NCBI GenBank assembly: GCA_965240325.2
Contig: OZ251222.1
Location: 4,712,001-4,776,000, forward strand
Length of the DNA stretch: 64,000 bases
Reading direction: 5' to 3'
Origin: Rebecca billardiae RCC1528
Lineage: Eukaryota; Protista; Haptophyta
The translations under genes and the position numbers were made by a program. Under the pieces are notes generated by a model. It had not been told where the DNA came from and ran no database searches. It saw nothing but the letters and a program-made list of their open reading frames with translations. Every line of letters starts with the position of its first letter. Position 1 is the first letter of the stretch. Of this stretch, positions 1 to 64,000 are shown one piece after another.

Positions 1-87
1 GAGGCCTACCAGCTCCTCAGCCAGCTCCACTTCATACTGCTCGTCGAGCAGGCCGAGGGCTTCTGCACGCGCGCGGGTGACGCCGAG

Positions 88-1134
88 GTGCTGCGCGAGT
101 ACAGGGGCTTCGTGATGCAGCTCGCTGAGGCGCGCGACTGGCGGGCGGCGGCACAGTTCCACTCTGAATTCTCGGAGAGCCTCGGGCGGGTGCTCGACGC
201 GCGCTCGGGCGTGGCGGCGCTGGTGGCGAGCATCGGTGGCGGGCGGGAGCCGTTCTTCGACTGCTACAAGAACGACAACCCCTTCCATGACAAGTTTGCC
301 ATGCGCCCGCTGATGCGCGTCTACGGTGGGAGCATGCCGATTCCGCCGCCGCCGCCGTCGCTGATGGTGCAGGACCTGTCGCCCGGCTTTGGCGGGGCGG
401 CGCCCGGCGCAGCGGAGTGGGGCTGCTGGTCGTGGTCGGCGCCGATGCAGGTGGCGCCGCACGGGCCCGTGCCGCTCTCGTTCACGTGCGCACCCTCGGC
501 AGGATCGTCCTGGGCGCCCCGCCCGGCGCTGTGCCCGCCGGCGCCGTACCCGCAGGGGCTGCAGGCGGCAGCGCCGGCCCCGCCGGCGCCGCCGGTACAG
601 GGGGCGCAGCCCGGGCCCGCGCCGCTCGCGCTCACGTACGTGCCGCCGGCGGGTTCGGCCTGGGCGCCCGGGCCGGCGCCGTACACACCGGCGCCGTACC
701 CGCCGGGGCCGCAGGCGCCGCCTCCCGGCCCGCCGCCCCCGCCGCCAGGCGGGCCGCCGCGGACGCTGCCGCAACCGTTCCCGGGCGCCGCCTCTGCGGG
801 GGGCGTGCCGCCGCTGACGCTGGCGCGCGAGCTGGCGCGGTACGGGGGTGTGTGCGACGCGAGCGGGCGGCCCCTGCTCTCGGAGGCCAACCACCGCGTC
901 TTCCGCGCGCACGGCTGCCTACGGCACCAGCTATTCGGCGACTGCTCCGCGGCGGCGTGCCCGCTGTTCGCCGCGTACCGGTCGGCCGGCGGCCAACCGT
1001 CTGCGCAGATGCAGCACAACTTCACGCTCGCGCACGCCACCAAGTGCGCTCTGTGCGGGAGCCTTGGCCACTTGGCCGGCGCGCACGCTGAGACAGCGCA
1101 CGTGCAGCAGCACACGGGCGTGGGCCGCGTCTAG
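88..1134 (+). CDS. Gag-like protein of the YR retrotransposon (probably 5'-partial); Pro-rich, C-terminal zinc knuckles
   Basis: CLRHQLFGDCSAAAC and HATKCALCGSLGHLAGAH; lies directly upstream of an RT-like start. Confidence 0.65.
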   Translation: MLREYRGFVMQLAEARDWRAAAQFHSEFSESLGRVLDARSGVAALVASIGGGREPFFDCYKNDNPFHDKFAMRPLMRVYGGSMPIPPPPPSLMVQDLSPGFGGAAPGAAEWGCWSWSAPMQVAPHGPVPLSFTCAPSAGSSWAPRPALCPPAPYPQGLQAAAPAPPAPPVQGAQPGPAPLALTYVPPAGSAWAPGPAPYTPAPYPPGPQAPPPGPPPPPPGGPPRTLPQPFPGAASAGGVPPLTLARELARYGGVCDASGRPLLSEANHRVFRAHGCLRHQLFGDCSAAACPLFAAYRSAGGQPSAQMQHNFTLAHATKCALCGSLGHLAGAHAETAHVQQHTGVGRV

Positions 1135-1140
1135 GAGGCG

Positions 1141-1513
1141 GTGGGCGCACGACGAGATCCCCTGTCGGTGCCCGCCGCGTTCCGCGGCGCGCCGCTCGCT
1201 ATGACTCGCCCGCCCATCACCTCCGCCGAGATGGTCGCGCGCACCGGCCTGCGCGCTGACCTCGCACACAGTCTCGTGCCCAACGCCATGCAGCGCAACT
1301 ACGTGGCGCTGGCGTCCTTCATCCATGCCTTCACCGGCGTTGACCTGTCCGTGGAGCTGCGTGACGGCGTCGATCTGCTCTACCGCGGCGCGCGCGTGTC
1401 GCGGTTCCGTCCCAACCACCGTTCCTCGCTGGCGCAGCCCGAGTTTGTGCGCGCGCGGCTCGCCGAGTATGTGTCATCGGGCGTGCTGGCGGGGCCGGCG
1501 CGCGGCGGCCGGC
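1141..1513 (+). pseudogene. N-terminal fragment of a DIRS/Ngaro reverse transcriptase, interrupted by the minisatellite
   Basis: LRDGVDLLYRG...FRPNHRSSLAQPEFVRARLAEYVSSGVLAGP resembles the pre-RT segment of YR elements; no YxDD motif seen. Confidence 0.6.
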
Positions 1514-2184
1514 GCGCGCCGGTCATCTTGCGCCGATCATGCGCGCGCGCCGATCGTCATGCGCCGATCATCATGCGCGCGCGCCGATCATCATGCGCCG
1601 ATCATGCGCGCGCGCCGATCATCATGCGCCGATCATGCGCCGATCATGCGCCGATCATGCGCCGATCATGCGCCGATCATGCGCCCGCGCCGATCATCAT
1701 GCGCCGATCATGCGCGCGCGCCGATCATCATGCGCCGATCATGCGCCGATCATGCGCCGATCATGCGCCCGCGCCGATCATCATGCGCCGATCATGCGCG
1801 CGCGCCGATCATCATGCGCCGATCATGCGCCGATCATGCGCCGATCATGCGCCGATCATGCGCCGATCATGCGCCCGCGCCGATCATCATGCGCCGATCA
1901 TGCGCCGATCATGCGCGCGCGCCGATCATCACGCGCCGATCATGCGCCGATCATGCGCCCGCGCCGATCATCATGCGCCGATCACGCGCGCGCGCCGATC
2001 ATCATGCGCCGATCATGCGCCGATCATGCGCCCGCGCCGATCATCATGCGCCGATCATCATGCGCGCGCGCCGATCATCATGCGCGCGCGCCGATCATCA
2101 TGCGCGCGCGCCGATCATCATGCGCCGATCATGCGCGCGCGCCGATCATCATGCGCCGATCGTCATGCGTGCGCGCCGATCATC
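1514..2184. repeat. Compound minisatellite with core GCGCCGATCAT and variable (GC)n and (CAT)n modules
   Basis: Directly visible tandem array of ~670 bp. Confidence 0.95.
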
Positions 2185-2700
2185 CGCGGCGCGTCCGCCG
2201 TCGCTCGCGTGCCGCGCGACCGTCCTCGTTCGCGCGGCGTGCGTCGCCTACTCCCCGCCGCTTCCACCGGCCGCCATCGCTCCCACAGCGCAGGCGGCCC
2301 GGCGGTTTGCCACAGCCGGACAGCGGGCTTCGGCGCTTCGCCCTTCGCGTCCAAGGTCCAAGGGGCGCATGGCGATTCAGGGCTACGCACGCTGGCTGGA
2401 CGTCGCTTCGCGGAGCTCGGGGTGCTGCCCGCCGTCGACGGCCGACACCGGGCGGGTTGGCGCGCGTGCGAGGCTTTCGCGCGGCGTATCTGGCGTGGCT
2501 GCACGATGAGTGTCGGGCGCTGGGGCTCCCACAACGTGTGTTGGCGCCAACTCGGTTCGACGCTCGGCCGTGGCGACGCTGGCCGTTCCTGGGGCTTCCC
2601 GCGGCCGAGATCACCGCTGCGGGGCGGTGGGCGGGGCCTGCGCCCCGCACGTACTTCCCGGGAGCTGCCCCGCCCGACGGCACGCGCTTGGCGCTGACGG
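2185..2700 (+). pseudogene. Frameshifted tyrosine recombinase, C-terminal half
   Basis: RSKG...QG...CP (~2350-2430), NSVRRSAVATL (~2549-2581) and LPAAEITAAGRWAGPAPRTY (Tyr at 2652-2654) fall in shifting frames. Confidence 0.65.
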
Positions 2701-2815
2701 CGTGCGTCGGGGCGTGGCCGGGCGCAGCGTCTCTGGGGGTCGGGGCCGGGCCTGGCCTCGACCGCGCCGGCCGACGCCGCCCATGCCGGCGTGGCGCCTG
2801 GCGCTGCGCCCCTGT

Positions 2816-2931
2816 GGGCGGGCGCTGTCTCGCCGCCCGGCCCCCCGTGACGTCTGGCGGCCCCAGGCAAGCTAGGCAGCCGCCCAACGTAAACACCGGA
2901 CCGCCATAAGGCGGAGCGCGACGCGCGCGGT
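2816..2931 (+). repeat. Split direct repeat, copy B1 (116 bp)
   Basis: Identical by eye to 3437-3552. Confidence 0.95.
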
Positions 2932-3436
2932 TATGGGGCGATGGCCGACGCGACGGGAGTGGCGGGTTTGGCAGTCTGCGGCGGTTATCGCGTTATGACT
3001 GCCGGCGCCGCTTCGCCGCCGCCCGATACCCTCCTCCAGCGCCCCTCCGACCGCACCCCCGCCCGGACGGGCTCGGAGCTCGGAGCTCGCAGCGCGCCCC
3101 CGGACAGCGTTCCGAGCGTGTGGCAGCTCGCTTTTGGCGCGGACCGCAGAAAAGTGAGCGCGCGCCGGGAGTTGACGGGCAGTGACCGGCTTTGGCGAAC
3201 AGGAGCGAGTTTCGCCCAGCAGCCGTCCGCTTTCCCGCCCGACCGCACGGCGCACCTCGCCCTGCCCGACCGCCGACCGGACCGCCGCCCGACTACCAAA
3301 CCCAGCCGACGGGCCACGCTTGGCGCCGAGCAGCCGCACGGACAACCAGCTGCGCTCCTCCGCCTCCCGCCCGCCCTCCCTCGGCGTTGGATCGCCGCGC
3401 CGGGGCAGGGTGCGGCTTGAGTCAGCGTCCGCGTGG

Positions 3437-3552
3437 GGGCGGGCGCTGTCTCGCCGCCCGGCCCCCCGTGACGTCTGGCGGCCCCAGGCAAGCTAGGCAG
3501 CCGCCCAACGTAAACACCGGACCGCCATAAGGCGGAGCGCGACGCGCGCGGT
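3437..3552 (+). repeat. Split direct repeat, copy B2 (116 bp); probable 3' terminus of the element
   Basis: Identical by eye to 2816-2931. Confidence 0.95.
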
Positions 3553-3613
3553 ATAGACTCGTGATGGATTCGGCGGAGATGAGATCTCGCTCTTCCGGCC
3601 TCAGTCGCCCGCC

Positions 3614-4621
3614 ATGGATTTCGACGCGTCCGTCGGCGTCGGCATTACGCTGCGCAGGCGGGACTACCAGCACGAGCTCGAGAGCCGGGCGTGCGCGGCG
3701 GTGCCGACGGAGAGCCACCCGCTCCAGCCGCTGCTGCTCCCGGGCCCGCCCGAACGCCGCGCCACGGCGACGCCGCCGGCCGCGCCCGCCGCCGTCGGCG
3801 CGGAGCGCGCGCCGATACCGCAGCCGGGCCGTCGGCAGAGCTCCAGCACGGCGCGGGAGCTCGAGAGCGTCGAGCTTGGGCCGCTGGGCGCAGACCCGCT
3901 CTCGGCGCTCGCCGCCGAGGCGCAGCTCGAGGACGAGCCGCTCGGCGCCGCGGGCAGCGCGAGCGGCCACGGCTCGGCGGCGGATGTGTCGCTCGCCGCG
4001 CCGCCGGACGCCGGCCTCGCCGAGCTGGCCGAGTCGAGCGGCGGCGAGGAGGAGGGCGACGGGAGCGACGTGCTGCGCGCGTGGGCGCGTAGGCGCGCGG
4101 CCATCATGCGGCAGCACGTCGCCGTCGGCCAGATCGCCATGAGCCGCGCGCCGCTCTCAGCATCAGCGGGCGCGAGCGCGGGCGGCGGCGGCGGCGGCGG
4201 CGGCGCAAGCCTTGGGCTTATCCCTCCGAGCATGAGCGGCGGCGGCGACGAGGAGCTGGGCCGCCGGCCGTACGCGCGGCCGGTGTCGATCGTGTTCGAC
4301 TCGCGCGTGCGCCGCCGCCTCGACCAGCTCGACGTGCCCGCCAGCGCCACCGCCGACGAGGGCGTGACTGTGCAGCTGACGCAGGCCGAGCTAGCGGACA
4401 GCATCGGCCGGCTGCGCGCCGAGCTGCGCGCCGCGTGGGCGCGCGAGGAGCGCGTGCGCGCGCTGCGCATCGCGATCCAGGCGGCGACGGCGCTGAACGA
4501 CGGCGTGCGCCTGCCGCACTTCTTCCCGCACGTCTGGGTGCTCGTCACCGAGCTGCTCGACGAGCTGGGCGAGCTGGTGCACGCGCGCATCGCCGCGAGG
4601 GTGCGCGCGGCGCGCGTGCCC

Positions 4622-4654
<33 letters not shown>

Positions 4655-6845
4655 GGCAGCCGGCGGGCGTCGCGCGCGTCCGCGTCGTCCGAGGGCGCGG
4701 ACATGGTGGAGAACTGGCTGCACAAGGTCTCCTCCATCCGCGAGCTCGTGCCCCGGCTGTACGTCGAGATGGCGCTGCTGCGCTGCCACTCGGACGCCAG
4801 GGCGGCCAGGGGCGGCGGCGGGCGCGCGCGCGGCGGCGCGGAGGGCGGCGCCTGCTCGGAGCCGCAGGGCGCGGGCGCGCCGGCGGCGAGCGCGGTGCCG
4901 CTGCGCCTCGCGCGCGCGATCCGCGGCATCTCCAACCCGCTCTCCGCCGCGTACGCGCGCTGCTACCTCATGCGCCGCGTGCTCCTCCTCGCGCTGCCGC
5001 CGGCTCTCACGCAGCTGCCGGGCGCGCGCGCGGCGCCGGGCGCGCGCGCGGCGCCGGGCGCGCGCGCGGCGCCGGGCGCGCGCGCGGCGCCGGGCGCTTG
5101 CGACGCGCTGCCGCCGGCCGTCGCGGCGCTCGAGCTGGGCGCGCGCGCCGACGGAGGCGGCGCGCCGAGCGCGACGCCGCCGTTCGTCGAGCCGTGGCCG
5201 CTCGCCGAGTGCGCGGCCGCCGCGCGGTGCGCGCTGTGCGACAGCCTCGACTCGATCGGCGCGCACCTCGAGCGCGCGGGCGCGGAGCCGGGCGCGGGGC
5301 CGGGCGCGGGGCCGGGCGCAGGGCCGCGCGGCGCGGCGGCGGCGGCGGGCGGCGGCGCGCCCGGTGGCGGCAGCGGCGGGCGGGCGGGCGCGCGCGGCGG
5401 CGGCGGCGGCGCGGCGCCCTCGGCGCCGCTCGGCGCGCCCGAGCTGTGCGCGCTGTACTGCACGGCCCTCGAGTGGCTGCTCTGGTGCGACGCGGCCGCG
5501 CACCGCCACTCCGCACACGCGTTCGCGGCCGCGCTGCGCGAGGTCGAGGCGCGGTGCGCGCGCACGCTGGCGCTCGACTGCGCCCTGCGCGCGCTGCGGC
5601 CCGAGCACGTGAGCGCGCACGCGCTCGAGCTGCTCGGCGCGATCGCGCGCGCGCACCCGCTCGGCTGCGCGCGGCACGTCTGCCTCGAGTCGCTCCTCCG
5701 CGCGCTGCGCGCCCGCCCGCCCGCGCCGCGCGCGATGCGCGACGCGCTCGCCGCCGTGCTGCGCGCCGCGGCTGAGCAGGGCGACGACGGCGCGTGCGCG
5801 CGCGTGGGCGTGGCCGCGTTGCAGCTGACGCTGGACGCGGAGGGGCGCACGGCCGAGGGGGCGGAGGGCGGGGCGGGGGCGCGCCCGCCGCCGCCGGGGA
5901 GCGCCGTGCTCTCCGCGCAGGCGAGCGCGCTGCTGAGCGACGTGCTCAGCCGGTGCAGCGGCGCGGCGGCGCGCGCCGACGGTTCGGGCGGCGCGCCGGG
6001 CGCGGCCGGCGGCGGCGGCGGCGCGGGCGAGGCCGAGCGCGGCGGCTGGGCGAGCGCGCTGCCCGCCCTCGCCGCCTCGCTCGTGCACACGCACGCGCGC
6101 GCACACGCCATCGGGGCGCTGCTCTCCGACGCGCGCTTCGGGCTGCTCGTCGGCATGCTTCCCGCGGGGCCGGCGCGCGCGCACGCGGCGCGCGCGACGC
6201 TGCGCGCGTGCGCCGCGCAGCGGCCCGCGCCCGCGCTCGCGCCCGCCACGGACGGCGCGGGCGACCCGAGCGCGCCGCCGGACGCGCGCGCCCTCGCGCT
6301 GCTCCTCCAGCTCAGCCGCACGCTGCACGACGCCCTCGACTCCGCCACGCCCGCCGCCGAGCTCGCCGCCCTCGACGAGTTGCTCTGCGCCGTGTGCGCG
6401 CGCGTGCACTTCGTGAGCGGCGGCGGCGCGGCGTGCGCGGCCGCGGCCGCGGCGGGCGGCTCGCGCGCCGGCCGCGCCGCCGCGTGGCTGGGCGCGACGG
6501 AGGGCGAGCTGGGCTTCCTGTGCGAGTGGCGCGCCGCGTTCCCGCGGCTCGACCGCACCAAGGCGGCGCTCGTGCGCCGCGCGCTCGCGCTGTGCGCGCG
6601 GCTGCACGCGCTCGGCAGCGCGGCGGGCGGCGCGTCCAAGCGCGCGGCGCGCGCGCGCGCGCTCGCGCACGCGTGCGCGGCGTTTGCGCACGTGAGCGCG
6701 CCCGCGGTGCGGTGCGCGCGCGCGCGGTGCGAGCTGCTGCTGGGCGGCGCCGCCGTCGCCCTCTCCTGCGCGCTCGTCGGCCAGGCGGACGAGATGGCGC
6801 GGCTGGCGCTGCGCTCGCTGCCAGAGGCGGTGGCGGCCGCCTCGC

Positions 6846-6903
<58 letters not shown>

Positions 6904-7775
6904 GTGCGGCGGGAGTGCGGAGGCCGAGGCCGCGCTGTGCGGATGGGTGGTGCGCGCGCGCGAGCGTGCGCCCGCCCCTCGAGCGCCGCGCCGCCGCGCC
7001 GCGCCGCTCAGCTCGCGCCGCGCCGCCGCCGGCCCGCGCGCCGCGCGCAGGGTGGCTGCTGCGCGCTGCTGCCGCTGCTGCCGCCGCACCCGCAGCAGGG
7101 CACGCTCGGCTGCGTGCGCGCGCTGCTCGGCGCGCTCAAGCGCTGCGAGTGGCGCACGCCCGCGTGCGCGGCGCGCGCGCACCTGAGCGTGCTGCACGCT
7201 CTCGCGGCGCTCTCGCAGCCGCGGCTGCCCTGCTCCGTGCGCGCCGTGCCGGCCGCTGGCGCGCTGCACCTCGGGGACGGCGCGCACGCGCAGGAGCTGC
7301 AGGTGCGCACACCCGCCGCCGGCTGGCGCGCGCGCGATGAGGCGGGGGGAGGGCGCGGCCGGCGTGGGCACGCCCCGCTCACTCGCGCGCGCGCTTCCCG
7401 CCCGCGCGCGCGCGCGCGCAGGCGTTGACGGACGTGTGCGTGCAGGAGGTGCTCGCCCTCATCGCCACGAGCGCGGCCGCGCCCCTGAGCGCACAGCTCG
7501 CGCTCGGCCTGCTCGACTCGCTGTGCGCGCACGCGCGGCCGGACGGCGCCGGCCTCGCGCTGGCGCGCAGGCTGCTGCCGATCGCGCGCGCACACGCCGG
7601 CCGCGCGCACGCGGAGCACCTGCGGCGCACGCTGCTGGCGCACGCCGCACGCGCGGGGGGCGACGAGGACGCCGAGGGCGGGTCCGATGCTGCCGACGGG
7701 GCTGGCCTGGCAGCCGATGGGGCCCCAGCATCGTCCTCGTGGCGGCTGGCATTGACTACATCAGCAGGAGCGTGA
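3614..7775 (+). CDS. VPS35L: VPS35-like endosomal sorting factor (Retriever subunit VPS35L/C16orf62); introns 6950-7050 and 7303-7421
   Basis: W-x4-RVRALRIAIQ, FFPHVWVLVTELLDELGELVHARI, NWLHKVSSIRELVPRLYVEM, IRGISNPL; after splicing LPPHPQQGTL; GT..AG introns restore the frame. Confidence 0.85.
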
Positions 7776-8532
7776 ATGATGACTGCTACCAGTACTCGAC
7801 GATACTGATGTGCTGACGATGTGAGTCTTCATCAGCAGTGAGTCTGCGAAGAGGATGATCACGCCTGCCGATGCCGGCTGGCGCAGCCCAGTGAATCGAT
7901 AGCTAAGCCGCGGTGACTTCGCTGACGGCTGAGTAGTCAAGACTTCGCTGACTACGTCACGACGTACGACTACGACTACGTATATCGTCACTACTAGCGC
8001 TATATATCAGCAGTCGTAGTCGTCTGCTGTACAGTATATCAGATCGTTCGGTCGCACTCTCCCGCCTGCTGCGCGGATGTCGTATCGGATATATGCGCGG
8101 ACGACGCCCGATGATCATGCGACGGTGACGATCGTCATCGTCAGCATATATATATATCGTCATCGACGCGATGAATTCGATGATGCTGAGCCATGCTCGG
8201 ATGCTGCATGATGGCTATGCGACTATCGCGCAGCATCCGCGCCGCGCCGCGATATGCGAGCACGGAGCAGTAGCTGAGCGCAGCCGTGACGGTCCGACGA
8301 TCAGTGATAGTCGTATATATCCTGCCCGTTGCATACCACGTCGTTAATATATCATATATATATAGTATATATATACTATATATAATAGTAGTATCAGATA
8401 TCAATATTATCATATCATGACTGATGCGCGCATCATCATGCGCTGCTCATCAGTCGTCGCCGCGATCATCAGCAACAGTATCGCGCACTAGCAGTACTAG
8501 TAGACGCCACTAGCTAATAGTAAGGCGCTGCA

Positions 8533-9684
8533 TCACTCATCAGCGGGCTGCTGCTCGGGCCGCTCAGCATCCGGCCACTCGATGGGCAGCGGGCCGAGCG
8601 CGTACGCGCCGCCCGCGTCGTCGAAGCCGACCTGCTGCGCGAGCACGGCCACGCCCGCGTCGTGCGCGGCGCGCAGGTGCCTCGCGAACGACGGGCACGC
8701 CTGGTGGTTGGGCCGGAAGAGCTGCGCGTCAGAGCGGACCACCACGAACAGCAGCGCCGCGCGCATGCGCTCGCCGCCCGCGCACACCACCTCGCCGCGC
8801 GCGATCGCGGCGAGCTCGTCGACGTGCTTGATCGCGCGCGCCGAGACGACCCGCTCGCCATCCGGCCCCTTCTGCCCGCCGCGCCCCCACGGGAAGATCG
8901 CCGCGCGGCGGTACGGCCGCAGCGCCGAGTGGTAGCGCGCGGGCGGCGCGTCCGAGCGCGCGCGCGGCGCGTCGAGGGCGGGGTCGTGGTCCGTGTCCAC
9001 GACCATCTTGACCTCGAGCACGGTGCTCGGCGCGCCCGGGCCGTGGTCGAGCACGTAGTCCGCGCGGCTGCCGGGCACCACGCCCACCTGCCTCCGCACG
9101 CTCGCCACGGGCCGCAGCTCGGGCACCAGCCCGAGCTCCAGCAGCGCGGCCGCCACCTGCTCGCCGATTGCCGGGTGCGCGCCCACCCAGCAGCCGCCGT
9201 GCGCGGCGTTCTCGGGCTCGGTGCAGCGCAGCAGCTGCGTGGTGAGCTCGCACTTGGGCGTGCCGAACTTGCCCGTCGCGTCGCGGGGCACGGGCCGCCC
9301 CTTCGCGTCCAGGATCGGCCGGACGAGCACCTCCGCGCCCGAGCGGCACTTGCCGCCCATGTCCATGCACGGCGCGTGCGCGATCGCGACGTCGCCGCCG
9401 GCGGCGAGGCGCACGTCCATCACGTACGGCGACTTGTTGCGCGCCGACGGGCGGCACACCACGGCCGCGCTCACGAGCGCGGCCTTGCCCAGCTTCGCCA
9501 GCTCGAGCAGGGGCGTGCGCTGCTTCTCGCCCACGGCGGCGGACGCTGTGGCCGCGGCCGGCTCGGGCGCGGCCGTGTCCGGCGAGGCGGGCTCGGCCGC
9601 GCGGCGGCGCTTGCTCGCGCCGAGCGCTTGGGTGGCGGCTGGGCGGGTGCGGGCGCCCGCCGCGCTGGCACGCGTGTTGCGCAT
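8533..9684 (-). CDS. sfsA: SfsA-like (sugar fermentation stimulation) OB-fold plus PD-(D/E)XK nuclease-family protein
   Basis: SRADYVL...VLEVK, SARAIKHVDEL, AALLFVVVRSDAQLFRPN...F...LRAAHDAGVAVLA; basic N-terminal extension. Confidence 0.8.
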   Translation of the reverse strand: MRNTRASAAGARTRPAATQALGASKRRRAAEPASPDTAAPEPAAATASAAVGEKQRTPLLELAKLGKAALVSAAVVCRPSARNKSPYVMDVRLAAGGDVAIAHAPCMDMGGKCRSGAEVLVRPILDAKGRPVPRDATGKFGTPKCELTTQLLRCTEPENAAHGGCWVGAHPAIGEQVAAALLELGLVPELRPVASVRRQVGVVPGSRADYVLDHGPGAPSTVLEVKMVVDTDHDPALDAPRARSDAPPARYHSALRPYRRAAIFPWGRGGQKGPDGERVVSARAIKHVDELAAIARGEVVCAGGERMRAALLFVVVRSDAQLFRPNHQACPSFARHLRAAHDAGVAVLAQQVGFDDAGGAYALGPLPIEWPDAERPEQQPADE

Positions 9685-10108
9685 GGCGGCCCTCGTTCCG
9701 CCGCGCGACGCCGAGCTTGCTGGTGCGGCTTACGCCCGCAGACGCGACAAGACGGTTTGGCCCGAAGCTTCGCTGCTGGCTTTATTGATGACGTTTTCAT
9801 GCGCGCCTGCCGACCGATGCACGATCCACGATGAAAATTGAAAAAACAAAAAACACGCCCGGCGTAGACGGTGCGCACGCTCGCCGCTCCGATCCATCAT
9901 CATCGTCATCAGTAGCTAGCATCCGATTCAGCAACACCGTCATCACAGTATTCATCGTCGTCATCATGCTGCCTGTGCTACCCGCTACGGCGGTGTCATC
10001 ACAATCTCCAGGCCAGCGCCACGGTGACCACGCGCGCAGGGGAAGCGCCGCTTGACCGTTTGAGTTTGAGCCACCGCGCAGGGACTGAGACTGACGTGTC
10101 GTGAAGCC

Positions 10109-11203
10109 TCAGCTGCCGCTGAAGCCGACTGCCGATGCGGCAGCTGCTCGCCCCCGGCGCGCCTCCCACTCGCCGACCAGCCACTCCTCCGCCCCGACCA
10201 CCTCCAGCAGATACTCCCTCTCCTCCGCCGCGTCGTCGATGGCGAGCAGGAAGTCGAGCAGCGCCTCGTTGGCCTCGTGGCCGGTGCACGCGCCCAGCAG
10301 CCGGTTACCCCACTCGGCAAACGGCACGGCCACGGGGCGCTCGGGCTGGGGCGCTGGCTCGGCGTCGGCGGGGCGGAGCTGGGGCTGCGCCAGCGCGCCG
10401 CCGAGGCGCTCGGCGTCTGCAGCCCAGCCGGCCCCCGCCGCCGCCTCCGCCTCCGCCGCCGCCCCCGCCCCCGCGCCCGCCCACGGCGCGCCCTCCGCCT
10501 CCTCCGCCTCCTCCGCCTCCTCCGCGGCCGACAGCGCGAGCGCGAGCTCGAGCGCCTCCGCCTCGCTCAGCTCACCGTACAGCTGTGCGCACGAGAGGTG
10601 CGGCACGCGCGCGGGCTCGGCCGTGCTCCGCGCCCGCTCGCCACGCCGCTCCCACGCGCGCTGCGCCTCGGCCGCGTCCGCGCCGGGGTGCGCGCCGCCT
10701 GCCGCGCCGAGCGAGAGCCTGAGCGCGTGCGCCAGCTGGTGGTCGCCCTCCGCCTCTGTGGCGTCCGCGTCCGGGCCGGGGTGCGCGCCGCCTGCCGCGC
10801 CGAGCGAGAGCCTGAGCGCGTGCGCCAGCTGGTGGTCGCCCTCCGCCTCTGCGGCGTCCGCGTCCGGGCAGCCGTGCTCGGACTGGGCGCTGAGGCTGAG
10901 CGCGTGCGCCAGCGCCGCCTCCTCGCTCAGCCCGCCCTGCAGCGCCGCGAGCAGCGGGTCTTCGGCCGCGGCCGCCGTCGGCGCGCCGCGAGCCCCGCCG
11001 CCGCCGCCGGCCCCTCCCGCCGTCGGCCGGCGCGCGCGCGCGGGCCGCAGCGCTCTCGGCTCGAGAAAGTCCGACAGCAGCGCGTGCGGCTCGAGCGCAG
11101 CGGCGCACTCCTCGCTGCCGGAGCTCCACGCCTCGTCCGAGCAGCCCTCGGGTGGCGAGTCCAGCGCGCGGCGCGGACGCGGCGCGCGCTTGGCGCGACC
11201 CCG

Positions 11204-11237
<34 letters not shown>

Positions 11238-12226
11238 GCTCGATTCGCGGCCCCCGCCCGCGGGGGCGCGCGCGGCGCGGCGGCGGACGCGCGCGGGTGG
11301 GACGGGAGCCGATCGAGCCGGATGCCCAGCGCATGCACGATCATCCGCTGCGTCGCCGCGCCGCCGCCCGCGCGTGGCGGCGGCGCCATCTGCACGGGCG
11401 AGCCGACGAAGCCTGCGGCGGCAGCGGCCGAGGGCGGCGCGAGCGCGGCCGCGCGCTGCGGCGGCGGCGGCGGCCTCGCCGCGGCGGCGGCGCGGCGCTC
11501 GGCGCGCTTCTGCCGGGTTGGGCACGCTGCGCTGAGCATGCCCAGCTCGCCGAGCGCCTCGTCGAGCGCCATCGGCCGCGCGCTGCCCATCCCCGCACGC
11601 GCCGCACCGCGCCCTGCGCCCTCGCCCTCAGCGCCCGGCTGGCGCGCGCCGACGCGGAGGCCTGCGCCTCCGCCCAGCCCGCCGTCCTCGTCCATCGACG
11701 CCTGGTGCGCGAGCCACCACGGGAAGAGCTCGCCGAGCCGCGCGTAGTCGTGGTCCCAGTAGGGCCAGGACTTCATCAGCCGCTCGAACGAGGCGTACGA
11801 CCGGCGCGTGTGCACGGCAGGATCGTATCGCGCGCCCGGCGCAGCGCGCGCCGGCGGCAGATCCGCGGCGGGCGGCGCGGGCGGTGCAGGCGCCTCGGCG
11901 TGCGCGGGTGGCGGAGGAGGTCGAGCGCGCGCATCGCCGGCCGGCGCGCCCTTCCGCCGGCCGACGACGACGTCGAGCTCCTCGAGCAGCGCCGTGACGC
12001 GCACAGCGTGGTCTCCCTGCAGCTCGAGCTCTGCGCCGCTGCCGGCCGGCACGCGCCCCCCCGCGCCGTGCCGGCGCTTGAGCTCGTGCAGCAGGGCATC
12101 CGCGCCGCTCTGGATGTTGCGCACGACCGTGACCACCTTGCCGTGGCTCCGCTTCTCGACGGCGACCGGCAAGCCACCCTTCTTCGTCGCATGCACTCGG
12201 ATGGCGGCCACGTCCGCCGCCGCCAT
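10109..12226 (-). CDS. SUI1/eIF1-domain protein with several UIM-like motifs and a C-terminal helical domain
   Basis: VEKRSHGKVVTVVRNI...LLHELKRRHGAGG...ELQGDH (SUI1); SEEAALAHALSLS, DHQLAHALRLSL x2, SEAEALELALALS (UIM-like); ATG at 12226 chosen because the upstream part overlaps the Ppx gene. Confidence 0.7.
10682..10867. repeat. Two tandem 93-bp coding repeats duplicating a UIM-like unit
   Basis: Units start at 10682 and 10775 and are near-identical. Confidence 0.9.
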
Positions 12227-12272
12227 CGCCGCGACGTCCAAGGAGCGGCTCTTCAAGGCCCACGAATCCACG

Positions 12273-13358
12273 ATGGCGTCCGACGATGAGGGCGACCTCC
12301 CTGTGGGTGAGGTGCACAGGCGCGGCGCGTTCGACATCGGCAGCGGCGCGATCAAGCTGCAGATCGCCGACGTCGACGCCGAATCCGGCGCGCTGCTGCG
12401 CGTCCTCTTCGCGCACGAGGAGCCCGTCAAATTTGCGCTCGACTGGAAGACGCACGGCGAGCTGAGCGCGCAGATCCAGCACGCGGGCATGGTGGTGCTG
12501 CGCGACATGTGCGCGCGGTGCTCGCGGAGCGGGGTCACCGCGTACGCGGCCATCGCCACCGAGGTCTTCCGCAAGGCGCCCAACGGCCCCGCCTACCTCG
12601 CGGGGCTGGCGAACGAGCTCGGCCTGCGCGTGGAGACGGTGTCGCAGCAGGAGGAGGCGCGCCTCGGCTTCCTCACCGCGGTGGCGCTGAGCGCGCGGCC
12701 GCGCGCCGAGGTGATCGCGTGGGACTCGGGCGGCGCGAGCTTCCAGATCACCAAGGCCGACGCCAGCGGCGAGCTCCTCGTCTACTCGGGCGCGCTCGGC
12801 GCGAGCGTCGCGACCGCGCTGCTGGTGGAGCGCGTGCAAGGCTCCAGCCTGGCCGCCAAGCCCACGCCCAACCCGTGCACGCTCGACGAGGCGGAGGCGC
12901 TGGTCGCGCTGCTGCGCGAGGCGCTGCCCGAGCCGCCGGCGTGGCTGCGCGCCGCGCCCATCGTCACCGCCATCGGCGGCCCGCTCTCGCTCTTCAACAT
13001 GGCGGGGCAGGTGCTGCGCGAGGAGGCGGGCGGGCCGCCCGCTCAGGGCCATCCGGCGGCGGCAGCGGACGGCGCCGAGTCGGCGGCGGCGGCGGCGCCC
13101 GCGGCCGACCCTGCGGGCGTGCGCGGCGCGCAGCCCGTGCGCCTGCGCCTCGAGCAGGTGCGCGGCGCCTTGCTCGCCAAGCTGGGCGAGTCTGACGAGG
13201 TGCTGCGCGCGTGCGGCTACCGCGAGGTCGAGCTGCTGCTGCCCAAGCTCTGCCTGCTCTGCGCGGTGATGGAGAGGTGCGACCTGCGCGAGGTCGAGTA
13301 CGTGCCGGCAATCGGCTCGTGCGCCGGGCTGCTCGTGAGCGGCGAGCGCTTCAGGTGA
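12273..13358 (+). CDS. Ppx/GppA-family phosphatase (exopolyphosphatase / pppGpp phosphohydrolase-like, ASKHA fold)
   Basis: AFDIGSGAIK, AIATEVFRKAPNG, VSQQEEARLGF, WDSGGASFQI. Confidence 0.85.
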   Translation: MASDDEGDLPVGEVHRRGAFDIGSGAIKLQIADVDAESGALLRVLFAHEEPVKFALDWKTHGELSAQIQHAGMVVLRDMCARCSRSGVTAYAAIATEVFRKAPNGPAYLAGLANELGLRVETVSQQEEARLGFLTAVALSARPRAEVIAWDSGGASFQITKADASGELLVYSGALGASVATALLVERVQGSSLAAKPTPNPCTLDEAEALVALLREALPEPPAWLRAAPIVTAIGGPLSLFNMAGQVLREEAGGPPAQGHPAAAADGAESAAAAAPAADPAGVRGAQPVRLRLEQVRGALLAKLGESDEVLRACGYREVELLLPKLCLLCAVMERCDLREVEYVPAIGSCAGLLVSGERFR

Positions 13359-13596
13359 CGCCGCTGCTCTGCGTCGAGGAGGCTCGCTGGCGAATCTCAG
13401 GACGGGGCGGACAGATGCACTTGCCGATTGACGACGATCCGCGATATGGCGATATCGTCATGACGACGAATCAATCTAGCATCACTACGACATATCACGC
13501 ATGCCGAATGATGTATAGTCTGCGACACTGTCGAGTCCGCTCTGCCGACCGTCGCGTCGGCCTCGCTTCATCAGCATATCATCGTCATCATATATA

Positions 13597-13690
13597 TGTG
13601 GGGTATAGTTATTGGTACAATAACTGATTGTCTAAGAGGACGACAAGAACGCCGGGCGCCAGCGCCGCTCATCAGCCACATCGCCCTCTA
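13597..13690 (+). mobile_element. Terminal fragment of the (TA)n-associated dispersed repeat, in inverted orientation
   Basis: Reverse complement of ~14134-14219 and ~47316-47404; flanked by TATA runs. Confidence 0.8.
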
Positions 13691-13735
13691 TATCGTCTGT
13701 GTCGCGTCGTCTGATACTGTATATATATATATATA

Positions 13736-14216
13736 TGTTTAGCGCCGTCCGCCTCGTGAACGCCGACGCCAACTGCTGGCCGAAGGTGGGCACGCCGCCT
13801 GGCATGTCGATGCTGAGGCGGCTGCGTGTGTTCCTACTCAGTGATGGGATTTATGTGTCGTCCTCATGCCTTGGCCAGCGGCAGCAGATGCGGTGGGCAT
13901 GCCGCTCGCCGTCGACGTCGCCGAAAGATGTTGGTCGGTGCACGCGACGCGCCACCCGCGTGCGAGCCGCCGCCGCCGGCGACGCAGGACGAGCTTGGCT
14001 GAAGCCACCTCGCACGCCGCGCCTGGCGAAGCAGGCGGCAGAGGCCGGCGCCGGAAACCGATCTCCTGGGCGGCAGAAAAACCCGGACAGACTGTTTGTC
14101 CGGGAGCAGCCCTTTGAGGCGATGGTCTGTTACAGGGCGATGTGGCTGATGAGCGGCGCTGGCGCCCGGCGTTCTTGTCGTCCTCTTAGACAATCAGTTA
14201 TTGTACCAATAACCCC

Positions 14217-14219
<3 letters not shown>
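13736..14219 (-). mobile_element. Non-coding dispersed repeat with TG...CA ends inserted between (TA)n tracts
   Basis: 13926-14219 is homologous to 47112-47404; (TA)n at 13719-13735 and 14219-14273. Confidence 0.75.
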
Positions 14220-14277
<58 letters not shown>

Positions 14278-14973
14278 GATCGTCGTCCGATCAGAGTCGT
14301 CGATCGTGATGATGATATATGACGACGATGCGTGCGCATATCGTCATAGCGCACTGTGATATGACGATACAGTTTACTGCTACTAAGAATAAGAGACGCA
14401 CACATCAGCTCCGGCAGGCGAGATTGACGCCCGCCCAAACTGTCACGACCGCTCATGAAGCCGCCGTTGCCAATGGTAGCGCCGTCATCGCGGAAATCCA
14501 TTCAGCCGTCCGCCTGCGAGGCCTCGATGAGGGCTGCGGCCGCCTCGCGGCGCGCCAGCGCCCGTCGTCCTCGCCCCACCGTCGTCATCCACAAAACGTC
14601 GACATACAGTAGTATGACTACGATGACAGTCATGATGCACTACCGCCGTGCGTCGTGGTTCAGACGATAACTGGCGGTCGTCGTCATCACGATCGTCCTA
14701 CACGTTACTACGCAATAAGACGACAACTGCTGAGCTGCTGTCCGTGCTGCGCGCATCATGACCGTCGTCACACCGCATCAAGCCATCATGATGTCGATGA
14801 CATATGCATGTACTGCAGTCGTCGCGATTTATTACGAGTACGCGACGACACTACTGCTATATATATATACACACATCAATGATGACGACACAACGACTGA
14901 CGACTGTCATGAGTCGTCAGACGTCAGCCATCGGACAGCATGCGTATGCATCACACTGTATCATGCGTCGTCG

Positions 14974-16482
14974 TCAGATGTTTGCAAACTTCGGCAATGC
15001 CTGCGTGATCAGTGCGATGTTGTCGGCAGCAATCATCGGCGCCGTCAAGTGAGCACGCTTTTGACGGTGCGTCGTCTTGCTCCGCGGCGCCGCCAGGCTT
15101 TGGGCCAGGCCGACGATGGCATGGCCCGTGGGCGCCCTGAGCTCAAAAGGCGCTGCATGCGATGCCGGGACCCTGCCGTCGGCATGCGCGCAGACCGAAC
15201 GGCTCACACGCTCGTCGTGCATCAAAGAGGCAGGATCTCGCCGCGTGACCAACTGGAGAGCGCAGATGCGCGCCGAGCCGTACGGCCCTACTTGCTGGCG
15301 CCAGCCGCGCAGGGCGACCAGGTACGCACCCGCCTCGATGGAGAGCCGCTGAGTATGACGTCCGCATCCAAAGTGATTTGGGCAGTCCAGCATCTTGAAG
15401 TCAATTCCTTCGATAAAGTCGAAGTCCGTGTGGACGTTCACCTGCATGACGCGCGGCGCAGCGCACGCCGCCCAGTGCGCGCGGTTCTCGCACGCGCATG
15501 CATGCGCACTCGGCGTGTGCGCCGCGAGATGGCGCGTGCACAGCCCAAGGTCTGCGACACTGCCGCACGATGTGACGCGGAGCGAGAGCGAGTGGACGTG
15601 CTCGCCGGGCGGCGCGCCCAACTCGAGCGCCGCGCCTTCGCACCGGCCGTACACCGGCGAGGCGCGGCCGAGGCTCGTGACGAACTGCAGGCCGGCCTCG
15701 CGCACTGCGCCGCCAACCGCACCGCGCGTCGCCCCTGTCCACGTGCGCACGCTCAGCAGCGACTCGTTGGGCTCGAGGCAAAAGGGCGGGCCAAGCGCGC
15801 CGTGTGAGCCGCCCCAGACGGTTGCCGTGCCGTCCGAGTAGTGGAACTCGATGCCGTTCACGAACTCGCCAGAGCGCGCCGTGAGCATGCATAGGCGCGC
15901 CGTCGCAGTCGCGACAGGAGCGTAGGCGGGGCGGAGCGTGCAGTAGCACGGCCGCACGAGCGCCGAGATCTCGGCGAGGACGATGTCACTTGGCGCGCAG
16001 CGCGTGCGCAGTGCGATCCGCGTAGGATATTCGCGGCCCATCTCCACGTCGAGCGAGATCACTTCCGTTCCCGGCGGCGCCACCAGCTCGAAGTTCTCGC
16101 TCCCTCCGGGCCCGCCCCACGTCGGCGAGGATCGACCGCGGCTCGTGAGGAAGGCGAGTGCGTCGACGTGGTCACCACGGCAGCCACGCACGCCAATGAG
16201 AAACTCACCAGGCAAGAGATGGAACGGCTCGCACTCCGTGCCGCCGCTGCCGCCCCAGCGCGCGCTCGTGCCGTCGGAGTAATGGAAAGCAAGCGCATCG
16301 ACCCAGCAGCCGGTGCGCGCGCTGATCGTGCGAAGCCAGCGCGCGTTGAGCAGGCGCAAGAAGTACGCGACACGGCGCAAGCAGTCGGGCGGGAGATGGG
16401 CCAGGGGGCTGAGCGCGCCGAGACGCGGGTGCAGCGCCATCGCCAGCGCGAGGGCGCGGTGGTAGTCCTGGGTGGCGTTCAT
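14974..16482 (-). CDS. Protein with an N-terminal HPRLG/F-box-like motif and ~3 jacalin-like lectin domains
   Basis: LAMALHPRLGALSPLAHLPPDCLRRV; WVDALAFHYSDGTSARWGGSGG...HVDALAFLTSRGRSSPTWGG; FVNGIEFHYSDG; the C-terminal end is uncertain. Confidence 0.7.
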   Translation of the reverse strand: MNATQDYHRALALAMALHPRLGALSPLAHLPPDCLRRVAYFLRLLNARWLRTISARTGCWVDALAFHYSDGTSARWGGSGGTECEPFHLLPGEFLIGVRGCRGDHVDALAFLTSRGRSSPTWGGPGGSENFELVAPPGTEVISLDVEMGREYPTRIALRTRCAPSDIVLAEISALVRPCYCTLRPAYAPVATATARLCMLTARSGEFVNGIEFHYSDGTATVWGGSHGALGPPFCLEPNESLLSVRTWTGATRGAVGGAVREAGLQFVTSLGRASPVYGRCEGAALELGAPPGEHVHSLSLRVTSCGSVADLGLCTRHLAAHTPSAHACACENRAHWAACAAPRVMQVNVHTDFDFIEGIDFKMLDCPNHFGCGRHTQRLSIEAGAYLVALRGWRQQVGPYGSARICALQLVTRRDPASLMHDERVSRSVCAHADGRVPASHAAPFELRAPTGHAIVGLAQSLAAPRSKTTHRQKRAHLTAPMIAADNIALITQALPKFANI

Positions 16483-16539
16483 CTTGGCCGTTGGAGCTTT
16501 GGCGGAGGTCGCTCGTCGTCGCTCCGCAGTCGGTCGATC

Positions 16540-17645
16540 CAAGGGAGGTCCGGGCCGGGAGCTCCCAGCGAGCGGCCAGCGCGACATCACCTCAAGGTTT
16601 TTCCTGAGCGCCGGGCGGCAGCGGCGGCGAGGGCGGTGCTCCGCTGGCGGGGCGCGCACGGGGCACGGCGCTGCGGGCGCGGATGTGTCCGCAGAGCCGG
16701 CGCGTGCGGACGGGCTGTTGCGGGAGAGCATCTGGCGCCCTCCTGCGCCGCGCGCATTGCGCCACGCCTCTTTCGCCTTGACTCAGGGCAGCGCGCACAT
16801 GCGCGCTGCGTCAAGGCCAGCCTTGCCGCGCCGCAGCCGACCGCACGCGCGCCGTGCGCGGCGTGGTCGGGAAGGAACGGGCGCGGCTGCCGGGCGAGAT
16901 GGCGACATCACGTGCGCACGCCATGTCGTCCCGCGGCGCCGCGAAAGGGCGCGATAACGGATCCGCACAGCTGTTGACGAGTGCTGATTTCTTGCCGTGC
17001 CTGAAGCCAGACCTGAGCTCGAAAAAGATGATGAAAGTGCATCAGCGCGAGGAAAGCGTCGCACCCAGCACTTCTACATGGCCACGTGGTGATGGACATT
17101 CATGTAAGAGTAGTCCGCGTGCCCGTCTGGCACTGTTCTGTGTCTCAATGATCGTCCCGACAAGGGTCGCGACCGCGAGGCCGTGCAGACCATTTGAGAC
17201 AACTCGAAGAGGCGTGCAAACGGACCGGCGACACGCTCGTCAAGGCGTGGCGGGGCGGCATGGCGTGCGCACGTGATGTCGCCATCTCGCCCGGCAGCCA
17301 CGCCCGTTCCTTCCCGACCACGCCGCGCACGGCGCGCGCGCGGTCGGCTGCGGCGCGGCAAGGCTGGCCTTGACGCGGCGCGCATGTGCGCGCTGCCCTG
17401 AGTCAAGGCGAAAGAGGCGTGGCGCAATGCGCGCGGCGCAGGAGGGCGCCAGATGCTCTCCCGCAACAGCCCGTCCGCACGCGCCGGCTCTGCGGGCACA
17501 TCCGCGCCCGCAGCGCCGTGCCCCGTGCGCGCCCCGCCAGCGGAGCACCGCCCTCGCCGCCGCTGCCGCCCGGCGCTCAGGAAAAAACCTTGAGGTGATG
17601 TCGCGCTGGCCGCTCGCTGGGAGCTCCCGGCCCGGACCTCCCTTG
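16540..17645. mobile_element. Non-autonomous foldback / long-TIR element with ~390-bp inverted arms and a ~300-bp spacer
   Basis: 16540-~16935 is the near-perfect reverse complement of ~17250-17645; no TSD recognised. Confidence 0.85.
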
Positions 17646-17808
17646 CCGGCACGGACGGTCACGATGGACAGAGTCAGAGCGCGCGTAACTGTAGCGACAG
17701 TCTGATGGCAGGCTGTGCGTGGCCTGTGCCTGCTGTGCAGGCAAAGTTGGATGCGAGATGTATGGCCGTCAGTCCGTCTGTGTGACACTCTGGCAGCAGT
17801 ACGGTCTC

Positions 17809-18441
17809 TCACTGGGATTCATCGTCAGTGGCATCCTTCACGCGGACGACTGACGGGAATGGCTGCAACCAGCCACGCTCGATGACCGCATCAATGGCAG
17901 CGGCTGCACCGGCAAACGCGCAGCCGGCCACGACGAGGGCGGTCACGCCTTGCGCGAGCATGGTGCCGTCAAGGTAGAGGCCAAGCGGTGGGCAGCGAAG
18001 CGGTGCTACCAAGCACGAGTCCGACACGTGGACGGCGGGTGCGGCGCGCGACACTGCAAAAGCACCGACGACACCCATGCGTACCTGCATGTCGCCATCC
18101 TCGCGCATCGCGTACCTGTACGTGATGGCAAAGAGCGCGCAGGATATAGCTATCGTGTCCACGTCGTACTCCCACTGCGCGAACTTGAAGCCGTCCGCGA
18201 CGGCGGCTGCGGGTAGTGCGGCGATTGAGCCGCTCACCGCGCCGACGACGGCTGCCTTTGCCGACTCCAGACGCTGCGCGCCGTCCGAAATGCCGCCGAG
18301 CGCCCAGCGCCCGGGCTTGTCAGCGTCCATCACAGTGGCGCTCCGCAGCCGCGGCAGGGCGCGCGGAGTGCCGCCGCCCTGGCGGCGGCACTCCGCGCGC
18401 CCTGCCGCGAGCGTCGCGGCGACGAGAAGGGCCAGCGGCAT
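17809..18441 (-). CDS. Conserved photosynthetic-lineage membrane protein, probably plastid-targeted
   Basis: Signal peptide plus Arg-rich transit-like region; RLESAKAAVVG, LFAITYRYAMRED, GVVGAFAVSR recall a cyanobacterial/plant uncharacterised family. Confidence 0.65.
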   Translation of the reverse strand: MPLALLVAATLAAGRAECRRQGGGTPRALPRLRSATVMDADKPGRWALGGISDGAQRLESAKAAVVGAVSGSIAALPAAAVADGFKFAQWEYDVDTIAISCALFAITYRYAMREDGDMQVRMGVVGAFAVSRAAPAVHVSDSCLVAPLRCPPLGLYLDGTMLAQGVTALVVAGCAFAGAAAAIDAVIERGWLQPFPSVVRVKDATDDESQ

Positions 18442-18734
18442 TACGGCCTCCGCGCGTCAGCAACTTGCGCCCTTTCGTTGATTTGACGCGAAGCCGAGGC
18501 CGGACTGACGAAGAATCGTCCGGACGTGAATTGCGGAAGTGCATGCGGGCGCGACTCCCGCAACGGCGACTTGTGCCGGCGAATGAAGCCGGGAAACCGC
18601 CGTGCCGGTCACTTTTGGCTTCTCACCCGTGGCAACGGAGGACGTCCTTCAGCTTCTAGAAGCCTCAGCCGGCCTGATTCCCGCCAGTGTCATCTCCGGC
18701 TAGCTGCACGTCGCGCCGGCACCGCGCGGAGAGG

Positions 18735-21700
18735 ATGGAGCACACGGATGCGGAGGCGGGCCCGCCGCAGCAGGGCGCGCGCTTGCGCCACCTGGAGGAC
18801 GCAGGCGTCCTCTCGCGCCTCACGATGTGGTGGATGGACTCGCTCATGCGGCTCGGCGCGTCCAAGGACCTGGAGATGGTCGACCTGTGGCGGCTGATGG
18901 ACTCGCAGACGGCCAAGCACCGCGGCGAGCTGCTGGCGCGCACGTGGGCGGAGGAGAGCGCGACCGCGCACGCAGCGGGCAAGCCCGCCTCGCTCGTGCG
19001 CGTGTGGCGCACGATCCACGGGCGCACGCTGTACACGACCGGCGCGATGCAGTTTGCCCAGCAGCTGTTGCAGATCGCCCCCTTCTACGTGCTGCGCGAG
19101 CTGCTCACGTCGATCACCGAGCAGCGCGGCGTGGTGGACGGGCTCATCTGGTCGGTGGTCCTGGTCTCGCTGCTGTCGGTGCGCACGTTCGTTGAGAACC
19201 ACTACTTCCGCATGATGTGCGCGCGCGCGCGCGCGCGCCGGGTGGCGCTGCGCGTGAGCCGCGGCCCGCGCTGCCCTCCGCTGCGCGTGCGGCGCGCGTG
19301 TGCTCACGCGATCCGCGCCGCCGCGCGCGCGCCGTGCGACGTCGCGCAGCATGACGTGGGCGCTCGAGCTGCGCGCGAGCGTGATGCACTTCGTCTACTC
19401 CAAGGCGCTCGTGCTCACGCCGACCGCGCGGCAGGCAAACTCGCTCGGCCAGATGGTCAACCTGATGCAGCTCGACACGGAGAAGCTGCTGATGAGCGTC
19501 GCGATGCTGCACCAGGCGTGGGCCGGGCTGTTCAACATCGTGCTGTGCGTCGGCTCGCTCATCTACGTGATCGGCCCGTCCGCGCTCGCCGGCGTCGCCA
19601 TCATCCTGCTGCTGATCCCCGTGTCGGGGTACCTGACTAACCTGATGCGCCGCTACCAGCGCGACTCTGCAAAGTTCACCGACGAGCGCGTGAAGGTGAT
19701 CAACGAGGTGCTGCAGGGGATCCGGATCATCAAGTTCTACTCGTGGGAGTCGTCGTTCCTCCAGCGCATCCACGCGCTGCGCGACCGCGAGCTCTCCAAG
19801 CTGCGCTCCAAGGCGATGCTGAAGGCGCTCTCATCTGTCTTTCTGCACGCCGCGCCCGCGTTCACCACCATCGCCACGTTTGGCGTGTACGTCGCGGCGG
19901 GCAACGAGATCTCGAAGGCGAACGTGCCGGTGATCTTTACCGCGCTCGCGCTCTTCGCGCAGCTGCGCATGCCGCTCATGATGTACCCGATGGTGCGCGC
20001 GGCGCGGGCGGCGCGCATCGCGGCCCGGCCCGCGCGCAGCGCCCGCGTGGCCCTGTGTGGCGCCGCGCGCGGCGGCTCGCTCACCCGTCACGCCCCGCCC
20101 CGCCCCGCCGCCGCGGCTTGGCGCGACGCGCGCGCGCAGGTGCTGGCGATGCTGTCCGACGCGCGGGTGTCGGTGACGCGCCTCGAGCGCTACTTCGCGC
20201 TGAAGGAGCTCGAGAGCGGCAGCGCCGCCACGCGCCACCCGGAGGCGGCGCGCGTGCACGTGCGCATCAGCGAGGGCACCTTCAGCTGGGACCCCGAGCT
20301 CACCACCGACGGCTCGTCCGGCCGGCTGGCGGACATCGGCGCGGGGAAGGGGAAGAAGGGGAAGAAGGAGGGGCCGAAGGGCGCGCCGGCGGGCAAGGAC
20401 GCCGGCGGCGCGGGCGAGCAGAGCGGCTCGCAGCGCCGCACGCTGCTCGGCCGCGGCGGCAAGGGCAAGGGCAAGGGCAAGGGCTCGGACGCGGCCGCGG
20501 TCGCGTCGAGCGTGCCGCCCACCGGCGCGACGCCGGACAAGGGCCTCGCGCCCGTGCCGGACGCCGCCGAGGGCGCGCCCGCGGCCGCGGCGAAGAGCGG
20601 GCCGACGCTGGTGGAGGTGGACTTCACCGCCGAGCCGGGCAAGCTCACGATGATCACCGGCGCGGTCGGCTCGGGCAAGAGCTCGCTCCTCTCCGCGCTG
20701 CTCGGCGAGATGCGCGTGGACGGCGGCAGCGCGCGCGTGGACGGCTCGGTCGCGTACGTCTCGCAGCACGCGTGGATCCTCAACGCCACCGTGCGCGAGA
20801 ACATCCTCTTCTTCGCGCCGTACGACGCGGCGCGGTACGACGAGGCGGTCGCGCTCGCGGCGCTCACGCACGACCTCGACGCGCTGCCCGCGGGCGACGC
20901 GACCGAGATCGGCGAGCGCGGCATCAACCTGTCGGGCGGGCAGAAGCAGCGCATCTCGATCGCGCGCGCGCTGTACGCGCGCGCGAGCATCGTGGTGATG
21001 GACGACCCGCTGTCCGCGCTGGACGCGCACGTCTCGCGCGCGATCTTCGAGCGGTGCATCAAGGGCCACCTGGTCGCGCAGGGCCGCACCGTGCTGCTTG
21101 TCACCAACCAGATCCAGTTTGCGCACGAGGCGGACCACCTCGTCGTGCTGCGCGAGGGGCGCGTGGCCGAGGCGGGCACGTACGTGCACCTGCTCGCGCG
21201 CGACGGCGACTTCGCGGCGCTGATGCGCTCGATGCGCACGGACGGGGGCAAGGGGGGTGAGGAGGGCGAGCGCGGCGCCGCGCCGGCCGAGGCCGACGCC
21301 GACGCCGACGCCGCCGCCGCGCCGCCGCCGCCGGCGGCCGCCGCCGCCGCGCCGCCGCCGCCGCCGCCGCCGCCCGCGGCCAAGCCCGGCGCGGCCGCGG
21401 CCGCGGGCGGCGCGGCGGGCGGCGCGGCGGGCCCCGGCGCGGCGGCGCCGTCGGGCGCGCTGATGCAGCGCGAGCAGCGCCAGCGCGGCTCGGTCAAGTC
21501 CTCGGTGTACGCCGCCTACTTCCGCGCGGCGGGCGCGAGCCACCTCGCGCTGCTCGTGCTGCTGCTGTACGCGGCCAACCAGGCGAACATGGTGCTGAGC
21601 GACGCGTGGCTGAGCATCTGGAGCGAGGGGACGGCGTTCCCGGGGCAGACGATGACCTTCTACCTCGGCGTGTTCGTCGCGCTGGGCGTCACCCTCTCGC

Positions 21701-23486
21701 TGCTCACCTTTGTGCGCACGCTCGTGTTCACGTTCACCGGGCTGCGCGCGTCCAACCGGCTGCACGAGCGCCTGTCGCACGTCGTGATGCAGGGCACGAT
21801 GGCCTTCTTCGACACGACGCCGCTCGGCCGCATCATCGCGCGCTTCGCGACGGACATGAACAAGATCGACGAGACGCTGCCGCACGCCGTGGAGATCGCG
21901 CTCTTCTGCGTCTTCTCCGTCGTGGCGACGTTCCTCGTGATCTCGGTCGTGACGCCTTGGTTCCTGCTCGCGGCCGCGCCCATCCTGTACGTCTACTTCC
22001 GCGTGCAGACCTACTTCAAGAAGACGGCGCTCGACCTGAAGCGGCTGGACCAGCAGGCGCGCGGCCCGCTCTACTCCTTCTTCTCCGAGACGCTCGCCGG
22101 GCTCGCCTCGATCCGCGCGTTCGCGCGGCAGGACACGTTCGCCTCGAGCATGGAGGCGCGGATCGACAACTCGACGCGCGCGCTGTGGGCGCAGAAGATG
22201 ATCGAGCGCTGGCTCTCGCTGCGGCTCGAGGCGCTGGGCAACGCGGTGATCGGCGCGTCGGCGGTGGCGGGCGTGTTCGCGCAGGACACGTACCCCGGGC
22301 TGATCGGCCTCTCGCTCGCCTACTCGTTCCGCGCGACCGGGCTGATGACGTTCATGGTGCGGCAGGTGACGGAGGCGCAGACGCAGATGACCGCGTCCGA
22401 GCAGATCCTCATCTACGTCAACACGGTCGACACGGAGGCGTCGATCACGGAGGAGACGACGGCGGCGCTCGCGGCGCGCTCGCGCGGCGGGCTGCTCACG
22501 TCGAAGGCGGACAAGCACGCCGGCCGCGCGGCGCAGCACCGCGCCACCAACACCGCGCTCACCGAGATTGCAAAGCGCTCGCGCGAGTGGCTGCAGCGCG
22601 GGGAGGTGGCGTTCGAGGCGGTGTCGATGCGCTACCGGCCGGGCCTCGAGCTCGTGCTGCAGGAGGTCTCGTTCACGATCCCGGCGGGCGCGAAGGTGGG
22701 CGTGGTCGGCCGCACCGGCTCGGGCAAGTCGTCCACCATGCTGCTGCTCATGCGCATGGTCGAGCCCGCGGCGGGCGCGATCAAGATCGACGGGCGCGAC
22801 ATCGCGTCGCTCAGCCTCGAGCAGCTGCGCGGCGCCATCTCGATGATCCCGCAGGACCCGGTGCTCTTCTCCGGCACGGTGCGCTCGAACCTCGACCCGT
22901 TCGACCTGCACGCGGACGAGCGGGTGTGGACGGTGCTCGAGCGCGTGCAGCTCGCCGCCGCCGTGCGCGCGATGGGCGGGCTCGAGGCGGAGGTCGCCGA
23001 GTACGGCGAGAACTTCTCGGTGGGGCAGCGCCAGCTGATCTGCCTCGCGCGCGCGCTGCTGCGCGAGGGCAAGATCCTGCTCATGGACGAGGCAACCAGC
23101 TCCGTCGGTGCGCGCGGCGCGCGCGCGCGCGGCGGCGGCCCCCGCGCGCGAGCCGGCGCTGACCCTGCCTCCCCCGCGCCGCGCCCGCCGCGCGCACAGA
23201 CTACGAGACCGACCAGCTGATCCAGACGCTGATCCGCAAGGAGTTTGCGAAGGCAACAGTGATCACGATCGCGCACCGGCTCAACACGATCATCGACTCG
23301 GACAAGATCCTCGTGCTCTCCGACGGCCGGCGCGCCGAGTATGACGCGCCGCACGTGCTGCTCAGGAACGAGCCGTCGGACAGCGGCGCGGGCATCCTGA
23401 GCAAGCTCGTCAACGAGACTGGCCAGCAGTCGGCAGCGCACCTGCGTCAGGTCGCACAGGCCGCACACGCGCAATCTCAGCAGTGA
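18735..23486 (+). CDS. ABCC/MRP-type ABC transporter (TMD-NBD-TMD-NBD); introns 19217-19349, 19993-20139, 23108-23199
   Basis: [32 protein letters not shown]; DEATSSV|DYETD after splicing; two TM bundles. Confidence 0.95.
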
Positions 23487-25049
23487 TCTTATTTCGACGA
23501 ACTTTCGAATAAGGCCGTCCGCCATCGCTGCTGTCGTCCGTTGATGATGTCGTATAGTCGCTATTGCGTCGTTAGCTCAGGCCTCAGCAGCACGCAGTGA
23601 CACGCGTCCGGTCCGCACCGGCACCGAGTCGTAGTCGGCGTGCAAGGCTACAAGCACGGCGGCCGGCGAGCTGCAGACCGGCGCCGCTGGGCCGCCGGCT
23701 TGGAGTTGGAGTTGGGATGGCTGCGTCATCAAGCGACGTTATTCGTACGTACGCCGTCCGGACCCGGGGCGAGCCGAATGACTATACTACTACGACCTGC
23801 GACTCTATATATATATATATATATCATCATCAGAACATTGTAGTCCGAGCAGCCTATCTAGCAGTTAGTCGTCACTGGACGATGGCCTGATTGGTGGCAG
23901 TGATCAGTGCCGGCGAGTACTCGGACTCGGTACGGACGAGTACTCGTCTGGCACCGTGCCGCGTGCGGCCTGAAGCGTAGTCGTGCCCGACGACTAGTTT
24001 GAGAGTATCATGGTCGTCTAGAAAGAAGGAAGCAATCAGATGATGTGCAATCGAGTCCGTACCGCGCCGCCCGGCGAAAGCCAGCCTCGCCGACCCCACC
24101 ACAATGGCACAAAGGTCGGCGCGCCGCGCGCAGTCAGATGTCCGCGTCGGCCACGGATTGGCGGCTGCTCGTCAGCCCGCCTTCGGCCGTTTCCGCTCAC
24201 CTGAGGCCTCGTCGGAGCGCACGTCGCTACACTCGTAGTGTAGGCGCGCGAAGCCGGACCCTGTGCGTCACCGACGCGTGCAGGGCCGAGCTGCTCGCGG
24301 CCGCCTTCTGGCAACGCAGTCGGCGCAGGCGCGCAGCCGGGCTGGGTTCCGTACTTGTGCAGGCGCGCCCTCTCCACGCTGGACGACTAGCGGCCGTCGC
24401 CGCTGCGGAGGCTTGCAAGCGTCGACCGCATCATTATATTCTGCAGCCCGCGTGGCGAGTTCGCGTGGGTACGCCGCACGACCTTGATGAACCTCAGAAC
24501 CTGGGCCCCGCCGGCCGCCGGCCGCCGGCCGGGAGCCCGGGAGATTTTCGATCAAGAGGGGCTGCCGGTTGATGGACGAGTGATTGACGACAAGTTCGAT
24601 CATCAGAACATTTTGAATTTTAGTAATTAGGACCAATATTATAAGCAGATTCGTCTATCGCTTCGTTTGTGATTCATTAGATAATCGGGTCGACACACAT
24701 ATATATACTAACGACGTGGTATACATATACATTACGGCCCGCCATATAGTAACTCATTAACGTAGCGACGACGATTATCAATGGTCGGTTGGCGGTTGCT
24801 TGATTTTCCCGGTGGGGATGGACAGATGCATCGGTTCGCGATTCACCCACAGTTGCCCTCCGGCTGATTCGATTGGCCGTCGGCCACCTAGCCCGTGAAT
24901 CGAGCTTCGGAGATTCCACAAGCTGGGAGCCAGACTTTGATCTGGGGTAGACAGGTTATGAAACACCCTCACCCCCTGTCCACAAGCCAGGGGCCGGCTT
25001 GGGCGCGAGCAACCTCACTCTTTGGATCGTGCGAGGCGAGGCGCCAGGC

Positions 25050-28000
25050 ATGCGCGCTGTCGACGAGGGCGCGTCGGCGCCCGACCCTCCGACTGAGCTG
25101 CACGGCCTCCTGCCGGGCGAGACGTTCATCACCGCGCTCGAGCGCAAGCACGTCGGCGTCGTCGTTGTGGCCGGCGCCGTCGCCTTCTACCTCGCGGCGC
25201 TCGGCGCCTGCTTTGCGACGCTCGGCGCCGCGAGCGAGCCGCTGCTCCCGCTCGAGCGCCAAGCGGCGCAGGCCGCCGGGGCGGTGCTGGTGGTGAGCGT
25301 GGTGAGCCAGCTCGCCAGCGGCCTGCTCCCCTCTCGCCGCGGGACGCCCCGCACGATGGCTGACGTGGCGATGCTCGCGACGAGCGCGATCGCGGCCACG
25401 TCCAACCTGCTGATGGGCACGATGGACACGCCGATCCTGGTCGATCCGATCACCGGCACGTCCGAGTACATGGTGCGCTGGTGCGAGTGGACGGCGCTCG
25501 CGTTCCTCATGACCTACGTCTGCGAGGCGACGAGCGAGACCGATGCGCTGGCGCCGCTCAAGTTTGCGAGCGTGATCGGCGTCTCGGCGGGCTGCGGCGC
25601 CGTCTTCCCGTTCTGCACGAACGTGTGGGTCTGGGGGGCGGCGATGACGCTCTCGTTCGTGCTGTACTTTGGGCTCATCCCGCGCACCATGCAGTGCCGC
25701 GCCGCCTACCGCGACGCCGTGAAGGAGTGCACGTGCCCGTCGCACGTGACGAGGATTGTCGCGCACAAGACGAGCTACGACCTGGCCCTGTGCTGCTCCG
25801 TGATGTGGACGCTGATCACGCTGGACTACTGCGTGTCGTGGGCGGCGGCGGTGTACCAGGGCGAGGCGTACGGCACCGGCGCGGCGCGCCCGCAGTGGCC
25901 CTTCATCGCCGACTGCGTCCTCGACGTGGCGGCGAAGCTGCTGTACGCGCGCGTGATCGCGCGCGCGCACGAGCACGTGCCGCGCGAGTCGCAGCGGCAG
26001 CAGGTGCGCTGGATCCGAGAGGCGATGGACACGGTGTGGGCGGGCGCGCAGGACGCGGTGATCCTCTCGGAGATGCGACACGGCGGCCGCTCCGCGCGCA
26101 CCATCGCCTCCAAGGGCCTCGCCCGCCTCGTCGGCCCCGACGTGGCCGATTGCTGGTCTGCGTGGCACGCCCACCCGCTCGAGTCGAGCGCTGCGCCGCG
26201 GGACGGCTCGGCCGACGCGGCGGGCCGTGACGAGCCGACGCCGATGTCCACGCCGGATGGTGTGAGCCGCTTGTCCTCCTCCCAGCAGTCCCACTCGTCC
26301 TCGCCGGCGTGCGCGAGCCGCTTCTCCCCCTCCACGTCCCCCTCGCCCCTCCACCGCTTCCACTCGGCGGGCAGCAAGCCCGGGTACGCGCTGTCCTCGC
26401 TGAACGCCGTGTCCGAGCTGTCTGAGACGGCGAGCGTGGCGTCCATGGGCGGCGCGGCGGCCCTGCTGCCGCCGTCCAAGCAAAGCGTGCACGCGGCGCT
26501 CGAGCAGCTCGTCGTCGACGCGTGGGCGGTCGCGACGGCCGAGGGCCACACGTTCACGGTCAGCGTGCTGCCGACCGCGCGCGCGTGGGCCCCTAGCATC
26601 TCGGAGGAGGCGGAGGGCGGCGGCAGGGGCGCCGAGCCGTCCCAGGACTTGTCCTACTGGGAGGTGCAGGCGACGCGGTGCGAGCGCGAGGTGGAGGGGG
26701 CCATCGCGAGCCGACGCGCGGTGTTCCTCGTGCTCGTCGTGCGCGACATCACGCAGCGCATGCGCACGCTCGACCTCGAGACGCGCCTCGCCGCCGAGAT
26801 CGCGGAGAAGCAGGTGCTGGCGGAGGCCAACCGCTTCATGCGGCACGAGGTCAAGAACGGCGTGCTCGCCGCGATCGCGCAGTGCGAGGCGCTCGTCGAG
26901 TTCCACGTGCGCACGGAGGAGCGGTTCGAGCGCGAGGTGGCGAGCCCGCACCCGCTCGAGGAGGGGCTCGCCACCCTCGGCTCCGAGCTGCAGCGCACGC
27001 TCAACACGGTGCTCGCCGCGGCCATGTCCAAGGAGCTTGCGAACGGCGAGTACGTGCCGCGGCCCGAGGAGGTGGACGTGGGCGCGCTGCTGCAGAACAC
27101 GCTGGCCGCGGGCAAGGAGCGCTTCGAGCTGCACGTGGCGCCCTCGCCGCTGCCGCGCGTCGTGATCGACCCGCAGCTGCTCTTCTGCGTCCACCGCAAC
27201 GCCATCTCCAACGCCGTCAAGTACGGCTGCAAGTCGAGCCCGATCGAGACGCACGCGTCCGTGGCGCGCGGCACGCTGCGGCTGCGCGTGCTCAACCGGC
27301 CGGGCGCCAACCACGCGCAGCTGCTGGCGCTGCAGGAGCCGGAGGCCGTGTTCGAGCGCGGCCGCCGGCTGCACAGCGCGAGCGCCGCCGAGCAGCGCGA
27401 CCACTTCTACGACAAGGTCTCGGCGGGCGACGGCGGCTGGATCATGCGGCAGTGCGCGCGCGCGCTCGGCGGCGAGTGCTCGATCCGGTTTGAGCGCGAC
27501 GCGAGCGTCTTTGAGCTCAAGTGCCCGGTGGGCGTGGGCGCGGCGGGCGCGGCCGACGGCGCGGACGGGGCAGCCGGCGAGGCCGCGTGCGCGGAGGGCG
27601 CGGCGCCGTTCCAACTGCCCCCGGACACGCTGTGCATCGGCATCGACGACTCCAAGATGCAGCGCGTCATCCTCAAGAAGATGTTTGCCGTGCTCGGCGG
27701 CAGCGCGGAGCTCACACACGTGTTTGGCGGCACGGACGACGAGATCGTGCGCGTGTGCGAGATCGTGCTCGGGCTGGTGCGCGCGCACGCGGGCAGGCGG
27801 GTGTTCGTGATCGGCGACGAGAACCTCGACCTGACCGACGGGTGCGCGTGCACCACCGTCTCGTGCTCCGCCGCCTTCGACGAGCTGCAGGCGCAGCTGC
27901 GGCCGAACGAGCTCGCGCGCACGCTGCTCGTCATCCGCTCGGCCAACGACTCGCGCGCGGACGTGGAGCGGTACATGCGCTCGGCGCACGCGGTGCTGCC

Positions 28001-28541
28001 CAAGCGCGGCTTCGCGAAGCACACGACGATCAGCGCGGTCGCGCCCGTGTGGGCGCGCCGCTTCGGCGGCGCCGGCGCCGGCGCCGCCGTCACGGCCGCG
28101 CACGCCGAGCCGGTCGAGCCCTCGCCCTTCTCGCCGGGGCCGCGCGCTGCGGCGTGCGCGCCCGACGCGGCGGGCGCGGCGCCCGACGCTGCGGGCGCGC
28201 CCTCGCGCTCGCAGCCGGTGTGGCGCGCGTCCAACGCGACGGCGGCGGGCGAGGTGCTCGACGAGATCGCGCGCGACGTGCGCGACGTCGTGCGCGCGCT
28301 GAGCAAGGAGGTGAGCTCGGGCACGCTGCCGTGGGCAGGCGTGCGGCGCGCGCTGATCACGATCAAGGGCGAGCTGTGCAGCCTCAGCGCCGTGTGCGGC
28401 ACGGGCGAGCGGCAGGTCTCCGAGGTCGTGCGGCGCGTCGAGCAGCTGCTCGCGTACGACGAGAACACGCCCACCTTCCGCGTCGCGTGGGCGCAGGTGC
28501 TCGCCGCGGTGGACCGCGCGCTCTTCGCGATGGCGTCGTGA
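25050..28541 (+). CDS. Rhodopsin-like (8-TM) hybrid histidine kinase with PAS-like linker, HisKA, HATPase, receiver and degenerate HPt-like C-terminus
   Basis: Helix C VRWCEW, helix G LDVAAK; RDIT; RHEVKN H-box; NAISNAVKYG; GDGGWIM; IGIDD...GDENL...RSAN...PK receiver; single exon; start could be upstream (ORF open from 24999). Confidence 0.85.
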   Translation: MRAVDEGASAPDPPTELHGLLPGETFITALERKHVGVVVVAGAVAFYLAALGACFATLGAASEPLLPLERQAAQAAGAVLVVSVVSQLASGLLPSRRGTPRTMADVAMLATSAIAATSNLLMGTMDTPILVDPITGTSEYMVRWCEWTALAFLMTYVCEATSETDALAPLKFASVIGVSAGCGAVFPFCTNVWVWGAAMTLSFVLYFGLIPRTMQCRAAYRDAVKECTCPSHVTRIVAHKTSYDLALCCSVMWTLITLDYCVSWAAAVYQGEAYGTGAARPQWPFIADCVLDVAAKLLYARVIARAHEHVPRESQRQQVRWIREAMDTVWAGAQDAVILSEMRHGGRSARTIASKGLARLVGPDVADCWSAWHAHPLESSAAPRDGSADAAGRDEPTPMSTPDGVSRLSSSQQSHSSSPACASRFSPSTSPSPLHRFHSAGSKPGYALSSLNAVSELSETASVASMGGAAALLPPSKQSVHAALEQLVVDAWAVATAEGHTFTVSVLPTARAWAPSISEEAEGGGRGAEPSQDLSYWEVQATRCEREVEGAIASRRAVFLVLVVRDITQRMRTLDLETRLAAEIAEKQVLAEANRFMRHEVKNGVLAAIAQCEALVEFHVRTEERFEREVASPHPLEEGLATLGSELQRTLNTVLAAAMSKELANGEYVPRPEEVDVGALLQNTLAAGKERFELHVAPSPLPRVVIDPQLLFCVHRNAISNAVKYGCKSSPIETHASVARGTLRLRVLNRPGANHAQLLALQEPEAVFERGRRLHSASAAEQRDHFYDKVSAGDGGWIMRQCARALGGECSIRFERDASVFELKCPVGVGAAGAADGADGAAGEAACAEGAAPFQLPPDTLCIGIDDSKMQRVILKKMFAVLGGSAELTHVFGGTDDEIVRVCEIVLGLVRAHAGRRVFVIGDENLDLTDGCACTTVSCSAAFDELQAQLRPNELARTLLVIRSANDSRADVERYMRSAHAVLPKRGFAKHTTISAVAPVWARRFGGAGAGAAVTAAHAEPVEPSPFSPGPRAAACAPDAAGAAPDAAGAPSRSQPVWRASNATAAGEVLDEIARDVRDVVRALSKEVSSGTLPWAGVRRALITIKGELCSLSAVCGTGERQVSEVVRRVEQLLAYDENTPTFRVAWAQVLAAVDRALFAMAS

Positions 28542-29143
28542 CCGGCCCGAGGCTCTCACACGGCCTGTGCATGCAGCATGTACATCCGACTTCACACATC
28601 ACGCTCACTCCTCATCGACCTCATCGTCCTCCATCCTCATCCCGGCTAGGCAATTCGCGGATCGCGGGGCCGCCGCGGCGTTACTACTTCCTCTCCGCGA
28701 GTCAATGACTCTGAGCTAGTCAGCTGTCAGCGCGCACCGGCGGTTGAGCCGCCTCCGCTGACGCCGCTTCGTTCGATCAAGCATGTCGTCAGTCGTCACG
28801 GGACCCCAGTGGTAACTTGGCCCTGCCGGCTGCCGTTTGTGTGACGAGACAGTTCACGGCCTCAGCCACCGCAACGTCGTGAGTCCACGGCCCTTGGTGA
28901 GTCGTCGTGTTTCTCAACTCATCGAACGAGTGTTACTGTCATGCACAATCTCGCCTGCCTGAGCTGTGTGCGTCTCTTATTCTTAGTAAACTGTACCCCC
29001 ATACGGCGAAACTTTGGCCGCGACGCAATATGAGGGAGGACCGGCGGTTACGCGCATTTGGGCCAAATTCTAAACCGGCCCGCAAATCCGCAATCAATCG
29101 AACGGATTGAAAGCCGAGCCCTGCACTGTGCATCAGCCGGCCG

Positions 29144-29714
29144 ATGGCGCACGTCGGCCTGCTCGCTTTGTGCGCCGCGCTGGGCGCGGTGCTCGTCGGC
29201 GGCGCCGGGGCTGCCGACTGCCCGCGCTGCGCCCAGGCGGTGCACGACGTCGCGCCCGAGTCCTACTCCGCGCGCCTCGCCGACCGCTCGCTCGACGTGC
29301 TGCGCGCGGCATGCGATGCGCACAGCGGCGCGTGCGGGCTCGTCGACGCTGACGCGGCGCTCGGGGCCGTGCGCGCGGCGACGGTGCAGAGGCTGCCGCA
29401 GGCCTCGCACTTCCGGCTCGAGGCGGAGATCTCGAGCGGCGCCATCCTCGCCGTCACCGTCGCGCGCCACGCCGCGCCCTTCTGCGCGCTGATCATCGAG
29501 GGCGCGCTCGTGCGCGAGCGGCACGCGCCGGCGGTGCCGCTGCTGAGCCGCCCGGTGCTGATCGACGACGAGCACCTGGTGGACGACGGCTGCCGGAGTC
29601 GGAGTCCGCCGCCGCCGCTCCCGAGGCCGCCGCCGCCGCCGCCGCTGTCGCCGCCGCCGCACCCGCCGCCGTCCAGCCCGCCCAGCCCGCCACCGTGGCC
29701 GTCGCCGCCGAGCC

Positions 29715-29764
<50 letters not shown>

Positions 29765-31303
29765 GCGCCGCCCTCGCCGCCGCCGCCAGAGCTGGTGCTC
29801 TTCATGCTCTTCGGCTACGCGTTCGGCTGGCTCGACCTCCTCGTCCTCCTCCTCCTCCTCCTCCTCCTGCTGCTGCTGCTCTGTTGCTGCGCGCGCGCGC
29901 TGCTCCTCCGCAGCGCGCGCCGCAGCCGCGAGCGCGAGGGGTGGGCGGACTTGGCCGATGGCGGCCGCTCGCGCGCGCCGTGGTGCCCCGGGCTGCGCGC
30001 GCTCTTCTCGGGCGGCCGAGGTGGTGGCGGCCGAGCCACGAAGCGGCCCGCCGACCCCGAGCGCGCGGGCTCGCGCTGGCCCAGCTGCCCTCGGCTGCCG
30101 AGGCGGCGCCCACGCTCGCCCGCGCCGCCGGGCGGCTCCGGCTGGGCTTTGCCCTTCGGCTGGGCTCGGCCGGCCGCGTGGCCGCGCGCGCTCACGCCGG
30201 CGTGCCCGCGCATCCCGCTCTTCCGCAGGCGCGCCGCGCCCGCGGCGCGCCCGGCGAAGGTGGGCCCGGACGACGCCGCGCCGGCCGGCGGCGCGCGCCC
30301 CGCCCAGCCCGCGCGCCCGCCGCCCAGCCTCGCGTGCAAGGCGCCCATCGACGCGGTGTGCCGCTTCTCCGACTCGGACGTTGTCTTCGTGCCGGACGCG
30401 CCGCCGCTCGACTCGGCACGCGCGCGCGCAAAGGCGCTCGCGGTGGCGATGGGCAAGCCGGCCGACCGGGAGGCGACGAACGAGCTCGCCTCCGGCGGCG
30501 CGACCGCCGCGCCGTCGCAGCGCGCGCTCGCGCGCCAGCTCTCCTTTGAGCACAGCTCGACCGTGTACACGCCGAGCGAGCGCGGACGGCGGCGCGCGGG
30601 CGGCGGCGCGGGCGCGGGCCGGCCGCGGCCCGGCGCGGTGCGTGTCGGCGGCGGCGGCGGCGACTGGGCCTCTCCGCGCTCGCCGCAGCGGCGCGGCTCC
30701 GGCAGCAGCCCCGGACGCGCCAAGCAGAACGCCATGGCGGAGTCCATCCTCGCGGAGGCGCGCCGCAGGGAGGCGGAGGACGCCGCGCGCCGGCCGCGCT
30801 CGCCGCGCCGCGACAGCGTCGACAGCGCGCGCCCGCGCAGCCCGGGCGCGGGCTCCGACGGCGCGCGCAGCCCCGGCCGCGCGCACACGCCAGAGGGCGG
30901 CGGCCGGCGCGGCTCCCGCGAGTCGCCCGGGGCGCAGCGCTTGAGCCCGGCGGCTGGCGCGCAGGGCCGGCAGCCGGCGCAGCCGCCGTCGCAAGAGCGC
31001 CCGCCCTCCAGGCCGACACCGCCGCCGTCCCTGGGCTCGTCAGGGCGCTCAGGCTCGGCCACGGGCATGCCGCGCCGGCGCGGCTTCTTCGAGGCCGAGC
31101 GGCAGCCGTCCGCAGACCTCACCGACTACGCCGCCGAGCCCCCGCGGAGCGGCTCGCGCGGGCGCGCTCCGCCGCCGGCGCGCGGCGGCGACGGCAGCAG
31201 CACGTACGCGGCCGGCGCGAGCCGAGCAGGCCGCGGCCCGTCTCCCGCACCCGCTCGCAGCGGGCCCAGCGCTGGAGGCGGCCGGCGGCAGCAGATGATC
31301 TGA
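29144..31303 (+). CDS. Type I membrane protein: signal peptide, small Cys-containing ectodomain, extensin-like Pro/Ser stalk, TM, disordered Arg/Ser-rich tail
   Basis: Hydrophobic N-terminus, SPPP repeats, poly-Leu TM followed by CCC. Confidence 0.65.
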
Positions 31304-31926
31304 CCATCGCCTGCCGACGATGTGTGAGAGCGTCGCACGCCGGATCGCGACGACGCCAACGCCAACGGATGACGAGCTTTGCCGCTTTGCGCAGTCTCAG
31401 CAGCATCGACGATATGTGTACTTGTTAGCCATATATGCGCCCGCCGTCAGCCGCGCCTGGCGGTGCCAGTGATATGATTGACCGCGGCGGTAGGCGGCCG
31501 GTATATATATAGATATATATATATACAGCAGCATCGAGCTGCAGCCAGCTGACGACAGCGTTTAATAATATTATTGCTGCGCTGGTGAAATCTGCTGCTC
31601 ATCATCATTATTATAAATAACCTGGTCGCGTGATGACTAGCAGCCCGTAGCCGTCTGCTGCTAAGTACTGGCTACTACTGCGGTGAGCAGTCGTGCCTGG
31701 CGATCGTGGCCTGCGTGGCCGGCGCCATTGACGAGCTTCGTCTGCGACTCGACGACACCCGCCAGCAGTCGATGGTGATGGAGCCGGCGAGCATGATCGA
31801 TGCCCGCGCGGGCCGCCGGACCACCCCGGCTGCGGCGTGGTGGCAGCCCCAACAGTGTGCCGCGCGCCCTCGGCCAGCCAGCCCGCGCGGCACACGGTCC
31901 GCGCCGCTGCGGCGGCGGGGCGGCTC

Positions 31927-33465
31927 TCAGGCGGCCGCCAGCCGCACGCGCGCGGGGCCGGCGCGCTGCGCGAGCGTCGCCCGCTCGAAGCAGAGCGGCG
32001 GCACCGGCGGCACGGGCTCGACGCGCTCGGGCCCCGCAACGAGCAGCGCGAGCATGCACTCCATCGCGGTGAGCGCGAACCTCTCGCCCGGGCACTTGTG
32101 CACCCCGTGCGAGAAGGTGGTGAAGCTGTACTCGTCCACCGCCGCGCCCGTGTCCGCGAAGGCGAGGCGCGCGTCGGCGGGCGGCGCGCGCCACTGCGCG
32201 CGGAGCGGGTTGTACTCGGCCGCGTCCGCGCCCCACAGCCCCGCGTGCACGTTGGGCGCGACGTGCGTCACCGCAATCGTCTCGCCCGCGCGCAGCCGGT
32301 ACGCAGCGCCGTCCGCCGTGACCAGTCTGAAGCCGTGCGGCGGCATCACGGTGCGCACCGCGCCGATGGAGTGCGCGGTGAGGCGGCACGCCTCGAGGAC
32401 GCAGCGGCGCAGCGCCTCGCACCCGCGCAGCGCCGCCGCGCCCGGCTCCGCGTGCAGCCCCGCGCCCTCCGCGCGCATCCTGCGCAGCTCCTCGCCGCCC
32501 GCCTCCGCGCCGAGCAGAAACGCCTGCGCCGCGCCGATCGCAGGGTTCTTGTGCGCGGCGAAGAGCAGGCCGACGACGAGCTCGCCGCACGCGCTCGGCG
32601 GGAGGGCGGCGGCGCGGAAGGCGCGGAGCCACGGGCCGTGCCCGTCCGCCTCGCGCGCGCGCCCCACCGCCGCGCCCAGCCGCGCCACGAGCGCGCGCCG
32701 CCGCCAGCCGACCGGCCAGAGGGCCAGAGGCAGCGACAGAGCGCGCGGCAGCACCGACGCCTGGGCGATCGCCTCCTCGAGCGCGTCCTGGAAGGCCATG
32801 AAGTCGTCGATGAGCGAGGCGCCCGCCTCGAGCAGCAGCGCCGGGCCGAGCAGCCGCTCGATCATCGCGCGCAGCATGCACCGCCGCACCAGCCCGAGCA
32901 CGTCGGGCGTGCGCGCGGCCGGGCGCGCGCCGGGCGCGCGCGCTTTGCCCAGCTCGAGCCGCAGCGCGCGCCGCAGCGCGTCGTAGAGCGGCGCGACCTC
33001 GTCGACGAGCTTGGGGCCGGCGAGCATGTCCTTGAGCACCTGCTTGTGGAACCCCGTGCCCTCGAGCACGTTGTACTCGCCCAGCGCCTCGTCGAAGCCG
33101 ACCGCCTGCACCGCGCGCCGCGCGGAGAGCACAGCCTCGGGCGCGGTCGCCACCTGCGCGAGCGCGGCGCGGTCGGCGCCGACGACGACCATGCGCTTGC
33201 CCGCGAGGTTGATGCGGAAGACCGGGCCCACGCGCGCGCACTGCTCCGAGAGGAACGCCGGCGCCGACGCCTTGTACCTGAGCGCGTGCCCGAGCAGCGG
33301 CACCGCGCCCGCCGCGTCCGGCACCTCGCGCTCGTCGGCCGCGCGCAGCGGCTTGGGCGCGCGGCGCGCGGCCGAGCCGGCGACGAGGCGGGTCACGAGC
33401 CAGATCACGACGAGCACCTGCGCCGTCCCTGCGCCCATCGCCCACCAGCACCACGAGAGCGCCAT
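31927..33465 (-). CDS. Cytochrome P450 (CYP51/CYP7-clan-like)
   Basis: N-terminal anchor, VPLLGHAL, ExxR (EACRL), YNPLR, heme motif FSHGVHKCPG. Confidence 0.9.
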   Translation of the reverse strand: MALSWCWWAMGAGTAQVLVVIWLVTRLVAGSAARRAPKPLRAADEREVPDAAGAVPLLGHALRYKASAPAFLSEQCARVGPVFRINLAGKRMVVVGADRAALAQVATAPEAVLSARRAVQAVGFDEALGEYNVLEGTGFHKQVLKDMLAGPKLVDEVAPLYDALRRALRLELGKARAPGARPAARTPDVLGLVRRCMLRAMIERLLGPALLLEAGASLIDDFMAFQDALEEAIAQASVLPRALSLPLALWPVGWRRRALVARLGAAVGRAREADGHGPWLRAFRAAALPPSACGELVVGLLFAAHKNPAIGAAQAFLLGAEAGGEELRRMRAEGAGLHAEPGAAALRGCEALRRCVLEACRLTAHSIGAVRTVMPPHGFRLVTADGAAYRLRAGETIAVTHVAPNVHAGLWGADAAEYNPLRAQWRAPPADARLAFADTGAAVDEYSFTTFSHGVHKCPGERFALTAMECMLALLVAGPERVEPVPPVPPLCFERATLAQRAGPARVRLAAA

Positions 33466-33708
33466 GCTCGATCGCGCCGAGCGACGACGACGCGCGGACG
33501 CGTGTGCGGGTCGCGCCCGGAAGATGCGCCGCACGCCGCAGCTTGGTGTCTCATTGGTCGTGACTCGTGATTTCAGATTTCACCCAGCGTCTTGATCGGT
33601 CCGGCCCGCGTTCCGGCGGCACGGCCTTGGTCAGCAAAGCAAGCGAGCGCCGCACGGCGGCGCCCCGCTCGCCAAGCTCTGCTCTGCGGCGCGGCCGCGT
33701 GCGCGGCC

Positions 33709-35158
33709 ATGGCTTCGCTCGTGCTCGAGCTGCACGAGCAGGGTACGCGCGCGTGGATCAACGCGCAGCTGGCCCAGATGGACGGCGGCGCGCAGCACGC
33801 GGACGTGCAGCTGTACACGCTGCTGCGCAAGCTCGAGCTGCTCGCGGACGACATGGAGTCGAGCGTGCAGAGCACCAACGTGCAGCTCGTGCGCGCGATG
33901 CCGCAGGCCGTGCGCGACGTGGAGAGCCTGCAGGAGACCGCCGCCGAGCTGCGCGCCTCGCTCAGCGCCCTCTCCACCGAGCTGGCCGAGCTCGAGATCC
34001 AGTCGGACAGCTCGCTCGGGCTGCTCGTCGAGGTGCGCGCGAGGGAGAGAGGGAGGCGTCGCCGCCCCTCGCCCCGCCGCGCCGCCGCCGCGCCGCCGCC
34101 GCGGCGCGCGCGGCCCCTCGCCCCGCGGCCCACCACGCGGCCGCCGCCCCCGCGCCGCGCGCCCCCCGCCAGGCGGAGCACGTGAAGCGCCGGATGGGTC
34201 TGGTGAGCGAGACGCTCGAGCAGGCGCAGCACTTTGCGCACACGCTGGGCGCGGCGGAGGCGGCGCTCGAGGCGGGCGACGCGCCGGGCGCGGCGTCGCG
34301 GCTCGCCAAGTCGCGCGCGGGCCTCGGCTCGCTCGAGAGCGTGCCGCGCTTCCGCGACGCGCGCGCGCGCGTGGACGCGCTGAGCGCGCGGCTCGAGTCA
34401 TCGCTGCAGCCGCGGCTGGTGGGCGCAGTGCGCGAGCGGGATGCGGCGCTGGCGCGGGAGTGCGTGGGCGTGCTCGAGCAGCTCGGGCGCGCGGAGAGCG
34501 CGGCGGACGCGTTCGTCGCCACGCGGCAGGGCCCCCTCCTCGAGCGCTGGAACGCGCACGCGCACGCCTCCGAGGCCGGATTCGACGCGTGGCTGCCCTC
34601 GTTCCAAGCGGCCGTGCTGGCCGACGCGCGCGCGGACGCGGAGTGGGCGCGCGCGGCCGGCTTCAAGGGCGCGCGCGCGCTGGTCGGGCGCGCGCTGGTC
34701 GAGGCGCTCGGCGCGATCGCGGCGCAGTGCGCCGAGCGCCTCTGCGAGCTCGCGCGCGGCGCCGCCGCCGAGGGCGCCGCCGAGCCCGACGGCGGCCGCT
34801 GTGCGGACGGGCTGGAGCGCGTCGTGACGCTCGCGGCCGCGTCGCGCGCGTGGGGTGCGGAGCTGTCGCGCGCCGTGTGCGCCGACGGCGGCGGCGGCGG
34901 CGCGGGGTCGGACGGCGGCGGCGCGGGCGGGGCGGCCGAGCAGCTGCGCACCGCGCTCGCGCTCGCGTGCGACGCGCCGTGGGCGCGCGTGCGCGCGCGC
35001 TGGGCCGAGCTCGAGCAGCCCGTGCTGGCGGGCAGGCTGCGCGCGCTGCCGCTGCCGAGCGCCGGCGGCGCGGCCGCGCTCAGCGCCGCGCTCGCCGCCG
35101 CGCTGCCGCGCGCGCTCGCCGAGCTGGGCGGCGCGACGCGGCGCTGCGCCGCGCTGAG

Positions 35159-35190
<32 letters not shown>

Positions 35191-36212
35191 CCGCGCGCGC
35201 GATGCGCGCCGCCATCGCCGCCGCGCACCAGCACGAGCCGCCCGTGGGCGCGCAGCTGGGCGCCGCCCTCGGCCGCTGCTATGACGCGGCGGTGGCCGAG
35301 CGGTGCGATGCGCTGCTGGGCGCGCTGGCGAGCGCGCTCGGGCTCGAGGGCGCGGGCGGCGCGCCGGCGGGCGCGAGGGGGTGGGCGCACTTTGGCGACG
35401 TGATGCGCGCGCTGTGCGCGCTGCACGAGCACGCCGCACAGCTCGCCGCGCTCGCGCACGGCGCCGCGGCCGAGCTGGGCGCGCCCGCGCTGGGCGAGGC
35501 ACCGTGCGCGAGCGCGCGCGCGCTCGAGGCGCGCGCGCGCGCGCTCGCGCTCGGCAGCGCGTTCGCGCCGATCGAGGCGCGCATCGGCGAGGCGCGCGCG
35601 CTGGACGTGTGGTCCGCGCGCGGCGGCGCGTCCGCCTTCTCCGCCTCCGCGCTGCCGTACATGACCGCGATCGGCGAGCACCTGCTGCTGCTGCCCCAGG
35701 CACTTGAGCCCTACAGCGATCACGGCGCGCTGCGCCCTGCGCCGCCGGGGGGCCGAGCGCGCGCCGAGCGCGCGGAGGGCGGCGGGGGCGGCGCGGGCGC
35801 GGAGGGCGGCAGCGGTGCGGGCGCGGAGGGCGGCGCGGCCATCGTCGCGTGGCTCGAGCAGCTCTGCGCGCGCGCCGTCGACGCGCTGCTCGGCCTCGCG
35901 GCGGGGCTGCGCGAGCTCAGCCCCGCGGGCGAGCGCCAGCTGTGTGCCGACGCGGGCTACTTGCGCATGGTGGTGGCGAGCGGGCTCGGCCTCGACGCCG
36001 ACCCGCGGCTCGGCGAGCTCGAGCGCGCGCTCGGCGACGGCGGGCTCGAGCAGCAGTCGGCGCCGGGCGCGGGCCTACCCGCCGAGGTGGCGCGCGGTCT
36101 CGAGCGCGCGCGCCGCGCGCACGCCGACGCCGTCGGGCCAGCCGCGGCCGGGGGGCAGCGCGAGCCGGGCGGCGCGGGCGCCGCGGCGGGCTCGAGCGCG
36201 TTCGGCATCTGA
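33709..36212 (+). CDS. COG7: Conserved oligomeric Golgi complex subunit 7; intron 34033-34172
   Basis: RAWINAQL...KLELL...LVRAMPQAVRDVESL; C-terminal FSASALPYMTAIGEHLLLLPQALEP and QLCADAGYL. Confidence 0.85.
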
Positions 36213-37245
36213 GGGAGCCACCACCATCATGCTGCCGACGGTCGGCCGCAGGCCGCAAGCAGCCCGAGCCACGGCCGGCGCGCGCCGTGGTTGCCCACGG
36301 CCAGGCGGGCGCCGCCACCCAAGGCAGTGCTGCTCCCCCAAGTCCGCACTGACGACTCAGCGTCGCGCTCTGCCAGCCCCTGCTGGCATTCTGACAGCGG
36401 CGCGGCCCGGGATTCACATCCGGCGACTTGCTCTCCACAGGCGATAGGCAATGCTGCTGTATTTCTGGATCAGCGGAGTCCACTGGCGCGCCGGCCACGG
36501 CTAGACGAAGGACCGCCGGCGCAGGTGACTGCGGGAGTCGCCTGAAACACGGCAGTGACAGCGCGCTGCCCGGTCCCGGGGAGCCGGGAGGGCTGCAGGC
36601 TGCGTGCAGCCCATGAAGAAAAGTAGAAAACTGTGAGTGATCAGTCATCACCGGAAAACATATGGGGGTAAGGGTATCCCATATGGTGGTTAAAAAGTGA
36701 GTTCGCGGGAAAACTCGTCGCCATGTGACCTGGACGAAGCCGTGAAGCATTTTGTATCTCATCATTCATCATTTCGCTGATGAGTCATGAGTGTGGATAT
36801 CCACCCGGCCCTGGCCGGGTGGGCGATGAAGCAGCTTTTGATGATGACAAAATGGGTGGCGAACAATCCGGCGAGTATTCTGAATCTGACCATCAGGACG
36901 AGCCTGAAGTACACATACGTACTTCATCCCAGGTTTGGTCCCAGAATTCCAGAAAGTGTCGGCAGATTTGTATCTGTGTATCCATCATATCACTTTCAGA
37001 CTTTTACAGCCTGAAAGTACCAAAGTTAAGGCTGGAAATTCTTTCTGGGGACAGACCCTGAGATCCTCTGAATAAGGACTACTGAGGCCGGGTAGGATTG
37101 CTCGCGCGTCCACCAATGAGATTTGCGGATTGTAGTCCCAGACACGGTTTGGGGAATTGGGGTGGGCGTCCACGTTCGCCCTCCGAATTACGCCACTCAA
37201 CTCCCCGAAGGTCCCCCCCACTCCTCCCTCTCCGTCCCTCGGCTC

Positions 37246-37918
37246 ATGTCGCACTCCTCCTCCGACGACCAGCTCTCGCCGCGCTCGTCATCGACTGATG
37301 ACGAGTCGTCGACCGCGCAGATGGCGCTCGACCTCACCGCGCCGCCACCGGCCGCCCTCGGCGGCTCCCTCGGCCTCGACGCGCTCGTCTCCGACGGCTC
37401 GGCCTCGGAGTCGCGCGGCAACCCCGTCCGCCAGATGCCCGTCCTCCTGACGCAGGCGGAGGAGCGATCATTCACGTGCGAGGTCTGCCGCAAGTCGTTC
37501 AAGCGTGAGACCAACCTCATGTTCCACATGGCCACCCACCGCTCCCAGGGCGACGCGGCGTCGTGGAACGCGCCCGTCCAGTGCTCCGACTGCCCCAAGG
37601 TCTTCGCGACCAAGTACCAGGCGAAGAAGCACTACCTGCGCCGCCACTTCGAGGGCGAGAGGCGGTTCGCGTGCACGCGCTGCAACCTCAAGTCCTTCGC
37701 CGTCAAGGAGGACCTCACCACCCACCTCAAGACGTGCGGCCGCACGTTTGCGTGCGAGTGCGGCGCGCGCCCGCGCTCGCTCCTCGCGCTGAACAAGCAC
37801 TGCTCGCAGACGGGCCACACGCCGGCGGGCGGCAAGGCGGCGGCTTTGGCAGCCGCCGCCGCCGCCGAGGCCGCCGAGGCCGAGGCGAAGGCGAAGGCCG
37901 AGGCCAAGGCCGTCGCCT

Positions 37919-37953
<35 letters not shown>

Positions 37954-38136
37954 GCTCCGCCGCCGCCGCCCGCGCAGCTCACGCTCAAGCGGGCACGCAC
38001 GCCCTCGGACGAGGCGGCGGCGATGCTGACCGACGCCTTCTTCGCCGGCATCGACGCCGCGTCCCTCGTCAACTTCAACGACGGCCAGGCGAACGACGAT
38101 GACCTCATCGCCGCGATCACTCGCCTCGTCGAGTGA
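37246..38136 (+). CDS. C2H2 zinc-finger protein with a STOP1/WIP/IDD/ATMIN-like finger array
   Basis: CEVCRKSFKRETNLMFHMATH; KHYLRRH...CTRCNLKSFAVKEDLTTHLKTCG...CECG. Confidence 0.85.
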
Positions 38137-38239
38137 GCGCGCGGCCTCGCGCCGCTGTCGTCGCTCGCACACGCTGTCACGCACGCACACGCAACGCACA
38201 CCCTGCCGCACCACGCCAGCACGCCACGTGCACCCATCC

Positions 38240-38306
38240 TCGTCTTCGTCTCGCGTCTTTCTGTCTCGTCTCGTCTCGTCTCGTCCTGTCTCGCCTCGTC
38301 TCGTCT
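38240..38306. repeat. (GTCTC)n pentanucleotide microsatellite in the 3' region of the zinc-finger gene
   Basis: Directly visible. Confidence 0.85.
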
Positions 38307-39201
38307 TGTGAGCCCACTCTGCGCACACGGCCATGCACACCCGCTCTGAGTCTGAACTCTGAACTCTGAAGTCTGATCCGCCACTGAGCCCACTGATTGG
38401 CACTCGACCTTCGGTTCTGATGACTGACTGTTCAATGCTGCCACGGTGCCACCACTTCGGGCGACGCCGCCACCGTCACCGTGGCGGCGCCTGGCTGTCC
38501 GGACGAATAAGAGTAGACTCCAGCTTGACACGGAATTTGACAGCAGTCAGTCACGTCTGCACTGACTGCCGGCGGCCGCGGCGGCCCGGTCGCGGGCGCG
38601 CCACGCCGGCACGCCGCGACGCGGCACGCGGCCCACGCCCACGGCCAGTGACTGTGAGCCACGGGGCCACTTGGGCGCTGTCGCCGCGGTCAGGCAGCTG
38701 GCAGGGCCCGCCGAGTCAGCAGGGCACTCACCGTCAGTCACCGACACCGTGCCCTGCCCCTCGGGCTCGGACGCGGCTGCCGTCGAGTCGTATCAGTCTG
38801 CACTATCACTCGGGAGTGTCATCGGAATGATGAGTGACAGTCACGGTCGGACACCCGCGTCACAACCGTCCGCCGACTGAGTCATCTAGTGATACCCTGA
38901 GTCCACGCCGCCCGGCGCCCCGGGGGGCGGGGGGGGGCGCCCGGCGCCGCCGCTCCGACAGACCCGCAGACCGGACTGTTCTTTCTGGCGGTGCGCGTCA
39001 GCCGATGAACGGCGAACCGTACTGGGCCGGTCTTGCAGGCTGCTCGCTCTCGTACCACTGAGGACATCGGCTGCGCGCGCGGGCACGTTCGTCAGCGCAG
39101 CATGCACGCGCTGGCGCCCGCTCGCCGCGGCCCACGGTGCCCGCCAACCAGCCACCAGGCGACCACGGGCCGAGCGCACGCGCATCATTTTGCGGTCGCC
39201 A

Positions 39202-40158
39202 TCAAGCGATTGCTCCCTTCACGGCGTCGAGTGCGTCGACGAGCGCCAGCCGCTCCTCGTCGTCGAGCGGCGCGCCCGACCTCCACTTGGCGAGGAGCTC
39301 GAGGGCGCGCTTAGCGAAGACGTCGGCCTCGAGCTGCGCCTTGGCCGCGTCCAGGTCGCGTCTGAGCTGCTGCAGCTGCGAGCGCGACATGCCCGCTGCG
39401 CCGTACGCCGCCCACGTCGTGAGCGAGTCAATCAGGGCGGGGTCCGGGAACCCCGCCGGGTCGCCAGCCGGCGCGGCGACTGCCGCGGGGACGGGTGGCG
39501 CAGGGATGGCCGGGGCGGCGGGCGCGGCTGCGGCGGGGGCCGGCGGCGACGGCTGTGGGGCAGGCGCAGGCGGCTGCACGGGTGTCGGGGCGACGGCGAC
39601 AGGTGGCGGCGATGGCGGCGGAGCAGCTGGGGCTGGGGCGGGAGAGGGGGCGCCCGTGAGCCCGGCGAGCGCTGCGAAGCTGTCGGCGGCAATCATGCCA
39701 CCAACCTCCTCCACAGCGCCCGCAGGCGGGAGGGGGGCCGGCGCAGCAGGCGGCGGCGGCGGCGGCGGCGGTGGCAACTTCACAGCGTGCTGCGGCGCTG
39801 GAGGCGCCGGCGCTGCAGGCGGCGCGGGCGGCGGCGCGATCGCCGCGGCGGGAGCCGTGGGCGGCGGCGGCGGAAGCGGCGTCGGCGCGGCCGACGAGGC
39901 GTCGCCCGCCTTCGCCTCCGTCTTGCGGCTGCTCCACTCCTCGAGCATCTTCTTGGCGAGTGCGCGCCGGTCCTCGGGCGACATGCGCATGGCCTGGTCT
40001 CTCCGGTTGGCGAGCTCTTCGTCGGCGGACGCCCGGATGCGCGAGGCGCGCACGCGCGTGAGAGCGCCTGCCCGCGGCAGCGGCCGCGAGGGCAGCGCGG
40101 CCCGCGAGAGCGCGAGCGAGCCGATGATTGCAATCAGCACGGCACGCGCGACCTGCAT
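39202..40158 (-). CDS. Signal-peptide (possibly plastid-targeted) Pro/Ala-rich protein of unknown function
   Basis: MQVARAVLIAIIGSLALSRA signal, Arg-rich transit-like stretch, coding-like codon usage. Confidence 0.6.
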   Translation of the reverse strand: MQVARAVLIAIIGSLALSRAALPSRPLPRAGALTRVRASRIRASADEELANRRDQAMRMSPEDRRALAKKMLEEWSSRKTEAKAGDASSAAPTPLPPPPPTAPAAAIAPPPAPPAAPAPPAPQHAVKLPPPPPPPPPAAPAPLPPAGAVEEVGGMIAADSFAALAGLTGAPSPAPAPAAPPPSPPPVAVAPTPVQPPAPAPQPSPPAPAAAAPAAPAIPAPPVPAAVAAPAGDPAGFPDPALIDSLTTWAAYGAAGMSRSQLQQLRRDLDAAKAQLEADVFAKRALELLAKWRSGAPLDDEERLALVDALDAVKGAIA

Positions 40159-40690
40159 CGTGTGAGTGGCGACCCTCGCGTCTCGAGATCTGCTCGTCGT
40201 CTTCTCGACGTCGCAGCAGATTCACGCCCGCGGCCATCGCTCGCCCCGGACCGGATTGACGACTGTCTAAAAATCTGTGCTGGCGAAGCCTGCCGGCGCC
40301 GGCGGAGTACTACTACTACTTGCTACTGTTAGTACCTCTACTGAGACAACTGGACAGCCTGGCACGGCGCCGCGGCCGGGACCGCACCGGCGGCGGCAGC
40401 GGCCCGCGGCACCGACATTCGGTCGTGACGCGCGGCCGATCCCGCTTGCGCACCAACTGGCCGCGGCACAGTCGCACGAGCCGGCCCGGGACGCGCGGAT
40501 GTGCGGTCAGTGGTGCGGACCGGAACCGCGCGCGATGCGGTCCAACGCGGCTGCCCCGCGGCCCAACCGCCGACGATGCGCACACTTGGCTCGTCGTGGC
40601 TGGCCGGCTGCCAGCTGGCGTCGGCGTCGCCGGGCGCGGCCGCCCGCGCTCGCGAGTTGGCTGGGTGCGTGCGACACGCGCCGAGATGCG

Positions 40691-42420
40691 TCACAGGTTG
40701 CGGCCCTCGATCGAGATGCTCGCCGCCTGAGTTCGCCTGCCCGCCGCGCCCTTCGCGCGCTTGATCGCGAGCACCTTGCCCGTGAGCTTCCCCTTGGTGG
40801 ATTCCTTGTCGTACTTCTTGGAGGGCAGCGGCATCGCCGTGCTCTGCGGCATCAGCCGGAAGTCCATCGGCAGGGCGTCCGGGATGGTGGCGCGGTAGCG
40901 GAAGCCGGGCTCGCCCTCGGCCGCCTCGGTGCGGCTCGCGTCGAAGACGTCGCGCCCGCCCACGTCGTCCGCCGCCGCCGCCGCGCTCGAGGGTCCGGCG
41001 CCGTCGGCGTCCGCGTCGGCCGGCTCGGCGGCGGGCCGTGGCGCGGGCCGCTGCCCGGGCGCGCGCGGCTTAGCCAGCTTGGCCGTGTGCAGCGTGCCCA
41101 CCCCCTTCTTGTACACGGGGCGCATCCACTTCTCGATCAGCGCGACGCACATGCGCTTGTTGTCCGCGGACTCGTCCGAGTGCTTGGAGAGCAGCATCAC
41201 GTACTTGCCCACGCCGCTCGACTTGAGCCGCTCCTGCACGCGCACACAACGCGCACGGCGCGGCGCGCGCGCGCGAGCGAGGTGGCGTGAGCCGGGCGGC
41301 CGGCGGGCGAGGGACGGCGGCTGCCCTAGGTCTCCGCGCCCTCACCCTAACCTAGGCGGGCGAGGGACGGCGGCTGCCCTAGGTCTCCGCGCCCTCACCC
41401 TAACCTAGGCGGGCGAGGGACGGCGGCTGCGCCGTGCGGGCGCGCGGCACGGCCGGCCGCGCGCGGCGCGGCGCGCGCCTTGAAGACGTCGTCGCAGTCG
41501 AAGCGCATGAGCGAGCGCAGCACCGCGCCGCGCACGCTCTCGTTGGGCAGCGTGCCGTCTGACAGCGGCGCGAGCCACTTGGCGAGCGAGCGCAGCGCGC
41601 CGTTGTCGAGCAGAAACTCGTGCAGAAATTCCTTCTGCAGGGTGCTCTCCATCTCGGCCTTGAACGCGACCTGCGGGGGCGGCGCGCGCGTGAGCGGGCG
41701 GCGCGCGGGCGCGCGCGCGCGCGCGCCCGCGCCGCGCCGCGCGCACCTTGCGCACGGCGGGCTTGCGCTCCCGGTGCGCCTCGAAGTCCGAGGCGGCCGC
41801 GTCGTCCATGGCGCGCAGGAAGTGGACGACAGTCGCGACCACCTCCTCCTGCGGCCGCTCGACCTTCTTGCGCCGCGACTTGATGCGCTCGAGCATCGCG
41901 TCGAAGTCGGACTTCGAGCCCGCCTCCACCGCCTGCGGCGCCTCGTGGCTGTCGTCGTCCTCCTCCTCGCCGCCGCCGCCGCCGCCGCCGCCGCCTTCGC
42001 CGCCTTCGCCGCCCGCCGCGTCCGCGTCCGCGTCCGGCGCGCCCGGCATGCCCTCGCCCGCCTCGGCGGCGATGGCCGAGCGCCGCTTGGCGGGGCGGCG
42101 GCGCGCGGCGCCGTCGGCGTCGTCGTCGGCGCCGCCCTTGGCGCGCCGCTTCCGCTTCTTCTCGCCGCCCTCGCCCTCCTCCGCGTCGCGCTTGCGCCGG
42201 CGCTTCTTCTTGGGCTTGGAACCGTCCGCGCCGTCGGCGTCCGCGTCCGCGTCCGCGCCCTCCTCGCCCTCGGCGCTGCGCTTCTTCTTCTTCTTCTTGC
42301 GCTTCTTCTTCTTGCCCTCGCCGTCCGCGCCCGCCGCCGGGTCGTAGTCGTCGTCCTCCGCGTCCGCCCCGTCAGCAGCGTCGGCGTGCTGCGTGAACTC
42401 GCCGTCCGCGTCGCCGCCAT

Positions 42421-42452
<32 letters not shown>

Positions 42453-42826
42453 CCACCGCCGGCCGCATCGCTCGTCTTGCGCAGACGCGAGGGGCGGGGC
42501 TGCGCGTCCTCGCTGCTCTCGTCGGCACCCGGCTCGTCGCCATCGCCCACCGCCTCGGCGCCCTCGCCGGCGTCGCTCTCGTCCCCACCGGCCGCGGCGG
42601 CCGCCCCGGCGCGCGCTTTGCCCCGGCGCGGGATGAAGTCGGACTCGTCGTCGTCGTCGTCGTCGACGTCGTTGTCGTCCTCGCCGGCCGCGGCGGGCCC
42701 GTCGTCGCCAGCCTCAGCGGCATCGTCCACGGCGCCGCCGTCCGCACCACCGTCCGCGCCGCTGGCGTCCTCGCCCGCGTCCTCCGCGTCCGCCCCCGCG
42801 TCCGGCTCGTCGTGTTCGTCCTCCAT
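40691..42826 (-). CDS. IWS1: Transcription elongation factor IWS1/Spn1; introns 41671-41746 (GT-AG) and 41234-41478 (GC-AG)
   Basis: Acidic N-terminus; WLAPLSDGTLPN; LKSSGVGKYVMLL...LIEKWMRPV (TFIIS N-terminal-like domain); C-terminal ISIEGR. Confidence 0.9.
41302..41430. repeat. Intronic tandem repeat with a 53-bp unit (~2.4 copies) containing telomere-like CCCTCACCCTAACCTA
   Basis: Units start at 41302, 41355 and 41408. Confidence 0.9.
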
Positions 42827-43048
42827 CTTGGGGCGCCCTCCCCCAGCGCGCGCGCGCGGCGCGCCTCGCGGCCGCCCGCCCCGGTTGCGCTGCGGCGCCC
42901 TCGCGAGACGCGAGTCGCATCAGCTCTGCGTGCGAGACGGCGAGAGCCTGCGCGTGCTCGTCGCGGGCGAGCAAGCCAGCCCGCGCGGGAGCGCCGGCTC
43001 GTGGCCGGGCAGGGCGCGTAAGCGCGCGGCCCGCTCCCGCGACGCGCC

Positions 43049-46000
43049 ATGTCAATCCTCATCCCGATCTACGACTCGAACGGCTCCGAGGCGCTCGAGC
43101 TGCCCGTCGACGCTCTGCCGGAGGACGCGTATGAGCTGGTCAGCATCCTGCAGCGCGAGACGGCGCCGCCCGCGCTGTGGATGCAGTGCGCGCTGGCGTA
43201 CTACGCGCAGGGGCGGGGTGAGCAGTTCAAGGCCGTGTGCGAGTCCGGCGCCGACATCCCGGAGGACCTCTTCCCCGACACGCGCGCCGAGCGCGTCGGG
43301 CTCGTGACGGCGCTCGCCGGGTACCACGTCAACCTGGGCGCGTCCACGTCGGACAAGAAGGCGCGGAAGCAGCACTTCGACGCGGCGGCGCAGCACTACT
43401 CGCGGGCGGACACGATCGACATCGGCGACCACCGCATCTGGCTCGGCCGCGGCTTCCTCAACCTGCACCGCGGCGAGCCGGCCAAGGCGCGGCACAACTT
43501 TGAGCAGGCGCTGCGCTCGCGCCCGCTCGAGCCGCTCGCGCTGCTCGGCAAGGCGTGCGTGTGCTACGCGTCGGGCGCGTACCTGGAGGCGCTGCGGCTG
43601 TTCCAGCAGCTCATGACCGTGTGCGCCGCGCCGCCCGCCGGCGTGCGCGTCGGCCTCGGCCTGTGCTACGCGCAGCTGAAGCAGCCGGCGCGCGCGCGCG
43701 CGTGCTTTGAGCGCGCGCTCGAGCTCGACCCGGCGGACGCGCAGGCGGCGCTGGCGCTGGCGCTGGCGGAGCTGAACGAGGGGTGCGGCGCGGGCGGCGC
43801 GTCGGTGCGCTCGGCGGTCGAGCGCCTCGGCGCGCTGCACCGCGCCGACCCCGCCAACCCCAACGTCCTCAACCAGCTCGCCAACCACTTCTTCTACCGC
43901 AAGGAGTTTGACCGCGTCGAGCGGCTCGCGCGGCAGGCGTACCAGGTGACCGGCAACGCGCGCGTGCGCGCCGAGTCGTTCTTCCACCTGGGGCGGGTGC
44001 ACCAGGTGCGCGGCAACGTGGCCGGGGCGCGCCAGTTCTACTCCGAGTCGGCGAAGCACGCGCCCGCCTTCATGCTCGCGCACTACGGCCTCGGGCAGAT
44101 GCACATGCGCGCGGGCGACGCGCGCGCGGCCGCGGACGCGCTCGCGCGCGTCGCCAAGGCGCACCCCAAGGCGCCCGAGCCGCTGCGCGCGCTGGGCGCG
44201 CTGCACGTCGAGGCGAGGCAGCTGGCGGACGCGCAGCGCGTGCTCGAGCGCCTCGTCGCCCTCGACGACGCCGACCCGCACGCCTGGGCCCTCCTCGCCG
44301 AGGTGCTCGTCCGAGCGCCCAACGCGGATGCGGACGTGCTCGGGCGCGCGCTCGGCGCGCTCGCGGCCGCGGTCGACGCGCACCGACAGCGGCGCGAGCC
44401 GACGCCGGCGGCGCTGTGGAACAACATCGGCGTGATCCGCGCGCGGCTGGGGCAGCCCGCCGACGCGGAGGACGCGCTGCAGCGCGCGCTCAAGCTCGCC
44501 GCGCCGCCGCCGCCGCCGCCCGCCGACGCGTCCTCGCCGCCGCCGCCGCCGCCGCCGCCGCTCGGCGCGCCCGCACAGGTGACCACCACGTACAACCTCG
44601 CGCGGCTGCGCGAGCGGCGGCGCGAGTTCGGCGCGGCGGAGGAGCTGTACCGCGCGATCGCGCGCGCGCACCCCACCTACGCCGACGCATTCATCGGCCT
44701 CGCCTCGTGCGCGCTCGCGCGCGGCGAGCGCGCCGAGGCCGAGGCGCGTCTGCGGCAGGCGAGCGCGCTGCAGCCGACGCACGCGGACACGCGATGTGCG
44801 CTCGGCCGGCTGCACGCCGACGTGCGCGAGTGGCACCGCGCGAAGCAGGCGTTCGACTCGGTGCTGCGCGAGGGCTCGGCGGACGACCGGCGCGACGCGT
44901 ACGCCATGATCTCCGTCGCCAACATCTACGCCGCCACCGCCTCCAAGGCGGACGACGCGGACGCGCGCCGCGCGGGCCGTCCGACTAAGCTGGAGCGAGC
45001 GCTTGAGCTCTACCTCAAGGTGCTGGGCAGGGAGCCGACCAACCTGTACGCCGCGCAGGGCGTGGGCGTGGTGCTCGCGGAGAAGGGGTACCTGCAGGAG
45101 GTGCGCGCGCACGCCCGCCGCGGCCGCGCCGCGCCGCCGCCGCCACGCGCCCATCGGCCGCCCACCGCGCGCGCCGCCTCCGCGCCCTCCGCCTCCGCCT
45201 CCGCGCCCTCCGCAGGCCAAGGAGGTGTTCACGCTCGTGCTCGAGGCCGGCGGAGACTCGGACAAGACCGCGGCCTCGGCGAACCTGGCGCACATGCTGA
45301 TGATCGAGCAGCGGTGCGCGCGGATCCGCGCGCGCCGCCGAGGGGCGCCGCCGCGCGCGCCGCCCCGCGCGCCGCCGTGCGCGCGCGCTCACGCGCGCGC
45401 GCGCCGCGTCGGCGCGCTGCGCCGCCCTCGCCCCGCACCAGCCCGGTGCTCGCGATCAAGCTGTACGAGAACAGCCTGCAGCGCGCGGCCGCGCACGGCG
45501 CGGGCACCGGCGGCAACTCCGACGCCGAGCTCGCGCTGCGCGTGCAGCTCGCCCACGCGCAGTACCGCGCGGGCCAGTTCACCGCCTGTCGGCGCACGCT
45601 CGGCCGCGCGCTGCGCGCGTGCCCGCAGCGCGCGCCGCTGTGGTATGACGGCGCGCTCGCGCTGTACCGGGCGGCGTCGGTGACGCACCGCGACGAGCGC
45701 GCGCAGGCGGACGCGCTGCGCACGGCGTCCGCGCAGGTGCAGCTCTCCGCGCGCATCCTCTCGCGCCTCGCGCAGGCGCGCTCGTCCGCGGCCGGCGGCG
45801 GCGCGGCCGCGGGCGAGTGGCGCGATCTCGACGCAATCTCGGCGGCGCACGCCAAGGCGTACGCGGCCAAGTGCGCCGAGCTGCGCGCGCCGCTGCGCGA
45901 GCGGTACAACGACGCGCAGGCGCGGCGGTCGGACGAGGAGGCGCGCGTCGCGCAGATCGCCGAGGCCCTCGAGTCGCAGCGCCGCGCCGAGTCCCGCGCC

Positions 46001-46648
46001 GCCGGCGAGGCGCAGCAGGCCGCCGCCATCGTCGACGCGGCCGCCGAGGCGCGGCTGGCCGAGCAGCGCGCGCGCCAGGCGCAGTTCCTCGAGCAGTGGC
46101 AGCAGGAGAAGGCCAAGGAGCAGGAGGTGGCGGCGCGGCGCGAGCAGCTGCGCCGCGCGCGCGACGACGACGGCGCGTACGCCGCCGAGGACGACGACGC
46201 GCCCGCCGACGGCGCGCCGCGCGCCAAGAAGCCCAAGCGGCGGCGCAAGGCGGACAGGGCCGCCGCCGCGCGCGCGGACGAGTCAGACTCGGAGCCCGAG
46301 CGCGAGGGCGCGGACGCGGCCGACGGCGGCAGCGCGCTCGACGCGGCCGACGCGCTCGACGCGGACGCGGACGCGGAGGCGTACGCCGACGAGGACGGCG
46401 CGGACGGCGGCGCGGACGCCGAGATGCCCGACGCGCGCGCCAACGCGCACGCGCTCTTCGGCGACGACGAGGACGAGGCCGAGCCCGAGGCGGACGCCGA
46501 GGCCGAGGGCGCGCAGCACGCCGCGCCGCACGCGGACGCGGCCGAGCCGGCGGACGACGGCGGCGGCGCGGCCGCCAGGCCGTCGGCTGGCGGCGGCGCG
46601 CGCAAGGCGCGGCGCGTCATCGCGGACGACGACGACGATGACGACTAA
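43049..46648 (+). CDS. CTR9: PAF1 complex subunit CTR9 (TPR protein); introns 45101-45215 and 45314-45441
   Basis: ILIP...LPEDAYELVSILQRETAP; TPRs; VLNQLANHFF; VTTTYNLARL; NLYAAQGVGVVLAEKG; spliced AKEVF...NLAH...AIKLYEN; acidic tail. Confidence 0.92.
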   Translation: MSILIPIYDSNGSEALELPVDALPEDAYELVSILQRETAPPALWMQCALAYYAQGRGEQFKAVCESGADIPEDLFPDTRAERVGLVTALAGYHVNLGASTSDKKARKQHFDAAAQHYSRADTIDIGDHRIWLGRGFLNLHRGEPAKARHNFEQALRSRPLEPLALLGKACVCYASGAYLEALRLFQQLMTVCAAPPAGVRVGLGLCYAQLKQPARARACFERALELDPADAQAALALALAELNEGCGAGGASVRSAVERLGALHRADPANPNVLNQLANHFFYRKEFDRVERLARQAYQVTGNARVRAESFFHLGRVHQVRGNVAGARQFYSESAKHAPAFMLAHYGLGQMHMRAGDARAAADALARVAKAHPKAPEPLRALGALHVEARQLADAQRVLERLVALDDADPHAWALLAEVLVRAPNADADVLGRALGALAAAVDAHRQRREPTPAALWNNIGVIRARLGQPADAEDALQRALKLAAPPPPPPADASSPPPPPPPPLGAPAQVTTTYNLARLRERRREFGAAEELYRAIARAHPTYADAFIGLASCALARGERAEAEARLRQASALQPTHADTRCALGRLHADVREWHRAKQAFDSVLREGSADDRRDAYAMISVANIYAATASKADDADARRAGRPTKLERALELYLKVLGREPTNLYAAQGVGVVLAEKGYLQEVRAHARRGRAAPPPPRAHRPPTARAASAPSASASAPSAGQGGVHARARGRRRLGQDRGLGEPGAHADDRAAVRADPRAPPRGAAARAAPRAAVRARSRARAPRRRAAPPSPRTSPVLAIKLYENSLQRAAAHGAGTGGNSDAELALRVQLAHAQYRAGQFTACRRTLGRALRACPQRAPLWYDGALALYRAASVTHRDERAQADALRTASAQVQLSARILSRLAQARSSAAGGGAAAGEWRDLDAISAAHAKAYAAKCAELRAPLRERYNDAQARRSDEEARVAQIAEALESQRRAESRAAGEAQQAAAIVDAAAEARLAEQRARQAQFLEQWQQEKAKEQEVAARREQLRRARDDDGAYAAEDDDAPADGAPRAKKPKRRRKADRAAAARADESDSEPEREGADAADGGSALDAADALDADADAEAYADEDGADGGADAEMPDARANAHALFGDDEDEAEPEADAEAEGAQHAAPHADAAEPADDGGGAAARPSAGGGARKARRVIADDDDDDD

Positions 46649-46965
46649 GCTGCGCGCGCGGAGGGCAGCGCAGCAGCACACTCCGACGAAGGCACGCGCG
46701 CAGCTGTGCGGCTTATTGCGGAACGACTACCGGCAGTCGGCGTCATCGTTGTCACTCATCAGCAGTCTCAGACATGAGACATTGTCAGTTCTCAGAACGT
46801 GATGATGACGCGATTTACGCGCGTGTCCGCCATCGTCATCAACTCAAACTAGGCTAGACTATAACGTCGTAGTCGTAGTATTCTCTATAGCTGCTACACT
46901 GTGCGCTCATTGAATGCGCTGCGCTCAGTTAGGCGGCTCCTAAGTAGTACGGTCGATCATCATCG

Positions 46966-47435
<470 letters not shown>

Positions 47436-47974
47436 TATTGCTGACGCGATGACGAAGCCCGCGCAGCGCCGGCGGCCGCCGTTCCGCGAAGCTGCGACTG
47501 CGTCCGCGCCGTCCGCCGTCCGCCCCGTTGCACTGTGACTGGCCTGACGATGACTGGGCGCAGGCGGATCGCGAGCGCGCGTGTTAGAACTTGGCTGCGC
47601 GCTGTTGAGTGTTGGCCATGCGCCGGGGGCGGCTCCGGGGCGGGCCGCGCCCCGGTAGCCTGACGAGTGTGATGCTCACTACGAGTCGGTCTACGACCTC
47701 CGCCCCACCGCAGCCCGCGGCGGAGTGGGAACGCCCGCCCTCACCCTGCCGCCGCGCCAGGCCGCCAGGGCTCATGCGCCAGCAGCGTAGTTCAGTGATT
47801 TAGTTCAGCGCCTGCGCCCTATTCATCGCATCGCATCGCATCACTAGTGATCATCTCGCGCCTGCCACGACGCCGAGACGATGACGATGAACCCGCGCGC
47901 CGCCCAGCGCGCTGCTGCGTAGTCGCTCCTCGACGATGCCGATGACTGCCGTGGGCGGCGCTGGTCCCGTCGGC

Positions 47975-49195
47975 TCAGCTGGCACGGCCAGCCGGCGGGG
48001 CCGGGGCGGCGCCCGCGCGAGCATCAGCCGTTCCCACGGCGTGCAGCAGCTCAGCCACCTGCTCCGCCGGGCTCATGCCCGGGCTGCCCACCTGCCGCGC
48101 GCACACGCCACCCACACCGGCCCAGTCCAGCACGTGCTGGAAGACGTCGTCGCGGCAGAAGCTGTCGCAGTACTGGCCCGCGACCGCGATGGCGGGCATG
48201 GGCGAGTACGTCTGGTGCCACCAGCGCGGCGGGATCAGCACGAGCTCGCCCGCGCGCTGCACGCACGAGCGCGCGCCCTCGAGGGCGGCCGAAGGCAGCC
48301 GCGTGTCCGGCAGCAGCAGGCCGGACGCCGGGTCGGCGAGCGTCTCCAGCGCGTCGGAGAGCGCCGACGCGCCCCCTGCCGCAGCTGCTGCGCCCCCTGC
48401 CCCCTCCTCACCGCCCGCCTGCACGCCCTCGAGCTCGTGCAGGGAGCGCGCGCGCGGCGCGCGCGGCGAGCGCCGGGCGAAGAGGTCGTGGTCGGACTGC
48501 CAGCCGGCGGAGAGGGAGGCGCCCTCGTCGCCCCACGCGATCGAAGGCAGCCGGTACGTGCCGAGCCGCGCCGCCTCCTCCGCGCCCGCGTGCGGCGGCA
48601 GGAAGCGCCACAGCTTGGCGCCCTCGAGCGCCGCGTTGGTGCCCACCCACTCGAACGGGTCTGCGTGCAGGGTGGAGCGGCCGCCCTCGCCGGTGAGCAC
48701 GACGCAGCAGCCCTGCGGGCGGAGGCGCGGCGGGAAGTGCGCGAACCAGTCGGGCTCGAACAGCTCGGCGCGGAGCGCCAGCGCGCCCGACGCGTGCAGC
48801 CGCGGCGCCGCCGCCGGCACCAGCTGCTCGTCAAACAGCACGAGGGAGCGCTCGTGGCTCGACTCGAGCGCGAGATCGCACACCTCGCCGAGGCGGGCGC
48901 GGTGCAGCTGCACGCCGGCGTCGGCCGAGCGCACTTGGAACTCGACCTCAGCCGCACCCGCGGCGTCCAGCAGCTCGTCCGCCCAGCGCGCCGCCCCACG
49001 CGCGTCCTGGAAGGCGCTCGTGAGAACGACCGGGCCCTGCCGCAGGCGTGCGTGCAGCTGTGTGCGCGAGAGCGTGCGCGCGTCGAGGCGCGGCACGCGG
49101 CTAGACGTCGCACTCGCCGAGGTCAGAGAGGGTAGCGCGACCAGGGAGCAAAGGAGGCGGAGCCGCGCGGCGGCGCCAGGCGCGCGTCGTGCCAT
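47975..49195 (-). CDS. JmjC/cupin 2-oxoglutarate-Fe(II) oxygenase (JMJD4/6-like) with a signal-like N-terminus
   Basis: STLHADP...GAKLWRF...VQRAGELVLIPPRWWHQT; HxD...H triad intact. Confidence 0.85.
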   Translation of the reverse strand: MARRAPGAAARLRLLCSLVALPSLTSASATSSRVPRLDARTLSRTQLHARLRQGPVVLTSAFQDARGAARWADELLDAAGAAEVEFQVRSADAGVQLHRARLGEVCDLALESSHERSLVLFDEQLVPAAAPRLHASGALALRAELFEPDWFAHFPPRLRPQGCCVVLTGEGGRSTLHADPFEWVGTNAALEGAKLWRFLPPHAGAEEAARLGTYRLPSIAWGDEGASLSAGWQSDHDLFARRSPRAPRARSLHELEGVQAGGEEGAGGAAAAAGGASALSDALETLADPASGLLLPDTRLPSAALEGARSCVQRAGELVLIPPRWWHQTYSPMPAIAVAGQYCDSFCRDDVFQHVLDWAGVGGVCARQVGSPGMSPAEQVAELLHAVGTADARAGAAPAPPAGRAS

Positions 49196-49506
49196 GCCGC
49201 GTGGACGGGCCGGGCCGTCTTGCTGATGGCGCGATTTTCATAAAAACCGAATGACCATTGACCAGGCGGCGCGGAGAATGACGCACCGATAATAATTCAG
49301 CAGCATGGCGGCCGTGCGTGCCGCCTCAGTAGTCAGTGAGTCAGTGACATATCATCGGTCTATTGAACTGCTAGTAGTACTACAGCGTCAGCTAGATATA
49401 TTATTGCACTTCGAGTACCCCCATACCGTCCCGCGCAGAATTGATGCTGAATGCGGCTACAGTCATACTGTAGTACGCGTCATCACAGCCGACTCAGTAT
49501 GGGGGT

Positions 49507-50492
49507 CCCCTTACCGCAGTTCAATCTGCTTCGTATGGAAGCAGATTTGACGGCGGCCGCTGCGCGCGCTTTGCGGCCCACCCACGCGCGCCTGGGCGTT
49601 GAACACGGCTTGAGAGTGCCCAGGCATGGTCTGGCTACCCTCAGACAGCCGCCAGCCTAGTACCTCCAGCTTCACCGCCTCCACGATGGCAACGCGCGGC
49701 GGCGCCGAGCTGCCGTCGTGCTGGCTGGGCGCTCGACTGGCCCGCGACACCCGGCTGCACTCCTTGCAGCCGCTTCAAGCACGTGGGCGACCGACAAAGA
49801 TGATTGTAGACAGTGTACATACTGCGCGCGTTACTCTGCGCGCGTTCGCATGACCGATCACGCTGAAAGTGCCCACCAGCCAGCCGCGCGGGACACGCTG
49901 AGGCACGGGTCGGGCTCCTTGGCCTTGCGGCACGCCGCACGCGGTGTGTACACCGAGTGCAAGTCAGGCAGGCGCTTCGCGGGAGTGGTGGTATCGCTTC
50001 TTCGCTTGTCTTGGCGTCGATCGCAGGCGCGACGCGCGTACCCCTCGCAAGTACACCCTCCTCGTGCTCAGTGTCACTCGCGCGGAGCCCACGGTGAGGG
50101 ATCTTGAGCTCGAGGTGCAGCGTACGAGGCTACGGGCGCTGAGTAGCAGCCTACCGACCGGCGCACGGGTGACGACCGTCATCCATTATGTTATGATACC
50201 CCTCCCAGCCTCACGCCGCAGCCTGACGATCACCTCCGCAGCGGTTTGAGCACCATTCCAAATCTGCTTCGTGGCGTGTTCAAACGCTCGTTTGGCACTC
50301 CGTCTGGACGCCGTGGCACGGGAGAAGCCGGGAAGGGCGGTGGCGGCGAGGCTCGGGTCATCGATGGGTATGGTCCCAAAGATGCCCCCAAGCGTGCGCG
50401 CGCCCGCTCGCGCCGTCTACCTGCGCGCCCAGCGCTCCCACGCCGCCGCCCACCCAAATCTGCTTCGTATAGAAGCAGACTGCGGTAAGGGG
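49507..50492. mobile_element. Putative non-autonomous TIR element (~990 bp)
   Basis: Left end CCCCTTACCGCAGT..TCTGCTTC..GAAGCAGATTTG matches the reverse complement of ~50456-50492; internal partial copy at ~50260. Confidence 0.6.
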
Positions 50493-50561
50493 TCTGCCGA
50501 GTATAATAATAAAGAGCGTGCAATCGCCGGCGAGCCGCTCGACTACGGTCGAACCAGCCCT

Positions 50562-51635
50562 TCAGCCAGCTGGCGGGCGCAGGCCGTACAGCGGGTTGGG
50601 CGCCTGGCGGGCGTTCGCGACGTGACGCGTGTGAACGAGCATCTCCACGGGCAGGCCAGACGCCAGGGCACAGCGCGCCAGGCCATGGCCGCTCTTGATG
50701 ATGCCGCGGCCGTGCTTGGCGACTGCTGCCGTCATGACAGCATCGGCCATGTCGACGGGCTCACACGCGCTCGACGGCTCGCCGTACCCCGGGAAGCACG
50801 CGCCCGAGCCAAGGCACTTGCGCTGGAGCGTGCGCAGGGAGCCGAGAGCAGCGCCCACCAGCACATCGGAGACGCAGTTGAATCTCTGCCAGGCGCGGCC
50901 CTGGCATGCAAAGGGGAAGACGATGGCGCCGCTGGTCTGCAGCAGCGCCAGAGACCGCGCGCCGAGCGCGGGTTTCCAGAAGACGTCTGGGCGCGTGATG
51001 ACGACGTGGGAGACCTCCAGCGAAGCGCGTGGGCTCGCCTCCACACCCGCCCGTCTCGACTCGGCGAGGTCGCACGCGTGAGGCGGGCCGATGGCGGTAT
51101 CGATGCCTCGGCGGAGGAGAAGGCCAGCGGAGGAACGAGCCCGGGACCCAATCGGCACCAGCTGCACGGACGTGAGCCACGGGCCATCGTACATCCCCAG
51201 CAGCTGCGCTGTCCAGTTACACGCGCACCGCTGCGAGCAGTCGTACGAGAGCAGGTGCACATCCAGAGCAGCGGCTGCGCGCGAGATGGGCTCGAGCAGG
51301 AACCGCGTCTGAGTCGAGGCAGCGTTGTCCTGCCACTTGATGCCGCCGGATGCACAGATCGTCTGCCTGGACTTTCCCTCAGGGGGCACATACCGGCCGC
51401 TCTCACCTGCAATGAACACCGCAACACGCAGTCGAGTCAGATGCTCCGCAGCGCCAACCGTGGAGCCGTTCAGTGTGCCGCTCGCTGATGTTGGCACGCC
51501 AGACGGCACGCGGGCAACGACCAGTGGCAGCTGCTCGAACGGATTCTGCACGGTAGCGCTCGTGGAATCAGCACTGAGCGTTCTAAGTATGGTCGCCGAG
51601 ACAGCCACAACCAGTGCCCACGCTGACGACGCCAT
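50562..51635 (-). CDS. Secreted/Golgi protein of unknown function, glycosyltransferase-like (VAVFIAG...RPD family)
   Basis: Signal peptide MASSAWALVVAVSA; RVAVFIAGESGRY and SHVVITRPD motifs. Confidence 0.55.
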   Translation of the reverse strand: MASSAWALVVAVSATILRTLSADSTSATVQNPFEQLPLVVARVPSGVPTSASGTLNGSTVGAAEHLTRLRVAVFIAGESGRYVPPEGKSRQTICASGGIKWQDNAASTQTRFLLEPISRAAAALDVHLLSYDCSQRCACNWTAQLLGMYDGPWLTSVQLVPIGSRARSSAGLLLRRGIDTAIGPPHACDLAESRRAGVEASPRASLEVSHVVITRPDVFWKPALGARSLALLQTSGAIVFPFACQGRAWQRFNCVSDVLVGAALGSLRTLQRKCLGSGACFPGYGEPSSACEPVDMADAVMTAAVAKHGRGIIKSGHGLARCALASGLPVEMLVHTRHVANARQAPNPLYGLRPPAG

Positions 51636-51736
51636 CGCTGCGGTCCCGACCGTCCGAAGCGGACGCCGCCCCCGCGAGCCACTGAGCCCGTCCGGCAGTG
51701 GCCGGTTTCGACTTTGCGGGTTCGTCATCCACGTTG

Positions 51737-52521
51737 ATGGGCGCCTGCGGCAGCAAGCCAGGACCGAGTGAAGCGGACGAGCCGCGTGACGCCCCGCAGG
51801 AGGCAGCAGGGATGGCGTCGGCGCCGTTCAACGTGGAGCTCGTCATCCAGCTCGGCGAGACTCCCGACACCCAGGCCTCTCTCGTCCTGGAGGTGAATCC
51901 GAGCTGGGCGCCACTCGGCGCGGCTCAGTTCCGCTCGCTGGTCGAGTCAGGCTACTACAATGGGTGCAAGTTTCACCGCGTGGTCGACGGCTTCATGGCG
52001 CAGGTAGGTGGCGGGTGCGCCCATGCCCGTCCATCTCGCCGAGCGGGCGGCACTGCTGGCTCGTCCAAGGCGCGGCCAAGCTGCCGCCCAGCGCAGCTTT
52101 CCGTCATCCCTTGCGCCCAACGCACCCGTCCACCCACACCCTTTGGCAGGTTGGCATCTGCGGCGACCCAAAGCTGTATGCGTCTGCGGCGGCGAAGAAG
52201 ATCGATGACGACAAGGTCGGTCCTGCGAGCAACAAGCGTGGAACGGTGTCCTTTGCCACGTCCGGCCCGAACGCGCGATCGACGCAGGTGTTCTTCAACC
52301 TGGTCGACAACACTTTCCTCGACGAGTCCGGCTTCACGCCGTTCGCCAAGGTGACGGGCAATGGCATGGAGGCAGTCGTCGACAAGCTCTACGCCGGGTA
52401 CGGCGAGGGTGCGCCAAAGGGGCGTGGCCCGGAGCAGGCTCGAATCAAAGAGGAGGGCGATGCGTACCTCGCCAACTTCCCCAAGCTGAGCACCATCGTG
52501 TCCGCCAAAATCGCCGCGTGA
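51737..52521 (+). CDS. Cyclophilin-type peptidyl-prolyl isomerase with N-terminal MGACGS acylation motif; intron 52004-52149
   Basis: WAPLGAAQF, FHRVVDGFMAQ|VG, GTVSFATSGPNARSTQVFFNL, FTPFAKV. Confidence 0.92.
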
Positions 52522-55500
52522 TGAGCTGATTGCTGACTGGGGACCCTGCCCGGCAGCGTGCACCGACATGCGGACCATGGGAATGCACGCCGCGATACAG
52601 GCTTGCAATCACTCGTCAGCCCGTCTGCGGCGGGTGAGCGCACGGGGAGTCCGGTATCCTGGGCGCCGCACCCGGCGGTGGCCGGTTACTCGGATAATAA
52701 GCTTAAGCTACTCTCGTCGGAGTTCAATATTCTACGACTTCTCAGAGCAGTATTCATATTCGGCCGGTATACGGTGAGTGGCGCGGTGGCATATCAACTA
52801 TAATAACCCGCGCGCCGGCGCGGTAGCGAAATCGTCCGGCGAGTATTATATATTATATAATAACTATTAACTAATACGTCACTCACCGGTCGCCGGCCGC
52901 GGACTCCGATTCTGACTACTGACACTACTACTGATAATATGATTAGCGGCACTTGATCACTATTAGACACTGCTAACCGTATAGCAGACTATAGTGGATG
53001 AGTAGTGCCGACTTGGCCTACGGTTGGTGATGAGTCTGAGTGCTAGCCTTGGTGCCACCGAGCCTGCCGGCCCGCGGCCGCTGCCGGGACGGGCCGTTGC
53101 GCAGCTGGCCAGCTGGGCGCTTGGCGCGCGGTCGCCGCACTCACTGCTCGTCCGCGCGGACCAAAGTGGACAGCCGACTATTATTGTCTCGGTCTATGCA
53201 CGAGTTCGCGCGTGGAATGAGCCTCGGTCGACCGCTGGCGCTAGGCTCATGGCCATGGGACCAGATGGCGGCTGCATTGGCCAGTTGAGGCCGTGACTGG
53301 CGGCGCGCTGCAGCTGGGCGCTTGGCGCGCGGTCGCACTCACTGCCCCGCGCGACCCAAAGCCGACAGGCGACTGTCGTCTATGCACGATTTCGCATGCA
53401 CGAATTCGCGCGCCAATATGGTGGTTGGCACCACACGGTCCAGCACGCAGTACGCACGCAGCGCGGCCCGAGGCTGTCCCGTGTCCGTGCACGACCGACC
53501 TGAACTCGCGGTCTGTGGGCCGGCTCCGAGTCCGAACACGCGTCGGAATCCTGGTGCGAGGCATCCGGAACATGGTGTGACGCACTCGCCGCCCAGTCGT
53601 CAGACACATGCTGTAGCGGTACTGCGGCAGTCCGCGCAAAATGACGCAGCAAACAAATCGCTATACCGCGGCTTGCACAGACAGATTGCGTCCGAGCACG
53701 GCCCACCGCGAGTCGCTGGCCCGCGCGGGCCCGCTCGATAGTAATACACTCCGCCGCAACCGCACCTTGACTGCCCCCCAGCCCCGTTTTTGGCCGCACG
53801 ATTGCGAATCTCAGAGTTACTTGGCCAGTCAATGTTTAGAGTTTTGAAGAAGGCGAAAGACTATCTGGCGGCCGAAACGAGGGACGGCTGTCCCGATGGC
53901 GTTCCGGCCGCGAAGTCCGCCGGTGCCTTGCACGAGGGCGGCCGATCAGTGGCGCCTAGCCCGGTCGTCCGCGCAGTTGTGTCAGCGCACGCGCCATGTG
54001 TGTGCCCCCCGCTGTCACGGCATGTTGTGCGCCAGCACCGTGGGAGCTCCTCGCCTGTTCCTGTCACTCACTGCCAAGCGACGGTGCAGAGATCTTCAGT
54101 CCGAGCCCGCGTCCGCGACTGCTGAACTTCTGTGATACGTGTGCGATTCCTTGCAGAAAAGCACGCTCTGCTCCCGCAAATCTACCTGGCGAACGTGCGC
54201 TGGTGTCAATGCTTCACGCAGTGCACAAATGCCATGGCGAATCAGTCTTCCCTGCGTGTCACAGGCCTTGGCGTTTGCACATCGACAAGCTAACGGAGAC
54301 GTCAGACGAGTCCCGACGAGCTGCGTATGGCTGTGGTCGCATGTAGTGTGGGCGTCGAACGCCGGAGAAGGTGGTGGCTGAAGGCGATAGAAGTATGCTC
54401 TCCCATCGGGTACAAGCCAGGCTTGGAAGACGTCTGCTTGCATCACACACACAGCTTACGCCGACCCGTGCGACGTGAAGCGCCTCAAGCGTGACGGAAG
54501 CAACCCAAGGTGCGCGCAAGGCGTGAGGAGCAGGGTGATCTAACCTTACGCGGGCCTGCTCATCTAGCAGCGCACTCAGTAGATCGCCCCCGTCCTCAGG
54601 CGCACTATGACCACCGAATCGTGAATGTGTAGACGCTGACGCGTGCCAGCTTGCGGCGAGCAGCGACCGTGCCGCGGACTCGGGCCTCGCGCAAGAACAA
54701 GCAGGTTTTTTTGGCGCGGAGGACGCTAGCATGACCTGCACGTACAGCGGGGAGATTGTTTGCAAGGCGTGCCCTACATACAGCTCGCGTGCCCCTCAGA
54801 TATCCCGCGCGGAGAACGTCAGCAGCCCAGCATCGCAGTCCGCGCCGCAGCCCCAACCACTCAGCTCCGCCCCTCGCCCACCACGAGACGGCGAGATACC
54901 GACGAAGTGGAACGGAGCGAGCATCTATTTCCTATTGGGGCTCGCGGGAGCCGATGTGATCATTTTTCATTGAGCGAAGCCCGAGCTGGCTTCCCATTGG
55001 ACGGATTGGCGGCTGCGCTACTCCGCAAGGCGAAACACTTACAGCTTCACATCCCGAAAATGCAAGTTTGGACAATAGAGTGAGGCACCCTCCTCCAATG
55101 AAATTGCTGAAAATCCCGACGAAACTTTACTGACGTACGTCAGTAAACGCAATCTCCGGGAGATATGGCCATTTCCGCCCACTGGGGTCATTCAAGGTGA
55201 ACTACCACTACGTCTACTGTCACTGTGTCTACACTCCGTATACTGTCAGTACTCAATATATATATATATATGTATATATATCGATATATATACATAGTAG
55301 TGATGTCAAATAATAGGCGACCGCCATAATAATAATTTTTTATTATTAATAATAAGTAGGCCGTCGCGTTATTCGGTTATAGTACTCATTATTAGAAGTG
55401 TTATTTATAGCTGATAACGCGACGACGACGCGCGGCGCAGATGAAGCAGCGTCCGGCCCAGGACTACCTCAGGAGGCCGCCAGCTCAAGCTGCTACAGCT

Positions 55501-55692
55501 CCTACGACAGCAGTCCGAGCCACGATAAGGGCCAAGGCCGCTCAGATCGGCTCAGCCGCGTCCGGGGCAGCGTGAGCGCGGGCTTGGGCCTGGGGCAGTT
55601 CACAGTGCCCCAGCGCTCCGGCTCTCGCCGTCTCGCGCCCCCACGACCACGCGCCGTGCGACGCGCCCGCGTGCCCTGCTCACAGCTCGTCA

Positions 55693-57070
55693 TCACAGCA
55701 TGCTGGCGCAGTGCTTCCGGATCCACGGCTGCTGCTCCATGTTCTCAAGCTTGAGCCGCGCTTTGGCGTCTTTCACGAGCAGCTGCGCGCGCGGGGTCGG
55801 TGGGCAGGGGCGCGCCAAGCGCTCAGGCGCTGCCGTGGCGCGCGCGCGTCGCACTGCGGCGCGCGCCGAGCGGCGCGCGTGTCACACCTTCCGCAGCAGG
55901 TCGGCCGCCTCCGAGGAGACAAAGGATGGGATGCGCAGGTCCACCTTAGTGATCCGGCGGTACGTCTCGTGCGCGCCCGCCGCCTCGAAGGGCGGCGTGC
56001 CCACGAGGAACTCGTACATGAGCACGCCGAGCGACCACACGTCGACCAGGTCGTCGTGGTCCTGCCCCTCGATCATCTCGGGCGGCAGGTAGTCCATCGT
56101 GCCGCACAGCGTCGTGCGGCGCGCGTGCGGCGCGTGCACTGACCAGCCAAAGTCGGCGATTTTGAGCTCGCCCTTGATGTCGAGCAGGAGGTTCTCCGGC
56201 TTGATATCGCGGTGGATCACGTGCTTCGTGTGGCAGTAGCGCAGCGCGCGCGTGAGCTGCAGGATATACTTGGCCGAGCGCCTCTCGTCAAACCGGCCGC
56301 ACTTCTGCAGCTCCTTGTACAGCTCGCCCTTGCCCGCGTACTCGAGGATGAGGTACACGCGCGTCGAGTCGTAAAAGTAGCCGTACAATCGCAGGATGTT
56401 GGGGTGGCGCAGGTGCGCCTGGATCTCAATCTCCCGCCTCAGCTGGTGCTCGACGCCCGCCTTCTGCAGCTGCGCCTTGAAGAGCACCTTGAGCGCGACG
56501 ATGTACTGAGAGCGCTTCTCGCGCGCGAGGTAGACGTTGCCAAACTTGCCGCGGCCGAGCGGCTTGCCGATGTCAAAGTCGTTCAGCGAGAATACGCGCG
56601 GCTTCTGCGCCGTGCCGCTGTCGATCATCCCGCTGCGCGAGCGCGGCGCGCGAGCGCGCGCAGGCACCTCAGCGCACAGCCGTCCTCGCCGAGCCGTGCA
56701 CCTCGCGCGCACTGGCCGAGCGCACGAGGGCGCGCGTGCGCGCCGCGCACGTGCGCGAGCGCGCACCTGCGCTTCGCGTCCGCTGGCTGCGCGTCCTTTG
56801 CGGCGCCCTTTACCGGTATGCGCTGCGCCCCATGCTCCCCCTTCGCCTGCAGCGGCAGCGCACCACACGGCGCGAGCGCGACGTGTGGCGTCAGATCGGA
56901 CGCAGGCGACGGCCGCGCGCGCACCTCTGACCGACGTGCGCCCAGGCGCGCTGGCGCGGGCGCGACGCGGCGCGCTGTGGCAGGAGACACACCTTCCCAG
57001 GCGACACGTTCTCCTTTGAGGAGATCGTGAGGTTGCCCATGTGGGTCGCGAGCGTGCGCGACGACGCCAT
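55693..57070 (-). CDS. AURK: Aurora kinase; introns 56847-56992, 56633-56766, 55783-55887
   Basis: N-terminal KEN box; [47 protein letters not shown]; spliced C-terminus ...QPWIRKH. Confidence 0.95.
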
Positions 57071-57552
57071 GTCGCGGGTGCTCCGCTTGAACGACTGCCG
57101 CGCCAGGAGTTTCACCCACAAAAGCGGCAAACGTCTGGTGTGGGAGTCCGGCCGAGCGATCTCAGACACCAGAGATTGCAATCCGGTACCGCCCTGGGCC
57201 AGTAATCTCAAATCACCGTGCGTCCGGGTCGGAGACAGTCCGCAACTAACTAACCCGAGCCAATCGCCAGCTCGCAGCCTCACGGCCCGCCGCCCCTTGG
57301 CCAGGGAGGGGCTCCACACGCCGCACGCACTCGGACCATCAGCGCCAGGCGCGTGTGCGCTCCCAGCGGCCGCGCGCTCACGCCGCAGTCTTCCAACCGT
57401 CCAGTGGGCCGGGCAGGCGGCCCTGCGCGGGCGTAGCCGCAGCCGCAGCCTCAGGCCCAGGGACCAGGCCCAGGGCCAGGGACCAGGAGGGTGAGACCAG
57501 GCTCCAGGCCTCACTCCTGATGCGCACGGTGCGCACGGCGAGCGCGCCGAGC

Positions 57553-58869
57553 TCAGCGCCCCGCGCGGAGCCCGCGCCCTCGCCGCCCCTCCGCCGGCAC
57601 CCCCGCCGCCCCCGGCTCGTACAGCCGCATGAGCGTGCGCTCCTTGGCGAGGGTGTACATGCCCGCGCCGCCCACCGCCTCGCACAGCGCGCGCTCGGCC
57701 GCGCCGCGCTGCTCCGCGCACAGCTCGCGCAGCTTGGGCGCGCCGAAGTACTTGTGCGCGCGGAAGACGAGGCCGTCGATGCACGCGAGCCGCGCGCGCG
57801 TGCCCGGCGCGTGCGCGCACGCCTGCCCCTCGCCGTGCCGCGCGCCGGTCGTCAGGTAGGTGGCCGCGGCGCCCGCGCCGAACCAGCACGCGGCGCCGAC
57901 CTCGGCGGCCGAGCCCGCGGTCGAGTGCGCGCACAGCGCGCGCAGCGCGAGGTGGGAGGCCTGCTCGCGCACGTCCCCGCGGCAGCGCGTCTGCCCGAGC
58001 GGCGCGCGCACGCACCGCCACACCGACTCGCACCGGCCGCACGCCGTCGGCACCGCGCGCACCGCGTAGTAGAAGCAGCTCGGACGCGCGAGCGGCGGGA
58101 TGTGCGCGCGCGCGCACTGCTCGGCGCGCGCGACGTACGACTCGCCGAGGGCGTGGCGGTGGCGGTGCAGGTGCTCCATGTGCACGCCGCCCGCGCAGTA
58201 GTGCAGCATGGAGCCCGGCGCGGGCACGCGCGCCGCGAGCGGCCCCGCGCACGCGCGCAGCGCCGCGCGCAGCGCCGGCCGCGCCTGCCGCAGCCCGTGC
58301 CCGACGCTATGCATCGCCTCGCCCGCAGACGCGAGCGCGATGGCGGGCACGCGCGGGTCGGTGACGAAGGCGGCGAGCGCGTCGAAGGTGGCGTTCGACG
58401 GCGCCGACGACGGCGCCGACGGGCCACCGCGCTCGCCGCCTCCCACGATGGCGCGCACGTGCGCGCCCGCCACGCCGTGGAAGCAGCCGCCGCGGCACCG
58501 CCAGCCGCACGCGCGCAGCGCGCGCTCGAGGTCGGCGTTGAAGCGGGCGTACACGCGCCCCCCCGGCGCGTGCAGGTGGCGGTGGCAGGTGGGCGCTCGC
58601 CACTGCACAAAGTCGAGCGCGTGCTCCACGCCGCCGAGCTCACGCTCCGCGCGGCGCACGCCCGCGTCTGTCTCGACACTCAGGGCGCGCACCTCTGGCG
58701 CCAGCCAGCGCACGCGCTGGGACGCGCTCGGCGAGAGATACGTGCGCATTGCGGCGATGCGGCGGGCCTCTAGCGCCGACTCCGCCACCGACTCGTTGAG
58801 CATCGCGGCCGTGGCCGCCGCGATGAACGCCGCCCAGGCCACGTCCGTGCCGCGCAAACTGTCGCCCAT
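57553..58869 (-). CDS. Membrane-anchored Cys/His-rich helical-repeat protein (CHxxxH / CxHG / HxxGHG / CxxGxxME motifs)
   Basis: N-terminal hydrophobic helix; CHRHLHAPG, CRGGCFHG, MHSVGHG, YCAGGVHMEH, ACWFGAG, ACIDG. Confidence 0.6.
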   Translation of the reverse strand: MGDSLRGTDVAWAAFIAAATAAMLNESVAESALEARRIAAMRTYLSPSASQRVRWLAPEVRALSVETDAGVRRAERELGGVEHALDFVQWRAPTCHRHLHAPGGRVYARFNADLERALRACGWRCRGGCFHGVAGAHVRAIVGGGERGGPSAPSSAPSNATFDALAAFVTDPRVPAIALASAGEAMHSVGHGLRQARPALRAALRACAGPLAARVPAPGSMLHYCAGGVHMEHLHRHRHALGESYVARAEQCARAHIPPLARPSCFYYAVRAVPTACGRCESVWRCVRAPLGQTRCRGDVREQASHLALRALCAHSTAGSAAEVGAACWFGAGAAATYLTTGARHGEGQACAHAPGTRARLACIDGLVFRAHKYFGAPKLRELCAEQRGAAERALCEAVGGAGMYTLAKERTLMRLYEPGAAGVPAEGRRGRGLRAGR

Positions 58870-58945
58870 GCTGCTGAGCAAGACAGTCCCCCGCGGCCGG
58901 CCCGCCGGACCCCGCGCTGCCCGGCGCTCAACGATTTCAATAAGA

Positions 58946-59718
58946 ATGGCGGCCGGCGCGGTGCCGGCGGTGGTGGTGGCGCTTGCCCTGCCCAGTGCAC
59001 GCGTGGCCCCCGCGGGCACGGGCCTCGCCGAGCTGCCCGCTCTGATCCAGCGCGCGCCGCTCGAGCCGCTCATCGCCCGCGCCGCCGCGCCGCCCCTCCC
59101 GCCGGACGAGCTGGTCTCGCGCGTGGGAGAGCTGCGGCTCGACGGCACGGTCGAGTACGCGCGCGCCTCGCCCACCGTGTACTACTACGACGCGCGCAAG
59201 GAGCTGAGCGTGCTGCCGGAGGCGAAGCGCGCCTCGGCGATCGAGCGCCCCGCGCGGAACCTCACCGTCGGCGCGCTCATCCGCGAGCTGCAGGGCGGCG
59301 AGCGCGCGTACTACTCGGCGGTGGGCCGGGCGAGGCTGCTCAACGCGCTGACCGCCGGCGTCGTGGACGCGCGCGCGCTGCGCGGCGCGCTGTGGGCGGC
59401 GGGCGAGCCGCTGGAGCTGAGCCCCGACCACTACAGCAGCGCCGGCTTCTGGGTCTCGGGCAACGGCGCGACCAGCCACTGCCACTACGACGCCTCCGCC
59501 AACCTGTACGCGCAGCTGAGCGGCACCAAGCGCTTTGTGCTCGCGCACCCGGCCGCGCACGCGGCCGTTGGGCTGCACTCGCACCTGCACCCGCGCGCGC
59601 GCCGGCTGAAGGCGAGCGAGCCGGAGCACGACGCGCGGCTGCGCGACACGCGCGTCGGCGCCGCGCGCCCCGCGCCCAATGCCTCCGCCGTGCCGGCCAC
59701 CGCCGCACAGGGCGGACA

Positions 59719-59784
<66 letters not shown>

Positions 59785-60646
59785 GCTGAGCGTGGCCGAG
59801 CTGCGCGCGGGCGACGTGCTCTACCTGCCGCCGTACCACTTCCACCACGTCAGCGCCACGTCGCGCGTGTCGCTCTCGTTCAACACGTTCCTCGGAGCGC
59901 GCGCCGTCGCGCAGGCGCGCGAGCTCGTCAGCCGCGGCGCCGCCGCGCTCGGCCTGCCCGCGCGGCGCGCGCGGCGCGTGTGGAGCGGCCAGCAGCGCGC
60001 GGCCGTGCTCGAGGGCGCGCTGCCGCTGCTGGTGCGGCTGGCGCTCGGGCTGCCCTCGCTCGAGCGCGCGCGCGAGTGGGTGCACGCGGCCATGCGCCAG
60101 CGGTGGGACGACCTCGTCGCCGCGCGCCCGGAGCTCGCCGAGCCTCTCGCCGCGTTCTGCGCCCACGGCTCGCGCGAGGAGCGCGCCGCGATGGCGCGGC
60201 GCGCGCTCGAGCCTGGCACGGCCGCGCACGCGCGCGTGCTGGCCAACATCTCGCATGTGGCCGCGGTGCTGAGGGAGCTGCGACCGCCGGCTGCGGAGAT
60301 CGAGGCGGCCAACATGTGCGAGCAGGCCGCCGCGGATCTGCTCGAGCTGCCCAGCGCGTACGGCTCGTTCCTGTGGGGCTGCTTTGCGCCCGCTGCCGGC
60401 GCCGCCGCCGTCGATGGCCTCGATGGGCGGACAGATGGCCCAGGGAGCCTCGCACACGGCGCGCAGCGGCGCGGGGGCGGGGCCGGTTGGCATCGCGCGC
60501 TGCTGCGTCTGGCGCGCCGAGGCTTGCGTCTCGGCCGGCCACTCTCGTCCGGGGAATCTCGCGCTGCAGTGTCGACCACTGCGAGCGCCCCCGACGACTC
60601 GCTCTCCTGCTCAGCAGCGGCATCCGACGGCGACGGGCGGCAGTGA
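58946..60646 (+). CDS. Secreted JmjC/cupin-8 oxygenase (FIH/JMJD7/TYW5-like)
   Basis: Signal peptide; SHCHYDASANLYAQLSGTKRF...ELRAGDVLYLPPYHFHHV; poly-Gly insert. Confidence 0.85.
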
Positions 60647-62173
60647 CGACGAGCCTTACTCCTTACGTAGCGTACAGACCTTCACCTTGCATGTGGCAAC
60701 TTCTTGCGCGATGATCTTATTCAGTATCATCATCATCAGATCGCGGAGAGTAGTCGCGTATATATAGCAGTATAGTACTAATATAATAGTAACTACGTCG
60801 TCGTCGCGGATCCGACCGATCCGACGACGGTCGGGGTCCGCGCCGATAGGCGTCTGAAGGCGATACTCCGCCGACTGTTAACTTAAATCAGACGATCGCG
60901 TGTCGACTCAGTCGACGAGCCCGGACCCGGTGTCCGTGACGTCGTCCGTGACCGCCGACCGGCCGAACCGGACCGCGCGGCGTCGGCTCGGCGGCCGTCG
61001 AGCCTTACTGAGTCGTACTCGTATAACTAACTTACGACTGCTAGCTTTTTTATAGAAACTTACACGGGCCACACACGGTGACGGTTACACACGGTGCCAC
61101 TTTCAGACTCACAGACCGACAAGCCACACACGGTCACGGGCAGACTACATAGAGAGTCACCGATCGATCGACCGAGTTGCCGGCCAGAGTGCTACTGTAA
61201 GACGGTCCGCCAGCTAGAGTTAGCGCTAGCTGCTAATTAATTATTATTCAATATCATGGCGCGCGCCAGGGATGGGTCACCCGGTCACCGCGGGTCCGCC
61301 GGGCCGCCGGCCAGACCGCGGGCCCGGTGGGCCGACTGCTGCCGACCAGCAGTGCGTTAGAGTGTATACGACCGTATCGCCAGTCTCAGCGTGAGCCGCG
61401 TACGGCGTTAACGTATAGCCGTAGGCAGGGCACTGGCCGTCCGCGCCGGCGCTAGGCCCGGGCCACCGGGGCGGACGCCGTCACGCTGCGACGCAGTCGC
61501 ACTCGTAACGGACTGCTGTCGTCAACGTCTGTGTGAGTCTGTGTCAGACGCCCCGCGGCAGCGGGCGACTCCGCTCCCGCTCCGCCGGCCGCCGCGGGCC
61601 GCCACCAGCCGCGGCGGCGTCGGGGCCGCAGCGCCCGCGGCCGCGGGCCGCGCGCGGCGCCGCCCGGGCGGCGCCCGGGCGCGGTGCCCGTCCGGCGGTG
61701 GGCACCGGCGCGCCGCGCGGCCGGGCCCGGCGCCCGCCCGCATTATCATCATCAGCAGTCGGAATCGGCTGTCGCAAGCAGACGGCATAAGCGCGGCGCC
61801 GATGATTGTGGGCCTCGCGGACACACTCATTACACAGACATGACGAGACAGTGGTGAGTCAGTGGCACCACGGACACGGTGACGGTTCGGGTTTCCAGAG
61901 TCAGTGACGGCGAGTGCCGCGGCGAGGGCGCCGCCAGCCAGCATCCGCAGGGAGACCGCTGGCACTTCCTAGGCCAGACGGCCTGACGTCCCATTGCGTG
62001 CCCGAACGACGGGCACTGTCCCAACGCATGTGACTCGCCGCCCGCGCCACTGCAGCTGCGAGCACGTTGCAGCTGCGAGAGCACGTTGCAGCGCAGCGCC
62101 GGCGCCGCCCACAACGCCCACGGACTGCGATCCGCGCAGCATCCACCGCATCCAGCATGTTGACAGCCAGGCC

Positions 62174-62626
62174 TCATCGCGGAGGGCCCCGGCCTCGCCC
62201 ACGTCCCCTGCCGCGCCCCCTTCCGCGCCCGAGCTTGGGGGCAGACGCCTCGCGCTTCTGCTTGGGCCGCGGAGTGTCGTCGAGCAGCAGTGTTTCCAGG
62301 TTGAGTGAATCGGGGAGGAGGAAATAGCGCACATTGCTGCCGCGGATGCTGAGCGCGTCCATGTTGACAGGGTTCTTGCCCTTGACCGTCACCTTAACGG
62401 CCTTCATGTGGGTGTTCATGCTCACATCCACGCCCGCAATCGTGCCGTGCACGATCGTGCCGTTCTTGAGCTCGACCGTGACTGTCTGGTTGGTTAGCTT
62501 CATCAAGAAGCTGCGCGCGGGCGGAGGTGAGAGGGGCGGGAAGGGGGTGAGCCTCGGGCGCACCGCGCTCGCGCGTCCCCGTGCCACGATGCCCACGTGC
62601 TGCGGCACGCACCGGACGAGCTTCAT
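62174..62626 (-). CDS. SNRPD1: Small nuclear ribonucleoprotein Sm D1; intron 62511-62612
   Basis: MKLVR|FLMKL...[23 protein letters not shown]...[23 protein letters not shown]; GR-repeat tail. Confidence 0.97.
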
Positions 62627-62898
62627 GGCGAGCAGCCGCGCTCGCTCGGCAGGATCGAGCACGACGCTGCTCACGATGGCGGCGCGGCGCGCGTCGACAC
62701 TCCATCTGAAGAAAAGGAAATGCGCGGCAAATCGCGCGTCCGAATAATTCCGCGCAACTTTTTCTGCGTACAAATATATTCGATCGCGTCGCGTGCTGCT
62801 AGCCAACTCGGGCAACTGGCTGCTAAGTGCTAGCTCGAGCACCATTGGCGCACAGCTTGCAGCTGCCGACTGATCAATTGATGAGCTCATCGTGGAGC

Positions 62899-63896
62899 CT
62901 ACGACGGAGCAGCTGCTGAATCTTCGCTGCACTCCACCATGCGCGCGCGGATGAGTTCGGCCAGTTCCGCCATGCCGTCCATGTTCTTGTCTACGCAGGC
63001 GTTCAGCCCAGCGGCCTCAAACTCGCGACGGTCGTCGCAGCCCGAAGGGTCGCCCGTCACGCCAATGATCATGCCGGAGTAGCCGTTGCTGCGTAGCTTG
63101 CGCGTCGCGGCCGCTCCGGACATCAGAGGCATCCTGGGCAGGGGTGAACGCGGCGGTGACCGATGAGTTGGGCGGGCGGAGGATGGGAGCGCCCATCCAT
63201 GTGTGGGGACGCACCATCCGTGTGGCGGCCCGTTCTCCCTCCATGGGCATGGCACGGGCGTGCGCAAAGGCCGCGCGCGCGCGGCGGTCGCGGTCGCGCG
63301 CGCGCTCACTGGTTGTCCATGACGATCACGTCGTACCGCTGGCCGGCGCTGACGGCCTCGACGGCGGCCGCCCCGTCGTCCACCTGGTCGTAGGGCAGAC
63401 CCAGCACATCGAACGTCTGCAGCGGCATGGTGAGCCGCACGAAGTGGTCGTCCTCGGCGTGGAGGCAGCGGAAGCCTGGCGGCACCGCGGTGGCAGGCGC
63501 GGCCTCCGCGGGGATGCGCGCTCCGCCGTGGCCAGAGGAGTCGGGAGTTTCGAAGTTGGAGGAGGAATCCTTGCTGCCGCCCCCGGCAGACTCGAACGGG
63601 TGCACGTCCGCGCTGCCGGAGCCGGGGGGCACGTTGAGCTTGCGCGACGCGCTGTCCGATCCAGCGCGCGAGCTCGGGGCGTGGGGCGAGGGGAGAGGCT
63701 CAGAACTGTGCTTGCTCGGGGACGCGGGCGGTGGCCGTGCGATGCGGCAGCGGATGCGCATCTCGAAGATCGTGCCGTGGCCGTGCCCATCCGAGCGGAT
63801 CTCGAGCTCCGAGTCGCTGTGCAGCGAGAGGATTTGCCTCACGATCGTGAGCCCCAGCCCAGTGCCTCCGTTGCCCTGCATCTGCCCGCGGCCCAC
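62899..63896 (-). CDS. 3' part of a hybrid sensor histidine kinase (HATPase G2 box plus receiver); intron 63134-63309; continues beyond the window
   Basis: [19 protein letters not shown]; HAEDD...YDVIVMDNQ|MPLMSG...IIGVTG...CVDK. Confidence 0.88.
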
Positions 63897-64000
63897 CTGC
63901 GGGCGAAGGGGCGCGGGCGCGCACGGGCCAGGCAGGGCGAGGCAGCGGGCGGCCACGTCATGCCAACGCGTGGCGTGTCGCGCGCGGAGAAAAAGGGCGC

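Follow-up and report, generated by a model that had tools for sequence, protein, structure and literature searches.

The 64-kb window, meaning the whole stretch of Rebecca billardiae DNA that we analysed, carries a complete coding sequence at 25050..28541 (+), predicted to be a single exon encoding 1163 amino acids followed by a stop codon. In the ORF list the reading frame spans 24999..28541 (+), with the first ATG at 25050 and zero internal stops, and no second copy was detected in the window by tblastn. A transcript protein of Pavlova gyrans (P0001) was collinear with the gene product over 96% of the length (E 1.7e-205); the predicted R. billardiae protein contains three low-complexity inserts, which P0001 lacks. 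The host alga, a haptophyte, is very GC-rich. From its N terminus the protein is predicted to comprise a rhodopsin-like membrane domain, a PAS-like linker, a histidine kinase core, a receiver and a helical tail, and every motif position named in an earlier sequence-only reading was confirmed by direct reading of the 1163-aa translation.

The rhodopsin-like membrane domain

The membrane domain (aa 30-312, 25137..25985, +) was delimited using an AF2 model, Foldseek, VIA and a family profile. The model of aa 30-345 (pLDDT 80, pTM 0.77) showed eight long helices, in agreement with the eight membrane segments counted earlier and with an 8-TM enzymerhodopsin-type fold. These were assigned as TM0 (aa 32-61), A (67-92), B (103-124), C (141-160), D (167-188), E (192-225), F (231-274) and G (from 283), with a beta-hairpin (aa 127-140) joining B to C, whose strands occupy 98-102 and 109-111 in model numbering. 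Comparison of an AlphaFold model with microbial rhodopsins had been proposed as a check on the domain, and the outcome was a rhodopsin fold: in VIA, Rh-PDE superposed on the modelled domain with Z 22.9 and an rmsd of 3.1 Å over 256 of 262 residues (model residues 4-281), including its TM0, with which helix 3-32 of the model (TM0) was aligned, and bacteriorhodopsin (BR) and SRII gave Z 20 and an rmsd of 2.6-2.8 Å over 210-220 residues. All of the best 50 Foldseek matches were microbial rhodopsins, and the closest shape match in the ESM-Atlas was a Bac_rhodopsin cluster. A profile built from 90 family sequences matched Rh-PDE (E 2.4e-7), cyanorhodopsin-II (3.7e-4) and ChRmine (2e-3) in the PDB, and the 21 matches obtained up to E 1 were microbial rhodopsins without exception. 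Pfam Bac_rhodopsin (PF01036) did not match the TM domain at E values up to 10 and matched only two of 45 relatives, weakly (E 0.002), and language-model feature searches recognised no rhodopsin. As judged from the model and the family profile, the N-terminal domain belongs to the microbial rhodopsin fold, despite the failure of Pfam.

The helix C motif RWCEW (aa 143-147, 25476..25490, +), previously likened to RYADW of bacteriorhodopsin, aligned to RYAEW of Rh-PDE (7cj3), placing R143 on BR R82, E146 on the counterion D85 and W147 on W86. In helix G, the family profile placed the Asp and Lys of DVAAK (aa 292-296, 25923..25937, +) on those of ChRmine DIVAK, so that D292 corresponds to BR D212 and K296 (25935-25937) becomes the putative lysine for a Schiff base with retinal; in the structural alignments with BR, the end offsets likewise put K296 on BR K216, which supports the site proposed for this lysine, and the alignment register suggests that its side chain is oriented toward the pocket. 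Direct reading of helix F gave WTLITLDY starting at W253 (25806..25829, +; WTLIT, aa 253-257), where motif spacing would equate W253 with the retained BR W182, I256 and T257 with the replaced Y185 and P186, and Y260 with W189.

The pocket was atypical exactly as the sequence-only reading had claimed, and its replacements are characteristic of the whole family. Relative to BR, T89 is replaced by Leu (L150), T90 by Ala (A151), P91 by Phe, Y185 by Ile and P186 by Thr, while W147 and W253 are present and position 260 is aromatic. The seven-helix core superposes on SRII and BR and retains equivalents of R82, D85 (as Glu), W86, W182, D212, A215 and K216; the R. billardiae protein differs from both, in addition to the five replacements, in having TM0, a Val (V157) at the BR D96 position and thus no proton-donor carboxylate, and a fused kinase instead of a separate transducer. 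The best match in both structure and sequence was Rh-PDE of Salpingoeca rosetta (PDB 7cj3, 7d7q), which shares the Glu counterion on helix C and a helix G reaching far into the cytoplasm. However, identity to Rh-PDE is 15%, its output is a phosphodiesterase rather than a histidine kinase relay, and it keeps Thr and Pro at BR-89/91 (IITCP), where the R. billardiae protein has Leu and Phe.

Linker, kinase core, receiver and tail

In the next region (26001..26774, +), which has conserved blocks among 40 relatives, helix G continues into the cytoplasm and is followed by a PAS-like linker ending in VVRDITQR, a motif conserved among the same relatives. The region also contains a Ser-rich insert (aa 376-470, 26175-26459, +) that is specific to the window copy. 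The linker profile matched only PAS sensors, at non-significant values (PAS domain of a LOV-HK, E 0.4; FixL chimera, E 1.3).

The DHp helical hairpin (aa 568-664, 26751..27041, +) corresponds to helices 24-82 and 91-120 of the AF2 model of the C-terminal part. Its predicted phospho-acceptor, His599 (26844-26846), lies in the H-box RFMRHEVKNG, and among 39 relatives the His of RHEVKNG is nearly invariant and the Glu and Asn are invariant. The following CA (HATPase_c-type) domain (aa 673-830, 27066..27539, +) was located by VIA and by the family profile, which matched YycG and KdpD (YycG CA domain, E 1.2e-4); superposition of CA-domain structures on the model gave Z 17 and an rmsd of 2.3-2.6 Å over approximately 140-148 residues, and the Pfam HATPase_c match was weak and below the cut-off (E 0.017). 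The N-box HRNAISNAVKYG (aa 715-726), containing NAISNAVKYG, is conserved in the 39 relatives, and G1-like (NRPG, aa 749-752) and G2-like (GDGGW..LGG, aa 793-808) boxes follow. The H-box His and the N and G boxes were present where the sequence-only reading had placed them, and the best fold matches of the kinase included HK853 and ShkA (Z 18, VIA) as well as GacS. Since the G1 box reads NRPG instead of DxGxG, ATP binding is not assured.

The receiver (aa 854-1006, 27609..28067, +), delimited from the C-terminal model and VIA, was modelled as a (beta-alpha)5 fold with pLDDT 92-98, on which CheY (6tg7) superposed with Z 15.4 and an rmsd of 2.1 Å over 129 of 130 residues. The ends of beta1, beta3, beta4 and beta5 carry D866/D867, D923 (27816-27818, the predicted phospho-acceptor), S964 and K985, respectively; these residues are nearly invariant in the family and conserved in 39 relatives. 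Sequence searches alone, including those with the single protein, did not detect the receiver; its description as canonical is nevertheless borne out by the fold.

The C-terminal segment, described earlier as a helical tail, was a four-helix bundle in the AF2 C-terminal model (aa 1062-1162, 28233..28538, +; model residues 518-618, pLDDT mostly 76-96). At the position of the family HPt motif LHxLKG, the R. billardiae copy reads ITIKG, with Ile in place of His, and direct reading of aa 1019-1163 found no His. The His of HxxKG is present in 24 of 31 aligned family tails and missing from seven, namely the window copy and six of the 30 relatives. Pfam Hpt (PF01627) matched five of 39 relatives; the aligned tail of the relative P0004 matched weakly (E 0.1), the strong match of P0001 (3.3e-9) fell in an additional domain at its C terminus, which has no counterpart in the window protein, and the window protein's own tail had no Pfam match. 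A Diacronema relative carries the UniRef name 'HPt domain-containing protein'. Based on the family alignment and the model, the tail is probably homologous to the family HPt domain, minus the phosphorylatable His. Thus, of the relay previously called full, this copy has the kinase and the receiver, but its HPt-type tail is devoid of histidine. The DHp-CA-REC-(HPt) order is that of hybrid kinases of the ArcB/BarA/GacS type, with ShkA as the best fold match; the R. billardiae protein differs from these in its rhodopsin-fold membrane sensor and in the missing His of its own HPt-type bundle.

Family distribution and conservation

A profile search against cluster representatives returned at least 332 clusters at 50% identity, with haptophytes, diatoms and pelagophytes as hosts, so that the gene is one member of a large family and not the oddity of a single alga. 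Relatives were present in MMETSP transcriptomes of Pavlova gyrans, Rebecca sp. and Rhizosolenia setigera, indicating that the family is expressed. One family cluster of 43 sequences (P0008) comes from compact, intron-poor contigs of coastal marine metagenomes, which could belong to a green picoalga.

Conservation was counted over approximately 150 listed representatives of the at least 332, at 50% identity or less. Among them R143 (159/159) and K296 (143/143) were invariant, and E146 (151/159), W147 (145/160) and W253 (148/153) nearly so; position 292 was Asp in 110 and Glu in 25 of 143, and G183, P187 and W195 were nearly invariant. Helix F varied among Leu, Phe and Ile at 256, Val and Thr at 257, and Tyr, Phe and Trp at 260. 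Approximately nine in ten family members, including P0008, have E-L-A/S at BR-85/89/90. The conservation of R143, K296 and the other residues in these representatives argues that the motifs are not due to chance.

A candidate histidine-kinase rhodopsin and its alternatives

We consider the probable product of the gene to be a divergent histidine-kinase rhodopsin (HKR), in which an 8-TM rhodopsin domain would control a hybrid kinase within one chain. Modelling and sequence comparison show the fold, the homology, the order of the domains and the conservation of the named residues; from these we infer retinal binding, light dependence, the sign of regulation and a downstream partner. Retinal would be bound as a Schiff base on Lys296, with Glu146 and Asp292 as the counterion pair and Arg143 as a stabilising residue. 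Light would isomerise the chromophore, and the movement would travel along the part of helix G that extends far into the cytoplasm, and via the PAS-like module, to the DHp coiled coil, altering the autophosphorylation that the CA domain carries out at His599. The phosphoryl group would then be transferred from His599 to Asp923 of the fused receiver. Lacking a histidine in its own HPt-like bundle, this copy would have to pass its output to a separate HPt protein or response regulator, or else the bundle may have a docking or regulatory role that involves no phosphorylation. BR-type rhodopsins are listed for other haptophytes, one Pavlovales strain among them (PMC10865886), suggesting that retinal is available.

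The protein could instead be an opsin-derived sensor that keeps the rhodopsin fold, no longer uses light, either binds no retinal or binds another ligand, and responds to a chemical, ionic or membrane signal. The family-wide replacement of five canonical pocket and hinge residues would fit such a sensor, as would the silence of Pfam and of the language-model feature searches, and the PAS-like module between sensor and kinase could be a ligand-binding input. However, it is difficult to account for a buried TM7 Lys that is invariant in all 143 listed representatives unless it forms a Schiff base, and beside it, at the BR 82/85/86/182/212 positions, the Arg is invariant and the Glu, Asp and Trp residues are nearly so. 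Moreover, characterised HKRs function with more degenerate counterion sites, Cop6/Vop6 being without D85, D96 and D212 (PMC7693036). The invariant Lys thus favours a retinal pigment, and we regard the loss of light sensing as unlikely. Still less likely, and in our judgement very improbable, is that this copy is a decaying or signalling-dead paralogue under relaxed constraint in a multi-copy family. The replacement of the HPt His by Ile in a His-free tail and the three inserts unmatched in P0001 point in that direction, but the gene is intact as read from its sequence, with the 3.5-kb frame open and the predicted catalytic residues of sensor, kinase and receiver all present. Loss of the HPt His also recurs in six of 30 relatives whose other domains stay conserved, so it looks like a functional variant and not like decay.

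It remains to weigh an ordinary HKR, of the canonical green-algal or the 'noncanonical' Ot-HKR type, that looks different only through high GC content and divergence and adds nothing new. The architecture is indeed shared: the HKRs of Chlamydomonas (COP5-12/2c-Cyclops), Ostreococcus (Ot-HKR) and Guillardia (GtRh4-10) likewise join an 8-TM rhodopsin, DHp/CA and a receiver in one chain, with the Arg, the helix C carboxylate, the helix G Asp and the Lys all in place, and the P0008 contigs are possibly from a green picoalga. The cyclase is optional in these proteins. Its absence, on which the sequence-only reading had based a candidate new class, was confirmed here; it defines no such class, because cyclase-less HKRs are already known, only some HKRs carrying a cyclase according to reviews (PMC12558739) and HisK-RR rhodopsins without one being tabulated from Ostreococcus, Micromonas and the cryptophyte Guillardia (PMC7693036). 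In contrast, the pocket sets the family apart: BR-85/89/90 are E-T-T in Ot-HKR and its kin and Q-T-T in the Guillardia HKRs (PMC7693036, Table 2B) versus E-L-A/S here, and of the 47 modular rhodopsins known, 43 retain Ser or Thr at BR-89 (PMC7693036), nearly all described ones also having Thr at BR-90; the R. billardiae protein has L/A at these two positions. The (Y/F)P pair is absent from its helix F, a PAS-like module separates rhodopsin from kinase, Pfam Bac_rhodopsin is silent, and the family ends in an HPt-type bundle, His-less in this copy. The hosts differ as well, being haptophytes, diatoms and pelagophytes. Surveys of photoreceptors based on Pfam would miss it, and in the literature searched we found no paper describing the family and no pigment, spectrum or kinase assay for any member. 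An ordinary HKR therefore appears quite unlikely, and we read the family, from its sequences and models, as a divergent and so far uncharacterised HKR branch.

A broader reading, which we hold tentatively and with somewhat less than even confidence, is that the family forms a separate, large and unrecognised rhodopsin clade. Among the two-component photoreceptors built on rhodopsin, it would be the principal one in haptophytes, diatoms and pelagophytes, mostly a complete one-chain His-Asp-His light relay, with the signature R-W-x-E-W-x-x-L-A-F/G in helix C, W-(T/S)-x-(L/F/I)-(V/T) in helix F and D-V-x-(A/S)-K in helix G. With neither the hydrogen bond of Thr89 nor the hinge at Pro186, such a clade would differ from other rhodopsins in its photochemistry and helix-F mechanics.

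Diatoms, haptophytes and pelagophytes account for much of ocean primary production, and the photoreceptor inventories of such algae have been compiled mostly with Pfam rhodopsin models, which miss this family, matching two of 45 members and those weakly. If its members bind retinal, these algae would possess many histidine kinases under light control that have been overlooked, in no fewer than 332 clusters at 50% identity. The altered pocket, without Thr at BR-89, Pro at BR-91 and BR-186 or an aromatic residue at BR-185, could give new spectral or kinetic properties, which would also make the proteins candidates for optogenetic control of phosphorelays, and the His-less HPt tail of the R. billardiae copy offers a natural contrast, within one family, between complete and truncated relays.

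The reading frame and its surroundings

The frame studied here is open from 24999 to 28541 on the forward strand of the window, and its first ATG, at 25050, gives a protein of 1163 aa. The G+C content around the locus is ~65–73 %, so high that long spurious ORFs arise in the other frames and on the opposite strand. An antisense ORF of 1208 aa (24969–28595, reverse strand) spans the entire rhodopsin–kinase gene, and several ORFs of 250–395 aa lie in the other frames over it; being rich in Arg, Ala and Gly, these would be expected from ~70 % G+C alone and give no support for overlapping genes. An ORF by itself is therefore weak evidence at such a composition, and it is homology that identifies 25050–28541 as the gene. 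The alignment of its product with P0001, a 1216-aa protein from the Pavlova gyrans transcriptome, covered 96 % of the length (E 1.7e-205). Three low-complexity inserts were missing from P0001, at aa 376–470, 833–851 and 1012–1062 (26175–26459, 27546–27602 and 28083–28235, respectively); the last two had a pLDDT below 50 in the AlphaFold model, and the inserts may represent disordered linkers, or else in-frame introns left unspliced. The start codon at 25050 and the single-exon structure are predicted from the DNA. No further copy of the gene was found when the 64-kb window was searched.

Upstream, at 19300–23220 (+), lies a long ORF with ABC-transporter hallmarks and ABCC/MRP-like membrane domains, which carries Walker sequences (one of ten residues, and GRTGSGKSS) and the signature LSGGQKQR; its central Ala/Arg-rich stretch resembles an in-frame read-through intron. 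The downstream ORF at 29144–31303 (+) contains long runs of SPPPP/PPSPP, after which comes a hydrophobic segment rich in Leu; it could encode an extensin-like or cell-surface protein, or could be an artefact of the GC-rich composition.

Homology of the membrane domain

Direct reading of the translated forward frame placed every motif where the sequence-only reading had put it: RWCEW at 25476–25490, DVAAK with Lys296 at 25935–25937, WTLIT in helix F, His599 of RFMRHEVKNG at 26844–26846, the N-box NAISNAVKYG and the G-like boxes in the kinase region, and D866/D867, D923, S964 and K985 in the receiver. Searching Pfam with the whole protein and with four pieces of it returned a sole match, to HATPase_c and below threshold, and none for the transmembrane (TM) part. 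When the single sequence was compared with the PDB by phmmer, a marginal match to the Salpingoeca rosetta rhodopsin phosphodiesterase (Rh-PDE) was obtained (E 0.018), with RWCEW opposite RYAEW. This weak match was gone with a six-sequence profile (A1), and reappeared, now as a strong match, only with a 90-sequence profile (A4, E 2.4e-7). The A4 profile also matched cyanorhodopsin-II (E 3.7e-4) and ChRmine (E 2e-3), and all 21 of its 21 PDB matches at E ≤1 were microbial rhodopsins. In the ChRmine alignment, the D...K of the family falls on DIVAK, whose Asp is the counterion and whose Lys forms the Schiff base in that channel.

The AlphaFold model of aa 30–345 (pLDDT 80, pTM 0.77) consisted of eight long helices, of which B and C are linked by a beta-hairpin. 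Foldseek with this model returned Rh-PDE as the top match (E 1e-5), and the best 50 matches were all microbial rhodopsins. Structural re-alignment to Rh-PDE gave a Z score of 22.9 and an rmsd of 3.1 Å over 256 of 262 residues, TM0 included, and SRII and bacteriorhodopsin (BR) gave a Z of 20 (rmsd 2.6–2.8 Å over 210–220 residues), well above the level reached by chance among helical bundles (Z up to ~13). Judged from the offsets at both ends of the alignments to BR, residue 267 of the predicted model, which is Lys296, lands in register on BR Lys216. A shape search of the ESM Atlas likewise had a Bac_rhodopsin cluster as its top match; in a feature search with the TM domain no score reached 0.8, and its matches were left unused. 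The eight-TM rhodopsin-like sensor proposed from the sequence is thus borne out by the model and its matches to rhodopsin structures.

Word-based searches recovered only a few relatives, from haptophytes, and a profile built from these, searched against 1.84 billion cluster representatives, yielded 332 proteins at E ≤1e-3 (248 at ≤1e-10), many of them 800–1400 aa long. Residues were counted over ~150 listed family representatives. R143 (159/159) and K296 (143/143) were invariant, and W144 (148/159), E146 (151/159), W147 (145/160), G183 (144/161), P187 (154/161), W195 (146/161) and W253 (148/153) were nearly so, while position 292 was Asp in 110 and Glu in 25 of 143. Taken together, the A4 matches and the residue counts indicate that the TM domain shares its ancestry with microbial rhodopsins and that its Lys is under absolute constraint.

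Kinase, receiver and tail

The TM domain is followed by a linker, DHp, CA and receiver domains and a four-helix tail, and a search with the kinase region alone recovered proteins that nearly all bear the same TM domain. In an alignment of 39 sequences after aa 545, the H-box (F-x-R-H-E-x-K-N), the N-box (N-A-x-x-N-x-x-K-Y-G), the G-like boxes (N-x-P-G-x-x-H and G-D-G-x-W...G) and the D-D, D-E-N-L, S and K of the receiver were conserved. The profile of this region matched the YycG catalytic domain (E 1.2e-4) and KdpD (E 3e-3). The AlphaFold model of the cytoplasmic part (pLDDT 80.9) contained a DHp hairpin, an alpha/beta CA domain, a (beta-alpha)5 fold at pLDDT 92–98 and a four-helix bundle, with two disordered inserts setting domains apart; it matched ShkA and HK853 with a Z of 18, and isolated CA domains with a Z of 17 (rmsd 2.3–2.6 Å).

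The receiver superimposed on CheY over 129 of 130 residues (Z 15.4, rmsd 2.1 Å), and in the model its active-site residues sit, like those of CheY, where beta1, beta3, beta4 and beta5 end. A PDB phmmer search with the receiver piece returned nothing relevant, Response_reg matched only 4 of the 39 relatives (E ≥0.05), and the match of the profile to CheY had an E of 0.88. As sequence methods barely detect it, the assignment relies on the fold and the conserved residues; the receiver, described as canonical in the sequence-only reading, is so in these two respects and not in its overall sequence.

With the tail piece, PDB phmmer found designed helical repeats only. The histidine phosphotransfer (HPt) signature L-H-x-L-K-G was present in the second helix of the bundle in 24 of 31 aligned tails. 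The window copy has I-T-I-K-G at this site and no His after aa 1018, and so ends in a degenerate HPt; six relatives likewise lack the HPt His. P0001 has kept it and bears an extra C-terminal domain that passes Pfam Hpt, and the name given to a relative from Diacronema lutheri (KAG8462663.1) is 'HPt domain-containing protein'. Conserved blocks also occupy the interval between helix G and DHp, terminating in VVRDIT(E/Q)R. The linker profile matched PAS sensors only, all non-significantly, and the linker may be described as PAS-like.

Distribution, retinal pocket and proposed function

The family was found in pavlovophytes (Pavlova gyrans, Rebecca sp. and Diacronema lutheri), a coccolithophore (Chrysotila/Pleurochrysis), the diatom Rhizosolenia setigera and the pelagophyte Pelagophyceae sp. 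CCMP2097. A cluster of 43 sequences (P0008, 1281 aa) came from contigs of up to 741 kb in coastal marine metagenomes (SOLA station, ENA). These contigs (L001–L004) are compact and apparently intron-free, with 55–58 % G+C; the gene, at 3001–6846, adjoins a eukaryotic CLPTM1 gene and a BioY gene, which points to an abundant picoeukaryote as host. Modular variants also occurred: in two JGI proteins (P0002 and P0003, 758 and 800 aa) the TM domain follows a soluble N-terminal extension of 470 aa, with no kinase and nothing else behind it, and an MMETSP transcript product (P0004, 531 aa) has the TM domain, PAS-like linker and HPt-like tail without kinase or receiver. P0005 and P0006, neighbouring gene calls on one 5435-bp JGI contig, jointly make up one family TM domain split between helices E and F. 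The break is likely an intron at which the gene caller split the gene, so some family members are probably not intron-free.

The atypical retinal pocket noticed in the sequence proved, from the position counts, to be a signature of the whole family, which has E-L-A/S-(L/M/V) at BR positions 85/89/90/96, F/G for P91, L/F/I for Y185, V/T for P186 and Y/F/W for W189. BR-89 is Ser/Thr in 43 of 47 modular rhodopsins (PMC7693036). Such replacements would fit an opsin-derived sensor that does not respond to light, the main rival explanation; against it, Lys296 is invariant. The best-supported reading is that the product is a light-regulated hybrid histidine kinase. Retinal would be bound on Lys296, with Glu146 and Asp292 as counterions and Arg143 adjacent, and the signal would run along helix G, which is extended, and on through the PAS-like module into DHp, where His599 would be autophosphorylated before transfer of the phosphoryl group to Asp923. 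Since the fused HPt lacks its His, output would go to a separate partner protein. Within this scheme, the analysis shows the fold, the homology, the order of the domains and the conservation of their residues, and retinal binding, light dependence and the partner are inferred. Light inhibits those histidine-kinase rhodopsins (HKRs) that have been characterized (PMC12558739).

The absence of a cyclase had been taken as the mark of a candidate new class, which does not hold: HKRs are already known, cyclase-less and cryptophyte ones among them (PMC12558739, PMC7693036), so that the architecture of the gene does not make it a new class. In sequence, the family is distinct from both described groups, with E-L-A/S at BR 85/89/90 where the Ostreococcus type (Ot-HKR) and its kin have E-T-T-L (to position 96) and Guillardia HKRs have Q-T-T (PMC7693036). 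Assignment of the marine P0008 cluster to the Ot-HKR type was rejected, as it has E-L-A as opposed to E-T-T. We found no description of the family in the full-text literature, which leaves most subscription journals uncovered, so that an earlier description is possible; a 2026 survey lists 17 uncharacterized rhodopsin clusters, in too little detail for matching to the family (PMC13739731). An open-ocean metatranscriptome survey reported no rhodopsin–histidine kinase transcripts (PMC8017926). The gene appears to represent a divergent, Pfam-invisible HKR branch that has a pocket signature of its own, carries a PAS-like insert and ends in an HPt-type domain. Pfam Bac_rhodopsin matches 2 of 45 long family members (E 0.002), and photoreceptor surveys that choose rhodopsins by Pfam domain would miss the family.
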